From assembly GCF_044647545.1 (NCBI RefSeq), contig NZ_CP172818.1: a DNA stretch of 64,000 nt, one strand, 5' to 3'. How positions within the stretch are numbered: position 1 is the stretch's first letter; the number at the start of each line of letters is the position of its first letter. The notes under the pieces were generated by a model that saw nothing but the letters and a program-made list of their open reading frames with translations, ran no database searches and was not told where the DNA came from. Shown in pieces: positions 1 through 64,000 of the stretch. Source of the stretch: Escherichia coli (lineage in GTDB: Bacteria; Pseudomonadota; Gammaproteobacteria; Enterobacterales; Enterobacteriaceae). The position numbers and the translations under genes were made by a program.

Positions 1-627
1 GGGATCGTGCCGCGCGTTCCGCCTATCGACGGGATCGATCATCCGAAGGTATTGAGTTATCTCGATGTACTGCGCGACAAAGCGCCGGTGGGCAACAAAG
101 TTGCCATCATCGGTTGTGGCGGAATTGGTTTTGATACGGCGATGTATTTAAGTCAGCCGGGCGAATCCACCAGCCAGAATATCGCCGGGTTCTGTAATGA
201 GTGGGGAATCGACAGTAGCCTGCAACAGGCCGGAGGTTTGAGTCCGCAAGGCATGCAAATCCCCCGTAGCCCACGGCAGATTGTGATGCTCCAGCGCAAA
301 GCCAGCAAACCAGGACAAGGGTTAGGCAAAACCACCGGCTGGATCCATCGCACCACCCTGCTCTCGCGCGGCGTGAAAATGATCCCAGGCGTAAGTTACC
401 AGAAGATCGACGATGACGGGCTGCATGTAGTGATCAACGGCGAAACGCAGGTACTAGCAGTGGACAATGTGGTGATCTGCGCGGGGCAAGAGCCAAACCG
501 CGCATTGGCGCAACCGCTGATTGATAGTGGGAAAACCGTGCATTTAATTGGCGGCTGCGATGTAGCTATGGAGCTGGACGCACGGCGGGCAATTGCCCAG
601 GGAACACGGCTGGCGCTGGAGATTTAA
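1..627 (+). CDS. fadH: 2,4-dienoyl-CoA reductase, C-terminal part (5' end lies outside the window)
   Basis: ORF open from window start; translation ends ...DARRAIAQGTRLALEI, matching the FadH C-terminus; followed by a palindromic REP-like hairpin. Confidence 0.85.
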   Translation, partial: GIVPRVPPIDGIDHPKVLSYLDVLRDKAPVGNKVAIIGCGGIGFDTAMYLSQPGESTSQNIAGFCNEWGIDSSLQQAGGLSPQGMQIPRSPRQIVMLQRKASKPGQGLGKTTGWIHRTTLLSRGVKMIPGVSYQKIDDDGLHVVINGETQVLAVDNVVICAGQEPNRALAQPLIDSGKTVHLIGGCDVAMELDARRAIAQGTRLALEI

Positions 628-640
628 ATCGTTGTTTGAA

Positions 641-665
641 GCGCCGGATGCGACGCATCCGGCAC
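641..665. repeat. REP-like palindromic element / hairpin downstream of fadH
   Basis: gccggatgcg-a-cgcatccggc near-perfect inverted repeat. Confidence 0.5.
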
Positions 666-671
666 GTCGCG

Positions 672-1088
672 TTAATCAATAAACAAGGCGGGAGAAATAC
701 CGAATCGCGTTGCCAGTTTTTTAGCGTGTTCCAGCGTTAATTTCCTCTTCCCGCTCAAAACGCGTGACACCATCGATTTACTGCCTATTTCCGGAAGATC
801 GGAAAGGGTTAAACCATATTGATCCATAAGGGTACGAATCACGGCTATACCGCCAGGCATGGCTTGAGCCATGGCATTAAATTCCACAAATTCGGGCGCT
901 GATTCTTCCCACGCGGTTATTTTGGCACACACCAGATCCAGTAAGGGGTTTTCAGGATCGTTGAGCAGCAGATGATCTACCAGTTCCAGCGCCTGGGTGT
1001 ATTGTTCCTCGTTCTGAATACCCGCCAGAAAAGGTGCCACAGCAGTTAGCTTTTCTCCTGCTTGCAAGATGTCGGCAATCGCAATCAT
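672..1088 (-). CDS. higA: HigA antitoxin (XRE-type HTH)
   Basis: 138 aa ORF; start ATG overlaps the stop of the upstream toxin reading frame (ATGA). Confidence 0.85.
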   Translation of the reverse strand: MIAIADILQAGEKLTAVAPFLAGIQNEEQYTQALELVDHLLLNDPENPLLDLVCAKITAWEESAPEFVEFNAMAQAMPGGIAVIRTLMDQYGLTLSDLPEIGSKSMVSRVLSGKRKLTLEHAKKLATRFGISPALFID

Positions 1089-1398
1089 TTTTTCCCCTTA
1101 GTACGATGAACGGCGGTAAAGAAATCGTATTCTTTATGCGTCATAACTTCACGTATGTAGCACTTTTGCGATTCAAAAAAGACCATTGCTACAACACGTA
1201 ATTCATTGCCCCGACATTGAAAACATAATGCTTATCCAGATATTTGAAGTTATCCAGAGAAGGGAATACTGCTTTTAATGACTCAGGTTTTTTGAAATAT
1301 CCCTTAGCAATCGTGTTCCCCAGAGCCACCAACTCCGTTTTATGTTGCGGGTATTTTTCCGCAGCATCTTTCAATGCTTTTTGAGTTATCAGGTGCAT
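1085..1398 (-). pseudogene. higB: HigB toxin (RelE/ParE-like) disrupted by a -1 frameshift
   Basis: N-terminal 66 residues in one frame (ORF 1189-1398, MHLITQKALKDAAEKYPQHK...), remainder (NELRVVAMVFFESQKCYIREVMTHKEYDFFTAVHRTKGKK) in a second frame ending in the ATGA overlap with higA; frames switch at a C4 run 1209-1212. Confidence 0.7.
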
Positions 1399-1410
1399 TC
1401 TTCATCACGT

Positions 1411-1457
1411 CCGTTGACAAATTGGCAATATGATAACATCCGTTGACAGATTGGCAA
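1411..1457. promoter_or_regulatory. Two 18-bp imperfect direct repeats upstream of higB; putative HigA operator/promoter
   Basis: ccgttgacaaattggcaa (1411-1428) and ccgttgacagattggcaa (1440-1457), each a near-palindrome, immediately upstream of the higB start. Confidence 0.4.
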
Positions 1458-1570
1458 CGAATGAATTTATCTGTGTGACGGAAGAATAAACGTAGAAAAA
1501 CGCTAAACAAGAGAATGTAGAGGATGGTGACAGGAATTTTTTGTTTTATGGAAGCGCGATTCCAGAACTG

Positions 1571-1670
1571 GGCAGACATTGCCGGATGCGACGCTTGCCG
1601 CGTCTTATCCGACCTGGGGGTAATGTGCTGAACGTATGCCGGATAAGGCGTTTACGCCGCATCCGGCAGG
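1571..1670. repeat. REP/BIME cluster
   Basis: gccggatgcgacgc ... gccggataaggcgtttacgccgcatccggca motifs typical of E. coli REP elements. Confidence 0.7.
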
Positions 1671-1682
1671 TAACCCCCAATC

Positions 1683-2819
1683 TTACCGACGACGCCCCAG
1701 CTTCACTGCTTTCAGCACCACAAATTTATTATTCGTGGCGATGGTGGTGCAGTTGCCGAAAATTTTCTTCAGTTTATGGAAGTAATCCAGGTGACGGTTG
1801 GCAACGATATACAGCTCGCCGTTGATTTTCAGGCAGCGGCGGGCGTGGTGGAACATCTCCCAGGCGACGTTATCGGTCAGCGCATGTTGCTGATGAAACG
1901 GCGGGTTGCAGAGCACAGCATTAAAACGGAAAGGCTCCACGCCGGAAAGCGCGTTGTTGATCATAAACTCGCAGCGATCCAGTGCCTCGGGCATGTTGGT
2001 TTCAACGTTCAAACGGCTGGAAGCAACCGCCATCGGTGATTCATCGACAAACACCACTTTCGCCTGCGGGTTTTTATCGAGCAATGTCAGGCCAATAACG
2101 CCATTACCGCAACCGAGATCGACAATCTCACCTTCGAGATTCTCTGGCAGATGTTGCATAAAGAAGCGCGCGCCAATATCCAGCCCGGTGCGGGAGAAGA
2201 CGTTCGCATGGTTGTGGATAGTCCAGTCAGTACCTTCCAGCTTCCAGCTAACGGTCTGCGGCGCATCGGCCAACGGCGGTTCGTTGAAGGTGCAGTTAAT
2301 CAGGCGCGCTTTCTTCCATGCCAGCGTGGTGGTGGTCGGACCGAGCACTTTTTCGAACAGTTCCAGTGTGGAAGTGTGAATGTCACGGGCTTTGGCACCG
2401 GCAATAATACGCGTATCTGGCGTGACCACTTTGCGCAGCGCACGCAGTTGCTGTTCCAGCAATGCCAGTGTTTTCGGCACTTTGATCAGCACCACACCCG
2501 GCTGTTGCGGGTAGTCGGCGGTGCTGTCGAGAAACTTCACGCTCGACTCATCAATCCCGTTGAGGCGTAAATTCTCGCGCGTGGCCAGTTCACTGATGTA
2601 TGAGTCACCAATGCTGTAGGGCTTATGTTCCGCCAGCGCACAGCTTAACGCACCAAAAGCATCATTCAGGATTAACACCAGGCCGCGGATCTCTGTGTCG
2701 TCCAACTGTTGCAGCAAATATTCATCCGCCGCTTCCCACGCCTGTAGCGGGTTAACGTCATCCGTCGCCGGAAAACGTTGTAGTGTCAGTGAACGGAAAC
2801 CGTTGTCTAAGTGGCTCAT
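1683..2819 (-). CDS. rlmG: 23S rRNA m2G1835 methyltransferase
   Basis: 378 aa ORF; class I methyltransferase motifs ([16 protein letters not shown]). Confidence 0.9.
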
Positions 2820-2903
2820 CGGCCCTCCTGAATGATAAAATTTCGACGTTGCCCCTGAAAAGGGTGCGTGAGTATACCCTTTTTCTCTTTTTCGTGGGCG
2901 GTT

Positions 2904-3407
2904 ATGAGCAATCTTACTTATCTTCAGGGTTATCCCGAGCAGCTACTTTCCCAGGTGCGAACGCTGATTAACGAACAGCGTCTGGGCGATGTGCTGGCAA
3001 AACGTTATCCGGGAACACACGACTACGCCACCGATAAAGCCCTCTGGCAATATACTCAGGATCTTAAAAATCAGTTTCTGCGCAATGCCCCGCCGATCAA
3101 TAAAGTGATGTATGACAATAAGATCCACGTGCTGAAAAACGCGCTCGGATTACATACTGCCGTTTCGCGTGTGCAGGGCGGCAAGCTGAAAGCAAAAGCA
3201 GAGATCCGCGTCGCTACCGTGTTTCGCAACGCGCCGGAACCGTTTTTGCGCATGATCGTGGTGCACGAGCTGGCGCACCTGAAGGAGAAAGAGCATAACA
3301 AAGCGTTTTACCAGTTGTGCTGTCATATGGAACCGCAGTACCACCAGCTTGAGTTCGACACCCGGCTGTGGCTAACGCAGTTGTCGCTTGGGCAGGACAA
3401 AATCTGA
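2904..3407 (+). CDS. ygjP: Putative metal-dependent hydrolase (DUF45/WLM-like, HExxH)
   Basis: ORF with internal start [11 protein letters not shown] giving 167 aa; HELAHL motif. Confidence 0.8.
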
Positions 3408-3483
3408 AAATGATGTCAGGCGTTATTTTTTCCTCCTTTAGCGCCTAAAATCGACCTCCTCCCTTTCGTTAAGGATAACGACC

Positions 3484-4176
3484 ATGCTGCGCGCATTTGC
3501 CCGCCTTCTTCTTCGTATTTGTTTTTCTCGCCGGACTCTTAAAATTGGCTGTTTATTGTTGCTTATAGCAGGAGCGACCATTTTTATTGCCGATCGCGTT
3601 ATGGTCAACGCCAGCAAGCAGCTGACCTGGAGTGATGTCAACGCCGTTCCGGCGCGGAACGTGGGTTTATTGCTGGGGGCGAGGCCGGGTAATCGCTACT
3701 TTACCCGACGTATTGATAGCGCCGCAGAGTTGTACCACGCCGGAAAAGTGAAATGGCTATTGGTGAGCGGCGATAATGGACGTAAAAATTACGATGAAGC
3801 GTCAGGAATGCAGCAAGCCTTGATCGCTAAAGGCGTACCGGCAAAAGCCATCTTCTGCGACTATGCCGGATTCTCAACGCTTGATTCGGTGGTGCGTGCC
3901 AACAAGGTGTTTAGTGAAAACCATATCACCATTATCTCGCAAGAATTTCATAACCAACGCGCCATCTGGCTGGCAAAACAGTATGGTATCGATGCTATCG
4001 GTTTTAACGCGCCAGACCTGAATATGAAGCACGGTTTATATACTCAACTGCGGGAAAAACTTGCCAGAGTCAGCGCGGTGATTGATGCGAAAATCCTCCA
4101 TCGCCAGCCGAAATATCTCGGGCCGTTGGTTATGATTGGGCCGTTTAGTGAGCATGGCTGTCCGGCAAAAGAATAA
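3484..4176 (+). CDS. ygjQ: DUF218 (ElyC/SanA-like) family protein
   Basis: 230 aa ORF with N-terminal hydrophobic segment. Confidence 0.8.
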
Positions 4177-4254
4177 TGCGTATCTGCGCACGTCGAAGAT
4201 AAAAAAGGCGTGCTACAGTGACGACAGAATCCCTTTATGGAGTATCCACGCGTT

Positions 4255-5241
4255 ATGATACGTTTCGCTGTGATTGGTACGAACTGGATCACTCGCCAGT
4301 TCGTCGAGGCCGCCCATGAGAGCGGTAAATACAAGTTAACCGCCGTCTATTCCCGCAGCCTTGAACAGGCCCAGCACTTCGCCAATGATTTTTCTGTCGA
4401 GCATCTGTTTACGTCGCTGGAAGCGATGGCAGAAAGCGATGCCATTGACGCGGTGTATATTGCCAGCCCAAATTCCCTGCACTTTTCCCAGACACAACTT
4501 TTCCTTAGTCACAAAATTCATGTGATTTGCGAGAAGCCACTGGCGTCGAATCAGGCGGAAGTGGATGCCGCCATTGCCTGTGCGCGGGAAAATCAGGTGG
4601 TGCTGTTTGAGGCATTTAAAACGGCCTACCTGCCGAACTTTCATCTGTTACGCCAGGCGCTGCCGAAAGTCGGCAAACTGCGTAAAGTCTTTTTCAACTA
4701 TTGCCAGTATTCCTCGCGGTATCAGCGTTACCTGGACGGAGAGAATCCCAACACCTTCAATCCGGCATTCTCCAACGGTTCGATTATGGATATCGGCTTT
4801 TACTGCCTGGCGTCGGCGGTGGCATTATTCGGTGAACCGAAAAGCGTGCAGGCAACCGCCAGTTTGCTGGCAAGCGGTGTGGATGCCCACGGCGTGGTGG
4901 TGATGGATTACGGTGATTTCAGCGTTACGTTGCAGCACTCAAAAGTGAGCGATTCTGTCCTGGCAAGCGAGATTCAGGGCGAAGCGGGATCGCTGGTGAT
5001 TGAAAAACTCTCTGAATGCCAGAAAGTCTGCTTTGTACCGCGTGGCAGCCAGATGCAGGATCTCACCCAGCCACAGCATATTAATACCATGCTCTACGAA
5101 GCAGAGCTGTTCGCTACCCTGGTGGATGAGCATCTGGTGAATCATCCAGGGCTGGCGGTCAGTCGTATCACCGCCAAACTGCTGACTGAGATCCGCCGCC
5201 AGACTGGGGTGATTTTTCCGGCAGATAACGTAAAACTATAA
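4255..5241 (+). CDS. ygjR: Gfo/Idh/MocA-family NAD(P)-dependent oxidoreductase
   Basis: Start chosen at MIRFAVIGTNWI (Rossmann GxGxxG-like N-terminus), 328 aa. Confidence 0.8.
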   Translation: MIRFAVIGTNWITRQFVEAAHESGKYKLTAVYSRSLEQAQHFANDFSVEHLFTSLEAMAESDAIDAVYIASPNSLHFSQTQLFLSHKIHVICEKPLASNQAEVDAAIACARENQVVLFEAFKTAYLPNFHLLRQALPKVGKLRKVFFNYCQYSSRYQRYLDGENPNTFNPAFSNGSIMDIGFYCLASAVALFGEPKSVQATASLLASGVDAHGVVVMDYGDFSVTLQHSKVSDSVLASEIQGEAGSLVIEKLSECQKVCFVPRGSQMQDLTQPQHINTMLYEAELFATLVDEHLVNHPGLAVSRITAKLLTEIRRQTGVIFPADNVKL

Positions 5242-5289
5242 TTGCCAAAGTAAAACAGTGTAAAAGGTATGTAACAGACCATTGACTGA

Positions 5290-5523
5290 CTGAATGGTCT
5301 GTCATACTTTGTTACCTGCAAAGGGGAGTAACTTCATTGTCGGTCGATCGTCATTACGATGTGTGAAAAACCACATCCGGTCACCGGGCAACCCGAAAGG
5401 AATACGCAGACGTATTCCTTTTTTGTTGTAAGTGAGACCTTGCCGGAAGGCGAGGTCTATGCATAAAAAGCAGCGGCTGACGTCTTCCGACGTTGGCCGT
5501 TTTTTTATGTGTAAGGAACTTCT
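5290..5523 (+). promoter_or_regulatory. alx 5' leader (yybP-ykoY-type Mn/pH-responsive leader with hairpin+U-run attenuators)
   Basis: Long untranslated leader before alx; hairpin aggaatacg-caga-cgtattcct followed by a T run at 5398-5426, and a second hairpin + T7 near 5465-5493. Confidence 0.5.
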
Positions 5524-6489
5524 ATGAATACTGTCGGCACGCCGTTGCTATGGGGCGGATTCGCTGTTGTTGTCACCATTATGCTGGCTATCGACCTGTT
5601 GTTGCAGGGGCGTCGTGGGGCACATGCCATGACCATGAAACAGGCTGCGGCCTGGTCGCTGGTCTGGGTGACGCTGTCGTTACTGTTTAACGCCGCTTTC
5701 TGGTGGTATCTGGTGCAAACCGAAGGTCGCGCCGTTGCCGATCCACAGGCACTGGCCTTTCTCACGGGTTATCTGATTGAGAAATCGCTGGCGGTCGATA
5801 ACGTCTTTGTCTGGCTGATGTTGTTCAGCTATTTCTCTGTTCCGGCGGCATTACAACGTCGCGTGCTGGTGTATGGCGTGCTTGGGGCGATTGTTCTGCG
5901 TACCATCATGATCTTCACTGGTAGCTGGCTGATTTCACAGTTCGACTGGATCTTGTATATCTTCGGTGCCTTCCTGCTGTTTACCGGCGTGAAGATGGCG
6001 CTGGCTCATGAAGATGAATCAGGCATTGGCGACAAGCCGCTGGTGCGCTGGCTACGCGGTCATTTACGCATGACCGACACCATCGACAACGAGCATTTCT
6101 TTGTGCGTAAGAATGGTTTGTTGTATGCCACGCCGCTGATGCTGGTGCTGATTCTGGTGGAGTTGAGCGACGTGATTTTCGCCGTGGATAGTATTCCGGC
6201 TATCTTCGCCGTGACCACCGATCCGTTTATTGTGCTGACCTCAAACCTGTTTGCGATCCTCGGCCTGCGTGCGATGTATTTCCTGCTGGCAGGTGTGGCA
6301 GAGCGTTTCTCGATGCTCAAATATGGTCTGGCGGTGATTCTGGTGTTTATCGGTATCAAGATGCTGATTGTCGACTTCTACCATATTCCGATCGCCGTCT
6401 CGCTGGGCGTGGTGTTTGGCATTCTGGTGATGACGTTTATTATCAACGCCTGGGTGAATTATCGGCATGATAAGCAGCGGGTAGAATAA
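5524..6489 (+). CDS. alx: TerC-family inner membrane protein (putative Mn exporter)
   Basis: 321 aa multi-pass membrane ORF. Confidence 0.9.
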
Positions 6490-6812
6490 TTTTTAATCTG
6501 CCTAAGCCGTGTACCCTGTCATCAACATGAGCACCGTTTTCTCCCTCTCCCCAAAAGGGGCGAGGGGACTGACCGAGTACTTTTTTGACGTTGTCATCAG
6601 TCTGGAAGCCGCACGTTGGGCTTTATTTTTATGTCAAATAAATGTAACCATTAAGTTGCAAAATATGACCTCTCTTTAAAATCCAGCATTTTTCGCTTCC
6701 CGAAGCTGTAACTTTCCTTATACTCGACCTTGCAAACACTTTGTTACATCCTGAAAGATGCGTCGACAGAACGCACCAGGGATGTGCGACAACACAATGA
6801 AAGGATCGAAAA

Positions 6813-8057
6813 ATGACTACGCAACGTTCACCGGGGCTATTCCGGCGTCTGGCTCATGGCAGCCTGGTAAAACAAATCCTGGTCGGCCTTGTTCTGGGGA
6901 TTCTTCTGGCATGGATCTCAAAACCCGCGGCGGAAGCTGTTGGTCTGTTAGGTACTTTGTTCGTCGGCGCACTGAAAGCCGTTGCCCCCATCCTGGTGTT
7001 GATGCTGGTAATGGCATCTATTGCTAACCACCAGCACGGGCAGAAAACCAATATCCGCCCTATTTTGTTCCTCTATCTGCTGGGCACCTTCTCTGCTGCT
7101 CTGGCCGCAGTAATCTTCAGTTTTGCCTTCCCTTCTACCCTGCACTTGTCCAGTAGCGCGGGTGATATTTCGCCGCCGTCAGGCATTGTAGAAGTAATGC
7201 GCGGGCTGGTAATGAGCATGGTTTCCAACCCCATTGACGCGCTGCTGAAAGGTAACTATATCGGGATCCTGGTGTGGGCAATTGGCCTCGGTTTCGCACT
7301 GCGTCACGGTAACGAGACCACCAAAAACCTGGTCAACGATATGTCGAATGCCGTCACCTTTATGGTGAAACTGGTCATTCGCTTCGCACCGATCGGTATT
7401 TTTGGTCTGGTTTCTTCTACCCTGGCAACCACCGGTTTCTCCACACTGTGGGGCTACGCGCAACTGCTGGTCGTGCTGGTTGGCTGTATGTTACTGGTGG
7501 CGCTGGTGGTTAACCCCTTGCTGGTGTGGTGGAAGATTCGTCGTAACCCGTTCCCGCTGGTGCTGCTGTGCCTGCGCGAAAGCGGCGTGTATGCCTTCTT
7601 CACCCGCAGCTCTGCGGCGAACATTCCGGTGAATATGGCGCTGTGTGAAAAGCTGAATCTGGATCGCGATACCTATTCCGTTTCTATTCCGCTGGGAGCC
7701 ACCATCAATATGGCGGGCGCAGCAATCACCATTACCGTGTTGACGCTGGCTGCGGTTAATACGCTGGGTATTCCGGTTGATCTGCCCACAGCGCTGCTGT
7801 TGAGCGTAGTGGCTTCTCTGTGTGCCTGTGGCGCATCCGGCGTGGCGGGGGGATCTTTGCTGCTGATCCCACTGGCCTGTAATATGTTCGGTATTTCGAA
7901 CGATATCGCCATGCAGGTGGTTGCCGTCGGCTTTATCATCGGCGTATTGCAGGACTCTTGCGAAACCGCGCTGAACTCTTCAACTGACGTGCTGTTCACT
8001 GCGGCAGCTTGCCAGGCGGAAGACGATCGTCTGGCAAATAGCGCCCTGCGTAACTAA
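6813..8057 (+). CDS. sstT: Serine/threonine:Na+ symporter
   Basis: 414 aa ORF, membrane protein. Confidence 0.9.
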
Positions 8058-8060
8058 TAC

Positions 8061-8612
8061 TTAGCCCCTTTCGTCTACGGCGGAAGGGGTTTTCTCCACT
8101 TTAAACGGATCAATTCCCCTTTTCTGCATCCGCCAGAAACGAATGATATTCAGGCCATTCATTAGCAGAAAACTCCCCTCAATCATCGTGCCGCCTATCG
8201 ACCCCGCCCAGAAGTTGTGAATCACCCAGCAACACGTTGAAAACCACATTACGCAGCGCATGGTCAGCCCTTTACAGCGGAACAGCGCCCAGGTACTGAC
8301 AATCGTGCCGATTACCGGCAGTAGTTCGACAGGATGATGGAACTTCGCGAGGCCAATTCCACCAGTCAGCACAATAAAAATCGCCATTACCCATAAGCTG
8401 CGCGTGCGTAAGGTAATCAATGTACGAATGGCATTAAGGATGGCACTGGCACCGGCAGGATAGGTGCCCAGAAGAAAAAAATGTACGCCAATAACGGCGC
8501 TATAGACCGAAAGTTGCTTTTTGAAGCGACGTTCGTCACGATTGAAAAATGTTGTGATACCAATCAGAAAGGCGATGACACCCACGCCCTGGGCCAGCCA
8601 ATACGCGGTCAT
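8061..8612 (-). CDS. ygjV: Inner membrane protein YgjV
   Basis: 183 aa hydrophobic ORF. Confidence 0.8.
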   Translation of the reverse strand: MTAYWLAQGVGVIAFLIGITTFFNRDERRFKKQLSVYSAVIGVHFFLLGTYPAGASAILNAIRTLITLRTRSLWVMAIFIVLTGGIGLAKFHHPVELLPVIGTIVSTWALFRCKGLTMRCVMWFSTCCWVIHNFWAGSIGGTMIEGSFLLMNGLNIIRFWRMQKRGIDPFKVEKTPSAVDERG

Positions 8613-8640
8613 GATAAATCCTTAGCAGGTATGGAAAAGC

Positions 8641-8676
8641 AAACGGCGCTTCACATTATGAAACGCCGTTTTTTAT
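8641..8676 (-). terminator. Hairpin with flanking A/T runs between ygjV and uxaA (likely uxaCA terminator, possibly bidirectional)
   Basis: aaacggcg...cgccgtttttt. Confidence 0.5.
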
Positions 8677-8694
8677 TAACAACTCATTTCGACT

Positions 8695-10182
8695 TTATAG
8701 CGTTACGCCGCTTTTGAAGATCGCCAGTTCGCGGAAGTCGTTACGCTCGTTGCAGGTTTGTTTACCGTTGGCAAACTCAACGATGGTGTCGATAAATTCT
8801 TCCAGCAACTGCGGCATCGCTTTACCGTGGATCAGCTGACCCGCGTCAAAGTCGATCCAGTGTTTTTTCTTCGCCGCCAGTTCACTGTTGGTGGCGATTT
8901 TCACCGTCGGCACAAATCCACCATACGGCGTACCACGACCAGTACTGAACAGCACCATATGGCAGCCCGCACCCGCCAGGGCGCTGGTCGCTACGGCATC
9001 GTTACCCGGCGCACTTAACAAGTTCAGCCCCGGCGTTTTCAGACGCTCGCCGTAACGCAGCACGTCAACCACGACACTGGAACCCGCTTTCTGGGTACAG
9101 CCAAGCGATTTATCTTCCAGCGTGGTGATACCGCCCGCTTTGTTCCCCGGTGATGGGTTTTCGTAGATCGGCTGGTCATGGGCAATAAAGTACTGTTTGA
9201 AGTCGTTGACCATGGTGACCAGTTTTTCAAACGTTGCTTCGTCGCGGCAATGGTCCATCAGCAACTGCTCTGCGCCAAACATCTCCGGCACTTCGGTCAG
9301 TACGGTAGTACCACCGTTAGCAATCACGTAGTCAGAGAAACGACCGAGCATTGGGTTGGCGGTAATACCGGAAAGACCGTCAGAACCGCCGCACTCCAGA
9401 CCAAACTTCAGTTCGCTGAGTTTGCCCGGCTCGCGCTTGTCGTTGCGCATCACGTTATACAACTGATGCAAATGCGCGATCCCGGCCTCGATTTCATCAT
9501 CCTGCTGTTGGCAGATCATGAAATGAACGCGTTCAGGATCGATATCGCCCAACGTTTCACGGAATGCGGCAACCTGGTTGTTTTCACAGCCCAGACCAAT
9601 CACCAGCACTGCGCCCGCGTTCGGGTGGCGCACCATGTTTTGCAGCATGGTGCGAGTATTGATGTGATCGTCGCCCAGTTGTGAGCAGCCGTAGGTGTGG
9701 CTGAAGAGGAACACGCCGTCGGTACCTTCAGCGTTGTTGGTCTCTTTCAGGAAACGGTTCTGGATCTGCCGCGCGATGCCGTTAACACAACCCACGGTTG
9801 GCAGGATCCACAGCTCATTACGCACCCCGACATCGCCGTTCGCGCGACGATAGATCTGCACTTCACGATCTGCCGCTTGCGCAGGCAGATCCTGAAAATC
9901 AGGTTGATAGCGATACTGATCCAGATCGCTCAGATTCGTGCGCGTATTGTGGGCGTGAACGTGTTCACCCGCCGCAATATCCGCCAATGCATAACCAATC
10001 GGCAGGCCATATTTAATGACGTTGGCCCCTTTTGCGATATCCGTTAACGCAAATTTATGTCCACGAGCAACATCCTGGCGCAGCGTAACAGTCTGGTTAT
10101 CGACACTGACTTCTGTGCCTTCAGCCAAATCCGCTAAAGCAACCGCGACGTTATCCAGCGCATGGATCTTGATGTATTGCAT
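8695..10182 (-). CDS. uxaA: Altronate dehydratase
   Basis: 495 aa ORF. Confidence 0.9.
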   Translation of the reverse strand: MQYIKIHALDNVAVALADLAEGTEVSVDNQTVTLRQDVARGHKFALTDIAKGANVIKYGLPIGYALADIAAGEHVHAHNTRTNLSDLDQYRYQPDFQDLPAQAADREVQIYRRANGDVGVRNELWILPTVGCVNGIARQIQNRFLKETNNAEGTDGVFLFSHTYGCSQLGDDHINTRTMLQNMVRHPNAGAVLVIGLGCENNQVAAFRETLGDIDPERVHFMICQQQDDEIEAGIAHLHQLYNVMRNDKREPGKLSELKFGLECGGSDGLSGITANPMLGRFSDYVIANGGTTVLTEVPEMFGAEQLLMDHCRDEATFEKLVTMVNDFKQYFIAHDQPIYENPSPGNKAGGITTLEDKSLGCTQKAGSSVVVDVLRYGERLKTPGLNLLSAPGNDAVATSALAGAGCHMVLFSTGRGTPYGGFVPTVKIATNSELAAKKKHWIDFDAGQLIHGKAMPQLLEEFIDTIVEFANGKQTCNERNDFRELAIFKSGVTL

Positions 10183-10196
10183 ATCAACCCCAGACC

Positions 10197-11711
<1,515 letters not shown>

Positions 11712-12091
11712 TCAATAAACGTAGTTAAAAAAATTACTCTCAAAGTGGTAAATCTCGCTGCAGGCCGCGCCAGTACTGGCCTCGTGGTCGTCAGGTAATG
11801 TCCCTACAAATATTCGCACATTTGTGATGGCTCTCACCTTTTAAAGTTGTATGACAAGTTATCTTTCTGCCGTCGCAAATCATAAGTCGACGGAATGCAA
11901 ATTGCCGATTCATTCATTTGTTAGATGAATCGGGTTAACCGGTACGGAAGCCGAATTAGCACGAAACTTTCATGGCAACGTTCGGGGCGTGCCGGTTTTT
12001 TTTCGGTTACCCGGTCGTAACTAACATCTTCAGCCTCTGGCGGGATGATGGCCGCGCTTCCTGCGGATATAACAAAACGATGAGGTTTTAC

Positions 12092-13390
12092 ATGCGTAAA
12101 ATTAAAGGGTTACGTTGGTATATGATCGCACTGGTGACGCTCGGCACCGTGCTTGGTTACCTGACGCGTAACACTGTGGCGGCAGCTGCGCCAACTCTGA
12201 TGGAAGAGTTAAACATCTCCACCCAACAGTATTCCTATATCATCGCAGCGTATTCTGCTGCTTATACGGTCATGCAACCGGTAGCGGGTTATGTACTGGA
12301 TGTGCTGGGTACGAAAATCGGTTATGCAATGTTTGCTGTACTGTGGGCCGTATTCTGTGGTGCAACCGCGCTGGCAGGTAGTTGGGGTGGCCTGGCTGTT
12401 GCTCGTGGTGCGGTCGGTGCCGCGGAAGCCGCGATGATTCCGGCGGGTCTGAAAGCCAGCTCCGAATGGTTCCCGGCGAAAGAGCGTTCCATCGCGGTAG
12501 GTTACTTTAACGTAGGTTCTTCGATTGGTGCGATGATTGCGCCGCCGCTGGTGGTATGGGCAATCGTGATGCACAGCTGGCAGATGGCATTTATCATCTC
12601 CGGTGCGTTGAGCTTTATCTGGGCGATGGCATGGCTGATTTTCTACAAGCATCCGCGCGACCAGAAACATCTGACCGATGAAGAACGCGACTACATTATT
12701 AATGGTCAGGAAGCCCAGCACCAGGTTGACACAGCGAAGAAAATGTCCGTTGGTCAGATCCTGCGCAACCGTCAGTTCTGGGGTATCGCGCTGCCGCGCT
12801 TCCTGGCAGAACCGGCATGGGGTACTTTTAACGCGTGGATCCCGCTGTTCATGTTTAAAGTTTACGGCTTTAACCTGAAAGAGATCGCGATGTTTGCCTG
12901 GATGCCGATGCTGTTTGCTGACCTCGGTTGTATCCTCGGTGGTTACCTGCCGCCGCTGTTCCAGCGTTGGTTTGGTGTGAACCTGATCGTTTCCCGTAAG
13001 ATGGTCGTAACGCTGGGTGCTGTGCTGATGATTGGCCCGGGTATGATCGGTCTGTTCACCAACCCGTATGTCGCGATTATGCTGCTGTGTATCGGTGGTT
13101 TTGCTCACCAGGCACTGTCTGGCGCACTGATTACGCTCTCTTCTGACGTGTTCGGTCGTAACGAAGTGGCGACGGCGAACGGTTTAACCGGGATGTCCGC
13201 ATGGCTGGCAAGTACGCTGTTTGCACTGGTAGTCGGTGCACTGGCTGACACCATCGGCTTCAGCCCGCTGTTCGCAGTTCTGGCAGTGTTCGACCTGTTA
13301 GGTGCGCTGGTTATCTGGACCGTGTTGCAGAACAAACCGGCGATTGAGGTGGCGCAGGAATCACATAACGATCCCGCACCGCAACATTAA
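12092..13390 (+). CDS. exuT: Hexuronate transporter (MFS)
   Basis: Start at [10 protein letters not shown] with upstream tgagg RBS gives 432 aa. Confidence 0.85.
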
Positions 13391-13414
13391 CGCTTAATGT
13401 AAGTCGTAATGACG

Positions 13415-13440
13415 AAGCCGCCTCTTCAGGCGGCTTTTTC
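13415..13440 (+). terminator. Rho-independent terminator after exuT
   Basis: aagccgcc-tcttca-ggcggcttttt. Confidence 0.6.
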
Positions 13441-13530
13441 AATCATGCGATTTATATTTTAACAATGGCATACGCATGCATAAAGTGGTATAATAACTTT
13501 GTCTGCCGCATTCCACTCCTGGAGACGCAT

Positions 13531-14307
13531 ATGGAAATCACTGAACCACGCCGTTTGTATCAACAACTTGCCGCTGATCTGAAAGAGCGCATCGAACAGG
13601 GCGTCTATCTGGTGGGTGATAAACTGCCTGCCGAACGCTTTATTGCCGATGAAAAAAACGTCAGCCGCACCGTGGTTCGTGAAGCCATCATCATGCTGGA
13701 AGTTGAAGGCTATGTCGAAGTGCGTAAAGGTTCAGGTATTCATGTGGTTTCCAACCAGCCGCGCCATCAGCAATCGGCTGACAATAATATGGAGTTTGCC
13801 AATTACGGTCCGTTTGAGCTACTGCAAGCCCGCCAGCTCATCGAAAGTAATATTGCCGAGTTCGCGGCAACTCAGGTCACAAAACAGGACATCATGAAAT
13901 TGATGGCCATCCAGGAGCAGGCACGCGGCGAACAATGCTTCCGTGATTCCGAGTGGGATTTGCAGTTCCATATTCAGGTAGCCCTGGCGACGCAGAACTC
14001 CGCCCTGGCGGCTATCGTTGAAAAAATGTGGACCCAGCGTAGTCATAACCCGTACTGGAAAAAACTGCACGAACACATTGATGCCCGTACCGTCGATAAC
14101 TGGTGTGATGACCACGATCAAATCCTCAAAGCGCTGATTCGCAAAGATCCTCATGCTGCTAAGCTGGCAATGTGGCAGCACCTGGAAAACACCAAGATCA
14201 TGTTATTTAACGAAACCAGCGACGATTTCGAGTTCAATGCCGACCGCTATCTGTTCGCCGAAAACCCGGTGGTGCATCTCGATACAGCCACCAGCGGCAG
14301 TAAATGA
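13531..14307 (+). CDS. exuR: GntR-family hexuronate regulon repressor
   Basis: Start at [12 protein letters not shown] gives 258 aa. Confidence 0.9.
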
Positions 14308-14318
14308 AATTCCTGTCC

Positions 14319-14346
14319 GACAGGCGCTACAGTGCGCCTGTTTGTC
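14319..14346 (+). terminator. Rho-independent terminator after exuR
   Basis: caggcgc-tacagt-gcgcctg followed by tttgtc. Confidence 0.5.
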
Positions 14347-14651
14347 TCGTCGGTAAGCGAAAAGTATAAAGTGTCAGCCTGTGTAAATCCTCTCGCCTCC
14401 CTCCCCTGCATTCAGCAAAATCAGACTCCACGGACATGTAATTTTGATAACGAACAACGTTGACCTTTGTTACAATTAGATTCAATTTGAATTTATGCTT
14501 TTGAATGCTTTCTTATCTCACGATTTAACAGGGAATAGTTCAGGCTGTGTTGATGTATCAAACCCGCAAAACATACCAAAACAGCAATAACATTGCGGTA
14601 GTGCATCATTTAAAACCAGCGTGGCGTTAACCGATTCACCAGGAATAATGA

Positions 14652-15314
14652 ATGGAACTTTTGACCCAATTGCTGCAAGCCCTGTGGGCGCAGGATTTTG
14701 AAACCCTGGCCAATCCGTCGATGATTGGCATGTTGTATTTTGTCTTGTTTGTCATTTTGTTCCTTGAAAACGGCTTGCTTCCGGCGGCCTTTTTACCGGG
14801 CGACAGTTTACTGGTACTGGTCGGCGTATTGATTGCGAAAGGCGCGATGGGCTATCCGCAAACGATTCTGCTGCTGACCGTTGCCGCCAGCCTCGGTTGC
14901 TGGGTCAGCTATATTCAGGGGCGATGGCTGGGCAATACCCGCACCGTACAAAACTGGCTATCTCATTTACCCGCGCATTATCATCAACGCGCACACCATC
15001 TTTTTCATAAACACGGTTTATCGGCGCTGTTAATTGGTCGCTTTATTGCGTTTGTCAGAACACTGCTGCCGACGATTGCCGGGTTATCAGGGCTGAATAA
15101 CGCGCGCTTTCAGTTCTTCAACTGGATGAGTGGTCTGCTGTGGGTATTGATCCTGACAACTCTGGGTTACATGCTCGGCAAAACGCCGGTATTTTTAAAG
15201 TACGAGGACCAGCTGATGTCATGCCTGATGCTGCTCCCGGTGGTGCTGCTGGTGTTTGGCCTGGCAGGTTCTCTGGTTGTGTTATGGAAAAAGAAATATG
15301 GAAATCGGGGGTAA
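14652..15314 (+). CDS. yqjA: DedA-family inner membrane protein
   Basis: 220 aa ORF. Confidence 0.9.
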
Positions 15315-15317
15315 GGG

Positions 15318-15701
15318 ATGCAAATACCTCGCATGTCACTTCGCCAGCTAGCCTGGTCCGGCGCTGTTTTACTTCTGGTCAGCACACTATTGCTGGCCTG
15401 GTCCGCGGTTCGCCAGCAAGAGTCTACGCTGGCGATTCGTGCCGTTCATCAAGGGACAACGATGCCAGACGGTTTTTCGATCTGGCATCACCTTGACGCT
15501 CACGGCATTCCTTTCAAAAGTATCACCCCCAAAAACGACACTCTGTTAATTACCTTTGACTCCAGCGACCAGAGCGCCGCCGCAAAAGCGGTCCTCGACA
15601 GAACATTGCCCCATGGCTACATCATTGCGCAGCAGGACAATAACAGTCAGGCTATGCAGTGGCTGACCCGGTTGCGGGATAACTCTCATCGCTTCGGATA
15701 A
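15318..15701 (+). CDS. mzrA: Modulator of EnvZ/OmpR
   Basis: 127 aa ORF with a single N-terminal TM segment. Confidence 0.85.
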
Positions 15702-15847
15702 CTTCCTGTTATCTGAAACAGATCACTCACTTTGGTGATTTCACCGTAACTGTCTATGATTAATGGGGCGGTGGTTAACACGACCGCTTCGTTGTCTGGA
15801 CAATCGTTCCTTTGTAATAGGTCCGAATCACAATGGAAGGTTCAAGA

Positions 15848-16216
15848 ATGAAATACCGCATCGCTTTAGCTGTTTCTCTCTTTGCTCTTAGTGCCGGTAG
15901 TTATGCCACTACCCTGTGTCAGGAAAAGGAGCAAAATATCCTTAAGGAGATCAGCTATGCCGAAAAACACCAAAACCAGAATCGTATTGACGGTCTGAAT
16001 AAAGCCCTGAGTGAAGTCCGGGCCAACTGTTCAGATAGCCAACTGCGTGCCGATCATCAGAAGAAAATCGCAAAGCAGAAAGATGAGGTGGCGGAACGCC
16101 AGCAAGATTTAGCCGAGGCGAAGCAAAAAGGCGATGCAGATAAGATTGCCAAACGCGAACGGAAACTGGCAGAAGCGCAGGAAGAGCTGAAAAAGCTGGA
16201 AGCGCGCGACTACTAA
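15848..16216 (+). CDS. yqjC: DUF1090 periplasmic protein (signal peptide, coiled-coil)
   Basis: Start at MKYRIALAVSLFAL gives 122 aa. Confidence 0.8.
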   Translation: MKYRIALAVSLFALSAGSYATTLCQEKEQNILKEISYAEKHQNQNRIDGLNKALSEVRANCSDSQLRADHQKKIAKQKDEVAERQQDLAEAKQKGDADKIAKRERKLAEAQEELKKLEARDY

Positions 16217-16253
16217 CTCACAATAGTCACTACTTACTCACCTGGAGAAAACT

Positions 16254-16559
16254 ATGTCGAAAGAACACACTACGGAACATCTGCGTGCTGAGTTGAAATC
16301 CCTTTCCGATACGCTGGAAGAGGTGCTTAGCTCATCTGGCGAGAAGTCGAAAGAAGAGTTGAGTAAGATTCGTAGCAAAGCGGAGCAGGCACTGAAACAG
16401 AGCCGTTATCGCCTGGGTGAAACCGGTGATGCCATCGCCAAACAAACCCGTGTCGCGGCGGCGCGTGCCGATGAGTATGTGCGTGAAAATCCGTGGACCG
16501 GCGTGGGCATTGGCGCTGCAATCGGTGTAGTGCTCGGCGTTCTGCTGTCGCGTCGTTAA
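16254..16559 (+). CDS. yqjD: ElaB/YqjD-family ribosome-associated membrane protein
   Basis: 101 aa ORF with C-terminal TM anchor. Confidence 0.85.
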   Translation: MSKEHTTEHLRAELKSLSDTLEEVLSSSGEKSKEELSKIRSKAEQALKQSRYRLGETGDAIAKQTRVAAARADEYVRENPWTGVGIGAAIGVVLGVLLSRR

Positions 16560-16561
16560 TT

Positions 16562-16966
16562 ATGGCGGACACTCATCACGCGCAAGGGCCCGGTAAAAGC
16601 GTTCTGGGCATCGGGCAGCGAATTGTTTCCATCATGGTTGAAATGGTGGAAACACGTCTGCGGCTGGCGGTGGTGGAGCTGGAAGAGGAAAAAGCGAATC
16701 TCTTTCAACTTTTACTGATGCTGGGCCTGACGATGCTTTTCGCTGCATTTGGTCTTATGAGCCTGATGGTGCTAATTATTTGGGCGGTTGATCCGCAATA
16801 TCGCCTGAATGCGATGATTGCCACCACCGTGGTGTTGCTGCTACTGGCACTGATTGGCGGTATCTGGACGTTACGTAAATCGCGTAAATCCACCTTGCTG
16901 CGCCATACACGCCATGAGCTGGCAAACGATCGGCAGCTGCTCGAGGAGGAGTCCCGTGAGCAGTAA
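16562..16966 (+). CDS. yqjE: Inner membrane protein YqjE
   Basis: Start at MADTHHAQGPG gives 134 aa. Confidence 0.8.
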   Translation: MADTHHAQGPGKSVLGIGQRIVSIMVEMVETRLRLAVVELEEEKANLFQLLLMLGLTMLFAAFGLMSLMVLIIWAVDPQYRLNAMIATTVVLLLLALIGGIWTLRKSRKSTLLRHTRHELANDRQLLEEESREQ

Positions 16967-17255
16967 AGTCGAACATGAACGACGTAAGGCGCAACTGCTT
17001 AGCCAGATCCAGCAACAACGGCTGGATCTTTCCGCCACTCGTCGTGAATGGCTGGAGGCAACAGGCGCTTACGATCGTCGCTGGAATATGCTGTTGAGTC
17101 TGCGCTCCTGGGCGCTGGTTGGCAGTAGCGTGATGGCTATCTGGACGATTCGCCATCCTAATATGCTGGTCCGCTGGGCCAGACGCGGTTTTGGTGTATG
17201 GAGCGCCTGGCGTCTGGTTAAAACGACCCTCAAGCAGCAACAGCTTCGCGGTTAA
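16956..17255 (+). CDS. yqjK: Small protein YqjK (GTG start, overlaps yqjE stop)
   Basis: GTG at 16956 gives 99 aa (SSKVEHERRK...); no in-frame ATG at the expected position. Confidence 0.6.
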   Translation: MSSKVEHERRKAQLLSQIQQQRLDLSATRREWLEATGAYDRRWNMLLSLRSWALVGSSVMAIWTIRHPNMLVRWARRGFGVWSAWRLVKTTLKQQQLRG

Positions 17256-17440
17256 CTTCCCTCTGGCCGGAGCCATTCCGGCCTTATCCCTCAAATTTTT
17301 TGAAGATTTTTGACAATTTTCCTTGCTAACAATCACGCTTCGCCACGTTTATGATTCTCTCCATCGACAGCAACGACGCTAATAGCGCGCCCTTGCACAA
17401 AAAAACAATCAGCAGCCTGAGCGGCGCAGTGGAGAGTATG

Positions 17441-17833
17441 ATGAAAAAATTAGAAGATGTTGGTGTACTGGTAGCGCGTATTTTAATGCCGATTCTGTTT
17501 ATTACCGCAGGCTGGGGAAAAATTACTGGCTACGCGGGTACCCAACAATATATGGAAGCAATGGGCGTCCCCGGCTTTATGCTGCCGCTGGTGATTCTGC
17601 TTGAGTTTGGTGGTGGTCTGGCAATCCTGTTCGGTTTCCTGACACGTACCACAGCCCTGTTTACTGCGGGCTTTACGCTGCTGACGGCATTTTTATTTCA
17701 CAGCAACTTTGCTGAAGGCGTCAACTCGCTGATGTTCATGAAAAACCTGACGATTTCTGGCGGGTTCCTGCTGCTGGCGATTACCGGTCCGGGCGCGTAT
17801 AGCATCGACCGCCTGCTGAATAAAAAGTGGTAA
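17441..17833 (+). CDS. yqjF: DoxX-family membrane protein
   Basis: Start at MMKKLEDVG with ggagag RBS gives 130 aa. Confidence 0.8.
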   Translation: MKKLEDVGVLVARILMPILFITAGWGKITGYAGTQQYMEAMGVPGFMLPLVILLEFGGGLAILFGFLTRTTALFTAGFTLLTAFLFHSNFAEGVNSLMFMKNLTISGGFLLLAITGPGAYSIDRLLNKKW

Positions 17834-17856
17834 GCACGCGCTATACTTAACAATAA

Positions 17857-17884
17857 AAAACGAGGAGGAAGCTCCTCGTTTTTG
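17857..17884 (+). terminator. Rho-independent terminator after yqjF
   Basis: cgaggag-gaag-ctcctcg followed by ttttt. Confidence 0.6.
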
Positions 17885-17902
17885 CTATTGGAGGAGAGAA
17901 AA

Positions 17903-18889
17903 ATGGGTCAACTGATTGACGGCGTCTGGCATGACACCTGGTACGATACCAAATCCACCGGCGGTAAATTTCAACGTTCAGCTTCCGCATTTCGTAACTG
18001 GCTCACTGCCGATGGCGCGCCAGGCCCCACTGGCACAGGCGGTTTTATCGCAGAGAAAGATCGTTATCATCTCTATGTTTCACTCGCCTGCCCGTGGGCG
18101 CACCGCACGCTGATCATGCGTAAGCTCAAAGGACTGGAACCGTTTATTTCCGTTTCCGTAGTGAACCCGCTGATGCTGGAAAACGGCTGGACCTTTGATG
18201 ACAGTTTTCCGGGAGCAACCGGCGACACGCTCTATCAACATGAATTTCTGTATCAGCTTTATCTCCACGCCGATCCACACTACAGCGGACGAGTTACTGT
18301 TCCCGTGCTGTGGGACAAAAAAAACCACACCATCGTCAGCAACGAATCAGCAGAAATCATACGCATGTTCAATACCGCGTTTGATGCGCTGGGCGCGAAA
18401 GCGGGTGATTACTACCCACCAGCCCTGCAAACGAAAATTGACGAACTTAACGGCTGGATTTATGACACTGTTAACAACGGCGTGTATAAAGCTGGTTTTG
18501 CCACCAGCCAGCAAGCTTACGACGAGGCGGTGGCGAAAGTGTTTGAATCGCTGGCGCGACTGGAACAGATTTTAGGTCAGCACCGTTACCTGACCGGCAA
18601 CCAGCTAACCGAAGCCGATATTCGCCTGTGGACCACGCTGGTGCGTTTTGATCCAGTGTATGTGACCCACTTCAAGTGTGATAAGCACCGCATCAGCGAT
18701 TACCTGAATCTGTATGGCTTCCTGCGCGATATCTACCAGATGCCGGGAATTGCCGAAACAGTCAATTTCGATCACATCCGTAATCATTACTTCCGCAGCC
18801 ATAAGACCATCAACCCTACGGGGATTATTTCAATTGGTCCGTGGCAGGATCTCGATGAACCGCATGGACGAGATGTTCGCTTCGGTTAA
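17903..18889 (+). CDS. yqjG: Glutathionyl-hydroquinone reductase (Xi-class GST)
   Basis: Start at MGQLIDGVWHDTW gives 328 aa. Confidence 0.9.
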   Translation: MGQLIDGVWHDTWYDTKSTGGKFQRSASAFRNWLTADGAPGPTGTGGFIAEKDRYHLYVSLACPWAHRTLIMRKLKGLEPFISVSVVNPLMLENGWTFDDSFPGATGDTLYQHEFLYQLYLHADPHYSGRVTVPVLWDKKNHTIVSNESAEIIRMFNTAFDALGAKAGDYYPPALQTKIDELNGWIYDTVNNGVYKAGFATSQQAYDEAVAKVFESLARLEQILGQHRYLTGNQLTEADIRLWTTLVRFDPVYVTHFKCDKHRISDYLNLYGFLRDIYQMPGIAETVNFDHIRNHYFRSHKTINPTGIISIGPWQDLDEPHGRDVRFG

Positions 18890-18929
18890 AAAAAGGCACC
18901 TTACGAGGTGCCTCTGATAATTAGCTAAG

Positions 18930-19050
18930 TGCGTGTTGTTCATGTCGGATGCGGCGTAAACGCCTTATCAAACCTACAAAACATTTATATTCAATATGTT
19001 GCAATGACCGCGCAGGCCAGATAAGCGTAGCGCATCTGGCAATTTTGCGC
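18930..19050. repeat. REP element cluster
   Basis: gtcggatgcggcgtaaacgccttatc ... motifs. Confidence 0.6.
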
Positions 19051-19171
19051 TTGCCCTTATCCTTCACAGCGCCTTATTAATTCATCGAGATAATATTTAC
19101 TGCCATTTCATTCACGTCTATTCTTAATTTGCTGCTTTAAAAACAAGTGATTGAGCAAAATTGAGGCAAAA

Positions 19172-19537
19172 ATGGACTGGTATCTGAAAGTACTAAAAAA
19201 TTATGTCGGTTTCCGGGGTCGTGCGCGGCGCAAAGAGTACTGGATGTTTATTCTGGTCAACATCATCTTTACGTTCGTGCTGGGGCTACTGGATAAAATG
19301 TTAGGCTGGCAACGTGCCGGTGGCGAAGGCATCCTGACGACAATCTACGGTATTCTGGTGTTTTTACCATGGTGGGCAGTTCAGTTCCGCCGCCTGCACG
19401 ACACCGACCGCTCGGCGTGGTGGGCACTGCTGTTCTTAATCCCGTTTATCGGCTGGCTTATTATCATCGTCTTTAACTGCCAGGCGGGTACGCCAGGCGA
19501 AAACCGCTTTGGACCTGATCCAAAACTGGAACCTTAA
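19172..19537 (+). CDS. yhaH: DUF805 inner membrane protein
   Basis: Start at MDWYLKVLKNYVGF gives 121 aa; paralogous to the next gene. Confidence 0.8.
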   Translation: MDWYLKVLKNYVGFRGRARRKEYWMFILVNIIFTFVLGLLDKMLGWQRAGGEGILTTIYGILVFLPWWAVQFRRLHDTDRSAWWALLFLIPFIGWLIIIVFNCQAGTPGENRFGPDPKLEP

Positions 19538-19778
19538 AACAAATCTCCTCGCCGGATGTCTGACTCATCCGGCTTTTATCATCATGTTGATGAATGAATA
19601 ATTTACTAATGTTTATTTAAAATATTTCAATATCGTTATATAAATTACCTATAAAAAATAACCATGTATTTATCTTAAATATCAAAACCTTTATAACATC
19701 CGAAAAAGAAAGATACGAATAGCATTTACACAATACCCGGAATAGACTTTCGTCACTTTTAATTAAAGGGATGTTTTT

Positions 19779-20135
19779 ATGCAGTGGTATTTAGCCGTAT
19801 TAAAAAATTATGTTGGTTTCTCTGGTCGCGCACGTCGTAAAGAGTACTGGATGTTTACTCTGATTAACGCCATCGTCGGCGCTATTATCAATGTCATTCA
19901 ATTGATTTTAGGTTTAGAGTTTCCATTCCTTTCTCTCATTTACCTGGCAGCAACAATCATTCCGGTCATTGCTCTGTGCGTTCGTCGTCTGCACGATACT
20001 GACCGTTCAGGTGCGTGGGCGCTTCTCTATCTGGTACCGGTCATTGGCTGGTTAGTTCTGTTTGTATTTGCCTGTTTAGAAGGCAATTCTGGCAGCAATC
20101 GTTACGGAAACGATCCGAAGTTTAGTTCAAATTAA
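19779..20135 (+). CDS. yhaI: DUF805 inner membrane protein
   Basis: 118 aa; shares WY/LxVLKNYVGFxGRARRKEYWMF and RRLHDTDRS motifs with yhaH. Confidence 0.8.
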   Translation: MQWYLAVLKNYVGFSGRARRKEYWMFTLINAIVGAIINVIQLILGLEFPFLSLIYLAATIIPVIALCVRRLHDTDRSGAWALLYLVPVIGWLVLFVFACLEGNSGSNRYGNDPKFSSN

Positions 20136-20145
20136 TCTTAGAATT

Positions 20146-20170
20146 GGGGCGATATTTCGCCCCTTTTTAT
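20146..20170. terminator. Hairpin terminator between convergent yhaI and yhaJ
   Basis: ggggcgatatttcgcccc followed by tttttatt. Confidence 0.6.
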
Positions 20171-20185
20171 TAAAAATAACAAATA

Positions 20186-21082
20186 TTATTTTCCGCTAAA
20201 AAGTTTGGGAATTTCCCGCAGACACCAGGATTTCGCCTCCCCCATACTGTCACGACGCCAGGCCATAATAATATCGATCTCGCTGGTCGATTCCGGGCTG
20301 ACGACACGCAACCGCCCTTCCGCAATATCTTTTTCGACCATCGGATACGGCATCGTCGCCACGCCAAGCCCCGCCAGTAATGCCTGACGTTTATCTTCAA
20401 TCGTGCTCACCGTTAAGCGCGGCTGTTTGTCCAGCAGTTGTACGGTCAATACCGGGCGCTCACGAGCGGTATCCGCCACCGCAATTCCACGATATTTCAC
20501 GCGCGTCACTTCAGATAACGGTTCCGGCTCCTGATGAATCGGGTGATCAGGCGCGGCAACGTAGACGTTCATTAACGTATAGAGCTTGCGCGAGTTGATC
20601 TCCGACGAGGAGCGAAAATGCATATCCGGCGCGATAACAATATCCGCCCGCCCCTGCTCCAGCCGTTCCCACGCCCCTGCCAGCACTTCGGTGATGATTG
20701 CCAGTTGGGTATTGGCTTTTACCGCCAGTTTGTCAATTAACGGGAAAAAGGCAGGTGTCGGTACCAGCGCTTCGGTCACAATGGTGAGATGCGTTTCCCA
20801 ACCGCGCGCGAGAGCTTCCGCATCGGTAGTCAGTTTATCTGCGGCTTCCAGCAAAACGCGCCCTCGCTCCAGCAACATCCTCCCGACATTGGTGAATTTG
20901 GTGCGATGGCCCGAGCGGTCAAACAGCACCACATCCAGCTCTTCTTCCAGTTTTTGCATGGTGTAGCTAAGTGCGGAAGGCACGCGTCCCAGCTCATCCG
21001 CCGCCGCCGCAAAACTGCCCCGGCGATCGATCGCATCCATAACCCGTAGTGCTTCCAGCGTTAATGCCCTTTCTTTGGCCAT
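20186..21082 (-). CDS. yhaJ: LysR-family transcriptional regulator
   Basis: 298 aa ORF with N-terminal HTH. Confidence 0.9.
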   Translation of the reverse strand: MAKERALTLEALRVMDAIDRRGSFAAAADELGRVPSALSYTMQKLEEELDVVLFDRSGHRTKFTNVGRMLLERGRVLLEAADKLTTDAEALARGWETHLTIVTEALVPTPAFFPLIDKLAVKANTQLAIITEVLAGAWERLEQGRADIVIAPDMHFRSSSEINSRKLYTLMNVYVAAPDHPIHQEPEPLSEVTRVKYRGIAVADTARERPVLTVQLLDKQPRLTVSTIEDKRQALLAGLGVATMPYPMVEKDIAEGRLRVVSPESTSEIDIIMAWRRDSMGEAKSWCLREIPKLFSGK

Positions 21083-21186
21083 TTCGTTCTCATTCAGGAA
21101 ATTTGAACATACCGGGCAGAATATCTGGCTAACAATGTAGCGTCCAGCCCCTTACCATAAAAGGAAGTAAAGAGAGGTCAAGAATT

Positions 21187-21888
21187 ATGATTACTACCCG
21201 AACTGCCAGGCAGTGTGGACAAGCAGACTACGGATGGTTGCAGGCCCGGTATACTTTTTCCTTTGGACACTACTTCGACCCGAAATTGTTAGGCTATGCC
21301 TCCCTGCGCGTGCTTAACCAGGAAGTGCTGGCCCCAGGTGCCGCCTTTCAGCCACGAACCTATCCCAAAGTCGATATTTTAAATGTGATTCTGGATGGAG
21401 AAGCTGAGTATCGCGACAGCGAAGGCAATCATGTTCAGGCCAGCGCTGGTGAGGTGTTGCTGCTCTCTACCCAGCCGGGTGTCAGCTATAGCGAACACAA
21501 TCTCAGCAAAGACAAATCGTTAACGCGAATGCAACTTTGGCTGGATGCCTGCCCACAACGAGAGAATCCGCTGATTCAAAAACTGGCGCTTAATATGAGC
21601 AAGCAGCAATTAATCGCCTCGCCAGAAGGTGGGATGGGAAGCCTGCAATTGCGCCAGCAAGTGTGGCTGCACCATATCGTGCTCGACAAAGGCGAAAGTG
21701 CGAATTTCCAGTTGCATGGGCCACGCGCGTATTTGCAATCGATTCACGGGAAATTTCATGCGCTTACGCATCATGAAGAGAAAGCGGCGCTAACCTGCGG
21801 TGATGGGGCGTTTATTCGTGACGAGGCTAACATTACGCTGGTTGCCGATTCCCCACTGCGCGCTTTGCTGATAGATTTGCCTGTCTAG
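21187..21888 (+). CDS. yhaK: Pirin-like cupin protein
   Basis: 233 aa ORF, divergent from yhaJ. Confidence 0.9.
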   Translation: MITTRTARQCGQADYGWLQARYTFSFGHYFDPKLLGYASLRVLNQEVLAPGAAFQPRTYPKVDILNVILDGEAEYRDSEGNHVQASAGEVLLLSTQPGVSYSEHNLSKDKSLTRMQLWLDACPQRENPLIQKLALNMSKQQLIASPEGGMGSLQLRQQVWLHHIVLDKGESANFQLHGPRAYLQSIHGKFHALTHHEEKAALTCGDGAFIRDEANITLVADSPLRALLIDLPV

Positions 21889-21910
21889 TTGTTTTTACAG
21901 GGAGATGATG

Positions 21911-22075
21911 ATGAGTAAAAAATCGGCCAAAAAGCGTCAGCCAGTGAAGCCCGTGGTGGCGAAAGAACCTTCTCGCACCGCCAAAAATTTTGGCTATGAA
22001 GAGATGTTGAGCGAGCTGGAAGCCATCGTCGCGGATGCTGAAACGCGTTTAGCCGAGGATGAAGCTACCGCGTAA
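21911..22075 (+). CDS. yhaL: Small protein YhaL (54 aa)
   Basis: ATG at 21911 to TAA at 22073; translation MSKKSAKKRQPVKPVVAKEPSRTAKNFGYEEMLSELEAIVADAETRLAEDEATA; below the 60-aa cutoff of the ORF track. Confidence 0.55.
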   Translation: MSKKSAKKRQPVKPVVAKEPSRTAKNFGYEEMLSELEAIVADAETRLAEDEATA

Positions 22076-22081
22076 AGACAA

Positions 22082-22190
22082 GTGCCGGATGTGGCGTAAA
22101 CGCCTTATCCGGCCTACAAAACACAACAACATCAACAAATTGTGCAATTCGTAGGCCGGATAAGATGCGCCAGCATCGCATCCGGCACGA
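22082..22190. repeat. REP element pair
   Basis: gccggatgtggcgtaaacgccttatccggcctac ... gtaggccggataagatgcgcc. Confidence 0.7.
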
Positions 22191-22207
22191 TACCCAAAAC
22201 CTGGCGT

Positions 22208-23518
22208 TTATCTGGCCTTGCTCGCCATAATCTCGATAATCTGCCGATCCGTTTGCTGCATCGAATGGCTTGCTAACGCACACAGGTTGGCAATCGACTG
22301 CTCAACATCATGCGCCACGATTCCTTCATTGCCGGTCACTGCGGTATCATCCAGCGCCATTAACACCGCTTTCCACGCAGCCGAAGCACTGGTCGAAACC
22401 TTCATCGCGCAGCTGTTCGACGCTCCATCGCAAATCATGCCGCTGACATCGCCGATCATACTGCTGATCGCCATCGAGATGGTTTCATAACGCCCATCCA
22501 CCAGCCATGCCATCCCGGCGGCGGCCCCCATTGCTGCGGTCGTTGCGGCACAAAGCGCAGACAAACGCGGTAACTGGTTATGGATGTAAATCGCGCTCAA
22601 ATGCGAAAGCATCAGCGCACGCGCCAGCCGTTCATCATCCGCTCCGAAGTGTTCTGCTACCACCACCACAGGCATTGTTGCGGTGATCCCCTGGTTACCC
22701 GAGCCGGAGTTACTCATTGCCGGAAGCGTAGCGCCGCCCATACGCGCATCGGATGCCGCGCTGGTACGAATCACAATGGATGAAGAGAGATCTTTCGCCA
22801 GCAAACCGCGCGCGCACTGTTTTTCCAGCGTCGCACCAATATGCAGCCCCCAGTTACCGCTCAAACCTTCCTGCGATAACGCACAATTTAACTTCGCAGA
22901 ATCGAGAATAAAGCGGATCGCCGCAAACGGGACCTCATTGACGAACTTCAGGATCTCAGCCAGCGTCGTCCTGGAAAGCACCGTCAGCGGCGACTCTTGC
23001 TCGCCCTCTGTCACACACGCCTGCTGGGTAAACACCACACCATTGTGCGTCTCAATATGCACAATGTTGGTATGCCCGCCGACAATGGTGACACACGCCC
23101 ACTTCTCACCGTTCCAGACTTTGGCGCGTGAGAAGAGGATTTCATCGCAAGGTTCCTGGATCTTAACTGAGACTTTCCCCGCCGCCAGCAGTGCTTTGGC
23201 ATCGGCAATTGCCTGCGCAGTTGCATCTTTCAGCACTTCCAGCCCGGCGTTAGCATTTCCACCTAACGCTCCCAGCGCCGCCGCAATCGGCAGCCCCACC
23301 ATTCCCGTGCCGGGAACGGTGACGCCCAGACCGTTCTTCATCAGATTTGGCGAAACCCAGGCTTCTACACGTTCAACCGGACCTTCCAGTTCTGCCGCAG
23401 CAACCGCCGCCGCCAGCGCCAGTGAAATCGGTTCAGTACATCCCAGCGCCGGTTTTACTTCCTCCTGAACGGCGAGGATGTAACGCTGCCATAACGGATT
23501 TAAAGTCGAATCAAACAT
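22208..23518 (-). CDS. cyuA: L-cysteine desulfidase
   Basis: 436 aa ORF (yhaM). Confidence 0.9.
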
Positions 23519-23545
23519 ATTAAAAACCTTAAAATTTCAGGTAAA

Positions 23546-23931
23546 TCAAGAAAATGCCAGGAACGGAGAAACACAAAGCAACAAACCAGTGACGATAATC
23601 AGGTACAGAGACATCCCTTTGTATTTGTGCAATGCCGGTACTTTGTAAACCAGCCACGCCGGGATCAGGCACCCTACCATGCCGAAAATCGGGCTACAGA
23701 TAGAGGTGAAGCTCAACACCGGTGCGTTCAGTACGATGGCGCTCCAGGCCAGCAAAATGGCGAAAATCATGATGCCGCGCTGAACGAGATTTTCGTTAAT
23801 CTTCTCGGCAGGCATCTTGCGACGCAGGATGTTCATTACGATCCCTTGCGTTGCTTCGCGAAAGCCTAAATAGACGCCAAAAAACGCGGTCATTACTGCA
23901 AAGATATTGAGAATGACGCTGACCCTTTCAC
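23546..23931 (-). pseudogene. cyuP: 3' fragment of the cysteine transporter gene cyuP (yhaO); 5' part replaced by anomalous sequence
   Basis: Reading frame ends ...VSVILNIFAVMTAFFGVYLGFREATQG...LLLCVSPFLAFS; upstream of codon ~23931 the frame runs into G/P/W-rich low-complexity translation. Confidence 0.75.
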
Positions 23932-24645
<714 letters not shown>

Positions 24646-24893
24646 TTACCGAAAGCGTCAAAGAAAATGCTTATCTTATCGATCCAAAAATTAATTACAA
24701 TACAGATTTAAACATAGAGGATTCTAGCTCAGAGGAATTCCTTTCAGATAATACACTAGAGAAAGACGAAAATTCTCCTGACAATTGCTTTGAGGTCGTA
24801 AAATATAACACATATGAAGCTTATAACTCAGAGAAGCAATATTTTACCAGAGAGGACTATACGTATGATTACGACCTTTTAAATGCAATATAG
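24646..24893 (+). pseudogene. AT-rich 3' gene fragment, possibly the end of yhaC
   Basis: In-frame translation ...ENAYLIDPKINYNTDLNIEDSSSEEFLSDNTLEKDENSPDNCFEVVKYNTYEAYNSEKQYFTREDYTYDYDLLNAI*; position just upstream of the rnpB terminators; identity to yhaC not verified. Confidence 0.3.
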
Positions 24894-24949
24894 ACTTAAT
24901 AATTTCTTACAAAGTCTATTATTAATACCGTAGATATTTATTCATCTTA

Positions 24950-25025
24950 CTCCAAAAGCAAAAACCCGCCGAAGCGGGTTTTTATAAAGCTCCAAAAGCA
25001 AAAACCCGCCGAAGCGGGTTTTTAC
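24950..25025 (-). terminator. Tandem direct repeats each carrying a hairpin terminator downstream of rnpB
   Basis: Two copies of ctccaaaagcaaaaacccgccgaagcgggttttta (24950-24987, 24990-25025); on the minus strand cccgcttcggcggg followed by a T run. Confidence 0.7.
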
Positions 25026-25032
25026 GTAAAAC

Positions 25033-25409
<377 letters not shown>

Positions 25410-25441
25410 GGCGCGCAGTATAGAGGGTTTGCGCGCCCTTG

Positions 25442-26587
25442 TCACCCCGCGTTGCGCATTCCAATCGCCAGTGTCGCGGCGATATTACGTGAAGCACGGT
25501 AAATATTGTCATAAGCCCCGCGGAATGCTTCGTCCAACGTACCAATACTGGTCAATACGCTGAAGACCGCATCAATGCCATGCTGATGTACAACGCCAAC
25601 ATCATTGGTCAGGCTACCCGCAATGCCAATCACCGGTTTATGGTACTTTTTCGCCACGTTTGCGACGCCAATCGGAACCTTGCCGTGTATACTCTGGCTG
25701 TCAATACGCCCTTCACCGGTGATCACCAGCGTACAATCGTGAATATGTTCCTCCAGATTCAGCGCCGTAGTGACGATTTCAATACCACTTTTCAGTTCCG
25801 CACCAAGAAACGCCATTAGCGCCGCGCCCATACCACCCGCAGCTCCTGCGCCGGGGACATCTTTCACATCAACATGCAGCGCTTTTTTAATGACATCGGC
25901 ATAGTGAGAGAGGTTATTGTCCAGCTCAACAATCATCGCTTCACTGGCTCCCTTTTGTGGGCCAAAGATGCGCGATGCGCCGTTATCGCCCACCAGCGGA
26001 TTGGTGACATCACAAGCGACGCGAATGACGCAATCTTTTAAGCGCGGATCGAGGCCGGAAATATCAATATCATTCAGAGTATTAAGACTACCGCCGCCAA
26101 AACCAATTTCATTGCCGTTGGCGTCGCATAATTTCGCCCCCAGCGCCTGTACCATGCCTGCACCGCCATCATTTGTAGCGCTACCGCCAATGCCGATAAT
26201 AATGTTTGTCGCGCCGCTCTCCAGCGCCTGCAGAATTAACTCGCCTGTGCCGCGTGAAGTGGTCACGAGTGGATCACGTTTTTCCGCAGGTACCAGCTCC
26301 AGCCCACTGGCCGCCGCCATTTCAATAAACGCGGTTTTGCCATCGCCGGAGATCCCCCAACTGGCATTCACCTTCTCGCCCAGCGGCCCTGTAACCCAGG
26401 CGTGACGTTCGGAACCCTGGGTGGCTGCAATCATCGCTTCCACCGTTCCTTCGCCACCGTCGGCAACAGGAACAGAAACGTACTGTGCATCAGGAAAAAT
26501 TTCCCGAAATCCTTTTTCTATCGCCTGCGCAACCTCGCTGGCAGATAAACTTTCTTTATAAGAGTCTGGGGCGATTACGATTTTCAT
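25442..26587 (-). CDS. garK: Glycerate 2-kinase
   Basis: Start at MKIVIAPDSYKESLS gives 381 aa. Confidence 0.9.
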   Translation of the reverse strand: MKIVIAPDSYKESLSASEVAQAIEKGFREIFPDAQYVSVPVADGGEGTVEAMIAATQGSERHAWVTGPLGEKVNASWGISGDGKTAFIEMAAASGLELVPAEKRDPLVTTSRGTGELILQALESGATNIIIGIGGSATNDGGAGMVQALGAKLCDANGNEIGFGGGSLNTLNDIDISGLDPRLKDCVIRVACDVTNPLVGDNGASRIFGPQKGASEAMIVELDNNLSHYADVIKKALHVDVKDVPGAGAAGGMGAALMAFLGAELKSGIEIVTTALNLEEHIHDCTLVITGEGRIDSQSIHGKVPIGVANVAKKYHKPVIGIAGSLTNDVGVVHQHGIDAVFSVLTSIGTLDEAFRGAYDNIYRASRNIAATLAIGMRNAG

Positions 26588-26683
26588 ACCTATGCCTGTT
26601 ACCACATGACGCCGGAGGGCGTTTCTCTTATTCGGCCTGGATTCCAGGCCCGGATTGCAATACGCCATCCGGGCACGACGTCA

Positions 26684-27568
26684 TTAACGAGTAACTTCGA
26701 CTTTCGCCAGTTTTTCGTAGTAGCACGCCAGGGCGCTATGATCTGCCGTTCCTAAACCATCTGCTCGCAGTGCCTGCATCATCTCCATAACCGCAGCTGT
26801 GAGCGGCAGTTGCGCGCCGACGCCGTGGGAAGTATCCAGCGCATTTGCCAGATCCTTAATATGCAGATCAATACGGAAGCCCGGCTTGAAGTTGCGGTCC
26901 ATCACCATCGGCGCTTTGGCATCCAGCACGGTACTGCCCGCCAGTCCACCGCGAATTGCCTGATACACCAAATCCGGGTTAACGCCCGCTTTGGTTGCCA
27001 GCGTTAACGCTTCTGACATCGCGGCAATATTCAGCGCCACAATGACCTGATTCGCCAGTTTGGTAACGTTACCTGCACCAATTTCCCCGGTATGCACCAC
27101 GGAACCCGCCATTGCTTTCATCAAATCATAGTATTTGTCGAAAATAGCCTTGTCGCCGCCCACCATCACTGACAGCGTACCGTCGATAGCTTTCGGTTCA
27201 CCGCCGCTCACCGGAGCATCCAGCATATCAATGCCTTTCGCTTTCAGCGCTTCGCTGATTTCACGGCTTGCCAGCGGTGCGATAGAACTCATATCGATCA
27301 ATACCGTACCAGGCTTCGCGCCTTCAATAATCCCATTCTCACCCAGCGCCACCTCTTTCACATGAGGGGAGTTTGGCAGCATGGTTATGATGACGTCGCA
27401 CTGTTCAGCGATCGCTTTAGCCGTAGAGGCTGTTTCTGCACCTGCAGCAATCACGTCAGCAATAGCTTCTGGGTTACGGTCAGCAACCACCAGCGAGTAA
27501 CCTGCTTTCAGAAGGTTTTTACTCATTGGTTTACCCATAATCCCCAGGCCAATAAAACCAACTTTCAT
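26684..27568 (-). CDS. garR: Tartronate semialdehyde reductase
   Basis: Start at MKVGFIGLGIMG (NAD-binding GxGxxG) gives 294 aa; alternative ATGs 2 to 5 codons upstream. Confidence 0.85.
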   Translation of the reverse strand: MKVGFIGLGIMGKPMSKNLLKAGYSLVVADRNPEAIADVIAAGAETASTAKAIAEQCDVIITMLPNSPHVKEVALGENGIIEGAKPGTVLIDMSSIAPLASREISEALKAKGIDMLDAPVSGGEPKAIDGTLSVMVGGDKAIFDKYYDLMKAMAGSVVHTGEIGAGNVTKLANQVIVALNIAAMSEALTLATKAGVNPDLVYQAIRGGLAGSTVLDAKAPMVMDRNFKPGFRIDLHIKDLANALDTSHGVGAQLPLTAAVMEMMQALRADGLGTADHSALACYYEKLAKVEVTR

Positions 27569-27603
27569 AGTCATATCAATCATCTCTCTTGTTGCGGTGG
27601 TGG

Positions 27604-28374
27604 TTATTTTTTAAAGGTATCAGCCAGTTTCTGAGTGGCAGAGCGGAAGACGCCGAGATCGCTGCCGACAGCCACAAACGTCGCCCCCCATTCCAGATAA
27701 CGACGCGCATCGGCTTCGACCGGTGCGAGGATACCGCTGGGTTTGCCGTGCGCACTGGCACGGTTAAAAATATGCTGAATTGCTTTTTGTACATCCGGGT
27801 GCGAGGCATTGCCGAGATGGCCTAATGCCGCAGCCAGATCGCTGGGGCCGACGAAGATACCGTCTACGCCTTCGGTAGCGGCAATGGCATCGACGTTATC
27901 TACGCCCTGCTGACTTTCTATCTGGACCAGAATGGTGATGTTCTTGTTCGACTGAGCGAAATAATCCGCCACGGTGCCAAACATATTGGCGCGGTGAGAA
28001 ACGGAGACGCCGCGAATGCCTTCCGGTGGGTAACGGGTTGATGCCACCGCCTGCTCTGCTTCCTCTTTTGTTTCTACAAAAGGAATCAGGAAGTTATAGA
28101 AACCGATATCCAGAAGACGCTTAATAATTACCGGCTCGTTGGTCGGCACTCGTACTACTGGCGCGCTGGCGCTGCCTTTCAGGGCCATTAACTGCGGAAT
28201 AAACGTGGAGATATCGTTTGGCGCATGTTCGCCATCCAGCACCAGCCAGTCAAACCCAGCCAAACCAAGAACTTCAGTGCTAATCGGGTTAGAGAGTGCT
28301 GACCAGCAACCAATTTGTACCTGTTTCGCAGCCAGTGCGGCTTTGAATTTATTCGGGAAAACATCGTTATTCAT
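27604..28374 (-). CDS. garL: 5-keto-4-deoxy-D-glucarate aldolase
   Basis: 256 aa ORF. Confidence 0.9.
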
Positions 28375-28389
28375 CGCTTATACCTTTGC

Positions 28390-29724
28390 TTATTTCTGCA
28401 ATTCCATACGTTTAATGTCGCCGACTACGAAGAGGTAGCAGACCATCGCCATCAGCGCTGAACATCCCACGAAAACCAGTGCTGCATTGAAGGAGTGCAA
28501 TTCACTTACCAGGTAGCCAATCACCAGTGGAGTGACAATGGAGGCAACATTGCCAAAGACGTTAAAGACGCCGCCGCAGAGACCAACAATCTCTTTCGGC
28601 GCGGTGTCAGAAATCACTGGCCAGCCCAGCGCACCAAATCCTTTGCCAAAGAAAGCCAGCGCCATCAGCATGACCACCAGCGTGGTGTTGTTGGTGTAGT
28701 TACATAAGATAATGGTGGAAGCCAGCAACATTCCCAGCACAATCGGTAGCTTACGTGCCAGGGTCAGGGACAAACCGCGTTTGATCAGATAATCCGAGAA
28801 GACACCTCCCAGTACGCCGCCCGCAAAGCCACACAGTGCCGGAATCGAGGCGACCAGACCCACTTTCAGAATCGACATGCCTTTTTCCTGAACCAGATAA
28901 ATTGGGAACCAGGTGAGGAAGAACCAGGTGATGGTGTTGATAAAATATTGTCCGAAAAATACGCCCAGCATCATGCGGTTAGAGAGCAATTGCTTGATGT
29001 AATGCAGTTTGGGACCGCTTGCTGCCGCACTGCCCGGCTTTTTGTGGTCCATATCGACCACCGCGCCATTTTCTGAGATAAACTTCAGCTCTTCCGCAGA
29101 CATACGTGGGTGATCTGTCGGGTTATGAATCAACTTGATCCACAGCGCCGTCAGCACAAAACCAATCACCCCCATAACGGTGAAGACGTGCTCCCAGCCC
29201 CAGGCGAAAGTCAGCCAGCCAAGCAGCGGCGAAAAGAGCGCCAGCGAGAAATATTGCGCCGAGTTAAAGATGGCGGAGGCAGTACCACGTTCTTTCGTTG
29301 GGAACCAGGCGGCGACAATACGGGCGTTCGCCGGAAATGATGGCGCTTCCGAGAACCCCAGCATAAAGCGCATAAAGAACATGGAGATCCCTGCCCAGGC
29401 CAGCGGGAACATATCAACAAAGCCTTGCAGGAAGGTGAACAGCGACCAGAAAAAGAGGCTGTAGGTGTAAACTTTTTTCGAGCCAAACTTATCAAGCAGC
29501 CAGCCGCCGGGAATTTGCATCAGCAGGTAGGCCCAGCCAAAAGCGGAGAAGATGTAACCCATCGAAACCGCACTTAACTGCAACTCTTTTGCCACTTCGG
29601 TACCAGCAATAGACAGCGTTGCACGATCGGCGTAGTTAACGGCGGTAACAATAAAAATAATCAGTAATATTAAATAGCGGGTATGCACGCCTTTCTTTTT
29701 TACGTCAACGGTGTCCAGAATCAT
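28390..29724 (-). CDS. garP: Galactarate/glucarate/glycerate transporter (MFS)
   Basis: 444 aa membrane ORF. Confidence 0.9.
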   Translation of the reverse strand: MILDTVDVKKKGVHTRYLILLIIFIVTAVNYADRATLSIAGTEVAKELQLSAVSMGYIFSAFGWAYLLMQIPGGWLLDKFGSKKVYTYSLFFWSLFTFLQGFVDMFPLAWAGISMFFMRFMLGFSEAPSFPANARIVAAWFPTKERGTASAIFNSAQYFSLALFSPLLGWLTFAWGWEHVFTVMGVIGFVLTALWIKLIHNPTDHPRMSAEELKFISENGAVVDMDHKKPGSAAASGPKLHYIKQLLSNRMMLGVFFGQYFINTITWFFLTWFPIYLVQEKGMSILKVGLVASIPALCGFAGGVLGGVFSDYLIKRGLSLTLARKLPIVLGMLLASTIILCNYTNNTTLVVMLMALAFFGKGFGALGWPVISDTAPKEIVGLCGGVFNVFGNVASIVTPLVIGYLVSELHSFNAALVFVGCSALMAMVCYLFVVGDIKRMELQK

Positions 29725-30098
29725 TTTATTTACCTCGGGTACTTATGCTGATTTTTATTATTATGGGGAAGGTGTTATTTATGAGTTTTATTTATGCCGT
29801 TACGGCAATGAACTCGGGAATTAGTATAAGCAGCGCGAGAATAATAATCATTGTGCAAATGCTAATTTAATTAATACTATTTAAATATTATTTTGAGCAT
29901 ATGCACATAAGGTTGCGCGCTAAAGCACAGATTTGCGCTTTACCTTGCCGGACGGCACTGCAATCCCTGAAATGATTGACATTGATCACATTTCTGCGTT
30001 TAAACTCCTGACATTCTTATTTCACCCAATGAAGTCATTTATTTTTAAATGAGACCAGGTCCTCATTTTAATAACCCCTGGCTGGAGAATATTGCACA

Positions 30099-31670
30099 AT
30101 GGCCAACATCGAAATCAGACAAGAAACGCCAACTGCGTTTTATATAAAAGTTCACGACACAGATAATGTGGCAATTATTGTTAATGATAATGGCCTGAAA
30201 GCAGGAACGCGTTTTCCGGATGGGCTGGAATTAATTGAACATATTCCCCATGGGCATAAAGTCGCATTGCTGGACATTCCAGCTAATGGTGAAATTATTC
30301 GTTATGGCGAAGTGATTGGTTACGCCGTGCGCGCAATCCCACGCGGAAGCTGGATCGACGAATCAATGGTTGTACTACCGGAAGCGCCGCCGTTACACAC
30401 GCTGCCACTGGCAACCAAAGTCCCGGAACCCTTACCGCCGCTGGAAGGATACACCTTTGAGGGCTATCGCAATGCCGATGGCAGCGTGGGCACTAAAAAC
30501 CTGCTCGGCATCACCACCAGCGTCCACTGTGTAGCAGGCGTGGTGGACTATGTAGTAAAAATCATTGAACGCGATCTGCTACCGAAATACCCGAACGTCG
30601 ATGGCGTGGTGGGGCTGAATCATTTGTACGGCTGTGGCGTGGCGATTAACGCACCGGCGGCAGTTGTGCCTATTCGTACCATCCACAATATTTCGCTGAA
30701 CCCTAACTTTGGCGGCGAAGTAATGGTGATTGGTCTGGGTTGTGAAAAGTTGCAGCCTGAGCGCCTGCTGACTGGAACGGATGATGTGCAAGCTATTCCA
30801 GTAGAAAGCGCCAGCATTGTCAGTTTGCAGGATGAAAAGCATGTCGGCTTTCAGTCCATGGTCGAGGATATTTTGCAGGTCGCCGAACGCCATTTGCACA
30901 AACTGAATCGACGGCAGCGAGAAACCTGTCCGGCTTCAGAACTGGTTGTCGGCATGCAGTGCGGTGGCAGCGATGCGTTTTCTGGCGTAACGGCAAACCC
31001 GGCGGTTGGGTATGCGTCTGATCTACTGGTGCGCTGCGGCGCAACGGTGATGTTTTCAGAAGTCACGGAAGTGCGTGACGCGATCCATCTGCTGACACCA
31101 CGCGCAGTGAACGAAGAGGTCGGCAAACGGCTGCTGGAGGAGATGGAGTGGTACGATAACTATCTCAATATGGGAAAAACCGACCGCAGCGCCAACCCTT
31201 CGCCGGGCAACAAGAAAGGCGGTCTGGCAAATGTGGTGGAGAAGGCACTCGGCTCCATTGCGAAATCGGGTAAAAGTGCGATTGTTGAAGTGCTGTCGCC
31301 TGGTCAACGCCCGACTAAACGCGGATTAATTTACGCCGCGACGCCAGCCAGCGATTTTGTCTGTGGCACGCAACAGGTGGCTTCGGGTATCACCGTGCAA
31401 GTGTTTACGACCGGTCGTGGTACGCCGTACGGCCTGATGGCGGTACCCGTCATTAAAATGGCAACCCGCACCGAGCTGGCGAACCGCTGGTTTGATTTAA
31501 TGGATATTAATGCGGGCACCATCGCTACCGGCGAAGAAACTATTGAAGAGGTGGGCTGGAAGTTGTTCCACTTTATTCTCGACGTCGCCAGCGGGAAGAA
31601 GAAAACCTTCTCAGATCAATGGGGACTGCATAACCAGCTGGCGGTGTTTAACCCAGCACCGGTGACCTGA
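30099..31670 (+). CDS. garD: Galactarate dehydratase
   Basis: 523 aa ORF, divergent from garPLRK. Confidence 0.9.
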
Positions 31671-31693
31671 TTTCTTTTGGAACGTCCCTCGCA

Positions 31694-31720
31694 AAACATG
31701 GCCTTAGTGCCATGTTTTTA
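31694..31720 (+). terminator. Rho-independent terminator after garD
   Basis: aaacatggc-cttagt-gccatgttttt. Confidence 0.6.
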
Positions 31721-31818
31721 TTGTTTAAAGCCCCCACGACCATTAATAATGCATTTGCATTACCTTAGTTCAAGCTTATAATTTGAGCAGAAAACAGGCT
31801 GTAAAAGGACAGTGAATC

Positions 31819-32154
31819 ATGCCCGCTAATGCTCGCTCTCACGCTGTACTGACCACTGAATCAAAGGTCACGATACGCGGACAAACAACTATCCCCGCGC
31901 CAGTGCGTGAGGCCTTAAAACTGAAGCCAGGCCTGGACAGCATTCATTACGAAATTCTGCCTGGTGGGCAAGTATTTATGTGCCGACTGGGAGATGAACA
32001 GGAGGATCATACTATGAATGCATTTTTGCGTTTTCTGGATGCAGATATCCAGAACAACCCGCAAAAAACTCGTCCATTCAACATTCAACAAGGAAAGAAA
32101 CTTGTCGCTGGCATGGACGTCAACATTGATGATGAGATTGGCGACGACGAATAA
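31819..32154 (+). CDS. prlF: PrlF (SohA) antitoxin, AbrB/SpoVT-type
   Basis: 111 aa ORF; stop overlaps the yhaV start. Confidence 0.9.
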   Translation: MPANARSHAVLTTESKVTIRGQTTIPAPVREALKLKPGLDSIHYEILPGGQVFMCRLGDEQEDHTMNAFLRFLDADIQNNPQKTRPFNIQQGKKLVAGMDVNIDDEIGDDE

Positions 32155-32618
32155 TGGATTTTCCACAAAGGGTTAATGGTTGGGCGCTATATGCTCATCC
32201 CTGTTTTCAGGAAACCTACGACGCTTTAGTTGCCGAAGTCGAGACATTAAAGGGAAAAGATCCTGAAAATTATCAGAGAAAAGCCGCCACAAAGTTATTG
32301 GCGGTAGTCCATAAAGTGATTGAGGAGCATATCACGGTCAATCCATCATCACCGGCATTCCGTCATGGCAAGTCGTTAGGCTCTGGGAAAAATAAAGACT
32401 GGTCACGGGTAAAATTTGGTGCTGGTCGTTATCGTCTCTTCTTTCGTTACAGCGAAAAAGAGAAAGTCATCATTCTGGGATGGATGAACGATGAAAACAC
32501 GCTGCGCACCTACGGTAAAAAAACAGATGCCTATACCGTATTCAGCAAAATGTTAAAAAGAGGACATCCTCCTGCCGACTGGGAAACCCTCACCCGAGAG
32601 ACAGAAGAAACCCATTGA
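32154..32618 (+). CDS. yhaV: YhaV toxin (ribonuclease)
   Basis: 154 aa ORF immediately downstream of prlF. Confidence 0.9.
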   Translation: MDFPQRVNGWALYAHPCFQETYDALVAEVETLKGKDPENYQRKAATKLLAVVHKVIEEHITVNPSSPAFRHGKSLGSGKNKDWSRVKFGAGRYRLFFRYSEKEKVIILGWMNDENTLRTYGKKTDAYTVFSKMLKRGHPPADWETLTRETEETH

Positions 32619-32672
32619 TGGTATTCACAATGCCCGCCGAACGCATTCGTGTTGACCAGCGGGCACCCTTTC

Positions 32673-33482
32673 TCACTCCCCGACCAGAATCACTTCAACC
32701 CCAGCCTTTCGCAGTCCTTCCAGACTATCCGCAGGAATGCCTTCATCAACAATGATCATGTCGATACGTTGAGTATCAATGATCTTATGTAAACTGGAAC
32801 GGTTGAACTTACTGGAATCGGTGACCACGATGATCCGTTCCGCAACTTCGCACATCCGACGGTTTAAACGGGCTTCATCTTCATTATGCGTGCTGACGCC
32901 GCGCTCCAGATCGATCGCATCTACACCAAGAAACAGCATATCGAAGTGGTAATTTTGCAGCGATTGCTCAGCCTGATCACCGTAAAAAGATTGCGACTGA
33001 CGGCGCAAATGCCCCCCGGTCATCAGCAGCTCAACGCCTTCCGCTTCCAGCAACGCATTAGCCACGTTCATACCGTTGGTCATCGCAATTACGTCGGTGT
33101 GCTTGCGCATCAGACGAGCAATCTCAAAAGTGGTGGTCCCGGAGTCGAGGATCACCCGATGACCAGGCTGAATCAACTCAACGGCAGCTTTCGCAACGCT
33201 GCGTTTCATTGCGGTGTTCAGCGCGCTTTTATCTTCCACTGATGGCTCGACTGACGGCGTCGTGCTATCGCAGATCAACGCGCCGCCATAGGCACGCACA
33301 GCGATCCCCTGCTTTTCCAGAAACGCCAGATCGTTGCGGATCGTCACAGTAGATACACCATACAACGCCGATAGATCATTAACTTGCACACTCCCTTGCT
33401 GGCGCAGGCGTTGAATGATCTGCTCTCGTCGCTCACTGGTGCCTGTCACTCGCTTCTCGCCTGAAGCGTCGGTATTACTCAT
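32673..33482 (-). CDS. agaR: DeoR-family repressor of the aga operon
   Basis: 269 aa ORF. Confidence 0.9.
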
Positions 33483-33490
33483 AGTAAGTC

Positions 33491-33700
33491 CTTTCGTAAA
33501 ACTTTCGTTTCATTTCGTTTTGCCTATTAACGCCTTTCTATTAAGCAAATGCAAGCCCACCTTACCCATTGGCGCAAGCTACTCTCGTTTCAGTGGCTTT
33601 CATTATGTTTCTTTTGTGAATCAGATCAGAAAACTATTATCTTTCGTTTTATTTTTATCTCACCATGGCGCAGTATCAACTGAAACAAAACGAAAGATTA
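33491..33700. promoter_or_regulatory. agaR-kbaZ divergent control region with repeated CTTTCGTTT-type motifs (putative AgaR operators)
   Basis: ctttcgtaaaactttcgtttcatttcgtttt (33491-33521), ctttcgttttatttttatc (33641-33659), aaaacgaaagat (33687-33698). Confidence 0.5.
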
Positions 33701-33730
33701 ATATCGCAGTAATCTGAACTGGAGAGGAAA

Positions 33731-35011
33731 GTGAAACATCTGACAGAAATGGTGAGACAGCACAAAGAGGGCAAAACAAATGGGATTTATGCCGTTTGTT
33801 CCGCACATCCGCTGGTGCTGGAAGCTGCAATCCGCTACGCCAGTGCAAACCAAACGCCGTTACTGATTGAAGCAACCTCCAATCAGGTGGACCAGTTCGG
33901 CGGTTATACCGGAATGACGCCCGCCGATTTTCGCGGCTTTGTTTGTCAGCTCGCCGACTCGTTGAATTTCCCACAGGATGCGTTGATTCTGGGTGGCGAC
34001 CATCTGGGGCCAAACCGCTGGCAAAACCTGCCTGCCGCTCAGGCAATGGCCAATGCCGATGATTTGATTAAAAGCTACGTGGCGGCAGGATTCAAAAAAA
34101 TTCACCTTGATTGCAGCATGTCCTGTCAGGACGATCCGATTCCCTTAACTGATGACATCGTGGCCGAACGCGCCGCTCGTCTGGCGAAAGTGGCGGAAGA
34201 AACCTGCCGTGAACATTTTGGCGCGGCCGATCTGGAGTATGTCATTGGTACCGAAGTACCGGTACCTGGCGGCGCGCATGAAACCTTAAGCGAGCTGGCG
34301 GTCACCACGCCGGATGCCGCCCGCGCCACACTGGAAGCCCATCGCCACGCCTTTGAAAAGCAGGGCCTGAATGCCATCTGGCCACGCATTATTGCCCTGG
34401 TGGTTCAACCCGGCGTCGAATTCGATCACACCAACGTTATTGATTATCAGCCAGCTAAAGCGACCGCATTAAGCCAGATGGTCGAAAACTACGAAACGCT
34501 GATTTTCGAAGCGCACTCTACCGATTACCAAACGCCGCAATCGTTGCGCCAGCTGGTGATTGACCACTTTGCCATTCTGAAAGTTGGCCCGGCGCTGACC
34601 TTCGCCCTGCGTGAAGCTCTGTTCTCTCTGGCGGCGATTGAAGAAGAACTGGTGCCAGCAAAAGCCTGTTCTGGTCTGCGTCAGGTGCTGGAAAACGTGA
34701 TGCTCGACCGCCCGGAATACTGGCAAAGCCACTACCACGGTGACGGCAACGCGCGTCGTCTGGCGCGTGGTTATAGCTACTCGGATCGCGTGCGCTATTA
34801 CTGGCCGGACAGCCAGATTGATGACGCTTTCGCTCATCTGGTTCGTAATCTGGCGGATTCACCAATTCCGCTACCGCTCATCAGCCAGTATTTGCCGCTG
34901 CAATACGTGAAAGTTCGCTCCGGCGAGCTGCAGCCAACACCACGGGAACTCATTATCAACCATATTCAGGACATCCTGGCGCAGTACCACACAGCCTGTG
35001 AAGGCCAATAA
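33731..35011 (+). CDS. kbaZ: Tagatose-bisphosphate aldolase subunit KbaZ
   Basis: 426 aa ORF. Confidence 0.9.
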
Positions 35012-35033
35012 GCAAAACAAAGAGGAACACGCT

Positions 35034-35507
35034 ATGCCAAATATTGTTTTAAGCCGGATTGATGAGCGTTTGATTCACGGTCAGGTCGGCGTTCAGTGGG
35101 TCGGATTTGCGGGGGCAAATCTGGTGCTGGTAGCCAACGATGAGGTTGCCGAAGATCCGGTACAACAAAACCTGATGGAAATGGTACTGGCAGAAGGGAT
35201 CGCCGTACGTTTCTGGACGCTGCAAAAAGTCATCGACAACATTCATCGCGCCGCCGATCGACAGAAAATCCTGCTGGTTTGTAAAACACCTGCCGATTTC
35301 CTGACGCTGGTGAAAGGTGGCGTTCCGGTGAATCGCATTAACGTTGGCAATATGCACTACGCCAATGGCAAGCAACAAATCGCCAAAACGGTTTCTGTGG
35401 ATGCGGGTGATATCGCAGCATTTAACGACCTGAAAGCCGCTGGGGTGGAATGCTTCGTTCAGGGCGTCCCGACAGAGCCTGCTGTGGACCTCTTTAAATT
35501 ACTTTGA
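35034..35507 (+). CDS. agaV: PTS GalNAc-specific EIIB component
   Basis: Start at MPNIVLSRIDERLIHGQ gives 157 aa. Confidence 0.9.
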   Translation: MPNIVLSRIDERLIHGQVGVQWVGFAGANLVLVANDEVAEDPVQQNLMEMVLAEGIAVRFWTLQKVIDNIHRAADRQKILLVCKTPADFLTLVKGGVPVNRINVGNMHYANGKQQIAKTVSVDAGDIAAFNDLKAAGVECFVQGVPTEPAVDLFKLL

Positions 35508-35517
35508 GGGATTCATC

Positions 35518-35919
35518 ATGGAAATCAGTCTGTTGCAGGCATTCGCGTTGGGCATTATCGCCTTTATCGCTGGCCTGGATATGTTTAACGGCCTAACCCA
35601 TATGCACCGCCCGGTGGTCCTCGGCCCGTTGGTCGGGCTGGTACTTGGCGATCTGCATACCGGTATTTTAACCGGCGGTACGCTGGAACTGGTGTGGATG
35701 GGGCTGGCCCCGCTGGCGGGCGCACAGCCGCCTAACGTGATTATCGGTACTATCGTCGGCACGGCGTTTGCCATTACTACTGGCGTGAAACCCGATGTCG
35801 CGGTCGGTGTCGCCGTACCTTTCGCTGTCGCAGTACAGATGGGGATTACCTTCCTGTTCTCGGTGATGTCCGGCGTGATGTCCCGCGGCGACCTGGCAAC
35901 AAACCCGTGCCGCGTTTGA
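35518..35919 (+). pseudogene. agaW: Truncated PTS EIIC gene (agaW'), K-12-type
   Basis: 133 aa EIIC N-terminal fragment ending abruptly (...DLATNPCRV*). Confidence 0.8.
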
Positions 35920-35938
35920 CGCTGGTGCCGACGGCCTG

Positions 35939-36442
35939 GTGCATTGCTATAACGGGATGACAGGTTTACATCACCGCGAACCGGGAATGGTTGGCGCGGG
36001 ATTAACGGACAAGCGCGCCTGGCTGGAACTGATAGCCGATGGTCATCATGTACATCCGGCGGCGATGTCGCTGTGTTGTTGCTGTGCGAAAGAGAGAATC
36101 GTGCTGATCACCGACGCGATGCAGGCAGCCGGGATGCCGGATGGTCGCTATACGTTATGTGGTGAAGAAGTGCAGATGCACGATGGCGTTGTCCGTACCG
36201 CGTCCGGTGGGCTGGCGGGCAGTACGCTGTCTGTCGATGCGGCAGTGCGCAACATGGTCGAGTTGACGGGCGTAACGCCTGCGGAAGCCATCCATATGGC
36301 ATCGCTGCATCCGGCGCGTATGCTGGGTGTTGATGGTGTTCTGGGATCGCTTAAACCGGGCAAACGCGCCAGCGTCGTTGCGCTGGATAGCGGGCTGCAT
36401 GTGCAACAAATCTGGATTCAGGGTCAATTAGCTTCGTTTTGA
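35939..36442 (+). pseudogene. agaA: 5'-truncated GlcNAc/GalNAc-6-phosphate deacetylase gene (agaA'), K-12-type
   Basis: 167 aa C-terminal deacetylase fragment with no plausible N-terminus. Confidence 0.8.
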
Positions 36443-36509
36443 TGGTTTGCTCCTTTATTGGGCCTTCACTTCCCCCGTAAGGCCTTTCTTTTTCTTTCTT
36501 TTTGATCTG

Positions 36510-36575
36510 TGCAGCGGTGTCGGATGCGACGCTGACGCGTCTTCTTCGACCTACGGTACGCCGCATCCGGCAATC
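36510..36575. repeat. REP-like element
   Basis: gtcggatgcgacgc ... gccgcatccggca. Confidence 0.5.
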
Positions 36576-36639
36576 GGTGAACATAGCGACGTTATCACGC
36601 AATCCTTTAATCTTCCCTTGTCTTTTCTTTCAATGATCA

Positions 36640-36755
36640 CAAATTTCGTTTTATTTCTTTTTTCTCCATTGAACTTTCAGTTTCTTTTCTATAGATTTTA
36701 ATCAACGAAAGACATCACCAAGTGAAATGAAACGAAAGGTAAGCGAAAGCGACAA
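36640..36755. promoter_or_regulatory. agaS upstream region with repeated GAAACGAAAG/CGAAAG motifs (putative AgaR operators)
   Basis: tttcgttttatttc (36644-36657), aatcaacgaaagac (36711-36724), aaatgaaacgaaaggtaagcgaaagcg (36725-36751). Confidence 0.5.
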
Positions 36756-36792
36756 CGCCCGACGCCAAGTTCATCAGACTAAGGATTGAGTT

Positions 36793-37947
36793 ATGCCAGA
36801 AAATTACACCCCTGCTGCCGCTGCAACCGGTACATGGACTGAAGAAGAGATCCGCCATCAGCCTCGCGCATGGATCCGTTCACTCACCAACATCGACGCG
36901 CTACGTTCCGCGCTCAATAACTTCCTTGAACCGTTACTGCGCAAAGAGAATCTGCGGGTAATCCTGACCGGAGCCGGAACCTCGGCATTTATCGGTGATA
37001 TCATCGCGCCGTGGCTCGCCAGCCATACCGGTAAAAACTTCAGCGCCGTACCGACCACCGATCTGGTCACTAATCCGATGGACTACCTGAATCCAGCTCA
37101 TCCGCTACTGTTGATCTCCTTCGGTCGATCCGGCAACAGCCCGGAAAGCGTCGCCGCCGTGGAACTGGCGAATCAGTTTGTACCGGAATGCTATCACCTG
37201 CCGATCACCTGCAACGAAGCGGGCGCTCTTTACCAAAACGCGATCAACAGCGACAACGCGTTTGCCCTGCTGATGCCCGCAGAAACGCACGATCGCGGCT
37301 TTGCGATGACCAGCAGCATTACCACCATGATGGCCAGCTGCCTCGCGGTTTTCGCACCTGAGACGATCAACAGCCAAACCTTCCGCGATGTGGCAGATCG
37401 TTGCCAGGAAATCCTGACCTCACTGGGCGATTTCAGCGAAGGTGTGTTTGGTTACGCACCGTGGAAACGGATCGTTTATCTCGGCAGCGGTGGCTTACAG
37501 GGCGCAGCACGCGAGTCGGCGCTGAAAGTACTGGAACTGACAGCGGGTAAACTGGCGGCCTTTTATGATTCCCCGACCGGATTCCGTCATGGCCCGAAAT
37601 CGCTGGTCGATAACGAAACGCTGGTGGTGGTGTTTGTCTCCAGCCACCCTTACACCCGTCAGTATGATCTTGATCTGCTGGCAGAACTCCGCCGCGATAA
37701 CCAGGCATTGCGCGTAATCGCCATCGCCGCGGAAAGCAACGACGTTATTACCGCCGGTCCACATATCATCCTGCCGCCGTCCCGTCACTTTATCGACGTT
37801 GAGCAGGCATTTTGCTTCCTGATGTACGCCCAGACGTTTGCACTGATGCAGTCGCTGCACATGGGTAATACGCCGGATACCCCATCAGCCAGTGGCACCG
37901 TTAACCGCGTGGTGCAAGGCGTAATCATTCATCCGTGGCAGGCATAA
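36793..37947 (+). CDS. agaS: Galactosamine-6-phosphate deaminase/isomerase (SIS domains)
   Basis: 384 aa ORF. Confidence 0.9.
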   Translation: MPENYTPAAAATGTWTEEEIRHQPRAWIRSLTNIDALRSALNNFLEPLLRKENLRVILTGAGTSAFIGDIIAPWLASHTGKNFSAVPTTDLVTNPMDYLNPAHPLLLISFGRSGNSPESVAAVELANQFVPECYHLPITCNEAGALYQNAINSDNAFALLMPAETHDRGFAMTSSITTMMASCLAVFAPETINSQTFRDVADRCQEILTSLGDFSEGVFGYAPWKRIVYLGSGGLQGAARESALKVLELTAGKLAAFYDSPTGFRHGPKSLVDNETLVVVFVSSHPYTRQYDLDLLAELRRDNQALRVIAIAAESNDVITAGPHIILPPSRHFIDVEQAFCFLMYAQTFALMQSLHMGNTPDTPSASGTVNRVVQGVIIHPWQA

Positions 37948-38820
<873 letters not shown>

Positions 38821-38986
38821 TCATTAGTTTTTTATGATTTATCCCAATGTACTTCCCGATTAATATCGGGGAGTGCCTTAATGGAAAAGGAGATGACTAA
38901 ACCTTAATAAATACATAAGTACAATATCGCAACAATAATATATTTAAAAAAATTATATTATTCAACTTTATGGTGAGGATTACACA

Positions 38987-39463
38987 ATGAGCAGTCCAAA
39001 TATTCTCTTAACCCGTATTGATAACCGTCTGGTTCACGGTCAGGTTGGCGTGACCTGGACATCCACCATCGGTGCGAATCTGTTGGTAGTCGTGGATGAT
39101 GTTGTCGCTAACGATGATATTCAACAGAAATTAATGGGTATTACCGCAGAAACCTACGGCTTTGGCATTCGTTTCTTTACTATCGAAAAAACCATTAACG
39201 TCATCGGCAAAGCTGCACCGCATCAGAAGATCTTCCTGATTTGCCGTACGCCACAAACGGTACGTAAATTGGTAGAAGGTGGTATTGACCTGAAAGATGT
39301 CAACGTCGGCAATATGCATTTCTCGGAAGGGAAAAAGCAAATCAGCAGTAAAGTTTATGTCGATGACCAGGATCTCACGGACTTACATTTTATTAAACAA
39401 CGTGGCGTGAATGTTTTCATTCAGGACGTCCCTGGCGATCAAAAAGAACAAATCCCTGACTAA
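38987..39463 (+). CDS. agaB: PTS galactosamine-specific EIIB
   Basis: 158 aa ORF; paralogous to agaV (LxRIDxRLxHGQVG N-terminus). Confidence 0.9.
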   Translation: MSSPNILLTRIDNRLVHGQVGVTWTSTIGANLLVVVDDVVANDDIQQKLMGITAETYGFGIRFFTIEKTINVIGKAAPHQKIFLICRTPQTVRKLVEGGIDLKDVNVGNMHFSEGKKQISSKVYVDDQDLTDLHFIKQRGVNVFIQDVPGDQKEQIPD

Positions 39464-39501
39464 ATCTAAAATCGCCTTAATATTGGTTTGAGGTAATAAA
39501 A

Positions 39502-40305
39502 ATGCATGAAATAACCCTACTCCAGGGATTATCCCTGGCGGCGTTAGTTTTCTTTCTGGGGATTGATTTTTGGCTGGAAGCCTTATTTTTATTCCGCCCG
39601 ATAATCGTTTGTACCCTTACAGGTGCTATTCTCGGTGATATTCAGACTGGCTTAATTACCGGTGGCCTGACAGAGTTGGCTTTCGCCGGATTAACCCCTG
39701 CAGGTGGTGTTCAGCCGCCCAACCCTATTATGGCGGGTCTGATGACCACTGTCATTGCATGGTCTACGGGCGTTGATGCCAAAACGGCAATTGGTCTTGG
39801 CCTGCCGTTTAGTTTGTTAATGCAGTACGTCATTCTGTTCTTCTATTCCGCTTTCTCATTATTTATGACCAAAGCCGATAAATGCGCAAAAGAGGCGGAT
39901 ACGGCAGCATTTTCCCGACTTAACTGGACAACGATGCTCATCGTCGCTTCAGCGTATGCGGTGATTGCTTTCCTCTGTACTTACCTGGCACAAGGGGCGA
40001 TGCAGGCGCTGGTGAAAGCGATGCCCGCTTGGCTGACCCACGGCTTTGAAGTGGCTGGCGGTATTCTGCCTGCCGTTGGTTTTGGCTTGCTGCTGCGCGT
40101 GATGTTCAAAGCGCAATATATCCCTTACCTGATCGCCGGTTTCCTGTTCGTTTGCTACATCCAGGTCAGCAACCTGTTGCCGGTTGCCGTGCTGGGTGCA
40201 GGCTTTGCGGTGTATGAGTTTTTCAATGCGAAATCCCGGCAGCAAGCGCAACCGCAGTCCGTTGTCAGTAATAATGAAGAAGAGGACTACAGCAATGGGA
40301 TCTGA
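39502..40305 (+). CDS. agaC: PTS galactosamine-specific EIIC
   Basis: 267 aa membrane ORF. Confidence 0.9.
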   Translation: MHEITLLQGLSLAALVFFLGIDFWLEALFLFRPIIVCTLTGAILGDIQTGLITGGLTELAFAGLTPAGGVQPPNPIMAGLMTTVIAWSTGVDAKTAIGLGLPFSLLMQYVILFFYSAFSLFMTKADKCAKEADTAAFSRLNWTTMLIVASAYAVIAFLCTYLAQGAMQALVKAMPAWLTHGFEVAGGILPAVGFGLLLRVMFKAQYIPYLIAGFLFVCYIQVSNLLPVAVLGAGFAVYEFFNAKSRQQAQPQSVVSNNEEEDYSNGI

Positions 40306-41086
40306 AATCAGTAAAAAAGATATCACCCGTCTGGGCTTTCGTTCGTCACTGCTGCAAGCGAGCTTTAACTACGAAAGGATGCAGGCGGGCGGTTTTACCT
40401 GGGCGATGTTGCCGATCCTGAAAAAGATTTATAAGGACGACAAACCGGGCCTAAGCGCGGCGATGAAAGATAACCTCGAATTTATTAATACCCACCCGAA
40501 TCTGGTCGGATTCCTGATGGGGTTATTAATTTCGATGGAAGAAAAAGGAGAAAACCGCGACACCATTAAAGGCCTCAAAGTGGCACTGTTTGGCCCAATC
40601 GCCGGGATTGGCGATGCGATTTTCTGGTTTACCTTATTGCCGATTATGGCGGGAATTTGCTCATCATTTGCCAGCCAGGGAAACTTGCTGGGGCCGATTC
40701 TATTTTTCGCCGTTTACCTGCTTATCTTCTTCCTGCGCGTCGGCTGGACCCACGTCGGTTATTCAGTCGGCGTGAAGGCTATTGATAAAGTGCGAGAGAA
40801 CTCGCAGATGATTGCTCGTTCGGCAACCATCCTCGGGATCACGGTAATCGGCGGGCTGATCGCTTCGTATGTGCATATTAACGTGGTGACATCGTTTGCC
40901 ATCGACAGTACCCACAGCGTCGCACTGCAGCAGGATTTCTTCGATAAAGTCTTCCCGAACATTTTACCGATGGCCTACACCCTGCTGATGTATTACTTCC
41001 TGCGGGTGAAAAAAGCGCATCCGGTGCTGTTAATCGGCGTGACTTTTGTGCTCTCTATTGTTTGTTCCGCATTCGGCATTTTGTAA
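40295..41086 (+). CDS. agaD: PTS galactosamine-specific EIID
   Basis: Start at MGSEISKKDITR gives 263 aa. Confidence 0.9.
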   Translation: MGSEISKKDITRLGFRSSLLQASFNYERMQAGGFTWAMLPILKKIYKDDKPGLSAAMKDNLEFINTHPNLVGFLMGLLISMEEKGENRDTIKGLKVALFGPIAGIGDAIFWFTLLPIMAGICSSFASQGNLLGPILFFAVYLLIFFLRVGWTHVGYSVGVKAIDKVRENSQMIARSATILGITVIGGLIASYVHINVVTSFAIDSTHSVALQQDFFDKVFPNILPMAYTLLMYYFLRVKKAHPVLLIGVTFVLSIVCSAFGIL

Positions 41087-41953
41087 ATGGAACGAGGCAC
41101 TGCGTCTGGCGGTGCCTCTTTACTTAAGGAATTTCATCCTGTGCAAACCCTTCAACAAGTTGAAAACTATACGGCGTTAAGTGAACGTGCCAGCGAATAT
41201 TTATTGGCCGTGATCCGTAGTAAACCGGATGCCGTGATTTGCCTGGCGACCGGAGCCACGCCATTACTGACGTATCATTATCTGGTAGAAAAAATCCACC
41301 AGCAGCAGGTTGATGTCAGCCAGCTCACCTTCGTGAAGCTCGACGAATGGGTGGATCTGCCATTAACAATGCCTGGCACCTGCGAAACTTTCCTACAACA
41401 GCATATCGTGCAGCCGCTGGGGCTGCGTGAAGACCAGCTCATCAGCTTTCGCTCTGAAGAGATAAATGAGACAGAGTGCGAACGGGTAACGAACCTGATT
41501 GCGCGCAAAGGCGGTCTGGATTTATGCGTTCTCGGATTGGGGAAAAACGGTCATCTTGGGCTGAACGAACCGGGAGAAAGCCTGCAACCGGCCTGCCATA
41601 TCAGTCAACTTGATGCCAGAACACAGCAACATGAGATGTTAAAAACCGCGGGCCGTCCCGTGACTCGTGGGATCACCTTAGGCCTGAAGGATATTCTCAA
41701 TACCCGCGAAGTTTTGCTACTGGTGACTGGCGAAGGAAAGCAGGATGCGACAGAACGTTTTCTCACGGCTAAAGTCTCTACCGCTATCCCGGCTTCTTGG
41801 GGCAACGCCCACACTCTCCCCCTGCTGCTCCAGTGCATACTTATACAGCGCATTTTTCTTCACGCCGTGAATTTCTGCTGCCAGCGCCGCCGCTTTTTTC
41901 AGTGGCAGTTCTGCCTGCAACAGCGCCAGCGTGCGCAGGGCATCGGCGGGTAA
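41087..41953 (+). pseudogene. agaI: Glucosamine-6-phosphate deaminase/isomerase-like gene with altered 3' end (native stop lost; frame runs antisense into rsmI)
   Basis: ORF is 288 aa versus an expected ~251; tail after ~41815 is the antisense of the rsmI 3' end. Confidence 0.7.
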
Positions 41954-42676
41954 GTCTTCTTCCTGTGCTTTATGGCCTTCGACAATCAGTACCATTTCGC
42001 CTTTGCGACGGTTTTCATCTTCTTTGACCCACGCCAGCAGCTCGCCAACGGGCGCGCCGTGAATGGTTTCCCAGGTTTTGGTCAGCTCACGCGCCAGAAC
42101 GACGTAGCGGGATTCGCCTAATACCGCAACGATATCTTCCAGGCTATCTAACAGACGGTGGGTAGATTCATAAAAAATCAGCGTGCGCGGCTCCGCTTCA
42201 ATGGCTTTTAGCGCATCACGGCGGCCTTTTGATTTGGCAGGTAAAAAGCCTTCATAACAAAAACGATCGGATGGTAAACCCGCGGCGCTTAACGCAGTGA
42301 TAGCAGCACACGGCCCGGGTAGCGGCACCACGCGAATCCCCGCTTCACGGCAGGTACGCACCAGATGGTAGCCAGGATCGTTAATTAGCGGCGTTCCGGC
42401 ATCGGAAACCAGCGCAATGTTTTGCCCCTCTTGCAGCTTCGCCAGCAGCGTTTCGGCTTTTTGTTGTTCGTTATGGTCGTGCAGCGCAAACAACCGAGCA
42501 TTAATCCCAAAATGTTGCAGCAATAAACCGGTGTGACGCGTATCCTCGGCGGCAATCAGATCAACGGCCTGTAATACCTCCAACGCACGCTGGGTGATAT
42601 CCGCCAGATTGCCGATTGGCGTCGGTACAATGTAAAGCTGGCCCTGAGAATTATCCGCCGATTGGTGTTGTTTCAT
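41717..42676 (-). CDS. rsmI: 16S rRNA 2'-O-ribose C1402 methyltransferase with a ~32-aa C-terminal extension (native stop lost)
   Basis: ORF 319 aa; residues 1-287 read as RsmI ([30 protein letters not shown] ... ALEQQGE), then [32 protein letters not shown], which is antisense to agaI. Confidence 0.8.
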
Positions 42677-42740
42677 TGTGTCGTCCGTATTGCCGATTTA
42701 ATATTGAGCATTGCGTAAAAAAAATATCACTGGATACATT

Positions 42741-44777
42741 ATGGTACCCTCAACATTTTCTCGTTTGAAAGCCGCGCGTTGTCTGCCTGTTGTTCTGGCA
42801 GCCCTGATTTTCGCCGGTTGTGGCACCCATACTCCCGATCAGTCCACTGCTTATATGCAGGGCACGGCGCAGGCTGATTCTGCCTTTTACCTGCAACAGA
42901 TGCAGCAAAGTTCTGATGATACCAGGATCAACTGGCAATTACTCGCCATTCGTGCACTGGTGAAAGAAGGTAAAACCGGACAGGCGGTGGAGTTGTTTAA
43001 CCAACTACCGCAAGAACTGAACGATTCTCAGCGTCGCGAGAAAACACTGCTGGCGGCAGAGATTAAACTGGCGCAGAAAGATTTTGCTGGCGCGCAAAAC
43101 TTGCTGGCGAAAATCACACCTGCAGATTTAGAACAAAACCAGCAAGCGCGTTACTGGCAGGCAAAAATCGATGCCAGCCAGGGGCGTCCTTCCATTGATT
43201 TACTGCGCGCGTTAATTGCTCAGGAACCGCTGCTCGGCGCGAAAGAAAAGCAGCAGAATATTGACGTCACCTGGCAGGCGCTCTCCTCCATGACTCAGGA
43301 ACAGGCGAATACGCTGGTGATCAATGCCGACGAAAATATTCTGCAAGGCTGGTTGGATCTGCAGCGCATCTGGTTTGATAACCGTAACGATCCCGACATG
43401 ATGAAAGCCGGGATCGCCGACTGGCAGAAACGTTATCCGAACAACCCGGGCGCGAAAATGCTGCCAACGCAGTTGGTTAACGTAAAAGCGTTTAAACCAG
43501 CATCGACCAACAAAATCGCCCTGCTGTTGCCACTGAATGGCCAGGCAGCGGTATTTGGTCGCACTATTCAGCAAGGCTTTGAAGCGGCGAAAAATATCGG
43601 CACTCAGCCAGTGGCGGCCCAGGTAGCTGCCGCACCTGCCGCAGACGTAGCAGAACAACCTCAGCCGCAAACCGTGGATGGCGTTGCCAGCCCGGCACAA
43701 GCCTCGGTTAGCGATCTGACCGGTGAACAACCTGCGGCCCAGCCGGTGCCTGTAAGCGCCCCGGTGGCAACCACCGCAGCGGTAAGCGCACCCGCGAATC
43801 CATCCGCAGAGCTGAAAATCTACGATACATCATCACAACCACTTAGCCAGATCCTCAACCAGGTTCAACAGGATGGTGCGAGTATTGTGGTCGGTCCGTT
43901 GCTGAAAAATAACGTTGAAGAGTTGCTGAAGAGCAACACTCCGCTGAACGTGCTGGCACTGAACCAGCCGGAGAATATCGAAAACCGCGTCAATATTTGT
44001 TACTTCGCGCTTTCACCGGAAGACGAAGCGCGCGATGCAGCGCGTCATATTCGTGACCAGGGTAAACAAGCGCCGCTGGTGCTGATCCCACGCAGTTCAT
44101 TGGGCGATCGCGTAGCCAATGCGTTTGCGCAAGAGTGGCAGAAACTGGGTGGCAGCACCGTTCTGCAACAAAAATTTGGTTCCACCAGCGAATTACGCGC
44201 GGGTGTTAACGGCGGTTCTGGTATTGCTTTAACGGGTAGCCCGATTACTCCCAGAGCGACAACCGACTCCGGCATGACGACCAACAATCCAACGCTGCAA
44301 ACCACGCCAACCGATGACCAGTTCACCAATAATGGCGGTCGTGTCGATGCGGTGTACATTGTGGCAACGCCGGGTGAAATCGCTTTTATCAAACCAATGA
44401 TCGCCATGCGTAACGGTAGCCAGAGCGGTGCAACGCTGTACGCCAGCTCCCGCAGTGCGCAAGGGACCGCGGGCCCGGATTTCCGCCTGGAGATGGAAGG
44501 CTTGCAGTACAGCGAAATCCCGATGCTGGCAGGCGGTAATCTGCCGTTAATGCAGCAGGCGCTCAGCGCGGTGAACAACGATTATTCGCTGGCTCGCATG
44601 TATGCGATGGGCGTCGATGCCTGGTCGTTGGCAAATCATTTCTCACAAATGCGCCAGGTTCAGGGTTTTGAAATCAACGGTAATACCGGAAGTCTGACGG
44701 CTAACCCGGATTGCGTAATTAACAGGAAGTTATCATGGCTACAGTACCAACAAGGTCAGGTAGTCCCCGCCAGTTAA
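42741..44777 (+). CDS. lpoA: Outer-membrane lipoprotein activator of PBP1A
   Basis: Start at [27 protein letters not shown] (lipobox) gives 678 aa. Confidence 0.9.
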
Positions 44778-45130
44778 CCACTAAACAGACCGGCGATGCG
44801 TGGGAAGCACAAGCGCGTCGCTGGCTGGAGAGCAAAGGACTGCGGTTTGTCGCCGCTAACGTGAACGAGCGTGGCGGCGAGATCGATCTGATAATGCGTG
44901 AAGGCCGGACCACCGTTTTTGTCGAGGTGCGTTACCGCCGCTCTGCGCTTTATGGCGGCGCGGCAGCCAGTGTGACCCGCAGCAAACAACACAAATTATT
45001 ACAGACTGCCCGCTTGTGGCTCGCGCGTCATAATGGGAGTTTTGATACTGTGGATTGCCGGTTCGATGTGGTAGCCTTCACCGGGAATGAGGTTGAGTGG
45101 ATTAAGGATGCCTTTAATGACCACTCATAA
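44735..45130 (+). CDS. yraN: UPF0102 family protein (endonuclease-like)
   Basis: 131 aa ORF overlapping the lpoA 3' end. Confidence 0.85.
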
Positions 45131-45149
45131 TTAAGGTTTAAGGATTAGC

Positions 45150-45740
45150 GTGCAAGAAAGAATTAAAGCTTGCTTCACTGAAAGCATTCAAACTCAAATT
45201 GCGGCGGCAGAGGCGCTTCCGGATGCCATCTCGCGTGCAGCTATGACGCTGGTTCAGTCTCTGCTCAATGGCAACAAAATCCTCTGTTGTGGTAATGGAA
45301 CTTCCGCTGCCAATGCACAGCATTTTGCTGCCAGCATGATCAACCGTTTCGAAACGGAGCGGCCCAGCTTACCTGCCATTGCACTAAATACTGATAATGT
45401 TGTCTTAACGGCAATTGCCAACGATCGCTTACATGATGAAGTGTATGCAAAACAGGTGCGGGCGCTGGGTCATGCGGGAGATGTATTGTTAGCCATTTCC
45501 ACCCGTGGCAACAGCCGCGATATTGTAAAAGCGGTAGAAGCTGCCGTTACGCGTGATATGACCATTGTGGCATTAACCGGCTATGACGGCGGTGAACTTG
45601 CAGGTTTGTTAGGGCCACAGGATGTGGAGATCCGCATTCCTTCGCATCGTAGTGCTCGCATTCAGGAGATGCATATGCTGACGGTAAATTGCCTGTGCGA
45701 TCTGATCGATAACACGCTTTTCCCTCACCAGGATGTTTAA
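45150..45740 (+). CDS. diaA: DnaA initiator-associating protein (SIS domain)
   Basis: 196 aa ORF. Confidence 0.9.
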
Positions 45741-45749
45741 GGAGAATAC

Positions 45750-46325
45750 ATGAAGGCATTATCGCCAATCGCAGTCCTTATTTCCGCGCTGCTGTTGCAA
45801 GGTTGTGTTGCCGCTGCCGTAGTGGGTACTGCTGCTGTGGGTACCAAAGCCGCAACTGACCCACGCAGTGTCGGCACCCAGGTGGACGATGGTACCCTGG
45901 AAGTGCGCGTGAACAGCGCATTGTCGAAAGACGAACAAATTAAGAAAGAAGCGCGCATTAATGTAACGGCCTATCAGGGCAAAGTGCTGCTAGTTGGGCA
46001 GTCACCAAACGCTGAACTTTCGGCTCGCGCTAAACAAATTGCGATGGGCGTAGACGGTGCCAACGAAGTGTATAACGAGATTCGTCAGGGCCAGCCGATT
46101 GGTCTGGGCGAAGCGTCTAACGATACGTGGATCACCACCAAAGTGCGTTCGCAGCTCTTAACCAGCGATCTGGTGAAATCGTCCAACGTGAAAGTGACCA
46201 CCGAAAACGGTGAAGTGTTCCTGATGGGGCTGGTGACTGAACGTGAAGCGAAAGCGGCGGCAGATATTGCCAGCCGGGTAAGCGGCGTGAAGCGGGTAAC
46301 CACGGCGTTTACGTTTATTAAATAA
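45750..46325 (+). CDS. dolP: Dual BON-domain outer-membrane lipoprotein
   Basis: 191 aa ORF with lipoprotein signal (LLQGC). Confidence 0.9.
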   Translation: MKALSPIAVLISALLLQGCVAAAVVGTAAVGTKAATDPRSVGTQVDDGTLEVRVNSALSKDEQIKKEARINVTAYQGKVLLVGQSPNAELSARAKQIAMGVDGANEVYNEIRQGQPIGLGEASNDTWITTKVRSQLLTSDLVKSSNVKVTTENGEVFLMGLVTEREAKAAADIASRVSGVKRVTTAFTFIK

Positions 46326-46440
46326 GCCATTGATCGGTCGTTGAAGTAAATATTCACACCTTAGCCGACCTGTTCCCCTCACCCTAACCCTCCCCAAACC
46401 GAAAGGGGACAGATCAGGCTGTATTCAGGAGCATCCAACA

Positions 46441-47481
46441 TCAGGCCAACAGCGCCAACCCGCCGACAATCACACCAGACACTGCCACCATCGCCCCTGT
46501 CAGCCATAAGGCTTTCGCCGGGAACGCTTTGCGCAGCATAATCAGTGACGGCAAACTCACCGCCGGGAGCGTCATCAACAATGCCAGCGCCGGAGCGGTT
46601 CCCATGCCTGCCAGCATCATCGTTTGTACAATCGGAATTTCTGCTGCCGTGGGAATGACAAACAAGCATCCTGCCACCGCCATCGCCACCACCCACATCA
46701 GGCTGTTATCGACAGCACCATCGGCATGGGGGAATAACCAGACGCGAGCGGCACCCAACACCAGTACTGCAAGGATGTAAACCGGGATCGTACTCCAGAA
46801 AAGCGTCCATAGCGCCCTGCCCCAGCGGCTAAAAAATCCTCCCTGTGCTTCCGGTATGTCAATTTCGACCGGTGCCTGCGTTTGCGGTGTTTCACGCACC
46901 CATTTTTGCACCAGCGTCGCAATCAGCAACACCATCACCAGCCCCGCCACCAGACGAATCGCGGCAAAGCCCCAGCCAAGGACAAATCCCATGAATACCA
47001 GCGTCGCCGGGTTTAACAACGGATTCCCCATCCAGAATGCCAGCGCGCCCCCCATCGATACCTGTTGACGCCGCATTCCCGCCGCGACCGGAGCCGCACA
47101 GCAGGTACACATCATGCCCGGCAGCGAAAACAGCGTTCCCAGCAGCGTGCCGCGAAAGCGCGATTGCCCAAGCGTACGCAATAACCAGTCACGCGGGATC
47201 AGCACCTGAATCAACGACCCGAGCAGTACGCCCAGCACCGCCGCTTTCCATACCGCGAGGAAATAGATCATCGCGTAATCCAACGCCGCCTGCCACGGAT
47301 TAGCATCCGCCTGCGCAAGGATAGATTTACCGATACTGTGGGTTTCGGCAGCAGTAAACGCTTTGCCGTAGTAAGGTTGCCATTTCACATACCAGAGACC
47401 AGCAATGACAACGAGAAAGAAAAGCGCGGGTTTCCACCACTGAATGGGCGTTGCCGCCTGAGATGAAGACTGACCAGTCAT
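46441..47481 (-). CDS. yraQ: Putative permease (DUF318)
   Basis: 346 aa membrane ORF. Confidence 0.85.
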   Translation of the reverse strand: MTGQSSSQAATPIQWWKPALFFLVVIAGLWYVKWQPYYGKAFTAAETHSIGKSILAQADANPWQAALDYAMIYFLAVWKAAVLGVLLGSLIQVLIPRDWLLRTLGQSRFRGTLLGTLFSLPGMMCTCCAAPVAAGMRRQQVSMGGALAFWMGNPLLNPATLVFMGFVLGWGFAAIRLVAGLVMVLLIATLVQKWVRETPQTQAPVEIDIPEAQGGFFSRWGRALWTLFWSTIPVYILAVLVLGAARVWLFPHADGAVDNSLMWVVAMAVAGCLFVIPTAAEIPIVQTMMLAGMGTAPALALLMTLPAVSLPSLIMLRKAFPAKALWLTGAMVAVSGVIVGGLALLA

Positions 47482-47553
47482 AGCATTCCCCAGGAATAAG
47501 ATATGATAATTGAGCGCGTGAATATTACGCTCACTATCATTTCTTGGGAATAA

Positions 47554-48199
<646 letters not shown>

Positions 48200-48226
48200 T
48201 TACAGAATTGTCTGCCTTGCGCTCCC

Positions 48227-48303
<77 letters not shown>

Positions 48304-48304
48304 T

Positions 48305-48814
<510 letters not shown>

Positions 48815-48835
<21 letters not shown>

Positions 48836-49258
48836 GTTACGTAGCCAGATCATTTTTTTACCAAAGCCCAGCGTGTTGTCGGTGAATTTGATTTCATCAA
48901 GCCGGATTTCCCACACCGGTGCCGACAGCATTCTGGCAACCGGAAAGCGACGATTGTACGCCTGGCGCGCAAGGTCGCTTTCCTCACCTTCAAGCCTGCG
49001 GATCTCGCCTTTAAATTGCACGCCGCGAATTAACGCTACCGTTTTCGGCTGACCGTTTACCGTTCCGGCAACTGCCGCCTGCGGCCCACTCATCTGCGCG
49101 TGGCGCGTTTTTTCTTCCGTCAAAATGTAGAAGGCGACTTTCTGTGTATCAAAAAGATAAAAGGCATTAGCGCACCAGAGTTCCCCTTCCTGCTGTACAC
49201 ACCAGGTGACAACATGTTGTTTTTCCAGCCAACGGCTGATGGCGGTGAGTGTTTCCAT
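48815..49258 (-). CDS. yhbP: UPF0306 / PNPOx-like FMN-binding protein
   Basis: 147 aa ORF. Confidence 0.85.
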
Positions 49259-49308
49259 TGCTGTTCTCTTTTATACTGTGGGCCTGACCTTAACATGCGA
49301 CGCAGACG

Positions 49309-49611
49309 ATGACACCCTGGTTTCTTTACTTGATCCGTACCGCCGACAATAAGCTTTATACCGGGATCACCACAGATGTCGAACGCCGCTATCAGCAGCA
49401 CCAAAGCGGCAAAGGGGCGAAAGCACTGCGCGGGAAAGGAGAACTAACGCTGGCGTTTTCCGCGCCAGTAGGCGATCGTTCGCTGGCACTACGGGCGGAA
49501 TATCGCGTTAAGCAACTGACCAAACGGCAAAAAGAGCGTCTGGTAGCGGAAGGCACAGGGTTTGCAGAACTGTTGAGCAGCCTGCAAACCCCAAAGATTA
49601 AAAGCGATTGA
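49309..49611 (+). CDS. yhbQ: GIY-YIG domain protein
   Basis: 100 aa ORF; [22 protein letters not shown]-like motif. Confidence 0.85.
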
Positions 49612-50101
49612 AGTGCTCGTGATACTCAACCAGACCAGTTACACCGTTCAGCGCGTCATCCGCTAAACGATGTACCTGGAAGGCACTTTCAGTGCCCGGC
49701 CAGCGGCAACGCAGATCGTGATGTGCCGCCAGTTCAAAGCCGAAACGGCTGTACAGCGCCGGATCGCCCAGCGTCACCACTGCGGCATAGCCGAACTCAT
49801 TAAGCGAATCGAGTCCTTCATAGACCAGTTGGCGTGCCAGCCCCTGTCCACGGTATTTTTCATCTACCGCCAGCGGTGCCATGCCGACCCATTGCAGGTC
49901 TTCGCCCTGCACATCAACCGGACTAAATGCCACATAGCCAATGACCTGACCTTCGTCATCTGTCGCCACCAGCCCCAGCGTCAGAAAGCCATCTTCACGC
50001 AGATCGTGAACCAGCTTCGCTTCCGCATCACTTTCGAATGAACGACGCAGCAGGGCATCAATACCCGGCGCATCAATGGGAATTTCTACTCGAATTAGCA
50101 T
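49598..50101 (-). CDS. yhbS: GNAT-family N-acetyltransferase
   Basis: 167 aa ORF. Confidence 0.85.
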
Positions 50102-50619
50102 GGTTCACCTACCGATGTCTGTTTGGTTTCAGGCGCGGTTTTCATTCCCGCCTCAACAAAATCCGCCAGTTGCAGCAGCATCATGCGTAAGGCTTTCGGC
50201 ATTTGCTCCAGTTCAATGGCGTCCATCAGGTTTTTCACATACAGCCCCAGCTCCGTATCGCCTTCAATTACCAGCCGACGCTGGAAGAAGAGCGTATCCG
50301 GATCTTGTTTACGCGCCGCAATCATCAGCAGATCGCTGGCGTCGGCACTAAAACTCACATCAGCTTGCGCGTTCTGGCTAACGACCAGTTTGCCATTCAC
50401 CACCGAGGTAAACCATTGCAGGTCAATATCACGCACATGAATACTTAACCAGCGGCCTTCAAGAAACTCCAGCTCGCCATCATCCAACGCCTGGCGGAAT
50501 TGCCAGCTTAAGACCTGCTCAAGAACCTGGCGTTTTAGCGCAAATGGCGTCAGTTTTACCGGTACACTCAACAGAGATGGCCCCAAATGCACAATACGGG
50601 AACGCAGTTTATCCAACAC
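50095..50619 (-). CDS. ubiT: SCP2-domain protein, anaerobic ubiquinone biosynthesis accessory factor (GTG start)
   Basis: GTG start yielding (M)LDKLRSRIVHLGPS, 174 aa. Confidence 0.8.
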   Translation of the reverse strand: MLDKLRSRIVHLGPSLLSVPVKLTPFALKRQVLEQVLSWQFRQALDDGELEFLEGRWLSIHVRDIDLQWFTSVVNGKLVVSQNAQADVSFSADASDLLMIAARKQDPDTLFFQRRLVIEGDTELGLYVKNLMDAIELEQMPKALRMMLLQLADFVEAGMKTAPETKQTSVGEPC

Positions 50620-50827
50620 GAGTTTTACTCCCTGTTTCAACAATCATCCTATTTTGCCATATCAGAAAAATAACATAGCGGTATAAATCAACAATTCCAT
50701 ATGAAATTGCTGCTACCACCAATACAACTTTAACTGCCTTAAATCAAAAATTGTCGCAGCAAGGTTAACTAAAATCCCAGTTCGTTAACATTTTTGCGCT
50801 TTGATAGCGCAACCTTCAGGAAAAATT

Positions 50828-51823
50828 ATGGAGCTGCTCTGCCCTGCCGGAAATCTCCCGGCGCTTAAGGCGGCCATCGAAAACGGCGCAGATGCTGTTT
50901 ATATCGGGCTAAAAGATGATACCAATGCCCGTCACTTCGCCGGCCTTAACTTTACCGAGAAAAAATTGCAGGAAGCGGTGAGTTTTGTCCATCAACATCG
51001 CCGCAAACTTCACATCGCGATTAACACTTTTGCGCATCCGGACGGTTACGCCCGCTGGCAGCGCGCCGTGGATATGGCGGCGCAGCTGGGTGCCGACGCG
51101 CTGATCCTCGCCGACCTCGCCATGCTGGAGTACGCCGCCGAGCGTTACCCGCATATTGAGCGTCATGTGTCAGTGCAGGCTTCGGCGACCAATGAAGAGG
51201 CGATTAACTTTTATCATCGCCATTTTGACGTTGCCCGCGTGGTGCTGCCGCGCGTGTTGTCGATTCATCAGGTGAAACAACTGGCACGGGTCACACCTAT
51301 CCCGCTGGAAGTGTTTGCTTTCGGCAGCCTGTGCATTATGTCGGAAGGCCGTTGCTATCTGTCGTCGTATCTGACGGGTGAGTCGCCCAACACTGTGGGT
51401 GCGTGTTCTCCGGCCCGTTTCGTGCGCTGGCAACAAACGCCGCAGGGGCTGGAATCCCGCCTGAACGAAGTGCTGATCGACCGTTATCAGGACGGCGAAA
51501 ACGCAGGTTATCCGACGCTGTGTAAAGGGCGTTATCTGGTGGACGGCGAGCGCTATCACGCGCTGGAAGAACCCACCAGTCTCAATACCCTGGAACTGCT
51601 GCCGGAGTTAATGGCAGCGAATATTGCTTCGGTGAAAATTGAAGGCCGCCAGCGTAGCCCGGCGTATGTCAGCCAGGTGGCGAAAGTCTGGCGTCAGGCT
51701 ATCGACCGTTGTAAGGCCGATCCGCAAAACTTCGTACCGCAAAGCGCGTGGATGGAGACGCTCGGGTCGATGTCCGAAGGCACGCAGACCACCCTTGGCG
51801 CGTATCACCGTAAATGGCAGTGA
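50828..51823 (+). CDS. ubiU: U32-peptidase-family protein, O2-independent ubiquinone hydroxylation
   Basis: Start at MELLCPAGNLPALK gives 331 aa. Confidence 0.9.
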   Translation: MELLCPAGNLPALKAAIENGADAVYIGLKDDTNARHFAGLNFTEKKLQEAVSFVHQHRRKLHIAINTFAHPDGYARWQRAVDMAAQLGADALILADLAMLEYAAERYPHIERHVSVQASATNEEAINFYHRHFDVARVVLPRVLSIHQVKQLARVTPIPLEVFAFGSLCIMSEGRCYLSSYLTGESPNTVGACSPARFVRWQQTPQGLESRLNEVLIDRYQDGENAGYPTLCKGRYLVDGERYHALEEPTSLNTLELLPELMAANIASVKIEGRQRSPAYVSQVAKVWRQAIDRCKADPQNFVPQSAWMETLGSMSEGTQTTLGAYHRKWQ

Positions 51824-51831
51824 GAAGAGCA

Positions 51832-52710
51832 ATGAAATATTCCTTAGGGCCAGTGCTGTGGTACTGGCCAAAAGAGACGCTGGAAGAATTTTATCAGCAG
51901 GCCGCCGCCAGCAGCGCCGACGTGATTTATCTTGGTGAAGCGGTCTGTAGCAAACGCCGGGCAACCAAAGTTGGCGACTGGCTGGAGATGGCAAAATCGC
52001 TCGCCGGAAGTGGCAAGCAGATTGTGCTCTCCACGCTGGCACTGGTGCAGGCATCCTCCGAACTGGGCGAACTGAAACGCTATGTTGAGAACGGTGAGTT
52101 TCTGATTGAAGCCAGCGATCTCGGCGTGGTGAATATGTGCGCTGAACGCAAACTGCCGTTCGTCGCCGGGCACGCGCTGAACTGCTACAACGCGGTGACG
52201 CTGAAAATATTGCTCAAACAGGGCATGATGCGCTGGTGTATGCCGGTGGAGCTTTCCCGCGACTGGTTGGTGAATCTGCTTAATCAGTGCGATGAGCTGG
52301 GCATTCGCAACCAGTTTGAAGTGGAAGTCCTGAGCTACGGTCATCTGCCGCTGGCCTACTCCGCCCGCTGCTTTACCGCGCGTTCGGAAGACCGCCCAAA
52401 AGATGAGTGTGAAACCTGCTGCATTAAGTATCCGAACGGGCGCAACGTGCTGTCGCAGGAAAACCAACAAGTGTTTGTACTCAATGGCATTCAGACCATG
52501 AGCGGCTACGTTTACAACCTCGGTAACGAGCTGGCATCCATGCAGGGGCTGGTCGATGTGGTCCGCCTGTCACCGCAGGGTACTGACACTTTCGCAATGC
52601 TCGACGCCTTCCGCGCTAATGAAAATGGCGCTGCGCCACTACCGCTGACGGCAAACAGCGACTGTAACGGCTACTGGCGGCGGCTGGCAGGACTGGAGCT
52701 GCAAGCCTAA
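51832..52710 (+). CDS. ubiV: U32-peptidase-family protein, partner of UbiU
   Basis: Start at MKYSLGPVLWYWPK gives 292 aa. Confidence 0.9.
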   Translation: MKYSLGPVLWYWPKETLEEFYQQAAASSADVIYLGEAVCSKRRATKVGDWLEMAKSLAGSGKQIVLSTLALVQASSELGELKRYVENGEFLIEASDLGVVNMCAERKLPFVAGHALNCYNAVTLKILLKQGMMRWCMPVELSRDWLVNLLNQCDELGIRNQFEVEVLSYGHLPLAYSARCFTARSEDRPKDECETCCIKYPNGRNVLSQENQQVFVLNGIQTMSGYVYNLGNELASMQGLVDVVRLSPQGTDTFAMLDAFRANENGAAPLPLTANSDCNGYWRRLAGLELQA

Positions 52711-52790
52711 GCAAATAGCTCACTTTGTTAACAACTTTAACTACTCTTTAATGCAGTATTAAAGATTAATCGGTAACAAAGTGAGCTGTT

Positions 52791-53798
52791 ATGACTGATA
52801 AAACCATTCCGTTTTCGCTACTCGATCTGGCCCCTATTCCCGAAGGTTCTTCAGCGCGAGAAGCGTTCTCCCACTCTCTCGACCTCGCCCGTCTGGCTGA
52901 AAAGCGCGGCTATCATCGCTACTGGCTGGCTGAACACCACAATATGACCGGTATTGCCAGTGCTGCAACATCAGTTTTGATTGGCTATCTGGCGGCGAAT
53001 ACCACTACGCTGCATCTGGGGTCTGGCGGTGTGATGTTGCCTAATCACTCACCATTGGTGATCGCCGAACAGTTCGGCACGCTTAATACGTTCTATCCGG
53101 GGCGAATCGATTTGGGGCTGGGTCGCGCGCCGGGTAGTGACCAGCGAACCATGATGGCTCTACGTCGTCATATGAGCGGCGATATTGATAATTTTCCCCG
53201 CGATGTCGCGGAGCTGGTGGACTGGTTTGACGCCCGCGATCCCAATCCGCATGTGCGCCCGGTACCAGGCTATGGCGAGAAAATCCCCGTGTGGTTGTTA
53301 GGCTCCAGCCTTTACAGCGCGCAACTGGCGGCGCAGCTTGGTCTGCCGTTTGCGTTTGCCTCACACTTCGCGCCGGATATGTTGTTCCAGGCGCTGCATC
53401 TTTATCGCAGCAACTTCAAACCGTCGGCACGGTTGGAGAAACCGTATGCGATGGTGTGCATCAATATTATCGCCGCCGACAGCAACCGCGACGCTGAATT
53501 TCTGTTTACCTCGATGCAGCAAGCCTTTGTGAAGCTGCGCCGTGGCGAAACCGGGCAACTGCCGCCGCCGATTCAAAATATGGATCAGTTCTGGTCACCG
53601 TCCGAGCAGTATGGCGTGCAGCAGGCGCTGAGTATGTCGCTGGTGGGTGATAAAGCGAAAGTGCGTCATGGTTTGCAGTCGATCCTGCGCGAAACCGACG
53701 CCGATGAGATTATGGTTAACGGGCAGATTTTCGACCACCAGGCGCGCCTGCATTCGTTTGAGCTGGTGATGGATGTGAAGGAAGAATTATTGGGGTAG
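52791..53798 (+). CDS. yhbW: Luciferase-like (LLM) flavin-dependent monooxygenase
   Basis: 335 aa ORF. Confidence 0.9.
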
Positions 53799-53810
53799 TG
53801 TGTTTTAACG

Positions 53811-53915
53811 TAGGAAGCCTTATCCGAGATGGTAACGCTGTCCTACACAATGCCTGATAAGCGAAGCGCATCAGGCATTGTGTAGGCAGCAGAAATGTCG
53901 GATAAGGCACCGCTG
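53811..53915. repeat. REP element cluster
   Basis: gccttatccgagatgg ... tgcctgataagcgaagcgcatcaggca ... gtcggataaggcac. Confidence 0.6.
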
Positions 53916-53916
53916 A

Positions 53917-55161
53917 TTACTGATACACCGGCAGCAAATTAAAGCTCGATAAGATATGGACCAGTGCGTTGCCAACGCCAAATACCAGAATCAGCATAAT
54001 CATCGGCTTGCCGCCCCAGACGCGGAATTTCGGGCTACCAAAGCGTTTACGCGATGCGCGGGCCAACAGCGCCGGAACAATTGCCGCCCAGATGGTAGCC
54101 GCTAAGCCAGCATAACCAATGGCGTACAGGAATCCGTTAGGAAACAGCAGGCCACCCACAACAGGCGGGGCAAAGGTCAGCAACGCTGTTTTCAAACGGC
54201 CCATAGCCGAGTCGTCGAAACCAAACAGATCTGCCAGATAGTCAAACAAACCCAGCGTTACGCCAAGGAACGAACTCGCTACCGCAAAGTTTGAGAATAC
54301 GACCAGCAGAAGATCCAGGCTACGGCTGTTCAGCACGCCGCTTAACGCCTGTACCAGCACATCAATATTACCGCCCTTCTCGGCGATGCCGATAAACTCC
54401 GGACGAGGGATGTTGCCCATCGTCGCCAGCAACCAGATGGTATACAGCGCCAGCGCCATCAGCGTACCGTACACCAGGCATTTCACGATGGTTTTCGGAT
54501 CTTTGCCGTAATACTTCATCAGGCTCGGCACGTTACCGTGATAACCAAACGATGCCAGACAGAATGGCAGTGTCATCAGCAGATACGGCGCATAAGACGC
54601 ATTGCTTTCGGCGACGTTGAACAATGTCGCAGGCTGTACATGCCCCAGTAGGCTACCGAAGGTGAGGAAGAAGGTAATGACTTTCGCACCCAGCACAATC
54701 GCCGTCATCCGGCTGACCGCTTTGGTGCTCAACCACACCACAAACGCCACCAGCAGTGCAAAACCAAAACCCGCTGCCCGTGCCGGGACGTTCAATGACA
54801 TCTCTGCGAAGGTATGATGCAGAATCGAACCGCTGGCAGAAATATAGGCATAGGTCAGGATATAGAGCACAAAGGCAATGGAAATGCCGTTGACCACGTT
54901 CCAGCCTTTGCCCAGCAAATCTTTGGTGATGGTGTCAAAGCTAGAACCGATTCGGTAATTCAGGTTAGCTTCCAGAATCATCAAGCCGGAATGCAGCATA
55001 CAGAACCAGGTAAAGATCAGCGCCGCCATTGACCAGAAGAACCACGCCCCGGACATGACCACAGGCAGAGAAAACATCCCTGCGCCAATAATGGTGCCGC
55101 CGATAATCACCACGCCGCCAAGCAGCGACGGTGACGTTTGGGTGGTGGTTAGTGTTGCCAT
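53917..55161 (-). CDS. mtr: Tryptophan-specific permease
   Basis: 414 aa membrane ORF. Confidence 0.9.
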
Positions 55162-55214
55162 GAGGGCTTCTCTCCAGTGAAAAATAGTGCGACTGCGTTG
55201 TTATGCATTGCACT

Positions 55215-55232
55215 GTACCAGTACATGAGTAC
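55215..55232 (-). promoter_or_regulatory. Candidate TrpR operator in the mtr promoter
   Basis: gtaccagtacatgagtac, an imperfect palindrome with GTAC half-sites resembling the trp operator, ~55-70 bp upstream of the mtr start. Confidence 0.4.
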
Positions 55233-55240
55233 AAAAGACA

Positions 55241-55272
55241 GAAAAAAAGCCCCGATTGTTAAAATCGGGGCT
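55241..55272 (-). terminator. Rho-independent terminator downstream of deaD
   Basis: Plus strand aaaaaaagccccgattgttaaaatcggggct (A run, then stem), i.e. stem + U run on the minus strand. Confidence 0.6.
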
Positions 55273-55314
55273 GTATATATTATTTTACAGACTGTATTCG
55301 CTGTTCAGCGATGA

Positions 55315-57204
55315 TTACGCATCGCCACCGAAACGACGACGACCGGTAGAGTCATCACGACGCGGTGCGCGGCCTTCACGACGTTCGCCGCTAAAACGAC
55401 GACCATCACCACGGCCACCTTCACGGCGTTCACCGCTGAAGTTACGACCGCCTTCACGACGTTCGCCACCGAAACCACGACCACCGCCACGACGCTCACC
55501 GCCAGTATGCGGCTGTGCATCGCCCAGTAACTGCATATTCATCGGCTTGTTGAGAATGCGAGTACGCGTAAAGTGTTGCAGCACTTCACCCGGCATACCT
55601 TTCGGCAGTTCGATGGTGGAGTGAGAAGCAAACAGCTTGATGTTACCGATGTAACGGCTGCTGATGTCGCCTTCGTTAGCAATCGCACCAACGATATGAC
55701 GAACTTCAACACCATCATCGCGGCCCACTTCAATGCGGTACAGCTGCATATCGCCAACATCACGACGTTCACGACGCGGACGATCTTCACGGTCACCACG
55801 CGGGCCACGGTCGTTACGATCGCGCGGACCACGGTCATCACGGTCACGGAATTCACGTTTCGGACGCATCGGCGCATCTGGCGGAACAATCAGAGTACGT
55901 TCACCCTGTGCCATTTTCAGCAGTGCGGCGGCCAGAGTTTCGAGATCCAGCTCTTCACCTTCTGCCGTCGGCTGAATTTTGCTCAGCAGTGCACGGTATT
56001 GATCCAGATCGCTGCTTTCCAGCTGCTGCTGTACTTTAGCGGCGAATTTTTCCAGACGACGTTTGCCCAGCAGTTCTGCGTTCGGCAGTTCAACTTCCGG
56101 AATGGTCAGCTTCATGGTGCGTTCAATGTTACGCAGCAGACGACGCTCACGGTTCTCAACGAACAGCAGCGCACGGCCAGCACGGCCCGCACGACCAGTA
56201 CGACCGATACGGTGAACGTAAGACTCAGAATCCATCGGGATATCGTAGTTAACTACCAGGCTGATACGCTCAACGTCCAGGCCACGGGCCGCAACGTCGG
56301 TCGCAATCAGGATGTCCAGACGACCATCTTTCAGTCGTTCCAGTGTCTGCTCACGCAGCGCCTGGTTCATGTCACCGTTCAGCGCGGCGCTGTTGTAGCC
56401 GTTACGCTCAAGGGCTTCTGCCACTTCCAGAGTCGCGTTTTTGGTACGAACGAAGATAATCGCCGCATCAAAATCTTCCGCTTCCAGGAAACGTACCAGT
56501 GCTTCGTTTTTACGCATACCCCAGACAGTCCAGTAGCTCTGGCTGATGTCAGGACGGGTAGTCACGCTGGACTGAATGCGCACTTCCTGCGGCTCTTTCA
56601 TAAAGCGGCGGGTAATGCGACGAATCGCTTCCGGCATGGTTGCAGAGAACAGAGCGGTCTGATGACCTTCCGGGATCTGCGCCATAATAGTTTCAACGTC
56701 TTCGATGAAGCCCATGCGCAGCATTTCGTCAGCTTCATCCAGAACCAGACCGCTCAGTTTAGAGAGGTCCAGAGTGCCACGTTTCAGGTGGTCCAGCAGA
56801 CGGCCCGGAGTACCGACAACGATCTGCGGCCCCTGACGCAGGGCGCGTAATTGCACGTCATAACGCTGGCCGCCGTACAGGGCAACCACATTTACGCCGC
56901 GCATGTGTTTAGAGAAATCCGTCATTGCCTCAGCAACCTGTACCGCCAGTTCGCGGGTCGGTGCCAACACCAGAATCTGTGGTGCTTTCAGCTCAGGATC
57001 AAGATTCTGCAGCAGAGGTAAAGAGAATGCTGCAGTTTTTCCGCTCCCCGTCTGGGCCATACCCAGGACGTCGCGGCCATTCAGCAGATGTGGAATACAC
57101 TCTGCCTGAATTGGAGATGGTTTTTCGTAACCCAGATCGTTAAGGGCTTCAAGGATAGGAGCCTTCAGGCCCAGATCTGCAAAAGTGGTTTCGAATTCAG
57201 CCAT
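55315..57204 (-). CDS. deaD: DEAD-box RNA helicase (CsdA)
   Basis: Start at [21 protein letters not shown] gives 629 aa; Arg/Gly-rich repetitive C-terminus. Confidence 0.9.
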
Positions 57205-57383
57205 GTAGTACGTGTGCCTCAAAATTAATGGCGGCCAGTCTACATAACTCATCATGAAATTGATCAGCAATTTTCATTGAAAAGTGTGAACCGGCTCAAA
57301 GTAGGTGTATTAACGAACAACAACGCCCTCACCCGTTAAGGTGATGGCAATCAAAAAAGATTACGGGCTGATGTGTACGTCAG

Positions 57384-58268
57384 CTATTGCTGGTCCGATT
57401 CTGCCAGGTCATCTTGGTCCTGGCCCAGGAGCGATAATTCCAACAATGCGTATCGGTGCTCAACAAAGTTATGAACGTTGTTGGCAACCGCCAGTTTGAA
57501 CAGTGCCGTGGCGCTGTCCAAATCCCCCAGACTTAGGTAGTACTTACCTAAATAGAAGTTGGTTTCACTGAGATGCTCAGCGAGCGAGGTGTTATCCGTT
57601 GCGTCCGCCTTGAGCCTTTCCATTAACGTTTGTTCGCTAATGTTGCCCAGGTAGAACTCGACAATGTTCCATCCCCACTGTTCCTTATCCGATTTTTCGA
57701 AGTGCTGTTTCAACACTTCTTTAGCCTGCTTCTCATCGAGCTTCTGCTCGGCGAGATAAAGCCACAGACTACGGAAAGGATCATTAGGATCGTCTTGATA
57801 AAACGCCAGCAGATCATCTTGCGCTAACTTGTCACGACCGCCGTAATATAATGCGATCCCGCGATTCAAGTGCGCGTAGTTGTAAGTTGGATCAAGCTCA
57901 AGTACAGAATCAAACGCTTCATAGGCAGCATCAAAATTGCCTGCCTGCGTTAAATATATGCCTAAGTAATTGAATACTTCAGGCATATCCGGTCGGATTG
58001 CCAGCGCTTGCGAAAAATCGTTACGCGCTAATGCCCTCAGACCGAGACTATCATACAACACTCCGCGCTCATATAAAAGCTGTGCGCGTTCGTCATCGGT
58101 TAAAGCCCGACTGGCAAGGATTTGTTCCATACGTGCCAGAATCACTTCCTGCTGTAAAGTCGGTTGCAATGGTACCGCGAGGACTTCACTTTTACGCCAG
58201 GAAGTATTACTGCATCCTGCAAGCGTAAGTGCTGTCGCAACGAAACACCAGCGCAAAAAAGGCTTCAT
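57384..58268 (-). CDS. nlpI: TPR-repeat outer-membrane lipoprotein
   Basis: 294 aa ORF with lipoprotein signal (LAGC). Confidence 0.9.
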
Positions 58269-58376
58269 TTCCCACTCCCGAAGACCACGGTTGAATGAAC
58301 GTCCTGTTCCCGGTTGCTAACAAGGCGTCCTGCCCGGTTAAAAGCCCCCCGCCGCAGCGGAGGGCAAATGGCAACC

Positions 58377-60512
58377 TTACTCGCCCTGTTCAGCAGCCGG
58401 AGCTTCCGGTGCTGCAGCAGGTTGAGACTGCTCAGTCGCTTCTTTAATGCTCAGACGGATACGGCCCTGGCGATCAACTTCCAGAACTTTCACCGGTACT
58501 TCCTGACCCATCTGCAGGTAATCGGTCACTTTCTCAACGCGTTTGTCAGCGATCTGAGAGATGTGTACCAGACCTTCTTTACCGCCGCCGATGGCAACAA
58601 ATGCGCCAAAGTCAACGATACGGGTCACTTTACCATTGTAGACGCGGCCCACTTCGATTTCTGCAGTGATCTCTTCGATACGACGAATAGCATGTTTCGC
58701 TTTCTCGCCGTCGGTCGCTGCGATTTTCACAGTACCGTCATCTTCGATTTCGATGGTGGTGCCAGTTTCTTCGGTCAGAGCACGGATAACAGAACCGCCT
58801 TTACCGATAACGTCTTTGATCTTGTCCGGGTTGATCTTGATGGTATGGATACGCGGAGCGAACTCAGAGATATCGCCGCGCGGCGCGTTGATCGCCTGTT
58901 CCATTACGCCCAGGATATGCAGACGCGCACCTTTAGCCTGGTTCAGTGCAACCTGCATGATCTCTTTGGTGATACCTTCAATTTTGATATCCATCTGCAA
59001 TGCAGAGATACCGTCGCGGGAACCCGCAACTTTGAAGTCCATATCGCCCAGGTGATCTTCGTCGCCCAAAATGTCAGACAGTACAACGTAGTTGTCGCCT
59101 TCTTTCACCAGACCCATTGCGATACCCGCAACAGCAGCTTTGATCGGCACACCTGCGTCCATCAGCGCCAGAGACGCGCCGCACACGGAAGCCATAGAAG
59201 AAGAACCGTTGGATTCGGTGATTTCAGACACCACACGTACGGTGTACGGGAATTTGTCCATATCCGGCATGACTGCCAGCACGCCGCGCTTCGCCAGACG
59301 ACCGTGACCAATTTCACGACGCTTCGGAGAACCGACCATGCCGGTTTCGCCTACGGAGTACGGAGGGAAGTTGTAGTGGAACAGGAAGGTGTCAGTACGT
59401 TCGCCCATCAGTTCATCAAGAACTTGCGCGTCACGTGCAGTACCCAGCGTTGCGGTAACCAGCGCCTGAGTTTCACCACGGGTGAAAAGCGCAGAACCGT
59501 GAGTACGCGGCAGCACGCCAGTACGCACATCCAGACCACGAATCATATCTTTTTCACGACCGTCGATACGCGGTTCGCCTGCCAGTACGCGGCTACGAAC
59601 AACGTTTTTCTCGATAGCGTGCAGAATTTCACCCAGTTCGTTTTCGTCCAGGGTTTCATCTTCAGCAAGCAGCGTCGCGATGGTTTCAGATTTGATGACA
59701 TCAACCTGCGCATAACGCTCTTGTTTGTCGGTGATGCGGTAAGCATCGCTCAGACGAGCTTCAGCCAGTGCAGCAACGCGCGCGTTCAGCGCTTCGTTTA
59801 CCGGCTCCGGCTGCCAGTCCCAACGCGGTTTACCGGCTTCTTTCACCAGTTCATTGATGTTCTGAATAACAACCTGCTGTTGTTCATGACCGAACACTAC
59901 TGCGCCCAGCATCTGGTCTTCGCTCAGCAGTTCAGCTTCAGATTCAACCATCAGTACAGCTGCTTCAGTACCCGCAACAACCAGATCCAGTTTGCTCTCT
60001 TTCAGCTCGTCCTGAGTCGGGTTCAGTACGTACTGGTCATTGATGTAACCTACGCGGGCAGCACCAATCGGACCATTGAACGGAATACCAGACAGAGACA
60101 GTGCTGCGGAAGCACCAATCATCGCGACGATATCCGGGTTAACTTGCGGGTTAACAGAAACCACGGTGGCGATAACCTGAACTTCGTTGACGAAGCCTTC
60201 CGGGAACAGCGGGCGAATCGGGCGGTCAATCAGACGCGCGATCAGGGTTTCGCCTTCGCTTGGGCGGCCTTCACGACGGAAGAAGCTACCCGGGATACGA
60301 CCAGCAGCGTAGGTACGCTCCTGATAGTTAACGGTCAGTGGGAAGAAGTCCTGACCTGGTTTGGCTTTTTTCTGGCCAACAACGGTAACGAATACCGCGG
60401 TGTCATCCATGCTAACCATAACAGCGGCAGTAGCCTGACGAGCCATCATGCCGGTTTCCAGAGTCACGGTGTGTTGGCCGTACTGGAATTTACGAACGAT
60501 CGGATTAAGCAA
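58377..60512 (-). CDS. pnp: Polynucleotide phosphorylase (TTG start)
   Basis: 711 aa from a TTG at 60510-60512 ((M)[20 protein letters not shown]). Confidence 0.9.
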
Positions 60513-60711
60513 TGTAATATCCTTTCTCTTTCTTAGACAGTACCTTACGGCACTGGTGTTAATACCCGATCTTCTGCGCATCCTCGCGACTAATGACAAC
60601 CCTAACCCAGCCCAATGTGGGTAAAGCCTCTCATTAGCCGCGCGAACCTCTGCAACGGAAGATCATTCATAGCAACAATACATTAGTTTCCAGTGAATTG
60701 CTGCCGTCAGC
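60513..60711 (-). promoter_or_regulatory. pnp 5' leader (autoregulatory/RNase III-processed region by position)
   Basis: ~200 nt untranslated region between the rpsO terminator and the pnp TTG start. Confidence 0.45.
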
Positions 60712-60745
60712 TTGAAAAAAGGGGCCACTCAGGCCCCCTTTTCTG
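60712..60745 (-). terminator. rpsO rho-independent terminator
   Basis: Plus strand gaaaaaaggggccactcaggcccccttttc, a GC-rich stem flanked by A and T runs. Confidence 0.7.
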
Positions 60746-60758
60746 AAACTCGCAAGAA

Positions 60759-61124
<366 letters not shown>

Positions 61125-61176
61125 TTAAGCGGCAGTATTCTACTCGTAGCGACCTGTTATCGCAAGACGGTTAACA

Positions 61177-62121
61177 TTACGCCGGGTATTCAACCACCAG
61201 GCGACGAGGCGCGACGCGGCCTTCATCGTCAATTTCGCCCATACCGATAAACTTGCCGTTCTCACCCTCTGTAACGCGAACCAGTCCTTCCAGCGGCGCA
61301 CCGGATGTACGAACCGGGTTACCATTTTTGAAGTAAACAGAAGACGTTAACGGAAGATTCACCACCGGGTAGTCCGAAGCTGGACTGTCCATTGGCATCA
61401 GTAATGGATCAAGTAACTCCGCAGCCGGAATATCCTGCTGTTCGGCTTGCTCAACCAGTTCACGCAGATGTTCCAGGGTCACCATCCGTTCAACCGGATA
61501 TTTACTTACCGCCAGACGACGCAAGTAAATAACATGCGCGCCACAACCGAGTTTTTCGCCGAGATCGTCAATGATAGTGCGGATATAAGTGCCTTTTGAG
61601 CAGTGAATTTCCAGCTCCAGCTCATTGCCTTCATGGCGAATAAACAGCAATTCATAAACGGTAATCGGGCGCGCTTCACGTGGAACTTCAATGCCCTGAC
61701 GCGCGTATTCGTACAGTTTTTTGCCCTGATATTTCAGTGCTGAATACATCGAAGGGATCTGTTCGATATCGCCACGGAAGGTATCCAGCGCCGCCGCCAG
61801 TTGCTCTGCACTAAAGGTTACCGGACGTTCTTCAACGATTTGTCCGTCGGCATCAGAAGTATCGGTACGCTGCCCAAGACGCGCAATGACCCGATAGCGT
61901 TTGTCGGAGTCCAGCAGATACTGGGAAAACTTCGTCGCTTCCCCGAGGCAAATTGGCAACATGCCGGTCGCCAGCGGGTCCAGCGCACCGGTATGCCCGG
62001 CACGGTTGGCGTTATAAATCCGTTTCACTTTTTGCAGCGCATCGTTGCTGGACATCCCCTGCGGTTTATCCAGCAACAAAACGCCGTTAATGTCGCGACC
62101 GCGACGACGAGGACGACTCAT
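61177..62121 (-). CDS. truB: tRNA pseudouridine-55 synthase
   Basis: 314 aa ORF. Confidence 0.95.
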
Positions 62122-62522
62122 TAGTCCTCCTTGCTGTCGTCCGGGTTAACACGACGTTCTTCGTCATGTTTGACCACGCTGGTCACCAGGTTTGACATGC
62201 GCATCCCTTCAACCAGAGAGTTGTCGTAGAAGAAGGTCAGTTCCGGCACGATACGCAGGCGCATCGCTTTCCCCAGCAGGCTGCGGATGAAACCAGAAGC
62301 TTCCTGCAACGCTTTGATGCCCGCTTTAACCGCGTCTTCATCTTTGTCGTTGAGGAACGTCACATATACTTTGGCATACGCCAGGTCGCGAGACATTTCG
62401 ACACCGGAAACGGTGGTCATCATGCCCAGACGAGGATCTTTAATTTCACGCTGCAGGATGAGAGCGATCTCTTTTTGCATTTCCTGCGCTACGCGCTGCG
62501 GGCGACCAAATTCTTTCGCCAT
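62121..62522 (-). CDS. rbfA: Ribosome-binding factor A
   Basis: Start at [20 protein letters not shown] gives 133 aa; stop overlaps the truB start. Confidence 0.9.
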
Positions 62523-62597
62523 AATAAATTCTCCTGACAAAAAAGGGGCTGTTAGCCCCTTTTTAAAATTAATTTCAGGTGGAAGGGCTGTTCACGT

Positions 62598-62680
62598 TGG
62601 CCTGATAAGACGCGCCAGCGTCGCATCAGGCAATCCATGCCGGATGCGGCGTAAACGCCTTATCCCGCATGGAACCCTAA
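62598..62680. repeat. REP element between infB and rbfA
   Basis: gcctgataagacgcgccagcgtcgcatcaggca ... gccggatgcggcgtaaacgccttatcc. Confidence 0.6.
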
Positions 62681-62685
62681 AAACC

Positions 62686-64000
62686 TTAAGCGATGGTACG
62701 TTGGATTTCGATGATTTCGAATACTTCGATCACATCGCCAGTGCGGACATCGTTGTAGTTCTTAACGCCGATACCACATTCCATACCGTTACGGACTTCG
62801 TTAACGTCATCTTTGAAGCGGCGCAGGGACTCCAGCTCGCCTTCGTAGATAACCACGTTGTCGCGCAGAACGCGGATCGGGTTGTGACGTTTAACCACAC
62901 CTTCGGTAACCATACAACCTGCGATGGCACCAAATTTCGGTGATTTGAATACGTCACGAACTTCCGCCAGACCGATAATCTGTTGTTTCAGTTCCGGAGA
63001 CAGCATACCGCTCATTGCCGCTTTCACTTCGTCGATCAGGTTATAGATGACGGAGTAGTAACGCAGATCCAGGCTTTCCGCTTCAATTACTTTACGTGCA
63101 GAGGCATCAGCACGTACGTTGAAGCCAACCAGGATGGCGTTGGACGCCGCAGCCAGGGTAGCGTCGGTTTCGGTGATACCACCTACGCCAGAACCGATGA
63201 TCTTCACTTTAACTTCGTCAGTAGACAGTTTCAGCAAGGAGTCGGAGATAGCTTCCACAGAACCCTGTACGTCTGCCTTCAGGACGATATTCACTTCGTG
63301 AACTTCGCCTTCGGTCATGTTGGCGAACATGTTCTCGAGTTTAGATTTCTGCTGACGCGCCAGTTTAACTTCGCGGAATTTACCCTGACGATAGAGTGCA
63401 ACTTCACGCGCTTTCTTCTCGTCACGTACAACGGTAACTTCATCACCCGCAGCCGGAACGCCGGACAGGCCGAGGATTTCCACCGGAATGGACGGACCCG
63501 CTTCCAGCACTTCCTGACCCAGTTCGTTACGCATCGCACGAACACGACCGTATTCGAAGCCACACAGAACGATATCGCCCTTGTGCAGAGTACCTTCACG
63601 TACCAGAACGGTAGCAACCGGACCACGACCTTTATCGAGGAAGGATTCGATAACCGCACCGCTCGCCATGCCTTTACGTACCGCTTTCAGTTCCAGAACT
63701 TCCGCCTGCAGCAGGATAGCGTCCAGCAGCTCATCGATACCAGTACCCGCTTTCGCAGACACATGTACGAACTGGCTTTCACCGCCCCACTCTTCCGGCA
63801 GGATGCCGTACTGGGAGAGTTCGTTCTTAACGCGATCCGGATCGGCTTCTGGTTTATCGATCTTGTTCACTGCAACGACCACCGGAACCTGCGCCGCTTT
63901 CGCGTGCTGGATTGCTTCGATGGTCTGCGGCATTACGCCGTCGTCGGCAGCAACAACCAGGACTACGATGTCCGTTGCCTGCGCACCACGAGCACGCATT
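62686..64000 (-). CDS. infB: Translation initiation factor IF-2, C-terminal part (5' end outside the window)
   Basis: ORF open to the window end; translation contains [14 protein letters not shown]...[26 protein letters not shown]. Confidence 0.95.

What the first reader, a model, noticed from the sequence alone, without database searches (positions are those of the whole stretch)
1085..1398. higB toxin gene interrupted by a -1 frameshift in a homopolymer while higA antitoxin is intact
The higB reading frame gives the expected N-terminus through ...DKHYVFNVG and then terminates after 3 more codons (ORF 1189-1398, 69 aa). The remaining C-terminal sequence (NELRVVAMVFFESQKCYIREVMTHKEYDFFTAVHRTKGKK) is present in a different frame and ends in the canonical ATGA overlap with higA. 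The switch maps to a 4-nt C run (1209-1212, G4 on the coding strand), consistent with a single-base loss from a G5 tract. This is either genuine toxin inactivation (common for chromosomal TA loci) or a homopolymer sequencing error, which would fit the poly-G/poly-C trouble seen at 23932-24645.
Basis: seen in the sequence. Interest (0 to 1): 0.5.

Follow-up and report, generated by a model that had tools for sequence, protein, structure and literature searches.

The report
Clone-wide frameshifted higB toxin pseudogene
The toxin gene of the E. coli higBA toxin-antitoxin pair has really lost one G from a GGGGG run, a change inherited by a whole clone and not a sequencing error; it is an ordinary dead-toxin pseudogene that public annotation already flags.

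Summary
higB (1085-1398, minus strand) has GGGG at 1209-1212 where intact alleles have GGGGG. The frame stops at TAG 1189-1191, giving 69 aa. The rest of HigB is in another frame and ends in the ATGA overlap with an intact higA (672-1088).

It is not a sequencing error.
- The exact 80-mer with G4 occurs in 58 of 5,426 complete E. coli genomes.
- These are exactly the 58 genomes that are at least 99.9% identical to the window over 25 kb. They form one clone, which includes the strain deposited as 'ST648'.
- RefSeq already labels higB 'frameshifted' in the two clone members inspected.
- The 13.4 kb around the site is base-for-base identical to an independent assembly.
- No genome carries G4 in the K-12 sequence context, so the tract is not a hotspot or a phase switch.

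Adding the G back gives a protein 100% identical to crystallised K-12 HigB. The truncated product loses the C-terminal third of the toxin domain.

Other lineages killed higB independently, by a 197-bp deletion (21 genomes) and a ~325-bp deletion (1,520 genomes). higA was intact in every example inspected.

Verdict: an ordinary, already annotated toxin pseudogene with a retained antitoxin. Low interest.

The parts
1085..1398 (-). higB pseudogene: the full extent of the former 104-codon toxin gene, now 314 nt after loss of one G
   Evidence: Alignment to MG1655 and EcPF18 higB. PGAP annotates the same interval as 'higB, frameshifted' in clone-mates. The repaired translation is 100% identical to PDB 5IFG_A.
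1209..1212 (-). G4 run on the coding strand (C4 on the + strand): the site of the 1-nt deletion from the ancestral G5
   Evidence: The exact 80-mer carrying G4 is in 58 of 5,426 genomes. G4 in the K-12 sequence context is in 0 genomes.
1189..1398 (-). Truncated HigB ORF: 63 native residues plus 6 frameshifted residues (AMNYVL), with the premature TAG at 1189-1191
   Evidence: Its Pfam HigB_toxin match covers only model positions 2-47 of 74, against 2-72 for the repaired protein.
1085..1186 (-). Stranded C-terminal part of higB. It is readable as a 33-aa ORF (MVFFESQ...KGKK) whose ATG lies 2 nt after the premature TAG and whose TGA overlaps the higA ATG.
   Evidence: Whether it is translated by restart after the stop is inference only.
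672..1088 (-). higA antitoxin and autorepressor, intact at 138 aa
   Evidence: E = 4.4e-86 over residues 1-138 to PDB 5IFG_B. It differs from K-12 HigA at 1 residue and is identical in protein to HigA of EcPF18, which has an intact higB (same accession WP_000560269.1).
1094..1099 (-). AAGGGG, a Shine-Dalgarno-like motif 5 nt upstream of the higA ATG
   Evidence: Read directly. It is retained in all three higB lesion alleles. Its function is inferred.
1430..1457 (-). Promoter-like site of the higBA operon: -35 TTGCCA, 16-nt spacer, TG-extended -10 TATCAT
   Evidence: Consensus scan gives 10 of 12 matches. The K-12 operon has a single HigA-repressed promoter upstream of higB (PMC2814082).
1404..1457 (-). 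Two 25-nt direct repeats (1404-1428 and 1433-1457, spacing 29 nt), each holding an imperfect TTGCCAAnnTGTCAA palindrome: putative HigA operators
   Evidence: In strain 98203 the two repeats have collapsed into one through a 29-bp deletion. Binding was not tested here.

Best explanation
This is a genuine, inherited null allele of the chromosomal higB toxin gene (K-12 ygjN type, a RelE-superfamily ribosome-dependent mRNA interferase). An ancestor of one E. coli clone, which includes the strain deposited as 'ST648', lost one G from the GGGGG tract spanning codons 63-64. Translation now shifts after Gly63, reads six wrong residues and stops. The product lacks residues 64-104, the C-terminal third of the toxin domain, so it is expected to be non-toxic. 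The operon promoter, the operator repeats and higA are untouched. HigA is therefore most likely still made and still represses its own promoter, as an orphan antitoxin. Apart from the missing G, the higB region aligned here (about 440 nt) is identical to an intact relative, so the event looks recent, and loss of the toxin is probably neutral or mildly advantageous. What is shown: the deletion, its clonal inheritance, the truncation and the intact higA. What is inferred: loss of toxicity, continued HigA expression and the selective interpretation.
For: - Sequence. G4 replaces G5, giving a 69-aa ORF, with the C-terminus in another frame.
- Identity of the gene. The repaired protein is 100% identical to K-12 HigB in PDB 5IFG, 6KML and 5YCL, and matches Pfam PF09907 over residues 20-92. 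The truncated ORF covers only model positions 2-47 of 74.
- Inheritance. The exact 80-mer is in 58 of 5,426 genomes. The same 58 accessions are the only genomes at least 99.9% identical to window 1-25000, and the next relatives drop to 98.5%.
- Annotation. PGAP writes 'frameshifted' for two clone-mates.
- No general homopolymer error. Window 1-13436 is identical to an independent assembly, with 0 gaps.
- Single origin. G4 in the K-12 context is found in 0 genomes. EcPF18 has the same GTC context with G5 and an intact higB.
- Recent event. Window and EcPF18 differ only by the missing G across the aligned higB region and by 1 synonymous base in higA.
- Loss of function is plausible. In the Salmonella homologue SehA, modelled on 5IFG, the residues needed for toxicity lie mostly in the C-terminal helix at positions 88-98 (bioRxiv 10.1101/2024.07.09.602740). 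The K-12 operon has a single HigA-autorepressed promoter (PMC2814082).
- Loss is tolerated. A higBA deletion in CFT073 showed no defect in mouse UTI competition (PMC3464220). higB has also been destroyed independently by two other deletions (21 and 1,520 genomes), with higA intact in the examples inspected.
Against: - No reads were available for this particular assembly. The argument rests on the allele being shared by the clone, not on a pileup.
- Loss of toxicity was not measured.
- An ATG 2 nt after the premature stop opens the C-terminal 33 codons, so production of two HigB fragments cannot be excluded.
- Four further records have a best piece at 99% identity or more to the 25-kb query but were not listed. 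I could not check whether any is a clone member without the G4 allele.
- MLST was not computed. The 'ST648' label comes from a strain name in the hit list and from my own knowledge of IMT16316 and MS6198.
Confidence: 0.93

Rival explanations
1. The G4 is a homopolymer miscall in this assembly, and the real genome has G5 and an intact higB.
For: The window does contain assembly trouble elsewhere. There is a roughly 707-nt poly-C/poly-G junk patch at 23937-24643. There is also a unique junction at 13436|13437, with nearby small differences, that no complete genome shares.
Against: - The identical allele is in 58 independent complete assemblies, and these are precisely the window's clone.
- None of the 2,768 other genomes that carry this part of higB matches the window's G4 80-mer exactly, and none matches the K-12-context G4 version.
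- There is no indel in the 13,436 nt around the site relative to an independent assembly.
- The artefacts elsewhere are block-scale, not single-base.
Confidence: 0.02
2. The G tract is a switch: a phase-variable contingency tract, or a site of programmed -1 ribosomal frameshifting or transcriptional slippage. Full-length HigB would then still be made at a low, regulated level.
For: A -1 shift at the G run would restore the exact wild-type protein (read). Homopolymeric G tracts are classic slippage sites (general knowledge).
Against: - The tract is only 4 nt. Known contingency tracts and slippage sites are usually 7 nt or longer (general knowledge).
- All 58 clone genomes have G4 and none has reverted.
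- No other lineage has flipped to G4.
- The sequence C-GGG-GCA is not an X-XXY-YYZ slippery heptamer.
- Relatives with G5 encode the protein in a single frame.
Confidence: 0.02
3. Split toxin or relay. Ribosomes stopping at TAG 1189-1191 restart at ATG 1186. They make a 33-aa C-terminal fragment and carry translational coupling through to higA via the ATGA overlap. The two HigB fragments might even reassemble into a weak toxin.
For: The stop and the ATG are 2 nt apart, and the second ORF ends in the native ATGA overlap with higA. Restart after a nearby stop is a known bacterial phenomenon (general knowledge).
Against: - No Shine-Dalgarno-like motif precedes ATG 1186.
- Residues 64-71 (GNELRVVA) would be missing from both fragments.
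- higA has its own AAGGGG motif and does not need a relay.
- In the other lineages higA persists after deletions that remove this segment altogether.
Confidence: 0.04

Closest known systems
E. coli K-12 higBA (ygjNM) type II toxin-antitoxin operon (Christensen-Dalsgaard et al. 2010, PMC2814082; structures 5IFG, 6KML, 5YCL)
   Same: Same chromosomal site between fadH and rlmG, and the same toxin-first gene order with the ATGA overlap. The promoter and operator region differs from K-12 by 2 SNPs. HigA differs by 1 residue. The repaired HigB is 100% identical.
   Different: One G is missing in codons 63-64, so the toxin is truncated at 69 aa. This is a degenerate allele, not a working toxin-antitoxin pair.
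RefSeq/PGAP-annotated 'higB, frameshifted' pseudogene in clone-mate genomes (for example IMT16316 NZ_CP023815.1, WP4-S18-ESBL-09 NZ_AP022098.1)
   Same: Identical sequence over the 501-nt query. In WP4-S18-ESBL-09 the locus is identical over 13.4 kb. Both records are annotated as a frameshifted pseudogene.
   Different: Nothing at the locus itself. The window's assembly differs elsewhere (a missing fimbrial operon and a junk patch).
Orphan antitoxins left by toxin decay in E. coli chromosomes (surveyed in mBio 2023, PMC10790755)
   Same: The toxin is lost and the antitoxin retained. The same outcome was reached at this locus by two other, independent deletions.
   Different: Here the lesion is a single-base frameshift with the promoter intact. 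I found no paper describing this higB allele specifically.

Membership tests
HigBA type II toxin-antitoxin module (K-12 ygjNM type) | Toxin gene first, antitoxin second, in one operon with overlapping stop and start | tested here: met
   The higB remnant (1085-1398) lies upstream of higA (672-1088), with an ATGA overlap at 1085-1088.
HigBA type II toxin-antitoxin module (K-12 ygjNM type) | Toxin carries a complete RelE-like HigB_toxin domain (PF09907) in one open frame | tested here: not met
The actual ORF stops at 69 aa and covers only positions 2-47 of 74. So this is a pseudogene of the family, not a functional member.
HigBA type II toxin-antitoxin module (K-12 ygjNM type) | Cognate HTH antitoxin HigA is intact | tested here: met
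   138 aa, E = 4.4e-86 over its full length to 5IFG_B, with 1 aa difference from K-12. The match to NCBIfam TIGR02607 is below its cut-off (18.7 against 47.7 bits); that model describes a different HigA subfamily.
HigBA type II toxin-antitoxin module (K-12 ygjNM type) | Single promoter upstream of the toxin gene, autorepressed by HigA through operator repeats | tested here: inconclusive
   A promoter-like site (10 of 12 matches) and two 25-nt repeats are present, as expected from PMC2814082. Repression cannot be tested with these tools.
HigBA type II toxin-antitoxin module (K-12 ygjNM type) | Toxin arrests growth by ribosome-dependent mRNA cleavage, and the antitoxin neutralises it | not testable with these tools
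   This was shown for the K-12 allele (PMC2814082). Loss of activity for the 69-aa product is inferred from the missing C-terminal third of the domain.
Phase-variable or programmed-frameshift homopolymer | Long homopolymer, with both tract lengths present among close relatives | tested here: not met
   The tract is 4 nt. All 58 clone genomes have G4, and no genome has G4 in the K-12 context.
Phase-variable or programmed-frameshift homopolymer | Slippery heptamer (X XXY YYZ) or an equivalent recoding signal at the shift site | tested here: not met
   The sequence at the site is GTC GGG GCA. This was judged by inspection only; no stimulatory structure was searched for.
Sequencing or assembly artefact | The allele is not reproduced in independent assemblies of the same lineage | tested here: not met
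   It is reproduced in 58 of 58 clone genomes.
Sequencing or assembly artefact | Other single-base homopolymer indels in the surrounding sequence | tested here: not met
   There are 0 mismatches and 0 gaps over window 1-13436 against NZ_AP022098.1. The only 1-nt gap in 23.9 kb is at 23924, next to the junk patch.
Orphan antitoxin kept by selection | Antitoxin ORF intact and evolving under purifying selection after toxin loss | tested here: inconclusive
   higA is intact in examples of all three lesion types. Differences are mostly synonymous, for example 7 nt and 1 aa against K-12. Numbers are too small and the ST648 event too recent for a dN/dS test.

The most novel reading that the evidence does not exclude
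At this locus E. coli repeatedly discards the toxin and keeps the antitoxin. Three independent lesions (a 1-nt frameshift, a 197-bp deletion and a ~325-bp deletion) together affect about 1,599 of 4,371 higA-carrying complete genomes (37%). On this reading, HigA is kept by selection as a free-standing regulator, or as an 'anti-addiction' factor against plasmid- or phage-borne HigB-type toxins, and is not simply awaiting decay.
Probability: 0.25. Interest if true: 0.35.

Novelty: already known. Interest (0 to 1): 0.1.

Why it matters
It matters little on its own. Pseudogenised chromosomal toxins with surviving antitoxins are common, and RefSeq already annotates this allele as frameshifted.

It has three practical uses.
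- It tells an annotator that the frameshift should be kept as a pseudogene and not 'corrected'.
- It gives a simple marker for the clone, because the G4 allele was exclusive to it among 5,426 complete genomes.
- It adds one data point to a locus-wide pattern of toxin loss with antitoxin retention, which could be used to test whether orphan HigA has a function of its own.

Tried and rejected
- Sequencing error. Rejected on clone-wide reproducibility and on perfectly identical flanks.
- Mutational hotspot or phase variation. Probed with a synthetic 80-mer carrying G4 in the K-12 context; no genome matched exactly.
- Link to the poly-G/poly-C patch. That patch is a roughly 700-nt block replacing an IS1 site and has no similarity to IS1. 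It is a different type of problem.
- A single common deletion explaining all genomes that lack higB. The junction probe from strain 98203 found only 21 genomes. A second junction probe accounted for the remaining 1,520.
- NCBIfam naming. It gave no useful HigB model and only a sub-threshold HigA hit, so Pfam and PDB were used instead.
- Literature. Searches for a published description of the ST648 higB frameshift found none. The one higB mention in an ST648 paper concerns a plasmid-borne higBA.
- The sequence type of IMT16316 was not stated in the passages retrieved.

Full report
**What is there.** The first 3.4 kb of the window is the E. coli fadH / higA / higB / rlmG / ygjP region, with higBA on the minus strand.
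- higA is an intact 138-codon ORF at 672-1088.
- The higB frame opens at ATG 1398 and reads the K-12 HigB sequence up to ...DKHYVFNVG. It then reads AMNYVL and stops at TAG 1189-1191, giving 69 aa.
- The rest of HigB (GNELRVV...TKGKK) is read in another frame from 1210 to 1085. Its TGA overlaps the higA ATG as ATGA.
- The frame change lies at a GGGG run at 1209-1212 on the coding strand.
One slip: six wrong codons precede the stop, not three.

**What the lesion is.** MG1655 has GTT-GGG-GGC at this point, and the ST131-type strain EcPF18 has GTC-GGG-GGC with an intact, annotated higB. The window has GTC-GGG-GC.
- Across the roughly 440 aligned bases, the window differs from EcPF18 only by this one missing G.
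- In higA the two differ by one synonymous base.
- With the G restored, the protein is 100% identical over all 104 residues to the crystallised K-12 HigB (5IFG_A, E = 5.9e-68; also 6KML and 5YCL). It matches Pfam HigB_toxin PF09907 over residues 20-92, model positions 2-72 of 74.
- The real 69-aa ORF covers only model positions 2-47.

**Real mutation or sequencing error.** It is a real mutation.
- An 80-nt probe centred on the run matches exactly in 58 of 5,426 complete RefSeq E. coli genomes. The other 2,768 genomes that have this part of higB differ from it, and every such row inspected spans 81 nt, meaning G5.
- Separately, the first 25 kb of the window is at least 99.9% identical to just 58 genomes, and the next best drop to 98.5%.
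- The two lists of 58 accessions are identical.
- These genomes come from humans, dogs, poultry, wild birds, pigs and wastewater, in many countries and years. They include the strain deposited as 'ST648'.
- I know IMT16316 and MS6198 as ST648 strains from memory. MLST was not computed here.
- PGAP labels higB 'frameshifted' in the two clone members I opened.
- Window 1-13436 matches one of them with no mismatch and no gap, so the assembly is not prone to single-base homopolymer errors here.
- A synthetic probe with G4 in the K-12 sequence context matched no genome exactly. The G loss therefore happened once, and the tract is neither a hotspot nor a phase switch.

**The poly-G/poly-C patch.** Positions 23937-24643 are indeed junk.
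- The patch sits exactly where a clone-mate carries an IS1 copy, and it has no similarity to IS1.
- It is a block-scale failure of assembly or gap-filling at a repeat. It says nothing about the G4 run.

**How it most likely works.** K-12 HigB is a ribosome-dependent mRNA interferase. It is neutralised by HigA, and the operon has a single promoter upstream of higB that HigA represses (PMC2814082).
- In the window the promoter-like site is intact: -35 TTGCCA, 16-nt spacer, TG-extended -10 TATCAT, at 1430-1457, with 10 of 12 matches.
- The two 25-nt operator-like repeats (1404-1428 and 1433-1457) are also intact. The region differs from K-12 by two SNPs, both shared with EcPF18.
- The frameshift removes residues 64-104, the last third of the toxin domain.
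- In the Salmonella homologue SehA, modelled on 5IFG, the residues needed for toxicity lie mostly in the C-terminal helix at positions 88-98 (bioRxiv 10.1101/2024.07.09.602740).
- I therefore infer that the 69-aa product is non-toxic.
- I also infer that HigA is still expressed from its own AAGGGG motif (1094-1099, 5 nt before the ATG) and still represses the promoter, as an orphan antitoxin.
- These last steps are inference and were not tested.
- One detail read from the sequence: an ATG at 1186, two bases after the premature stop, opens the remaining 33 codons, which end in the ATGA overlap. A stop-restart relay is therefore possible, but no ribosome-binding motif precedes that ATG, and I rate it unlikely.

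**Wider context at the locus.** Full-length higA is present in 4,371 of 5,426 genomes, but the central part of higB is present in only 2,826.
- The nearest relatives outside the clone (strain 98203 and others) carry a different lesion. It is a 197-bp deletion inside higB between short AAGGG...AAAAAA repeats, plus a 29-bp collapse of the two operator repeats. A junction probe finds it in 21 genomes.
- A third allele removes about 325 bp, covering the promoter and most of higB (all but its last 78 nt). Its junction probe finds 1,520 genomes.
- The counts 2,826 + 1,520 + 21 = 4,367 account for almost all of the 4,371 higA carriers.
- So higB has been destroyed at least three separate times, in about 37% of the genomes that carry higA.
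- higA stayed intact in every example inspected, with mostly synonymous differences.
- A higBA deletion in CFT073 has no phenotype in mouse UTI competition (PMC3464220), which fits toxin loss being tolerated.
- Abundant orphan antitoxins in E. coli have been described in general terms (PMC10790755). I found no paper on this particular allele.

**Comparison and verdict.** The locus is a degenerate member of the K-12-type HigBA family.
- Gene order, overlap, antitoxin and promoter region all match the family.
- The defining complete toxin ORF is absent.
- It fails the tests for a phase-variable or recoding tract, and it fails the tests for an artefact.
- The allele is already annotated as a frameshifted pseudogene in public records.
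- It is ordinary: interest 0.1, novelty 'already known'.
- The only mildly interesting reading left open is that orphan HigA is kept by selection across the three independent toxin losses.

Noticed in passing
window 23937-24643: About 707 nt of poly-C/poly-G-rich, non-coding-looking junk. It lies exactly where clone-mate NZ_AP022098.1 has an IS1 copy and has no similarity to IS1. A 1-nt gap at 23924 sits beside it. This looks like an assembly or gap-filling artefact at a repeat.
   Followed up: partly
window 13436|13437 (between exuT and exuR): A 5.3-kb CS1-type fimbrial operon (CfaE/CblD adhesin, TcfC-like usher, major subunit, chaperone) is absent from the window. It is present at this spot in the clone-mate aligned base by base, and the piece and span pattern of the other 57 is consistent with it. 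The window's junction is found in 0 of 5,426 complete genomes. One SNP and a 3-nt indel lie within 70 nt of it. This is either a unique deletion or an assembly collapse.
   Followed up: partly
L003 (NZ_CP173554.1, strain 98203) 1040-1190; equivalent to window 1094-1290 and 1410-1440: The nearest non-clone relatives carry an independent higB lesion: a 197-bp internal deletion between short direct repeats, plus a 29-bp deletion that fuses the two operator repeats into one. higA is intact. A junction probe finds 21 genomes.
   Followed up: yes
L005-L007 (for example NZ_CP027338.1) 820-905; equivalent to window about 1165-1490: A third, very common allele (junction probe: 1,520 genomes) deletes about 325 bp. 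It removes the higBA promoter, both operator repeats and most of higB (all but its last 78 nt), yet higA stays intact and is annotated. How higA is transcribed there is unexplained.
   Followed up: partly
window 1433-1457 versus MG1655: Operator-like repeat 1 differs from K-12 by two SNPs. One of them breaks the perfect CCGTTGCCA-ATC-TGGCAACGG palindrome of K-12 and makes repeat 1 resemble repeat 2. The same SNPs occur in EcPF18, which has an intact higB, so they are not linked to the frameshift.
   Followed up: no
window about 1546-1680 and about 628-668: REP/BIME-like palindromic units (GCCGGATGCGGCGT...ACGCCTTATCCGGC) flank the higBA module on both sides. This was seen in the sequence only.
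   Followed up: no
E. coli genome collection, higA probe: About 1,050 of 5,426 complete genomes have no higA match at all, so the whole module is absent or replaced in roughly a fifth of the species. One copy of the locus lies on a plasmid record.
   Followed up: no

What the first reader, a model, noticed from the sequence alone, without database searches (positions are those of the whole stretch)
1411..1457. Pair of 18-bp near-palindromic direct repeats in the higBA promoter region
ccgttgacaaattggcaa and ccgttgacagattggcaa are spaced 29 bp apart immediately upstream of the higB start on the minus strand. Each has TTGaCA...TGGCAA inverted symmetry, as expected for a dimeric HTH antitoxin operator that overlaps promoter elements.
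Basis: seen in the sequence. Interest (0 to 1): 0.3.

Follow-up and report, generated by a model that had tools for sequence, protein, structure and literature searches.

The report
HigA operator pair in higBA promoter
The two repeats are the two binding sites for the HigA antitoxin repressor, sitting on the -35 box and the start site of the E. coli higBA toxin-antitoxin promoter; this regulatory element is real and conserved but already described.

Summary
The 18-mers at 1411-1428 and 1440-1457 match at 17 of 18 positions, 29 bp apart, and lie 12 nt upstream of the higB ATG on the minus strand. Shuffled sequence gives 0.005 such repeats per window.

The window is E. coli chromosome with the gene order fadH-higA-higB-rlmG. 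The functional unit is a 17-bp pseudo-palindrome, GTTGMCA-N3-TGKCAAC. The distal copy (1442-1458) contains the -35 hexamer TTGCCA. An extended -10 (TGtTATCAT) lies between the copies. The proximal copy (1413-1429) covers the predicted start site.

The same two-site layout, centres 26-30 bp apart, occurs upstream of higB in the orthologous loci examined, down to 42% HigA identity. The motif appears nowhere else in those 90 kb. The HigA helix-turn-helix segment is invariant in a 12-sequence sample.

The K-12 promoter was mapped and shown to be HigA-repressed in 2010, and HigA-operator binding has since been reported.

Side findings: higB is frameshifted in this strain. The distal site has three natural alleles. 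One strain has lost one 29-bp repeat unit. In distant orthologs the two sites are inverted copies of each other, not direct copies.

The parts
1442..1458 (-). Distal HigA operator core. It reads GTTGCCAATCTGTCAAC on the minus strand, matches the family motif GTTGMCA-N3-TGKCAAC at 14 of 14 specified positions, and contains the -35 hexamer.
   Evidence: It lies inside a 27-bp near-palindrome at 1437-1463, which is perfect in K-12.
1413..1429 (-). Proximal HigA operator core. It reads ATTGCCAATTTGTCAAC on the minus strand, matches the motif at 13 of 14 positions, and covers the predicted transcription start.
   Evidence: Its sequence is the same in all 7 E. coli promoter sequences aligned, including the single fused copy of strain AST85.
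1404..1457 (.).
1452..1457 (-). Predicted -35 hexamer, TTGCCA.
   Evidence: consensus scan. It is orthologous to the promoter region mapped in K-12 (PMC2814082), but the figure with exact positions could not be read.
1430..1438 (-). Predicted extended -10, TGtTATCAT (TATCAT at 1435-1430), lying between the two operators.
1085..1398 (-). higB (RelE-like toxin), a pseudogene in this strain. The G-run at 1209-1212 has 4 G where K-12 has 5, which splits the frame into 69-aa and 33-aa ORFs.
672..1088 (-). higA: a 138-aa antitoxin and repressor with a C-terminal XRE-type HTH. It is intact and differs from K-12 HigA at one residue outside the HTH (V68 here, A68 in K-12).

Best explanation
The two repeats are the two operators of the chromosomal E. 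coli higBA (ygjNM) promoter. Each is a 17-bp pseudo-palindrome, GTTGMCA-N3-TGKCAAC, with half-site centres about 11 bp apart, which is the geometry for one dimer of the XRE-type HTH antitoxin HigA.

The distal site contains the -35 hexamer. The proximal site starts immediately after the -10 and covers the predicted start site. Bound HigA, or the HigB2-HigA2 complex, would therefore exclude RNA polymerase and repress the operon. Loss of HigA, which the literature attributes to Lon degradation under stress, would de-repress it.

- **Shown here:** the sequence anatomy, the overlap with the promoter consensus, orthology to the K-12 promoter, conservation of both sites across the family, and the invariant HTH segment.
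- **Taken from the literature:** the promoter mapping, repression by HigA, and nanomolar binding.
- **Inferred:** one dimer per site, the exact start site (about 1423), and steric occlusion as the mechanism.

In this strain higB is frameshifted, so the operators would now mainly autoregulate an orphan higA.
For: - **Identity of the locus.** The window is 100% identical to E. coli FDAARGOS_497, where these genes are annotated higA and higB (frameshifted) between fadH and rlmG. Pfam gives HTH_3 for HigA and HigB_toxin for both higB fragments. HigA matches solved HigA structures such as 5IFG.
- **Promoter.** TTGCCA-16-TATCAT with an upstream TG scores 10 of 12. Its -35 lies inside the distal site.
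- **Non-randomness.**
- **Phylogenetic footprint.** All 29 loci in which tblastn found higB upstream of higA (HigA 42-99% identical, HigB down to 33%) have at least one site scoring 11-14 of 14 in the distal position. 24 of them also have the second site at 10 or more of 14. Site starts lie 53-61 and 27-31 nt before the ATG (one locus is shifted by 15 nt), and centres are 26-30 bp apart. There are 86 motif hits of at least 13/14 within -80..0 of the higB ATG and none elsewhere in 90 kb on either strand.
- **HTH conservation.** PEIGSKSMVSRVL is invariant in the 12 HigA orthologs aligned.
- **Literature.** Primer-extension mapping, inverted repeats drawn as putative binding sites, and lacZ fusions repressed by HigA are in PMC2814082. 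HigA and HigBA bind the operator with similar nanomolar affinity (PMC8138530, PMC10135005). E. coli hig O1-O2 sites are referred to in PMC12266136. HigA is listed as a RegulonDB TF, and a later survey drew a HigA binding sequence from RegulonDB.
Against: - No binding experiment could be run here.
- The papers that define the DNA probe (Xu 2019 and Jadhav 2020) and Fig. 1B of the 2010 paper were not readable. That HigA contacts exactly these bases therefore rests on orthology and conservation.
- One review describes the E. coli module as having a single operator (PMC10135005), so occupancy of the weaker proximal site is less certain.
- The 29-bp centre-to-centre spacing (about 2.8 helical turns) puts the two dimers on different faces of the helix. 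That does not favour direct cooperative contact.
- In three enterobacterial orthologs (L017-L019) the proximal site is degenerate.
Confidence: 0.9

Rival explanations
1. The sites are bound by some other regulator, not HigA. The palindromes would belong to a regulon unrelated to the antitoxin.
For: No direct binding data could be inspected here. TTGCCA/TGGCAA-like half-sites are of low complexity and could resemble other motifs.
Against: The motif travels with higBA in unrelated genomic contexts from Escherichia to marine Gammaproteobacteria, and is absent from the rest of those loci and from the other 64 kb of the window. The HigA HTH segment is invariant alongside it. Ectopic HigA represses the K-12 promoter (PMC2814082).
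Confidence: 0.04
2. The palindromes act as RNA or DNA hairpins, for example a terminator for read-through from rlmG or a 5'-UTR structure, rather than as protein-binding sites.
For: The K-12 distal site folds into a 12-bp stem of -20.1 kcal/mol, z = -6.1.
Against: - The window allele folds only to -10 kcal/mol, and the proximal site does not fold better than shuffles.
- The scan found no terminator-like site here.
- There is no Rfam match; the only hits nearby are sub-threshold REP-like matches at 1530-1674.
- Across orthologs the arms are conserved in sequence (GTTGMC and GKCAAC) rather than through compensatory changes.
- The distal site lies upstream of the predicted start, so it would not be in the higBA transcript.
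Confidence: 0.03
3. The repeat is only a recent 29-bp tandem duplication with no function of its own. It would be a by-product of slippage, with one copy sufficient for regulation.
For: The similarity extends into the flanks (25 nt at 88%). One natural strain, AST85, has collapsed the two copies into one. One review speaks of a single operator.
Against: A second site at the same distance is present in 24 of the 29 orthologous loci, including lineages where the two sites are inverted copies and so cannot be a tandem duplication. Both positions are tied to promoter elements.
Confidence: 0.03

Closest known systems
E. coli K-12 higBA (ygjNM) promoter and operator (Christensen-Dalsgaard et al. 2010, PMC2814082; Jadhav et al. 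2020 as summarised in reviews; HigA listed in RegulonDB)
   Same: It is the orthologous locus between fadH and rlmG. The proximal site, the -10, the leader and the HigA HTH are identical, and HigA is 137/138 identical.
   Different: This is a different allele of the distal site. K-12 has a perfect palindrome, CATCCGTTGCCA-ATC-TGGCAACGGATG. The window has two substitutions: C to T in the flank, and G to T at a position that is G or T across the family. In addition, higB is frameshifted here.
Proteus vulgaris Rts1 hig operators O1 and O2 (PMC12266136)
   Same: Both have the toxin gene first, two inverted-repeat operators that overlap core promoter elements (-35 and -10 in Rts1), and an HTH antitoxin dimer at each. 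In neither system is the toxin reported to increase operator affinity.
   Different: The antitoxin family is different (N-terminal HTH) and so is the recognition sequence. The paper treats the E. coli hig O1-O2 sites as distinct from the P. vulgaris ones. Here the proximal site covers the start site rather than the -10 itself.
Vibrio cholerae HigA2 operator TGTACGC-N5-GCGTACA (PMC11006873)
   Same: The antitoxin has a C-terminal XRE-type HTH. The operator is an inverted repeat with a 5-nt centre, of similar size (17-19 bp), and overlaps the promoter.
   Different: There is a single operator, the half-site sequence is different, and the antitoxin N-terminus is disordered rather than helical.

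Membership tests
Autoregulatory operator of a type II toxin-antitoxin operon (E. coli K-12-type higBA) | [quoted passage not shown] | tested here: met
   The sites are at 1413-1429 and 1442-1458. The -35 is at 1457-1452, the -10 at 1435-1430, and the higB ATG at 1398.
Autoregulatory operator of a type II toxin-antitoxin operon (E. coli K-12-type higBA) | It has two-fold (inverted-repeat) symmetry that fits a dimeric HTH protein. | tested here: met
   The arms GTTGMC and GKCAAC are separated by 5 nt, so half-site centres are about 11 bp apart.
Autoregulatory operator of a type II toxin-antitoxin operon (E. coli K-12-type higBA) | It is orthologous to the experimentally mapped, HigA-repressed K-12 promoter. 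| tested here: met
   The 80-bp promoter segment is 97.5% identical to K-12 (2 mismatches) in the same gene context. The experiments are in PMC2814082.
Autoregulatory operator of a type II toxin-antitoxin operon (E. coli K-12-type higBA) | The sites are conserved together with the cognate antitoxin's DNA-binding helix in orthologous loci. | tested here: met
   All 29 loci have at least one site, and 24 have both. There are no motif hits outside the promoters in 90 kb. The HTH segment is invariant in the 12 proteins aligned.
Autoregulatory operator of a type II toxin-antitoxin operon (E. coli K-12-type higBA) | The antitoxin physically binds these bases. | not testable with these tools
   Only second-hand evidence was available: reviews report nanomolar binding of HigA and HigBA to the operator. 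The primary papers could not be read.
HigB/HigA proteins (Pfam PF09907 HigB_toxin; PF01381 HTH_3 antitoxin) | The proteins match the family profiles above the curated cut-offs. | tested here: met
   HigA scores 31.7 bits on HTH_3 (cut-off 23). The higB N-terminal fragment scores 29.8 bits (cut-off 27). The C-terminal fragment scores 25.7 bits, just below the cut-off because the gene is split. No NCBIfam model matched.
REP/BIME extragenic palindromes | Sequence similarity to the REP consensus and many copies in the genome. | tested here: not met
   REP-like matches lie at 1530-1674, not at the repeats. The 80-bp promoter segment occurs once per genome.
Intrinsic terminator or structured RNA | A G+C-rich stem followed by a T-run, or a structure conserved through covariation. 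| tested here: not met

The most novel reading that the evidence does not exclude
The K-12-type HigA family may have an operator grammar that has not been described. Each operator would pair one GTTGCC-type half-site with one GTTGAC-type half-site. The two operators of a locus would co-evolve down to their non-symmetric central bases. In several marine lineages they are exact inverted copies (17/17 in five loci, three of them with identical sites, although spacers differ between loci). In Escherichia and Pseudocitrobacter they are direct copies. This would mean that the spacer and the asymmetric half-sites are read, and that the two dimers act as one unit whose relative orientation was flipped during evolution.
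Probability: 0.25. Interest if true: 0.3.

Novelty: already known. Interest (0 to 1): 0.12.

Why it matters
It confirms that a reader working from sequence alone can recognise an antitoxin operator, but it adds little new biology. Three things may be useful to people who work on toxin-antitoxin regulation:

- **A family-wide motif and spacing.** The operator motif is GTTGMCA-N3-TGKCAAC, in two sites usually 28-29 bp apart, and can be used to annotate this higBA family.
- **Natural operator and promoter variants in E. coli.** There are three alleles of the distal site, a 29-bp repeat collapse, and a 324-bp promoter and higB deletion.
- **An orphan antitoxin case.** In the lineage with the frameshifted toxin, intact operators now control only higA.

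Tried and rejected
- **Literature search by operator sequence strings:** only unrelated primer hits.
- **Primary papers:** Xu 2019 is not held, Schureck 2019 is not held, and no supplement is held for PMC12266136. The exact published probe sequence and the mapped +1 therefore could not be compared.
- **NCBIfam:** no model matched HigA or HigB.
- **Rfam on 600-1800:** only sub-threshold REP-like matches (naRNA4) at 1530-1674 and a chance CRISPR-DR hit. Nothing fell on the repeats.
- **Hairpin or terminator reading:** rejected.
- **Divergent + strand promoter using the TTGACA hexamers:** by eye there is no acceptable -10 at 16-18 nt, the scan reports none, and no + strand gene lies downstream.
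- **Sigma-54 -24/-12 reading of TGGCAA:** by eye, no TTGC follows at the required spacing.
- **Additional HigA sites elsewhere in the window:** only two 12/14 matches, at 16637 and 44352, which I take to be chance.

Full report
**Observation**

The + strand reads CCGTTGACAAATTGGCAA at 1411-1428 and CCGTTGACAGATTGGCAA at 1440-1457. The two match at 17 of 18 positions, 29 bp start to start. The repeat finder extends them to 25 nt at 88% identity, 1404-1428 against 1433-1457.

On the minus strand the region reads TTCATTC-GTTGCCAATCTGTCAAC-GGATGTTATCAT-ATTGCCAATTTGTCAAC-GGACGTGATGAAGA-ATG. The ATG at 1398-1396 is the higB start, so the proximal copy ends 12 nt before it.

A repeat this good is not expected by chance. 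The window holds two short-range direct repeats of at least 17/18, against a mean of 0.005 in 200 dinucleotide-preserving shuffles. The other one is the known repeated terminator unit downstream of rnpB. The pattern TTGNCAANNTGNCAA occurs only at these two places, against 0.05 expected.

**Context**

The window is E. coli chromosome and is 100% identical to strain FDAARGOS_497 over this stretch. The genes are:

| Gene | Coordinates | Strand |
|---|---|---|
| fadH (3' end) | 1-627 | + |
| higA | 672-1088 | - |
| higB | 1085-1398 | - |
| rlmG | 1683-2819 | - |

REP-type palindromes lie at about 1530-1680, between rlmG and the higBA promoter.

- **HigA.** HigA carries a C-terminal HTH_3 domain. 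It matches the solved E. coli HigA structures (5IFG and others) at E=4e-86. It differs from K-12 HigA only at residue 68, outside the HTH.
- **higB.** HigB matches Pfam HigB_toxin but is split into 69-aa and 33-aa ORFs. The G-run at 1209-1212 has four G where K-12 has five. RefSeq marks the gene as frameshifted in the identical record.

**Anatomy**

The consensus scan finds one good sigma-70 match on the higB strand: TTGCCA (1457-1452), a 16-nt spacer, then TATCAT (1435-1430) preceded by TG. It scores 10 of 12.

The -35 lies inside the distal repeat. The -10 sits in the 12-bp gap between the two 17-mer cores. A start about 7 nt after the -10 (about 1423) would fall inside the proximal repeat.

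The symmetric unit is a 17-mer, GTTGMCA-N3-TGKCAAC. The distal copy is at 1442-1458 and matches all 14 specified positions. The proximal copy is at 1413-1429 and matches 13 of 14. Half-site centres are 11 bp apart, which is one helical turn and fits an HTH dimer. The two site centres are 29 bp apart.

**Comparison within E. coli**

The 80-bp promoter segment occurs once per genome, in 2843 of 5426 complete genomes. It has three main alleles that differ only in and next to the distal site.

| Allele | Distal site | Genomes (approx.) |
|---|---|---|
| K-12 type | CATCCGTTGCCA-ATC-TGGCAACGGATG (perfect 12+3+12 palindrome) | 1515 |
| HS/O157 type | one G to T change in the right arm | 484 |
| Window type (also ST131) | a further C to T change in the left flank | 812 |

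These counts may each be inflated by up to about 16 partial matches. The proximal site is the same in all 7 sequences aligned. The "direct repeat" look is therefore strongest in the non-K-12 alleles. In K-12 the distal site is primarily a palindrome.

Other states of the locus also exist:

- **29-bp collapse.** Strain AST85 lacks exactly one 29-bp repeat unit. The two sites are fused into one and the -10 is removed. Up to 16 genomes show partial coverage of this kind, but only AST85 was inspected.
- **324-bp deletion.** By the even-step sampling, roughly 30% of genomes carry a 324-bp deletion (window-equivalent 1162-1485). It removes both operators, the promoter and higB codons 1-79, and leaves higA.
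- **Locus absent.** By the same sampling, roughly 16% of genomes have no higBA between fadH and rlmG.

**Comparison across species**

A scan of one genome per species with HigA returned 37 loci. tblastn found a higB homolog upstream of higA in 29 of them, with HigB identity down to 33%.

In every one of these loci the region 25-75 nt before the higB ATG contains at least one 17-mer of the same form. 24 loci have two at a score of 10/14 or better. Centres are 26-30 bp apart, mostly 28 or 29.

Outside Enterobacteriaceae the distal site usually reads GTTGAC(A/T), which gives a near-consensus -35, TTGACA or TTGACT. In most of these loci a -10-like hexamer (for example TATAGT) follows and runs into the first bases of the proximal site, and in most a GGAG Shine-Dalgarno sequence follows the proximal site.

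As a control, motif matches of at least 13/14 number 86 within -80..0 of the higB ATG (both strands counted) and zero elsewhere in the 90,233 bases of these loci.

The HigA segment PEIGSKSMVSRVL, within the region that matches the HTH_3 profile, is invariant in 12 orthologs of 44-83% overall identity to the window protein. The arms are conserved in sequence rather than through compensatory changes. That is the signature of a protein-binding site rather than an RNA structure.

**Literature**

- Christensen-Dalsgaard et al. (PMC2814082) mapped the K-12 higBA promoter by primer extension. They drew -35, -10 and inverted repeats as putative protein-binding sites. They showed that a PhigBA-lacZ fusion is active only without the locus and is repressed by ectopic HigA, and that induction depends on Lon.
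- Reviews summarise Jadhav et al. [quoted passage not shown]
- PMC12266136 refers to the E. coli hig O1-O2 sites.
- RegulonDB lists HigA and HigB-HigA as transcription factors. A later survey drew a HigA binding sequence from RegulonDB.
- I could not read Fig. 1B of the 2010 paper or the two structural papers. The exact published +1 and the probe sequence are therefore not compared.
- From memory only: the Jadhav abstract mentions a 33-bp palindromic DNA. That would fit the 27-bp K-12 distal palindrome.

**Mechanism**

The best-supported reading is simple autorepression by promoter occlusion. One HigA dimer, alone or as the core of HigB2-HigA2, binds each 17-mer. The distal dimer covers the -35 and the proximal dimer covers the start site.

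When HigA is degraded, the promoter fires. According to the reviews, the toxin does not change operator affinity. This module would then be an "antitoxin-only" switch rather than one governed by conditional cooperativity.

- **Shown here:** anatomy, conservation and promoter overlap.
- **From the literature:** repression and binding.
- **Inferred:** stoichiometry per site, occlusion, and the start position.

The 28-29 bp spacing places the dimers about a quarter turn out of phase, so direct cooperative contact is not expected. One review calls the operator single, and the proximal site is degenerate in three enterobacterial orthologs. The distal site may therefore be the main one.

**Rivals**

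| Rival | Case against | Confidence |
|---|---|---|
| Another regulator binds the sites | The motif travels with higBA and with the invariant HigA HTH segment | 0.04 |
| RNA or DNA hairpin | The window allele folds poorly, there is no T-run and no covariation, and the distal site lies upstream of the predicted start | 0.03 |
| Functionless tandem duplication | The two-site layout is older than the direct-repeat arrangement | 0.03 |

**Extra observation**

Within a locus, the two sites resemble each other beyond the symmetric arms. In many non-enterobacterial loci the proximal site is the exact reverse complement of the distal site. This holds at 17/17 in five loci, three of which share identical sites. 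The central 5 nt match 5/5 in the inverted sense against 0-2/5 in the direct sense, even though these central bases differ between loci.

In Escherichia and Pseudocitrobacter the two sites are direct copies, at 14-16/17. In about half of the sites tabulated, the operator pairs one GTTGCC-type half-site with one GTTGAC-type half-site.

This hints that the asymmetric positions matter and that the orientation of the pair was flipped in the enterobacterial lineage. I did not test this further, and the relatedness of some marine loci inflates the count.

**Verdict**

This is the known HigA operator pair of the E. coli higBA promoter, in a strain whose toxin gene is broken. Novelty is "already known" and interest is low.

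Noticed in passing
window 1085-1398 (frameshift at the G-run 1209-1212): higB is a pseudogene in this strain. The G-run has four G where K-12 has five, so the frame ends after 69 codons. higA and the promoter are intact. The exact 81-bp allele occurs in 58 of 5426 complete E. coli genomes, including strains named ST648. ST131, which has the same promoter allele, has an intact higB.
   Followed up: partly
L008 (E. coli AST85) 1429-1539, equivalent to window 1429-1457: A natural 29-bp deletion removes exactly one repeat unit. It fuses the two operators into one and removes the -10 hexamer, which looks like slippage or recombination between the direct repeats. Up to 16 genomes show partial coverage of the promoter segment, but only this one was inspected.
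   Followed up: partly
L003, equivalent to window 1162-1485; L004: The locus is polymorphic in E. coli. About half of the complete genomes have the full promoter. By even-step sampling, roughly 30% carry a 324-bp deletion that removes both operators and higB codons 1-79 and leaves higA without its promoter. Roughly 16% have no higBA between fadH and rlmG.
   Followed up: partly
window 1437-1463 compared with L002 (K-12-like), L005, L006: The distal operator has three natural alleles: the K-12 perfect 12+3+12 palindrome (about 1515 genomes), an HS/O157 allele with one mismatch (about 484), and the window/ST131 allele with two (about 812). Both changes fall at positions that vary across the HigA family, so they are predicted to be neutral for binding.
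   Followed up: partly
loci L021-L045, 25-75 nt upstream of higB: In many marine gammaproteobacterial orthologs the two operators are exact inverted copies of each other, including the non-symmetric central bases (17/17 in five loci). In Escherichia they are direct copies. About half of the operators tabulated pair one GTTGCC-type half-site with one GTTGAC-type half-site.
   Followed up: partly
window 1530-1680: REP/BIME-type palindromes (GCCGGATGCGRCG units in both orientations) lie between the rlmG stop and the higBA promoter. They give sub-threshold Rfam naRNA4 matches.
   Followed up: no
window 24949-25030: A roughly 40-bp unit containing an intrinsic terminator (CTCCAAAAGCAAAAACCCGCCGAAGCGGGTTTTTA) is tandemly duplicated. 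It lies under or next to the rnpB annotation in other E. coli genomes, where copy number and identity vary between strains.
   Followed up: partly

Follow-up and report, generated by a model that had tools for sequence, protein, structure and literature searches.

The alx leader of Escherichia coli, a divergent three-way-junction member of the yybP-ykoY riboswitches: comparative analysis of its aptamer, terminator hairpins and alternative folds

The sequence in front of alx (ygjT) in the window, a 64-kb stretch of an Escherichia coli chromosome, is almost certainly the alx 5' untranslated region known as SraF, PRE or the alx riboswitch, acting as an Mn2+ switch in the manner proposed below. 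In this study, we examined the elements of this leader, their conservation and covariation, two pairings that exclude each other and the TerC family of the downstream gene product; the transcription start site, the responses to Mn2+ and pH, termination, pausing and the translational output are taken from the literature.

Work on the alx leader RNA goes back to 2001-2009. Initially listed as a small RNA, SraF, of ~190 nt (PMC9472077), it was later described as a pH-responsive element (PRE) and then became one of two yybP-ykoY Mn2+ riboswitches of E. coli. A first-pass annotation of the window had suggested a riboswitch of the yybP-ykoY or pH-responsive type at this site, and this identity holds, as the element is published as the Mn2+- and alkaline-pH-responsive riboswitch SraF/PRE. 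The published E. coli element and the one in the window are the same, with no difference of substance: the published alx residues, the products of ~108 and ~190 nt and the helices B/P4, C/P5 and D/P6 all map onto the window. The hairpins, pauses, alternative folds and Mn2+/pH response of the alx leader are already known and published.

Locus, promoter and transcript start

The alx coding sequence (5524-6489; like all promoter and leader features given below, on the plus strand) encodes a protein of 321 amino acids with a Pfam TerC match (E = 1.3e-53), annotated in RefSeq as "TerC family membrane protein Alx". The open reading frame upstream of the leader (4237-5241) encodes the Gfo/Idh/MocA oxidoreductase YgjR. 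RefSeq annotation shows no riboswitch at the alx leader. A nucleotide search with a 331-nt query revealed 100% identity to NZ_CP033850; of 5426 complete E. coli genomes, 5419 contain a match of at least 95% identity, always flanked by ygjR and alx. Across the same 331-nt stretch, K-12 MG1655 differs from the window strain at ~1% of positions.

A putative alx promoter is located at 5282-5308, with a -35 element TTGACT (5282-5287), a TG dinucleotide (5300-5301) and a -10 element CATACT (5303-5308). It was not called by a promoter scan tool because its spacer measures 15 nt; ATTGAC and TGnCATAnT are nevertheless kept across genera in 47 aligned promoters, and the position is consistent with the literature-derived +1. 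We infer this +1 to be position 5317 by mapping of published residue numbers, as it is the sole start that fits all of the more than 15 numbered residues (PMC12153347, PMC3874183), namely A11, A37, A114, U125, C127, A131, A132, G134, C135, A137 and G138 as well as A149-153, C155 and A156. With this start, the two U-runs of the leader end at +108 and +190, which are the published product sizes. The alx leader therefore comprises 207 nt (5317-5523) rather than the ~230 nt assumed in the first-pass annotation, whose starting position, 5290, is within the promoter spacer and not in the leader. A Shine-Dalgarno (SD) sequence AAGGA (5513-5517) precedes the start codon (5524-5526). The 251-nt region 5290-5540 folds with a z-score of -7.7 relative to shuffled sequences; as this region takes in untranscribed promoter DNA, that fold was kept for the z-score alone and all further folding was done from +1. 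An open reading frame at 5294-5431 (45 amino acids) was considered as a leader peptide and rejected, since it begins upstream of +1.

Between the ygjR stop codon and the alx +1, an inverted repeat ACAGACCATT...AATGGTCTGT, extended by GTATG/CATAC, was observed at 5267-5307. The repeat, with core arms at 5274-5283 and 5293-5302, encloses the alx -35 element and abuts the -10 element. In the 47 Enterobacteriaceae promoters, 9 of 15 pairs of these arms show compensatory changes (47 cells vs 19.5 ± 3.8 in shuffled alignments), and 69.6% of cells are paired, against 32 to 46% in slid controls. The hairpin looks like a ygjR terminator-type hairpin that overlaps the alx promoter, and it may couple ygjR termination to use of this promoter. 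On the other side of the gene (6490-6640), a C/G-rich inverted repeat ctccctctcccc...ggggcgagggga is followed by T6, and a second terminator-like hairpin with a T-run (6605-6624) lies ahead of sstT; presumably these hairpins represent the alx terminator region. Other Rfam matches above the gathering threshold in the window were RNase P RNA (25033-25409, minus strand), SraG (60571-60742, plus strand), the ribosomal S15 leader (60972-61086, minus strand) and naRNA4 of the REP type (62599-62669, minus strand).

Aptamer architecture and relation to the yybP-ykoY family

A genome scan with Alx yielded 80 loci in Enterobacterales, including Escherichia as well as more distant genera such as Serratia, Yersinia and Pantoea, and 72 Enterobacterales leaders were aligned. 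The motif AAGGGGAGTA was found 5' of alx in 78 of the 80 loci. The aptamer domain, delimited by covariation and by our own covariance model, R1, built from the aptamer alignment, extends from 5317 to 5444 and is of an alx-type, three-way-junction yybP-ykoY architecture. Its rising strand (5318-5334) consists of the P1.1 5' strand (5318-5324), the 5' side of L1 (GGGGAGUA, 5323-5330) and the P1.2 5' strand (5331-5334). The left leg (5340-5387) comprises P3.1 (5340-5350/5378-5387), L3 with UCAUUAC at 5351-5357 and the P3.2 hairpin (5358-5377). After P4, the falling strand (5430-5443) contains the P1.2 3' strand (5430-5433), the 3' side of L1 (GAGA, 5434-5437) and the 3' "switch" strand of P1.1, CCUUGC (5438-5443). 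The gap between P1.2 and P3.1 amounts to just 5 nt (5335-5339), so a P2 hairpin is impossible.

Three blocks are essentially invariant in the 72 leaders: GCAAAGGGGAGTAACTT, covering the P1.1/L1/P1.2 rising strand; the L3 core CGTCA..ACG; and GTAAGTGAGACCTTGCCG, covering the P1.2/L1/P1.1 falling strand and the start of P5. Helices P1.1 and P1.2 are themselves invariant, and covariation consequently speaks neither for nor against them. Compensatory changes were found in 6 of 10 pairs of P3.1 and 5 of 6 pairs of P3.2, values that were reached by none of 500 shuffles. For the aptamer together with the ON-state helix described below, 98.3% of cells in the 72 leaders are paired, while slid controls gave 32 to 44%, and 17 of 39 pairs carry compensatory changes (105 cells vs 17.5 ± 3.4 shuffled). 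An RNAalifold consensus recovered P3.1, P3.2, the base of P4, P5 and P6. Model R1 gave a single match in the 64-kb window, at 5317-5444 (115 bits, E = 1.4e-25), and it matched 78 of the 80 alx loci, seven of them outside the training set (59 to 96 bits). No alx-type aptamer was detected by R1 upstream of alx in the remaining two of the 80 loci, from Rouxiella aceris and Atlantibacter sp. RC6 (L076 and L025).

The check proposed in the first-pass annotation was a covariance scan with the Rfam yybP-ykoY family; lack of a significant match, together with lack of Mn/pH-dependent regulation, was to count against the assignment, and no significant match was obtained. RF00080 (Rfam 15) did not match the leader in a 2.5-kb sequence (E ≤ 1), in the 331-nt query (E ≤ 10) or in the whole window at the gathering threshold. 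On the 139-nt aptamer alone, it was placed at the right position with 8.8 bits (E = 0.95), against a threshold of 45. The model also failed to match, at E ≤ 1, any of 20 alx leaders from orthologous loci in different genera. As a control, we scanned the crystallographically validated E. coli mntP aptamer and obtained 41.6 bits (E = 7e-10), likewise under the 45-bit gathering threshold. Since the mntP control also scored below the threshold and the 20 orthologues were missed, the RF00080 scan is not decisive, and its use as a refutation was rejected. The RF00080 consensus holds a P2 hairpin and an L3 of the sequence GUCAACAUAC. Because the model expects P2 and a longer L3, both absent in alx, the negative scan reflects the model and not the RNA. 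RF00080 seems poorly fitted to enterobacterial members. When it is aligned to the mntP riboswitch of E. coli K-12 (locus L002, 3462-3558), hardly any of the 3' half of its 177 positions is filled.

In the reverse direction, R1 scored 5.7 bits (E = 0.23) when run without filters on the mntP leader, with an alignment that was correctly placed and limited to the L1/P1 shell, GGGGAGUA...GAGACC. As RF00080 and R1 each fail, homology at profile level between the two E. coli paralogues, the alx and mntP leaders, is not demonstrable in either direction. The alx leader is instead placed in the yybP-ykoY family by a metal-binding core shared in L1 and apparently in L3, by its context and by published biochemistry. 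The alx leader shares several features with members of this family (RF00080; E. coli mntP, Lactococcus lactis yoaB, Xanthomonas oryzae). Its L1 has GGGGAGUA opposite GAGACC (5434-5439), which are the same motifs as in mntP; its L3 appears to be of the GUCA..UAC type and lies in a P3.1/P3.2 leg; its P1.1 is a switch helix whose 3' strand is common to the expression platform; and it precedes a membrane protein related to Mn export (TerC), the expression of which is reported to be activated by Mn2+. The family's association with membrane proteins of Mn homeostasis (TerC, MntP/UPF0016, P-type ATPase) recurs, with a TerC open reading frame downstream here and the aptamer preceding the alx orthologue in 78 of 80 loci.

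Unlike other yybP-ykoY members, the alx leader lacks P2, and with it the four-way junction, having a three-way junction in its place. Its L3 (GUCAUUAC, 5350-5357) sits at the expected position between covarying flanks and is invariant within the alx type; relative to the consensus GUCAACAUAC, it lacks 2 nt and has a different sequence. Furthermore, its P4 is long, variable and terminator-bearing, and the leader responds to alkaline pH. A three-way-junction aptamer with no P2 and a divergent L3 has been described (PMC12153347), including a crystal structure of an L. lactis chimera bearing the alx L3, and alx-like switches are reported to be restricted to Enterobacteriales (PMC12153347). This restriction agrees with the R1 matches in 78 of the 80 loci. 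In line with the literature, which keeps the alx leader in the family, we conclude that it represents a structurally divergent three-way-junction subclass that is not captured by the Rfam model.

Terminator hairpins and expression platform

Two hairpins followed by U-runs are present in the leader. P4 (5388-5429) consists of a base (5388-5392/5425-5429) and a distal hairpin that a terminator scan placed at 5395-5422, with 12 pairs, a loop of 4 nt and TTGTTG thereafter, and with U6 at 5419-5424. Direct reading gave a G/C-containing core of 8 bp at 5399-5418 with T6 at 5419-5424 (+103 to +108). The intrinsic-terminator-like hairpin previously noted at 5398-5426 matches this stem and T-run. Hairpin 1 forms the distal part of P4, a helix of the aptamer, and lies outside the expression platform. 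Three of the five pairs in the base of P4 show compensatory changes among the 72 leaders, a level reached by none of 500 shuffles. The distal part varies between 14 and 65 nt across taxa, and only 10 of 72 leaders (Escherichia and a few others) have a U-run of 5 nt or more after P4. Large insertions are also tolerated in P4. Given the variable length, the rare U-run and the tolerated insertions of P4, the first terminator is an addition to an aptamer helix in particular lineages and not a conserved part of the switch.

One such insertion was observed in Escherichia albertii NBRC 107761 (L005, 900-1075), where a REP-like element of ~177 nt within P4 is accompanied by duplication of the P4 hairpin tip. 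The insert has sub-threshold naRNA4/ES036 matches, and the aptamer is still recognised by R1 (65 bits). Long leader inserts occur as well in loci L013, L024, L033 and L048, that of L013 with ERIC-like sub-threshold matches.

The second hairpin, P6 (5472-5506), has a stem at 5472-5501 with the loop UUCC (5485-5488) and U7 at 5500-5506, which corresponds to the SraF 3' end. By terminator scan, it contains 13 pairs, 7 of them G-C, and its T7 spans +184 to +190. A second hairpin with U7 had been proposed "around 5465-5493"; the hairpin exists, but these coordinates are 8 to 13 nt too far upstream and miss the U7. P6 with its U-run was found in all 72 orthologous leaders, and three of its pairs show compensatory changes; on these comparative grounds, the second element is a core part of the expression platform and under selection. 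Terminator-like sites as such are weak evidence, with 5 in 1.6 kb vs 1.9 ± 1.5 in shuffled sequence. In Rouxiella aceris (L076, 1130-1200), a P6-like hairpin with U7 is located directly before the start codon, with no alx-type aptamer.

Both elements have been characterised in vitro. Hairpins B and D, the latter also named "P6 intrinsic terminator stem" (PMC12153347), [quoted passage not shown] (PMC9472077). Hairpin B yields the ~108-nt product at ~46% termination at pH 7.2 and ~43% at pH 8.5, and hairpin D the ~190-nt product at ~13% and ~10%, respectively, so that termination at both sites is approximately pH independent (PMC9472077).

The 3' strand of P1.1 has two possible partners, 5318-5324 in the aptamer or 5449-5456 in P5. 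The OFF-state hairpin P5 (hairpin C, 5437-5456), recovered by RNAalifold with 96% of cells paired, sequesters this strand, and P5 and P6 together have 95.7% of cells paired. In the ON state, an antiterminator helix P5/P6 (hairpin C/D) is formed between the 5' strand GGAAGGCG (5445-5452) and the 3' strand CGUCUUCC (5481-5488), i.e., the 5' arm and loop of P6. This helix and the P6 terminator stem are mutually exclusive. In 71 distinct leaders, 99.3% of cells of the ON helix are paired, against 49 to 72% in slid controls, and compensatory changes affect 3 pairs (13 cells), with variants such as GAAUGGC/GUCAUUC in Citrobacter and GAAAGG/CUUUY in several genera. The comparative data thereby lend independent evolutionary support to the ON-state antiterminator helix that was published for the Mn-bound active form (PMC12153347).

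Minimum free energy (MFE) folds computed with ViennaRNA from +1 follow the same alternatives. The 128-nt aptamer retains P1.1, and P5 supplants it once the transcript reaches 142 nt, where a pause has been published. Pause 1 (positions 142-144; PMC9472077) maps to 5458-5460 with +1 at 5317. In the full-length fold, G8-U13 pair with the spacer between SD and AUG (5518-5523), C16-U18 pair with AAG of the SD (5513-5515), and an extended P6 helix lies directly next to the SD. This predicted fold matches the published inactive form, in which the ribosome-binding site (RBS) is paired with the disrupted P1.1/L1 (PMC12153347). Across the 72 leaders, the unpaired probability of the SD core (3 to 5 nt) did not differ between free and ON-forced folds (median 0.47 vs 0.46), and only 15 of 72 MFE folds show pairing of the SD to the L1 strand. 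The ribosome landing interval from -25 to +3 became modestly more open in 58 of 72 leaders when the ON helix was forced, its unpaired fraction rising from 0.375 to 0.475. Computed start-site sequestration across taxa is thus weak and uneven, and the case for it rests mainly on published probing and reporters.

These published data include Mn-dependent probing changes in L1 and L3 (PMC12153347) and Mn-dependent reporters (PMC10197570). At alkaline pH, a translational reporter was induced 68-fold vs 1.5-fold for a transcriptional one, the former induction being lost upon deletion of the PRE, for which "two intrinsic terminators in PRE" are reported (PMC10197570). Since the reporters differ to this extent and termination is barely pH dependent, attenuation is a minor output. 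The control first suggested for this leader, by pausing/attenuation and start-site sequestration, therefore stands with regard to pauses, two terminators and RBS occlusion, all of which are published; the weight given to attenuation does not, as the output is mainly translational.

Proposed mechanism and alternative explanations

We propose that nucleotides 1 to 128 constitute an Mn2+-binding, yybP-ykoY-type aptamer, in which a right leg (P1.1-L1-P1.2) and a left leg (P3.1-L3-P3.2 plus P4) would be joined at a junction that is three-way because the P2 helix is missing. Without Mn2+, downstream sequence would capture the 3' strand of P1.1 into hairpin P5, whereupon the P6 terminator hairpin with U7 would form. 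The L1/P1 rising strand, now released, and an extended P6 helix would jointly occlude the ribosome-binding region. Part of the transcripts in this OFF state would stop at U7 (SraF, ~190 nt), and read-through mRNA would be poorly translated. Alkalinisation raises cytosolic Mn2+, and alkaline pH would tune the aptamer. With Mn2+ bound, P1.1 would remain closed, and GGAAGGCG in the loop and 3' strand of P5 would pair with CGUCUUCC in the arm and loop of P6; this pairing would destroy the terminator and free the RBS region, and the Mn exporter Alx would be made. Pausing of RNA polymerase at ~+142-144 and before U7 would open a time window for the choice of fold, and hairpin 1 with U6 at the P4 tip would also terminate transcription at ~108 nt, before the aptamer is completed.

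A different weighting of the outputs can be drawn from the comparative data, since among the parts of the expression platform only P6 with its U-run (72/72) and the covarying P5-loop/P6 helix are universal, and the computed occlusion of the SD is weak and varies between taxa. Alx-type switches would then act, ancestrally and in general, by attenuating transcription under the control of Mn, and translational control would be superimposed mainly in E. coli. Site B would be a throttle acquired recently in some lineages, through which about half of the transcripts are lost before the aptamer is complete, and the hairpin at the -35 element would couple ygjR termination to use of the alx promoter. 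We regard this combination as unlikely.

The original PRE model, as summarised in PMC3874183 and PMC9472077, assumed a ligand-free pH sensor, in which alkaline pH lengthens pausing at two sites and so favours the active fold, with Mn2+ being inessential. Among the pause and structure mutants that were studied, the pause-shifting substitutions A137G and C135U raise expression 2- to 6-fold (PMC3874183), which speaks for such a sensor. When the pauses were re-measured, however, they were shorter or unchanged at alkaline pH (PMC9472077), and the invariant L1/L3 metal-binding core across Enterobacterales is left unexplained by this model, which we consider improbable. Whether alkaline pH acts via pausing or via aptamer chemistry is debated.

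It is highly improbable that the hairpins are ordinary intergenic terminators or parts of a free-standing, trans-acting sRNA SraF that exert no control in cis on alx. Termination at both hairpins in vitro and the original cataloguing of the ~190-nt RNA as the sRNA SraF (both PMC9472077) would fit this explanation, as would the P6-like hairpin and U7 before alx in Rouxiella, where the aptamer is absent. Yet both hairpins lie downstream of the alx promoter and +1, the first is the tip of an aptamer helix with a covarying base, the arm and loop of the second covary with the P5 loop in the alternative helix, and deletion of the PRE abolishes the 68-fold induction (PMC10197570). As terminators of ygjR in particular, hairpins 1 and 2 were rejected owing to their position downstream of the alx +1; the upstream hairpin at 5274-5302 is the better candidate. 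We give even less credence to control by a leader peptide, in which a 22-codon upstream open reading frame (uORF, 5459-5527) would couple its own translation to alx initiation or to melting of the terminator. The uORF begins at the pause 1 site, spans P6 and ends in a TGA that overlaps the alx ATG (ATGA), and the frame is open in Citrobacter (L006). However, it has no well-spaced SD, its ATG is missing in many genera, Enterobacter has an early in-frame stop (72-leader alignment), the covariation is RNA-structural, and the uORF is unmentioned in the cited literature on the alx leader. It was rejected as not conserved.

The alx leader as an Mn2+ riboswitch can also be set beside classical terminator/antiterminator platforms (Bacillus subtilis yybP/mntP type, ribD FMN). 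As in these, P6 with its U-run competes with the P5/P6 helix, closure of the aptamer selects between them, and pause sites are located between aptamer and terminator. Unlike in these platforms, the output of alx is mainly translational, with P6 termination of 10 to 13% in vitro, and a second terminator resides inside the aptamer.

For the family as a whole, the analysis indicates that RF00080 misses the entire alx-type, three-way-junction subclass. Automated annotation such as PGAP therefore leaves a validated riboswitch unlabelled, and a negative covariance-model scan must not be counted as a refutation.

Follow-up and report, generated by a model that had tools for sequence, protein, structure and literature searches.

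The gap between exuR and yqjA is, in our reading, the complete control region of yqjA-mzrA, with every part of it in use; we give this reading a probability of roughly 0.85. The region is an ordinary and mostly known regulatory spacer: its promoter, its Cpx and OmpR inputs, the small open reading frame (ORF) yqiM and a CsrA crosslink are already found in databases and papers. The only new item is a covarying hairpin in the leader RNA, with its geometric relation to the CsrA site and to yqiM, and it is a modest addition to what is known.

In the window (the whole 64-kb stretch of Escherichia coli chromosomal DNA that was analysed), the exuR stop codon ends at position 14307 and the yqjA ATG lies at 14652, which yields a true gap of 344 bp (14308-14651). 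The interval singled out by the earlier note, 14347-14651, is contained in this gap. The gap aligns to K-12 MG1655 without indels and with 6 SNPs, its coordinates differing throughout by 3,233,121, and a 561-bp query spanning the gap has matches in 5,422 of the 5,426 complete E. coli genomes, many of them 100% identical. The genes annotated in identical E. coli genomes are exuR, yqiM or 'hypothetical protein', yqjA and mzrA. Indeed, yqiM (b4787) is annotated in the K-12 MG1655 RefSeq record (3247668-3247751, which maps to the window without indels), and in strains that share 100% identity with the window the same ORF is called by PGAP (WP_212734158.1, hypothetical protein); the earlier description of the interval as carrying no assigned feature was therefore wrong.

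For comparison, the locus was fetched from 80 Enterobacteriaceae species, in 78 of which exuR ends upstream of yqjA. Across these 78 loci the shortest gap measures 251 bp, the longest 474 bp and the median one ∼343 bp. It had been considered longer than the exuR terminator and the yqjA promoter would need; its length is nevertheless conserved (median ∼343 bp, 79 species), and a probable terminator, the promoter(s) and a long leader together fill it. We attribute the conserved spacer length to the leader hairpin described below. Conservation across 79 species is blocky, and the conserved blocks coincide with the proposed elements. The near-invariant block 14351-14400 holds four pentamers (GTAAG, GTATA, GTCAG and GTAAA); GCAAAATCA (14415-14423) is kept in 79/79 species; the TTTGTTACAATTAGAT block is highly conserved, its core TGTTACAAT being kept in 75/79; ACAGGGAAYAGTTCAGG (14528-14544) is conserved among Enterobacteriaceae species; and GCGTGRCGTTAACCGAT is conserved along with the yqjA Shine-Dalgarno sequence and ATG. 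The features are listed below in window coordinates.

14320-14341, plus strand: probable exuR terminator hairpin, ACAGGCGC-N6-GCGCCTGT, followed by a weak U-tract (TTGTCT), from the inverted repeat and folding.
14353-14368, plus strand: distal CpxR-like direct repeat GTAAG-N6-GTATA, centred near -68 from 14428, from a motif scan.
14373-14387, plus strand: proximal CpxR-like box GTCAG-N5-GTAAA, centred at -48, with 2 mismatches to GTAAA-N5-GTAAA, from a motif scan.
14393-14428, plus strand: promoter core, with a -35-like TCGCCT (14393-14398), a 17-bp spacer, the -10 CAAAAT (14416-14421) and the annotated start at 14428.
14428-14651, plus strand: yqjA-mzrA 5' leader of 224 nt, annotated as 5'UTR at K-12 3247549-3247772, offset checked.
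14447-14476, plus strand: probable second sigma-70 promoter, with ATAACG (GTGACG in other genera), an 18-bp spacer and the extended -10 TGTTACAAT (14468-14476), from a relaxed scan.
14480-14492, no strand assigned: palindrome ATTCAA-T-TTGAAT, from an inverted-repeat search and dinucleotide shuffles.
14508-14572, plus strand: CsrA CLIP-seq peak (peak_296 of Potts 2017, Supplementary Data 1), with the ACAGGGA motif at 14528-14534.
14531-14632, plus strand: long imperfect leader hairpin, ∼100 nt, from the RNAalifold consensus on a MAFFT alignment.
14547-14630, plus strand: yqiM small ORF of 27 codons (84 nt), with a GTG start and a TAA stop 21 nt before the yqjA ATG, from the ORF list and K-12 b4787.
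14641-14645, plus strand: yqjA Shine-Dalgarno sequence AGGAA, which includes a second GGA, a candidate second CsrA contact.
14652-15314, plus strand: yqjA coding sequence (DedA family), first gene of yqjA-mzrA, from the ORF list and the PGAP and K-12 annotations.

The leader hairpin and the CsrA site

A conserved ACAnGGA sequence, the core of the CsrA binding consensus, was recognised in the leader before the CLIP-seq data were consulted. Of 79 species, 70 retain this motif, at a median position of -124, and it is rare, with 11 occurrences on both strands of the 64-kb window (128 kb). CsrA crosslinks to it in vivo: peak_296 lies on the yqjA 5'UTR at K-12 3247629-3247693 (logFC 1.37, padj 0.010; Potts 2017) and has its summit near window position 14541. 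A second GGA belongs to the yqjA Shine-Dalgarno sequence, as CCAGGA is found at -13 from yqjA in 72/79 species. Peak_296 does not reach this GGA, and a CsrA contact there is inferred. In the csrA mutant, ribosome footprints on yqjA rose significantly (+0.53 log2), and the changes in RNA (+0.47) and in translation efficiency (+0.07) were not significant; for mzrA, footprints (+0.99 log2) and RNA (+0.53) both rose significantly (Potts 2017, Supplementary Data 2). The main text of that paper does not name yqjA. Derepression in the csrA mutant is stronger for mzrA than for yqjA, and a second CsrA CLIP-seq peak of the same study (peak_297; window 15191-15326, plus strand) stretches over the last part of yqjA and the ribosome-binding site of mzrA (GGGGGUAAGGGAUG).

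RNAalifold applied to the whole leader over 28 diverse genera returned no structure, because the alignment was too poor, and a closer group was therefore used. The hairpin model was obtained by RNAalifold from a plain MAFFT alignment (A2) of 23 Escherichia, Citrobacter and Salmonella leaders. Its base is formed by GG/CC and GUUCAGGCUG/CAGCGUGGC, its middle tier by UGAUGUAU/GUGCAUCA, and its apex by CCGCAA (14564-14569) and UUGCGG (14593-14598) around an A-rich loop of 23 nt. In A2, 97.6% of the cells are paired, compared to 27–51% when the partners were slid, and 30 cells are double-sided, compared to 0–7 in the slid controls; the covariation score was reached by none of 500 shuffles. As an example of compensatory change, GCUG/CAGC of E. 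coli is replaced by GCCG/CGGC in E. albertii and Citrobacter. A covariance model built from A2 matches the leader in all 80 sources. In the resulting alignment of the 80 loci (A3), which is model-fitted and leans towards structure, 86.7% of the cells are paired, compared to 32–40%. In the most distant genera, the covariance model aligns to parts of the hairpin only. Apical stems of differing sequence are present in other genera (GCGAC/GUCGC, AAGCGG/CCGCUU, CGGC/GCCG). The E. coli hairpin taken alone is not unusually stable (z = -1.12), and the stability of the leader relative to shuffles is not significant.

The apical two thirds of the hairpin are free to vary and tolerate an ERIC-like insertion or a deletion. 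In Buttiauxella noackiae (L078, ∼1160-1400), the gap reaches 474 bp, since the hairpin carries an ERIC-like insertion in its apical part: a 1-mismatch search located the ERIC2 primer sequence, with one mismatch, at L078 1353-1374, and the inverted-repeat finder and the exact ERIC pattern gave no match to the insertion. Pseudescherichia vulneris (L053, 1250-1500) has no hairpin altogether; a deletion leaves only ∼60 nt from the start site of the TACAAT promoter to yqjA, and the ACAnGGA block is gone as well, with CGTTAACCGA and the Shine-Dalgarno sequence retained. In most genera (L040, L044, L037, L038 and others), a small covarying hairpin occurs early in the leader, ∼20–40 nt after TACAAT, such as GUAAGC-UUUU-GCUUAC or GUUAGU-GCUU-GCUAAC; it is degenerate in Escherichia (window 14500-14517).

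The model places ACAGGGA at the 5' foot of the covarying ∼100-nt hairpin. In the consensus and in the minimum-free-energy structures, the first two Gs of the motif pair with the CC at 14631-14632, which forms the 3' foot of the helix; 9 nt separate this foot from the GGA in the yqjA Shine-Dalgarno sequence. Neither structure presents the upstream GGA in a hairpin loop. The hairpin would thus bring the motif near the Shine-Dalgarno sequence, and one CsrA dimer could therefore bridge two sites 110 nt apart. We propose that transcripts from both promoters would carry the long leader with its CsrA site, and that most likely a single dimer spans both GGA sites and lowers expression modestly; the effect of CsrA on yqjA-mzrA is small.

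CsrA-repressed leaders of the glgC, cstA and pgaA type have two GGA sites, one of which is located at the Shine-Dalgarno sequence. The yqjA leader shares with them the ACA-N-GGA motif, the in vivo crosslink, the second GGA in the Shine-Dalgarno sequence and the higher ribosome occupancy in the csrA mutant. It differs from them in that the GGA sites are ∼110 nt apart and joined only via a long hairpin, the upstream GGA is at the foot of a helix rather than in a hairpin loop, and the effect is small with an unchanged translation efficiency.

The small ORF yqiM and other readings of the leader

The hairpin encloses yqiM almost wholly, and the ribosome-binding region of this ORF coincides with the CsrA CLIP summit; for this reason, CsrA probably also limits yqiM translation. 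In Escherichia, the hairpin would then contain a translated upstream ORF of 27 codons whose ribosome-binding site is the CsrA site. Putting these elements together, we tentatively consider the ∼100-nt hairpin as an uncharacterised cis-regulatory RNA across Enterobacteriaceae that sets the CsrA site beside the Shine-Dalgarno sequence and is opened by yqiM translation in Escherichia, a proposal to which we give clearly less than even odds.

A different account, which we consider unlikely, is that yqiM is a functional small protein gene and that the 3' half of the gap is conserved through selection on its product. The ORF is annotated in K-12; RiboReport lists it among the sORFs of Weaver 2019, which were identified by initiation-site ribosome profiling and validated by epitope tag and western blot; and the C-terminal NSNN..VH.LKPAWR is common to six Escherichia lineages. 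Several comparative results nevertheless argue against selection on the product. Within the leader, conservation is lowest over the body of yqiM (14547-14615), and the variation found there consists of compensatory RNA pairs. Salmonella and C. amalonaticus lack the start codon, the ORF is absent from Salmonella and most Citrobacter (several Citrobacter species have none), and ORFs ending at the same TAA occur in a minority of genera only, with different lengths and sequences, so that yqiM is not found as a conserved coding sequence in the related genera. Within Escherichia, 1-nt indels swap the N-terminal frame: in other species of the genus, they fuse a different frame (ATG 14495) to the shared C-terminus. 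Finally, both yqiM SNPs relative to K-12 are nonsynonymous. As the peptide sequence is not conserved, yqiM is more likely, from these alignments, a lineage-specific upstream ORF rather than a conserved protein. Like the upstream ORFs of the Weaver 2019 set (pssL, yoaL and others), it is a short ORF in a 5'UTR that is reported to be translated, and it ends 21 nt before the main start; unlike them, it does not overlap the downstream ORF, its peptide is unconserved and its frame changes within the genus.

Two further ORFs were noted in the leader. In E. coli, a second one is present in another frame (ATG 14495, 31 codons, 14495-14590, plus strand); in E. albertii and other Escherichia (L003-L005, L007), 1-nt indels at two positions join the frames into an ORF of 44 codons. 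In Klebsiella, Kluyvera, Kosakonia, Buttiauxella and others, a 5-codon mini-ORF (ATG TAC CAG GAA nnn TGA; -18 to 0 from the yqjA ATG) abuts the yqjA start. It was judged incidental because E. coli, with GATTCACC in place of GATGTACC, lacks it and because it includes the Shine-Dalgarno sequence itself.

YqjA is required for growth at alkaline pH. This requirement lends some appeal to the idea of the leader hairpin as a sensor RNA, responding for instance to pH or cations like the alx leader and directly setting the expression of yqjA, with CsrA binding being incidental. The hairpin covaries, its basal internal loops are sequence-invariant across genera (GGAAUAG opposite CGUUAACC), and it matches no known Rfam family: a scan of 13000-16000 against Rfam 15, with E values up to 10, gave weak chance matches outside the gap only and none within 14308-14651. 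Yet no expression platform is visible, as no terminator follows the hairpin and the Shine-Dalgarno sequence lies outside of it, and the apical two thirds vary and accept an ERIC-like insertion or a deletion; we hold a sensor to be improbable. The alx leader itself (PRE, a yybP-ykoY family RNA) is located ∼9 kb upstream in the window and resembles the yqjA leader in being a long structured 5' leader that precedes an inner-membrane stress protein and has a CpxR-like box close by. The yqjA leader differs by the lack of an Rfam match, by its single long hairpin and by the absence of an evident expression platform. The ygjR-alx spacer carries a perfect CpxR consensus, GTAAAACAGTGTAAA, at window 5250-5264 (plus strand), ∼200 bp upstream of the alx start, and alx is listed in the CpxR iModulon.

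Transcription of yqjA-mzrA

A GC-rich hairpin directly 3' of exuR would stop exuR transcription. Its folding energy is -17.5 kcal/mol (z = -3.07), and a GC-rich hairpin occupies the same position in many genera, with a differing sequence. A consensus terminator scan did not call it, because its T-run is short; the tail is only UUUGU.

About 75 bp past this hairpin lies a weak sigma-70 promoter with its annotated start at 14428 and CpxR-like repeats upstream. The 5'UTR used by Potts 2017, drawn from RegulonDB and a start-site data set, spans K-12 3247549-3247772; position 3247549 corresponds to window 14428, exactly 7 nt after the invariant CAAAAT and thus within the 6–8 nt expected of a sigma-70 -10 element. 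The xCAAAATC sequence is present in 79/79 species, and the -35 is weak. A strict promoter and terminator scan of the gap gave nothing useful and left the CAAAAT promoter uncalled.

The earlier note had guessed at an envelope-stress promoter, for instance of the CpxR type, and had suggested a scan of the interval for regulator motifs. Such a scan did find CpxR-like repeats in the gap, at 14353-14368 and 14373-14387, and the guess is supported by the published regulation of yqjA-mzrA by CpxA/CpxR (Gerken 2009) together with the invariant CpxR-like pentamers just upstream of the annotated start. GGTAAG is near-invariant across 79 species, and GTCAG-N5-GTAAA is present in 73/79, with a 36-bp distance to the -10 that is fixed in 68 of these 73. 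Repeats centred at -48 and -68 and held at a fixed distance from the -10 are the layout expected of an activator of the OmpR/PhoB family such as CpxR. At the 2-mismatch stringency, the CpxR box has 60 matches in the window compared to 45.6 expected and is not rarer than chance, so that the assignment of 14373-14387 relies on conservation and position and not on the rarity of the motif. From these sequence features, we infer that the distal and proximal repeats are CpxR sites; the published CpxR box may be elsewhere in the gap. Phosphorylated CpxR most likely binds the repeats and recruits RNA polymerase under envelope stress. As in Cpx regulon promoters of the cpxP, degP and ppiA type, direct repeats resembling GTAAA-N5-GTAAA stand just upstream of a weak -35, and Cpx-dependent induction has been published; the difference is that the proximal half-site at yqjA is GTCAG, not GTAAA, and that the match alone is not above chance.

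Published data agree with a Cpx-responsive region. According to Gerken 2009 (PMC2727453), two promoters upstream of yqjA drive the co-transcription of yqjA and mzrA; a yqj::lacZ fusion rose 5.6-fold in a cpxA* background and two-fold when EnvZ or OmpR was missing, and it dropped ∼five-fold in activated envZ mutants. The RegulonDB CpxR target list includes yqjA and mzrA, and direct CpxR binding is attributed to Yamamoto and Ishihama. RpoD genomic SELEX (Shimada) places a constitutive promoter in the exuR-yqjA spacer.

The conserved TGTTACAAT, ∼55 bp downstream of the first promoter, is probably a second, extended -10 promoter that would supply basal expression, with a predicted start near 14483-14484. 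Such a promoter is plausible and would agree with the two promoters reported for the operon and with the constitutive RpoD site; the 16-bp invariance at this place could instead mark an RNA or regulator site. The hexamers predicted by Shimada (TTGTCT-17-TATAAA, 14342-14370) were not adopted, because their -35 part is unconserved. The AT-rich stretches reported by the earlier note are present here, with a GC content of 25–27% at 14440-14530. The palindrome-bearing tract that it pointed out also exists, as the perfect ATTCAA-T-TTGAAT at the predicted start of the second promoter; it is statistically unremarkable (two 6+6 palindromes in the gap compared to 0.41 expected, P ∼0.08, 1000 dinucleotide shuffles) and unconserved outside Escherichia. 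The invariant TTTGTTACAATTAGAT also contains GTTACA, which we take to resemble an OmpR half-site. As a basis for the published OmpR repression it was set aside as low-confidence, the second half-site being poor.

An older literature holds that a sigma-E promoter in the gap (p2 of Dartigalongue 2001) is a main driver. Gerken 2009 (PMC2727453) cites the sigma-E-dependent p2, and yqj::lacZ rose in the rseA mutant, by only 1.5-fold. Against this, a motif scan of the gap found no GGAACTT-N15-17-TCAAA-like site with a suitable -35 and spacing, the text of Rhodius 2006 on the sigma-E regulon does not mention yqjA, and the RpoE-SELEX peak listed for the locus falls within yqjB and not upstream of yqjA. 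For these three reasons the sigma-E promoter itself is doubtful, and a leading role for it is improbable. A FliA ChIP site is known within yqjA (Fitzgerald 2014, motif AAAGCGACCAATTAACAGCGCCGATAAA); it is the reverse complement of window ∼15017-15044 (minus strand), i.e., an intragenic, antisense sigma-28 site.

That the gap encodes an independent small RNA, the 'small transcript' of the earlier note, is highly improbable: the spacer is long, conserved and rich in strongly conserved blocks, and it is bound by an RNA-binding protein, but it has no Rfam match at E values up to 10 and no intrinsic terminator between the promoters and yqjA, the CLIP-seq authors annotate and use it as the yqjA 5'UTR (Potts 2017), and its conservation runs seamlessly into the yqjA ribosome-binding site.

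Bearing on envelope stress control

yqjA-mzrA joins the Cpx and EnvZ/OmpR envelope-stress systems, and its control region therefore matters for the cross-talk between them. A by-product of this analysis is a precise, conservation-backed map of the region, including the uncatalogued leader hairpin, and this map gives concrete mutations for testing the post-transcriptional control of YqjA and MzrA. If the hairpin does act as a cis-regulatory RNA in the way tentatively proposed here, the connection that MzrA makes between the Cpx and EnvZ/OmpR systems would be adjusted by carbon-storage (Csr) status together with translation of the leader.

Follow-up and report, generated by a model that had tools for sequence, protein, structure and literature searches.

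The locus analyzed here raises the question of how two genes for related membrane proteins, yhaH and yhaI, came to lie head-to-tail in Escherichia coli with a strongly AT-rich stretch of DNA between them, and of what this stretch may do. The window, i.e. the whole analyzed stretch of 64,000 nucleotides (contig NZ_CP172818.1, assembly GCF_044647545.1), exhibits the E. coli gene order yqjF-yqjG-yhaH-yhaI-yhaJ-yhaK-yhaL, with yhaJ encoded on the opposite strand, and the 1.5 kb surrounding the pair find matches in 5,423 of the 5,426 complete E. coli genomes. We regard it as probable that the two genes form a DUF805 pair in which yhaI is an H-NS-silenced accessory cassette, acquired by recombination and mosaic in its sequence.

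A sequence-only reading of the region had described a tandem pair of DUF805 genes and proposed an alignment of the two proteins as a check. The description holds. The ORF of yhaH (19172-19537, + strand, beginning with the RefSeq ATG) encodes a 121-aa DUF805 inner-membrane protein and that of yhaI (19779-20135, + strand) a 118-aa DUF805 inner-membrane protein, here in the version that we call the window-type haplotype. Both match the Pfam family PF05656 (profile length 111, cut-off 25.7 bits; YhaH: E-value 4.5e-35, score 120.9 bits, positions 1-111; YhaI: E-value 2.5e-31, score 108.9 bits, positions 1-110), and BLASTP aligned the two proteins with 63/121 identities (52%) at an E-value of 2e-44. 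The shared motifs quoted in the earlier reading are present in both proteins, except that YhaI reads RRLHDTDRSGAWALL where the motif was given as ending in xWWALL. All 19 invariant columns of a 40-sequence DUF805 alignment are found in YhaH as well as in YhaI; the signature residues of the family comprise an N-terminal W..Y..F.GR..R.E.W.F pattern, an RR.HD loop and a C-terminal N..G..P pattern. Since both genes have long been annotated in E. coli, the pair as first described is already known and in itself adds nothing new.

The structural predictions agree with the assignment of both products to a widespread family of small inner-membrane proteins, which would have three helices. The AlphaFold2 model of YhaI (pLDDT 89.6) reveals an N-terminal amphipathic helix, three helices of membrane length (residues 20-44, 50-73 and 78-99, the third kinked at Pro87) and a C-terminal β-hairpin; according to the positive-inside rule, the N-terminus and the RRLHD loop would be cytoplasmic. 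We found neither a solved structure nor an informative fold match for the DUF805 pair. An old label of YhaI, "putative cytochrome", was rejected, as the protein exhibits no significant similarity to a cytochrome family.

From the shared motifs the earlier reading had concluded that the pair arose by duplication. The homology and the common membership in DUF805 stand, but the step to a local duplication does not: the motifs are invariant or nearly so in the 40-sequence alignment, which includes proteins from Firmicutes, Actinobacteria, Bacteroidota and Proteobacteria, and they are thus a signature of the whole family that does not demonstrate a local event. In comparisons with its relatives, the YhaI protein of E. 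coli shared 54-56% of its residues with YhaH, 56-61% with members of DUF805 from Streptomyces, Haemophilus and Exiguobacterium, and 60-65% with proteins of 119 aa encoded by Citrobacter amalonaticus, Superficieibacter electus and Intestinirhabdus alba. The genes of these last three occupy the same position, directly before yhaJ, and their GC3 is lower than that of their neighbors, as is that of yhaI (0.42 vs 0.56-0.61 in the adjoining genes). In C. amalonaticus the yhaI-type gene is preceded by a yhaH orthologue and in S. electus by two further DUF805 genes (three in tandem); the I. alba locus lacks yhaH and has the yhaI-type gene on its own.

A local tandem duplication of yhaH that made yhaI in this lineage, leaving the spacer as diverged intergenic sequence that acts as a curved, H-NS-silenced promoter, would agree with the adjacency, common orientation, common family and 52% identity of the two genes, and the tandem triplet of Superficieibacter indicates that the family has expanded at this locus. 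We nonetheless consider it unlikely. Recent tandem duplicates should also be each other's closest relatives, which YhaH and YhaI are not, as DUF805 proteins from other phyla resemble YhaI at least as closely as YhaH does. In neighbor-joining trees the YhaH clade received a bootstrap value of 91% and the YhaI-type clade 24%, but the sister grouping of the two only 6-18%. The dS between yhaH and yhaI is saturated and their GC3 differs by 0.19. The position-matched yhaI-type genes in three other genera imply that any duplication predates these enterobacterial genera. It appears more likely that E. coli acquired its yhaI by recombination than that the gene arose at this site.

Genomes that lack the gene bear on this origin. 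Alignment with the locus of an O25b:H4 (ST131) genome, where a single DUF805 gene lies between yqjG and yhaJ, delimits a presence/absence cassette of 652 bp (19533-20184, + strand) that comprises the last two codons and the stop of yhaH, the yhaH terminator, the AT-rich spacer, yhaI and the yhaI terminator. Genomes without yhaI have 40 bp instead, which encode a different YhaH end (...KLEQE vs ...KLEP) and a strong hairpin (-17 kcal/mol, z-score -7.6). This yhaI-less junction occurs in 992 of the 5,426 complete E. coli genomes (18%) and the cassette in about 80%. E. marmotae and Escherichia sp. E2562 exhibit the same ...KLEQE end and, with few substitutions, the same hairpin, and in the Salmonella and Klebsiella loci that were examined yhaH is followed directly by yhaJ, with no yhaI. 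A peptide-pattern scan of the GTDB species representatives identified no E. coli-like yhaI (best matches at most 57% identical), a result that is to be read with the design of the scan in mind, which requires exact 8-mers and for this reason missed the 60-65% identical enterobacterial orthologues. The distribution of yhaI among close relatives is thus patchy, as for horizontally acquired genes. yhaH, on the other hand, is conserved across Enterobacteriaceae (orthologues in Salmonella, Klebsiella, Citrobacter and Enterobacter are 73-88% identical), the window strain, K-12 (b3103) and STEC strain 2013C-4538 have one and the same YhaH protein, and the published dN of yhaH is 0.00017.

On the simplest reading of these loci, the yhaI-less state looks ancestral within Escherichia; the direction of gain or loss is argued by parsimony from a small number of outgroups, and a single old loss with lineage sorting, or the entry of a yhaI-less allele into B2 strains, would agree with the data as well. 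That the yhaI-less junction has a sequence of its own, common to sister Escherichia and the 992 E. coli genomes, also speaks against the local duplication discussed above. The cassette, i.e. yhaI with its AT-rich promoter and both terminators, missing from O25b:H4/ST131-like strains and sister Escherichia, would most likely have entered by homologous recombination via the flanking yhaH and yhaJ, with an enterobacterium that already possessed the yhaH-yhaI-yhaJ layout as the donor.

The opposite polarity was considered as well, namely that the two-gene state is ancestral in E. coli and in Escherichia, that a yhaI-less deletion or replacement arose once and was spread by recombination among B2-like E. 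coli and other Escherichia species, and that the yhaI haplotypes described below are an old balanced polymorphism. The presence of the yhaH-yhaI-yhaJ layout in at least two other genera and the evidently frequent recombination at the locus are in line with this scenario, which we nevertheless find improbable. The sequence at the yhaI-less junction is not contained within that of the two-gene state but has 40 bp of its own, with a strong hairpin, and two further species of Escherichia retain these 40 bp with some substitutions, which fits vertical descent. The absence of an E. coli-like yhaI from the GTDB species representatives points in the same direction.

The preferred reading, recombination into a yhaI-less background, is extended by the structure of yhaI itself. 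Between the window and K-12 the gene differs at 2 bases in codons 1-45, at 54 bases in codons 46-103 and at 1 base in codons 104-118. The hyper-divergent segment (codons 46-103, 173 bp, 19914-20086, + strand) spans the end of the TM1-TM2 loop, TM2, the conserved RRLHDTDRSG loop and TM3; its nucleotide identity is 69%, with dS 1.68, dN 0.21 and dN/dS 0.12, while the dS of its flanks is 0.035 and 0. The YhaI proteins of the window and K-12 (b3104) are 84% identical, and only three of their amino-acid differences lie outside codons 46-103; the 17 changes within this segment are hydrophobic swaps that leave the RRLHDTDRSG loop unchanged. The dN/dS ratio shows that both versions are under purifying selection. 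The window-type segment is present in 2,291 and the K-12-type in 2,081 of the 5,426 complete genomes; together with the 992 yhaI-less genomes they account for 98.9% of the total. O157:H7 has the K-12-type gene. A recombinant allele exists (P0004), and among strains the yhaI types occur in shuffled combinations with the variants of a polymorphic REP-rich region that lies upstream of yhaH.

The pattern looks like import from a distant yhaI and not like rapid diversification: a later recombination event would have exchanged codons 46-103 for a version of genus-level divergence, giving rise to the two common haplotypes. Purifying selection on both is also what would be seen in functional alleles maintained for a long time, as the balanced-polymorphism part of the scenario above proposes, but there a gradual decay of divergence into the flanks would be expected, whereas the dS of 1.7 is limited to 173 bp with sharp borders. 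Gene conversion from yhaH was rejected as the source of the segment, which in either haplotype is only 49-55% identical to yhaH. Among 240 retrieved proteins no donor of either haplotype was found outside E. coli and Shigella. We also rejected phase variation at a T7 run of the K-12-type allele as a major feature, since only 4 (T6) and 11 (T8) of 2,082 complete genomes deviate from T7. Frameshifted YhaI proteins were seen in 345 and 190 contigs of a large collection, which may include assembly errors. The RefSeq gene name yhaI is given to the K-12-type allele only, so pan-genome counts based on gene names would under-report the gene. As far as the literature searched here indicates, neither the cassette polymorphism nor the mosaic haplotypes have been described before, and we see in them the added value of this analysis.

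The spacer between the two genes (19538-19778, 241 bp) has a GC content of 0.278, the mean of the window being 0.522; among all stretches of 241 bp in the 64 kb, only 0.1% are equally AT-rich. The spacer holds seven runs of A or T of 4-6 bases each. The sequence-only reading, which had called it strongly AT-rich with A/T tracts, is borne out in this respect, with the qualification that the first ~40 bp are not AT-rich and contain a GC-rich terminator hairpin (19551-19573). The terminator scan identified there the intrinsic terminator of yhaH (19551-19577, + strand), with an 8-bp GC-rich stem, a 7-nt loop and a UUUU tail (RNA fold -15 kcal/mol, z-score -4.4; none of 200 shuffled sequences folds equally well). 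Because this terminator occupies the start of the spacer, the AT-rich part is reduced to ~200 bp (19578-19778, + strand, ~25% GC), which from its composition and from the literature we presume to be the regulatory region and promoter of yhaI and the site of H-NS binding and nucleation. A second intrinsic terminator (20146-20168, + strand; hairpin 20146-20163 followed by UUUUU, -16.3 kcal/mol, z-score -4.1) lies between yhaI and the convergent yhaJ. The hairpin after each gene and the Shine-Dalgarno sequence AAGGGA before yhaI (19766-19771, + strand, read from the sequence) make two separate transcription units the best explanation, and, like the proposal of which it is a part, we hold it to be probable; yhaH is the conserved enterobacterial gene and is closed by its own terminator.

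A strict sigma-70 scan of 18850-20250 reported no promoter match. A loose scan identified a candidate weak core promoter of yhaI (19719-19748, + strand), with a -35 element ATAGCA, an 18-bp spacer and a -10 element TAGACT (19743-19748), a score of 7/12 and a predicted transcript start near 19755. In the aligned upstream regions, the candidate position is occupied by ATGACC/TATATT in C. amalonaticus, ATGACA/TATGTT in I. alba and CTGCCA/TATACT in S. electus, all better -35/-10 pairs than that of the window and equally far from the start codon. From this alignment, 19719-19748 is likely to be the core promoter of yhaI. The ribosome-binding region is likewise conserved in the four-species upstream alignment, and the proximal upstream DNA of the yhaI-type genes in the three other genera is also AT-rich. 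The entire 241-bp spacer of the window differs at only 3 bases from K-12, and likewise from STEC strain 2013C-4538. The suggestion that the spacer is curved was not borne out: a periodogram of AA/TT at 9.5-11.5 bp does not rise above shuffled sequences (p = 0.6), and this lack of 10-11 bp A-tract phasing also weighs against the curved promoter invoked with local duplication. A search of 18000-21500 against Rfam (E-value up to 1) reported sub-threshold matches only, all outside the spacer, and thus no known RNA there. Four small ORFs of 21-38 aa in the spacer were discarded, as all are without support.

The proposal that the yhaI promoter is silenced by H-NS has indirect support in published data. 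In the ChAP-seq study of Higashi et al. 2016, the coding region of yhaH was scored as overlapping with DNA bound by H-NS in one or more of the strains K-12, SE11 and SE15 (PMC4720273, S2 Table), while yqjF and yhaK were scored as H-NS-unbound and yhaI is missing from the core-gene table (PMC4720273). In EHEC, the H-NS antagonist Ler activates yhaI 36-fold, which makes it the strongest Ler-activated gene outside the LEE (PMC3891560). From the H-NS-bound yhaH and the Ler effect we infer that H-NS acts on the yhaI promoter. The supplements of two H-NS studies contain no yhaI entry and no value for it in an hns mutant, and the YhaJ ChIP supplement does not list yhaI. An H-NS high-affinity motif (TCGATAAATT) is represented in the spacer by just one site with 2 mismatches, which is uninformative.

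A second input is suggested by the overproduction of CpxR in K-12, upon which yhaI rose 3.2-fold when measured on arrays and 40.3-fold when measured by qRT-PCR, and yhaH 1.9-fold (PMC2731931). By pattern search we found a CpxR-box-like site, ATAAACATTAGTAAA (19602-19616, - strand), one mismatch away from GTAAA-N5-GTAAA; since it lies ~140 bp upstream of the predicted transcript start, a role for it would be a weak inference of uncertain relevance. The 64-kb window contains 9 such one-mismatch sites vs 3.1 expected by chance. Many of the new targets in the CpxR study are without a box (PMC2731931), and the effects of both Ler and CpxR on yhaI could be indirect. According to our proposal, the ~200 AT-rich bases would keep yhaI largely silent through H-NS, and the silencing would be relieved when an H-NS antagonist is present, as Ler is in EHEC, or when the Cpx envelope-stress response is active. 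For Salmonella, repression of yhaH by the sRNA SdsR and a rise of the YhaH protein in stationary phase have been reported (PMC5137417).

It could be argued instead that the spacer plays no regulatory role, that yhaI is in decay with essentially no expression and that the AT-richness reflects mutational drift of non-functional DNA, given that the gene is dispensable (missing in 18% of genomes), that frameshifted alleles exist and that its core promoter is weak. We regard this as extremely unlikely, for the frameshifts at the T7 run affect just 15 of 2,082 complete genomes, the segment dN/dS of 0.12 and the near-invariance of the spacer across haplotypes are contrary to decay, the ribosome-binding site and the promoter position are conserved across genera, and yhaI can be induced 36- to 40-fold.

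The function of both proteins had been called unknown in the sequence-only reading. This needs amendment for YhaH, which is now reported to be an inner-membrane factor needed by the Stephanstirmvirinae phages PhiWec188 and PhiWec190, whose infection is restored by yhaH complementation (preprints bioRxiv 10.1101/2024.11.29.626071 and 10.1101/2025.02.05.636633). Neither YhaH nor YhaI matched a PADLOC defence family at an E-value of up to 0.01. Both match PHROG 12855, a phage "moron" family of membrane proteins, and in the Stx phages 75/02 and POCJ13 we found a DUF805-like ORF that is not annotated. One may speculate that yhaI, as a paralogue exchanged laterally and silenced under normal conditions, encodes a protein that interacts with YhaH at the inner membrane or takes its place and so modulates YhaH-dependent phage infection, that phage pressure keeps both the presence/absence polymorphism and the two TM2-TM3 haplotypes, and that Cpx or Ler switches the gene on. 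The occurrence of DUF805 genes as phage morons and on plasmids would be in line with this reading, which we consider very unlikely.

Three known systems offer themselves for comparison. With its AT-rich promoter, its patchily distributed low-GC gene, reported H-NS binding at the locus and strong activation by Ler, yhaI resembles LEE-type H-NS silencing and Ler anti-silencing. It differs from the LEE in that its unit is one 118-aa gene, without an island and not on a mobile element, and in that K-12, where CpxR overproduction induces it, has no Ler. Deeply dimorphic or mosaic loci that result from recombination between lineages are a general phenomenon in E. coli, and yhaI shares with them the sharp borders, a dS that is nearly saturated inside and near zero outside, and recombinant alleles, although only 173 bp of a small inner-membrane protein are involved and no surface antigen. 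The mannose permease ManYZ is an inner-membrane factor used by phage lambda. YhaH is likewise comparable to phage host factors of the inner membrane such as the N4 factor NfrB, listed in the YhaH preprint, in that it resides in the inner membrane and its loss blocks two phages; the likeness is that of YhaH alone.

What emerges at the level of the population is a small, presumably silent membrane gene, inducible by Cpx or Ler, that only four-fifths of E. coli possess and whose haplotypes are as different as the genes of separate genera, adjoining a paralogue that two phages need. The polymorphism of yhaI may therefore offer a handle on DUF805, a functionally uncharacterized family that counts tens of thousands of members.

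The interval between yqjG and yhaH (window positions 18933-19092) holds REP/BIME-like repeats, which differ from those of K-12 by clustered SNPs and by an indel of 10 bp. The Rfam family naRNA4 gave a weak match within it on the minus strand (18938-18974), whose 27.6 bits fall short of the gathering score, 59.5. Among strains, the type of the yhaH upstream region and the type of yhaI (window-type or K-12-type) occur in shuffled combinations, and this pattern of sequence types points to frequent recombination at the yhaH-yhaI locus. The sole 100%-identical match to window positions 18900-20400 comes from strain EC19 (NZ_CP182182.1, 662564-664841), where it is found in two pieces with an IS1 element inserted between them.

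The K-12-type yhaI contains a run of seven T residues (gene nt 286-292; positions 3676-3682 of L001, a locus with a K-12-type allele), which is absent from the window allele. Frameshift variants of this run were found among 2,082 complete genomes, with T6 in 4 and T8 in 11 of them, while in a large collection the frameshifted proteins of 139 aa and 131 aa are present on 345 and 190 contigs, respectively.

YhaH of E. marmotae (119 aa; L093:2501-2860, from one assembly) lacks the QFR of the VQFRRLHD motif, which is conserved elsewhere, and may represent a defective allele in this assembly. Superficieibacter electus possesses a tandem array of three DUF805 genes (L091:2619-4360; 145, 122 and 119 aa), with a 464-bp spacer upstream of the yhaI-type gene, in which GC-rich REP-like repeats give way to AT-rich sequence in the proximal portion. 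A yhaI-like DUF805 gene is also borne on plasmids (L088:4001-4360, and likewise at loci L089 and L090); its product (P0120) exhibits 61% identity to the window YhaI, and its GC3 is 0.33. A Wzz-like gene lies 76 bp upstream of it, and the flanks of the yhaI-like gene carry two genes for CaiF/GrlA-family regulators, together with an integrase of phage type and a Rep3 replicase. Additionally, two Stx phages contain an unannotated DUF805-like ORF (Shigella phage 75/02 Stx, KF766125.2, 16349-16693; POCJ13, KJ603229.1, 16337-16681), which shows 40% identity to YhaI (E-value 2e-14) and fits the PHROG 12855 family of "moron" membrane proteins.

Elsewhere in the 64 kb, 241-bp segments with a GC content of at most 30% occur only at 24682-24929 and 38730-39019. 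CpxR-box-like sites are enriched in the window (9 observed versus 3.1 expected); they include a perfect one, GTAAAACAGTGTAAA, at 5250-5264, and two overlapping sites with one mismatch each in the yhaJ-yhaK intergenic region (21157-21181).

Among the matches listed, the RefSeq/PGAP annotation assigns the name yhaI to K-12-type alleles, and the window-type alleles are named solely "DUF805 domain-containing protein". Since the name is thus confined to the K-12 type, a tally of yhaI by gene name would overlook about half of the genomes that carry the gene.

What the first reader, a model, noticed from the sequence alone, without database searches (positions are those of the whole stretch)
22208..23931. 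cyuA is intact but its co-transcribed transporter cyuP is decapitated, probably orphaning the operon
cyuP-cyuA is an operon transcribed from upstream of cyuP on the minus strand. The cyuP start and promoter region are replaced by the anomalous segment, so cyuA (436 aa, full length) may lack its native promoter and cysteine-responsive control, and the truncated cyuP cannot encode a functional transporter.
Basis: inference. Interest (0 to 1): 0.4.

Follow-up and report, generated by a model that had tools for sequence, protein, structure and literature searches.

The report
IS1 deletion beheads cyuP; filler artefact
An ordinary insertion-sequence (IS1) deletion, already annotated in four sister E. 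coli genomes, removed the front of the cysteine importer gene cyuP and the whole neighbouring tdc operon, and the odd GC-rich stretch at the break is a sequence-assembly artefact, not biology.

Summary
cyuA (22208-23518, minus strand) is full length and has no nucleotide differences from its closest relatives. Only the last 132 codons of cyuP remain (23546-23936).

It spans 12.3 kb: cyuP codons 1-311 with the promoter, tdcGFEDCBA, tdcR, yhaB and most of yhaC.

Four complete sister genomes have the same two breakpoints, with a 768-bp IS1 between them. A fifth shares the left breakpoint but has a shorter deletion, which fits stepwise IS1 adjacent deletion.

The window's 707-bp "anomalous segment" (23937-24643) sits where IS1 should be. 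It is C/G low-complexity text, including a G28 run, around a deletion-riddled copy of tdcE. That copy carries K-12 alleles at 17 of 17 informative sites. The rest of the window carries the sister-clone allele at 1506 of 1508 sites.

The window also follows K-12 structure at four other loci, so it looks like a K-12-templated consensus artefact.

cyuA has therefore really lost its CyuR/Crp promoter. In the real genome it most likely lies downstream of IS1, whose insAB' genes read towards it. Weak constitutive read-through is possible but untested.

This is ordinary and already annotated, so interest is low.

The parts
22208..23518 (-). cyuA (yhaM), L-cysteine desulfidase, intact at 436 aa
   Evidence: ORF. 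Identical in nucleotides to cyuA of NZ_AP022098.1 (0 of 1311 differences) and 4 aa different from K-12. Pfam SDH_alpha 1.8e-58. RefSeq name.
23519..23545 (-). 27-bp cyuP-cyuA intergenic spacer, with an AAGG Shine-Dalgarno-like motif ahead of the cyuA ATG
   Evidence: Sequence. No promoter-like site here.
23546..23936 (-). cyuP (yhaO) 3' remnant, covering the last ~130 of 443 codons. It has a 1-bp deletion at 23925 and lacks the final 7 bp (CTGCGCC) that the sister genomes keep before IS1.
   Evidence: BLAST to L001 and L002. Junction views. Pseudogene annotation.
23937..24080 (.). Artefact, left part: C-rich low-complexity text (C 84, A 37, T 16, G 7; C9 and C12 runs)
   Evidence: No similarity to IS1 or to the deleted region above shuffles.
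24081..24493 (+). Artefact, core: a deletion-riddled copy of K-12-type tdcE in its native orientation. 413 bases stand for 629 bp of the gene.
   Evidence: Against K-12 tdcE: 408 matches, 4 substitutions, 217 deletions, 1 insertion, score 257 against shuffles of at most 49 to 55. 17 of 17 informative sites carry the K-12 allele. pflB scores only 95. tdcE is the only hit in 5394 E. coli genomes.
24494..24643 (.). Artefact, right part: C/G-only text (C 75, G 68, A 7, T 0) including C12 and a G28 run at 24603-24630
24644..24650 (.). CATTACC, the last 7 bases of IS1 (the insA-proximal inverted repeat). This is the only recognisable trace of the IS1 that occupies this site in the sister genomes.
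   Evidence: L001 reads ...GTTGGCACCATTACC|GAAAGCG. Intact genomes read ...GATTAT|GAAAGCG.
24651..24893 (+). yhaC 3' remnant, the last 80 codons plus stop of 395
   Evidence: right junction = L002 30228. Clone-type alleles resume at 24677.
24950..25019 (.). Two tandem copies of the rnpB terminator hairpin (35 bp each). The sister genome has one copy and K-12 has three at 113-bp spacing. This looks like a collapsed rendering of the K-12 repeats.
25033..25409 (-). rnpB (RNase P RNA), intact. It marks the far side of the deletion.
   Evidence: Rfam RF00010, 318.6 bits. Annotation.

Best explanation
In the strain behind this window, an IS1 element inserted in cyuP and IS1-promoted adjacent deletion removed 12.3 kb. 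The lost DNA comprises cyuP codons 1-311 with the CyuR/Crp-dependent cyuPA promoter, tdcGFEDCBA, tdcR, yhaB and the first 315 codons of yhaC. What remains is cyuA intact, then 132 codons of cyuP, then IS1, then 80 codons of yhaC, then rnpB.

The 707 bp printed at 23937-24643 is not the organism's DNA. It is a sequence-construction artefact occupying IS1's place. It consists of C/G low-complexity text around a copy of K-12-type tdcE that has lost a third of its bases (T most, then A and G, C least). It most likely arose because the sequence was built or patched on a K-12-like template.

Consequences, all inferred:
- The high-flux cysteine importer is dead.
- cyuA has lost cysteine and cAMP-Crp control.
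- cyuA is either silent or weakly and constitutively transcribed by read-through from IS1's own autorepressed promoter, which points at it.
- Anaerobic cysteine, threonine and serine fermentation through cyu and tdc is lost.

Shown: the gene states, the breakpoints, the identity of the breakpoints with sister genomes, and the K-12 origin of the junk. Inferred: that IS1 is physically present in this strain, how the artefact was made, and the expression state of cyuA.
For: Breakpoints and sister genomes:
- Four complete genomes (NZ_AP022098.1, CP103468, CM169490, LR130555) match the flanks at 99.7%. At this site they carry cyuA, then the cyuP pseudogene, then IS1, then the truncated yhaC, then rnpB.
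- The window's homology stops within 7 bp of their left IS1 junction.
- It resumes exactly at their right junction, including IS1's terminal CATTACC.
- The 707-bp replaced stretch is close in size to the 768-bp IS1.
- Strain E17 has the identical left junction and IS1 orientation, but its right junction lies in yhaB (L002 28734 rather than 30228). No target-site duplication is seen. This is the multistep adjacent-deletion pattern described in PMC11708052.

The anomalous segment:
- Its core aligns to tdcE with 408 matches, 4 substitutions and 217 deletions.
- 17 of 17 informative sites carry the K-12 allele and none carries the allele of the closest intact relative.
- Outside the segment the window carries the sister-clone allele at 1506 of 1508 sites.
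- Clone alleles run to 23897 and resume at 24677.

K-12 templating elsewhere in the window:
- The window is collinear with K-12 across the exuT/exuR junction and the aga deletion.
- All complete genomes of the same lineage (at least 99% identity) have extra DNA at both places.
- Where K-12 has extra or divergent DNA (yraHIJK, the rnpB terminator repeats, a 111-bp patch), the window shows short degraded text.

Operon biology:
- The cyuPA operon, its CyuR and Crp control and polarity onto cyuA are documented (PMC9040844; PMC11408624).
- The IS1 promoter (L001 5706-5679, minus strand) and insAB' point towards cyuA, with no terminator-like site between.
Against: - No reads are available, so IS1's presence in this particular strain is inferred from only 7 retained bases plus breakpoint identity. 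Four of those 7 bases (ATTA) also occur in the intact sequence.
- I could not identify a pipeline that produces base-specific dropout (T most, then A and G, C least) and G28/C12 runs, so the artefact mechanism is unexplained.
- The source record was not found in any collection searched.
- The exuT-exuR intergenic text beside the junction is clone-like, not K-12-like. A simple 'reference bases fill the gaps' model is therefore incomplete.
- Expression of cyuA was not and cannot be measured here.
Confidence: 0.8

Rival explanations
1. The truncation itself is an assembly artefact. The strain has an intact cyuP-tdc-yhaC region that was collapsed to 707 bp of junk.
For: The window demonstrably contains artefactual text and misses DNA that every close relative has. 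Its structure therefore cannot be trusted at face value. The junk does contain tdcE-derived sequence.
Against: - Both collapse points coincide with the IS1 junctions of four sister genomes. The left is within 7 bp, and the right is exact with IS1's CATTACC. By chance this is about (8/12000)^2.
- The tdcE text carries K-12 alleles at 17 of 17 sites and not the lineage's own.
- If the strain's own reads had covered tdc, clone-type alleles would be expected there, as they are at 1506 of 1508 sites elsewhere.
Confidence: 0.07
2. The anomalous segment is real DNA: either a foreign high-GC insertion or a naturally decayed tdcE pseudogene left by a complex rearrangement.
For: It is contiguous with good sequence on both sides, and it has long mechanical ORFs (202-204 aa).
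Against: - There are 217 deletions and 1 insertion in 629 bp, with base-specific dropout. No known mutational process does this.
- The G28 and C12 runs and a T-free 150-bp stretch would be unstable in E. coli.
- The K-12 alleles sit inside a non-K-12 genome.
- The only matches in E. coli genomes and plasmids are to tdcE.
- The same kind of degraded text recurs at three other K-12-discordant sites.
- Sister genomes have a clean IS1 at this position.
Confidence: 0.03
3. The deletion is real, and cyuA is kept functional. IS1 read-through or an IS1/flank fusion promoter gives constitutive, CyuR-independent CyuA, providing cysteine detoxification or H2S production without the importer, and this is selected.
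For: - cyuA is perfectly intact.
- insAB' and the IS1 promoter face cyuA with no terminator-like site between them.
- IS1 fusion promoters are documented for blaTEM and acrEF (PMC9330008).
- IS1-associated loss of this region arose at least twice independently, in E138 and in the NZ_AP022098.1 clone.
Against: - Zero nucleotide differences from relatives means the event is recent, so an intact gene says nothing about selection.
- No sigma-70-like site was found at the IS1-cyuP' junction or in the remnant. Counts were no higher than in shuffles.
- IS1's own promoter is weak and autorepressed, and IS1 insertions are classically polar (own knowledge, not tested here).
- In E138 the IS1 has the opposite orientation, so there is no consistent architecture.
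Confidence: 0.1

Closest known systems
The cyuA / cyuP-pseudogene / IS1 / truncated-yhaC / rnpB locus of E. coli WP4-S18-ESBL-09 (NZ_AP022098.1), 4973 (NZ_CP103468.1), EC11 (NZ_CM169490.1) and MS14385 (NZ_LR130555.1)
   Same: Both deletion breakpoints are the same. cyuA is identical, the cyuP and yhaC remnants are the same, and flanks match at 99.9-100%.
   Different: Those genomes have a clean 768-bp IS1 where the window prints 707 bp of junk. They also carry the CS1-type fimbrial operon and the full agaW-agaA segment, both of which the window lacks.
IS-promoted adjacent deletions, the classical IS1 behaviour (multistep insertion, deletion, then extension as in PMC11708052)
   Same: One IS end is fixed and the other boundary varies between relatives (E17 versus the NZ_AP022098.1 type). 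There is no target-site duplication, and the IS is retained at the deletion.
   Different: Nothing mechanistically different was seen. The order of events is inferred from two extant states, not observed.
The wild-type cyuPA operon of E. coli K-12 (CyuR/DecR- and Crp-controlled cysteine import and desulfidation)
   Same: The cyuA gene is the same (4 aa differences), as are the 27-bp spacer and the cyuP 3' end.
   Different: The promoter, the CyuR site and 311 of 443 cyuP codons are absent. The adjacent tdc operon is also gone.
Reference-templated consensus or patching artefacts in genome assemblies
   Same: Sample-specific insertions are missing. Template-specific regions are rendered as degraded template-allele text. 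Errors are confined to structural discordances.
   Different: The base-specific dropout and the long G and C homopolymers are not typical of any consensus caller I can name. The pipeline remains unidentified.

Membership tests
CyuA (YhaM) L-cysteine desulfidase | Full-length ~436-aa protein of the serine-dehydratase-alpha-like fold, orthologous to E. coli K-12 CyuA | tested here: met
   436 aa. Identical to WP_000460504.1 ('cysteine desulfidase') and 4 aa different from K-12 YP_026202.1. Pfam PF03313 at 1.8e-58, covering profile positions 2-259 of 260.
CyuA (YhaM) L-cysteine desulfidase | Oxygen-sensitive Fe-S enzyme activity that produces pyruvate, NH4+ and H2S | not testable with these tools
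   Biochemistry is known for the K-12 enzyme (PMC9040844). Here it is inferred from near-identity only.
CyuP (YhaO) cysteine importer | Complete 443-aa polytopic permease | tested here: not met
   Only the C-terminal ~130 codons remain. RefSeq marks the same remnant as a pseudogene missing its N-terminus.
cyuPA operon (CyuR/Crp-regulated) | Promoter and CyuR binding site upstream of cyuP, driving both genes | tested here: not met
   The whole upstream region (from L002 17946 onward) is absent from the window and from the sister genomes. The promoter location is taken from PMC9040844 and PMC11408624.
IS1 insertion sequence | 768-bp element with terminal inverted repeats and insA/insB' with a programmed frameshift | tested here: not met
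   In the window only the terminal CATTACC is present, and the junk resembles IS1 no more than shuffles do. The feature is met in sister genomes at the same site (L001 4946-5713).
IS-mediated adjacent deletion | IS retained at the deletion, no target-site duplication, and one fixed end with a variable far end among relatives | tested here: met
   Flanks are GCTGCGCC|IS1|GAAAGCGT with no duplication. E17 shares the left junction, with its right junction 1494 bp earlier.
tdcE (2-ketobutyrate/pyruvate formate-lyase) gene | Intact 2295-bp ORF | tested here: not met
   Only 413 bases are present, corresponding to 629 bp of the gene, with 217 deletions. This is not a gene and most likely not the strain's DNA.

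The most novel reading that the evidence does not exclude
The IS1-truncated locus is an adaptive rewiring. cyuA is transcribed constitutively from IS1 (by read-through or a fusion promoter). This uncouples H2S production and cysteine detoxification from CyuR/Crp control and from high-flux import. The recurrent IS1-associated loss of cyuP-tdc in independent clinical lineages would reflect selection against anaerobic cysteine, threonine and serine fermentation.
Probability: 0.08. Interest if true: 0.3.

Novelty: already known. Interest (0 to 1): 0.1.

Why it matters
Biologically it matters little. An IS1 adjacent deletion that pseudogenises a transporter and removes a dispensable catabolic operon is routine in E. 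coli. This exact allele is already annotated in RefSeq genomes. The predicted phenotype is loss of CyuP-dependent cysteine fermentation and of tdc-dependent threonine and serine fermentation, with cyuA no longer cysteine-inducible.

The practical value is as a data-quality warning. The window contains non-biological text and is missing DNA at several K-12-discordant sites. Other 'anomalies' reported from this window, such as high-GC ORFs, absent islands or homopolymers, should be treated as artefacts until reads are checked.

Tried and rejected
- Junk as a degraded IS1. Deletion-tolerant local alignment in both orientations scored no better than shuffles.
- Junk as cross-mapped pflB paralogue reads. 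pflB scores 95 with 47 substitutions, against 257 with 4 substitutions for K-12 tdcE.
- Junk as a foreign high-GC or plasmid insertion. The PLSDB distant search returned only E. coli tdcE, and the E. coli genome search also returned only tdcE.
- Finding the source assembly by an exact 83-mer from the junk. There were 0 hits in GTDB representative genomes and 0 in JGI metagenome contigs. No RefSeq complete E. coli genome covers the junk.
- An internal or fusion promoter for cyuA. Sigma-70 scans of the window (23400-25100) and of the sister locus found nothing between the break and cyuA. Counts were no higher than in shuffles.
- The left and right thirds of the junk could not be traced to any source.
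- The sequence type of the sister strains could not be established from the literature.
- Loddeke et al. 2017 (PMC5527379) is not held.

Full report
**Context.** The window is the E. coli region from ygjR through exuT, yqj, yha, cyuA, rnpB, gar and aga to pnp. On the minus strand, cyuA is the ORF at 22208-23518 (436 aa). It has no nucleotide differences from cyuA of NZ_AP022098.1 (WP_000460504.1, 'cysteine desulfidase'), differs from K-12 CyuA at 4 residues, and matches Pfam SDH_alpha at 1.8e-58. After a 27-bp spacer, homology to cyuP runs from 23546 to 23936 and stops. Intact cyuP has 443 codons, so about 311 codons and everything upstream are missing.

**What is actually missing.** In relatives with an intact locus, such as FDAARGOS_497 (L002, 99.9% identical in the flanks), the order is cyuA, cyuP, tdcG, tdcF, tdcE, tdcD, tdcC, tdcB, tdcA, tdcR, yhaB, yhaC, rnpB. 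In the window, good sequence resumes at 24644 and continues into the last 80 codons of yhaC (24651-24893) and rnpB (25033-25409, Rfam 318.6 bits). The gap corresponds to L002 17946-30227, which is 12,282 bp. It is not just the cyuP start and promoter.

**What sits at the break in relatives.** Of 5426 complete E. coli genomes, four match the region end to end at 99.7%: NZ_AP022098.1, NZ_CP103468.1, NZ_CM169490.1 and NZ_LR130555.1. Only the central ~20% fails to match. All four are annotated cyuA, 'amino acid permease, incomplete, missing N-terminus', IS1 family transposase, truncated hypothetical protein, rnpB. In L001 the IS1 is 768 bp (4946-5713) with junctions ...CACGCTGCGCC|GGTAATGAC... and ...GGCACCATTACC|GAAAGCGTC....

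The window's left homology ends 7 bp before that left junction. Its right homology begins with CATTACC|GAAAGCGTC, which is IS1's last seven bases followed by the same yhaC base. Intact genomes read GATTAT|GAAAGCG at this point. Two breakpoints coinciding within a 12-kb interval is not plausibly chance.

A fifth genome, E17, has the identical left junction and IS1 orientation, but its right junction lies in yhaB (L002 28734). A fixed IS end, a variable far end and no target-site duplication are the signature of stepwise IS-promoted adjacent deletion (PMC11708052). E138, from a different lineage (97.6% identity), has an independent IS1-associated deletion in the opposite orientation that leaves a 210-bp cyuP remnant.

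**What the 'anomalous segment' is.** Window 23937-24643 (707 bp) reaches 86% GC in 200-bp windows and contains C9, C12, C12 and G28 runs.
- The left 144 bp are C-rich (C 84, A 37, T 16, G 7).
- The right 150 bp contain no T at all.
- The middle 413 bp (24081-24493) align in the native orientation to 629 bp of tdcE. Against the lineage's allele there are 396 matches, 17 substitutions, 216 deletions and no insertions. The deleted bases are T 102, A 50, G 50 and C 14. The score is 222, against at most 55 for shuffles.
- Against K-12 tdcE the fit is better: 408 matches and 4 substitutions.
- At the 23 sites where K-12 and the closest intact relative differ, 17 are retained and all 17 carry the K-12 base.
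- pflB fits far worse.
- IS1 fits no better than shuffles.
- Searches of E. coli genomes and of plasmids return only tdcE.

Outside the segment, the window carries the sister-clone allele at 1506 of 1508 sites where that clone differs from K-12. Clone alleles run up to 23897 and resume at 24677. So a K-12-derived, one-third-deleted, T-depleted gene fragment sits inside a non-K-12 genome, exactly where the sisters have IS1. No biological process explains this, so I treat it as an artefact.

**Corroboration from the rest of the window.** Compared with NZ_AP022098.1 the window is 99.93-100% identical, but it differs structurally at several sites.
- It lacks the 5.3-kb CS1-type fimbrial operon between exuT and exuR (junction 13436/13437).
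- It lacks 2.3 kb of agaW-agaE-agaF-agaA (junction near 35885).
- At both sites the window is collinear with K-12.
- No complete genome of the same lineage lacks either segment. The best full-length matches are only 94.9% and 98.4% identical, and the latter are K-12-type strains.
- Where K-12 has DNA that the clone lacks, or DNA that is divergent, the window prints short degraded C-enriched text. This occurs at 41797-41818, where K-12 has yraHIJK and the clone has 108 bp. It occurs at 24950-25019, a collapsed form of K-12's 113-bp rnpB-terminator repeats. It also occurs at 46392-46415.
- The two K-12 alleles outside the junk lie next to the two K-12-like junctions.

The simplest reading is that the sequence was built or patched on a K-12-like template. 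I could not identify the pipeline. The clone-like intergenic text beside the exuT/exuR junction shows the process is not a simple fill-in with reference bases. The source record was not found.

**Is the truncation real?** Almost certainly yes. If the strain's own DNA had covered cyuP-tdc, clone-type alleles would appear there, as they do everywhere else. Instead the only text there is K-12-type. The breakpoints are those of the sister genomes, and an IS1 end is retained. I put the alternative, an intact locus collapsed by assembly, at about 7%.

**Consequences for cyuA.** cyuPA is a polycistronic operon induced more than 50-fold by cysteine through CyuR. It also requires Crp, and its validated CyuR site lies upstream of the operon. 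Workers use non-polar cyuP deletions specifically to avoid effects on cyuA (PMC9040844; PMC11408624). With that region gone, cyuA has lost its native control, and the 132-codon CyuP remnant cannot transport.

In the real arrangement, however, IS1's insA/insB' genes (L001 4961-5658) and the promoter-like site in its inverted repeat (5706-5679) lie on the same strand as cyuA. They point at it, and no terminator-like site lies between them. Low, cysteine-independent read-through is therefore possible. No sigma-70-like site was found at the IS1/cyuP' junction, in the remnant or in the spacer, and counts were no higher than in shuffles. IS1 can form fusion promoters elsewhere (PMC9330008). From general knowledge, IS1's own promoter is weak and autorepressed, and IS1 insertions are usually polar. 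My best estimate is therefore that cyuA is silent or only weakly expressed. This is inference. The intactness of cyuA carries no information about selection, because it has no nucleotide differences from relatives and the event must be recent.

**Verdict.** The finding is real at the gene level but ordinary. It is an IS1 adjacent deletion already annotated in public genomes. The feature that made it look strange is a sequence artefact. Interest is low. Its main use is as a caution about this window's reliability.

Noticed in passing
window 13436/13437 (exuT-exuR intergenic): The 5.3-kb CS1-type fimbrial operon (chaperone, major subunit, usher, adhesin) is absent. It is present in NZ_AP022098.1 and in every complete genome of at least 99% identity. 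The window is collinear with K-12 here, and the best full-length matches are only 94.9% identical. A G-to-A change and a 3-bp CTG insertion at 13492-13505 are K-12-like.
   Followed up: partly
window ~35885 (agaW/agaA): A 2.3-kb deletion of agaW'-agaE-agaF-'agaA has the same junction as the classical K-12 aga deletion. No same-lineage complete genome has it; the best full-length hits are K-12-type strains at about 98%.
   Followed up: partly
window 41797-41818 (agaI 3' end / rsmI): 22 bp of C-enriched text (TTGGGGCAACGCCCACACTCTC) stand where the sister genome has 108 bp and K-12 has the 5.5-kb yraHIJK fimbrial operon. The style of degradation matches the main junk. The agaI 3' end is affected.
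   Followed up: partly
window 24950-25019: The rnpB terminator hairpin is present as two tandem 35-bp copies. The sister genome has one copy and K-12 has three at 113-bp spacing. This looks like a collapsed rendering of the K-12 repeats.
   Followed up: partly
window 46392-46415: A cluster of substitutions and deletions relative to the sister genome lies within a REP-like hairpin. It sits inside a 111-bp patch that does not align to K-12. This is probably another locally degraded spot.
   Followed up: no
window 23925: A 1-bp deletion (GACCACTTT to GACCCTTT) in the cyuP remnant lies 12 bp before the junk. Sequence quality decays before the breakpoint.
   Followed up: yes
window 23546-24711, both strands: Mechanical ORFs of 150-204 aa, rich in Gly, Pro, Arg and Ala, run through the junk. 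They are by-products of the GC-rich artefact and are not genes.
   Followed up: yes
L008 (NZ_AP022351.1, strain E138) 2975-4090; L009 (NZ_CM143886.1, strain E17) 3047-4741: E138, from a different lineage, has an independent IS1-associated loss of cyuP 5' and tdc, with IS1 in the opposite orientation. E17 has the same left junction as the window's clone but its deletion ends in yhaB. About 32 of 5426 complete genomes lack the tdcE segment altogether.
   Followed up: partly
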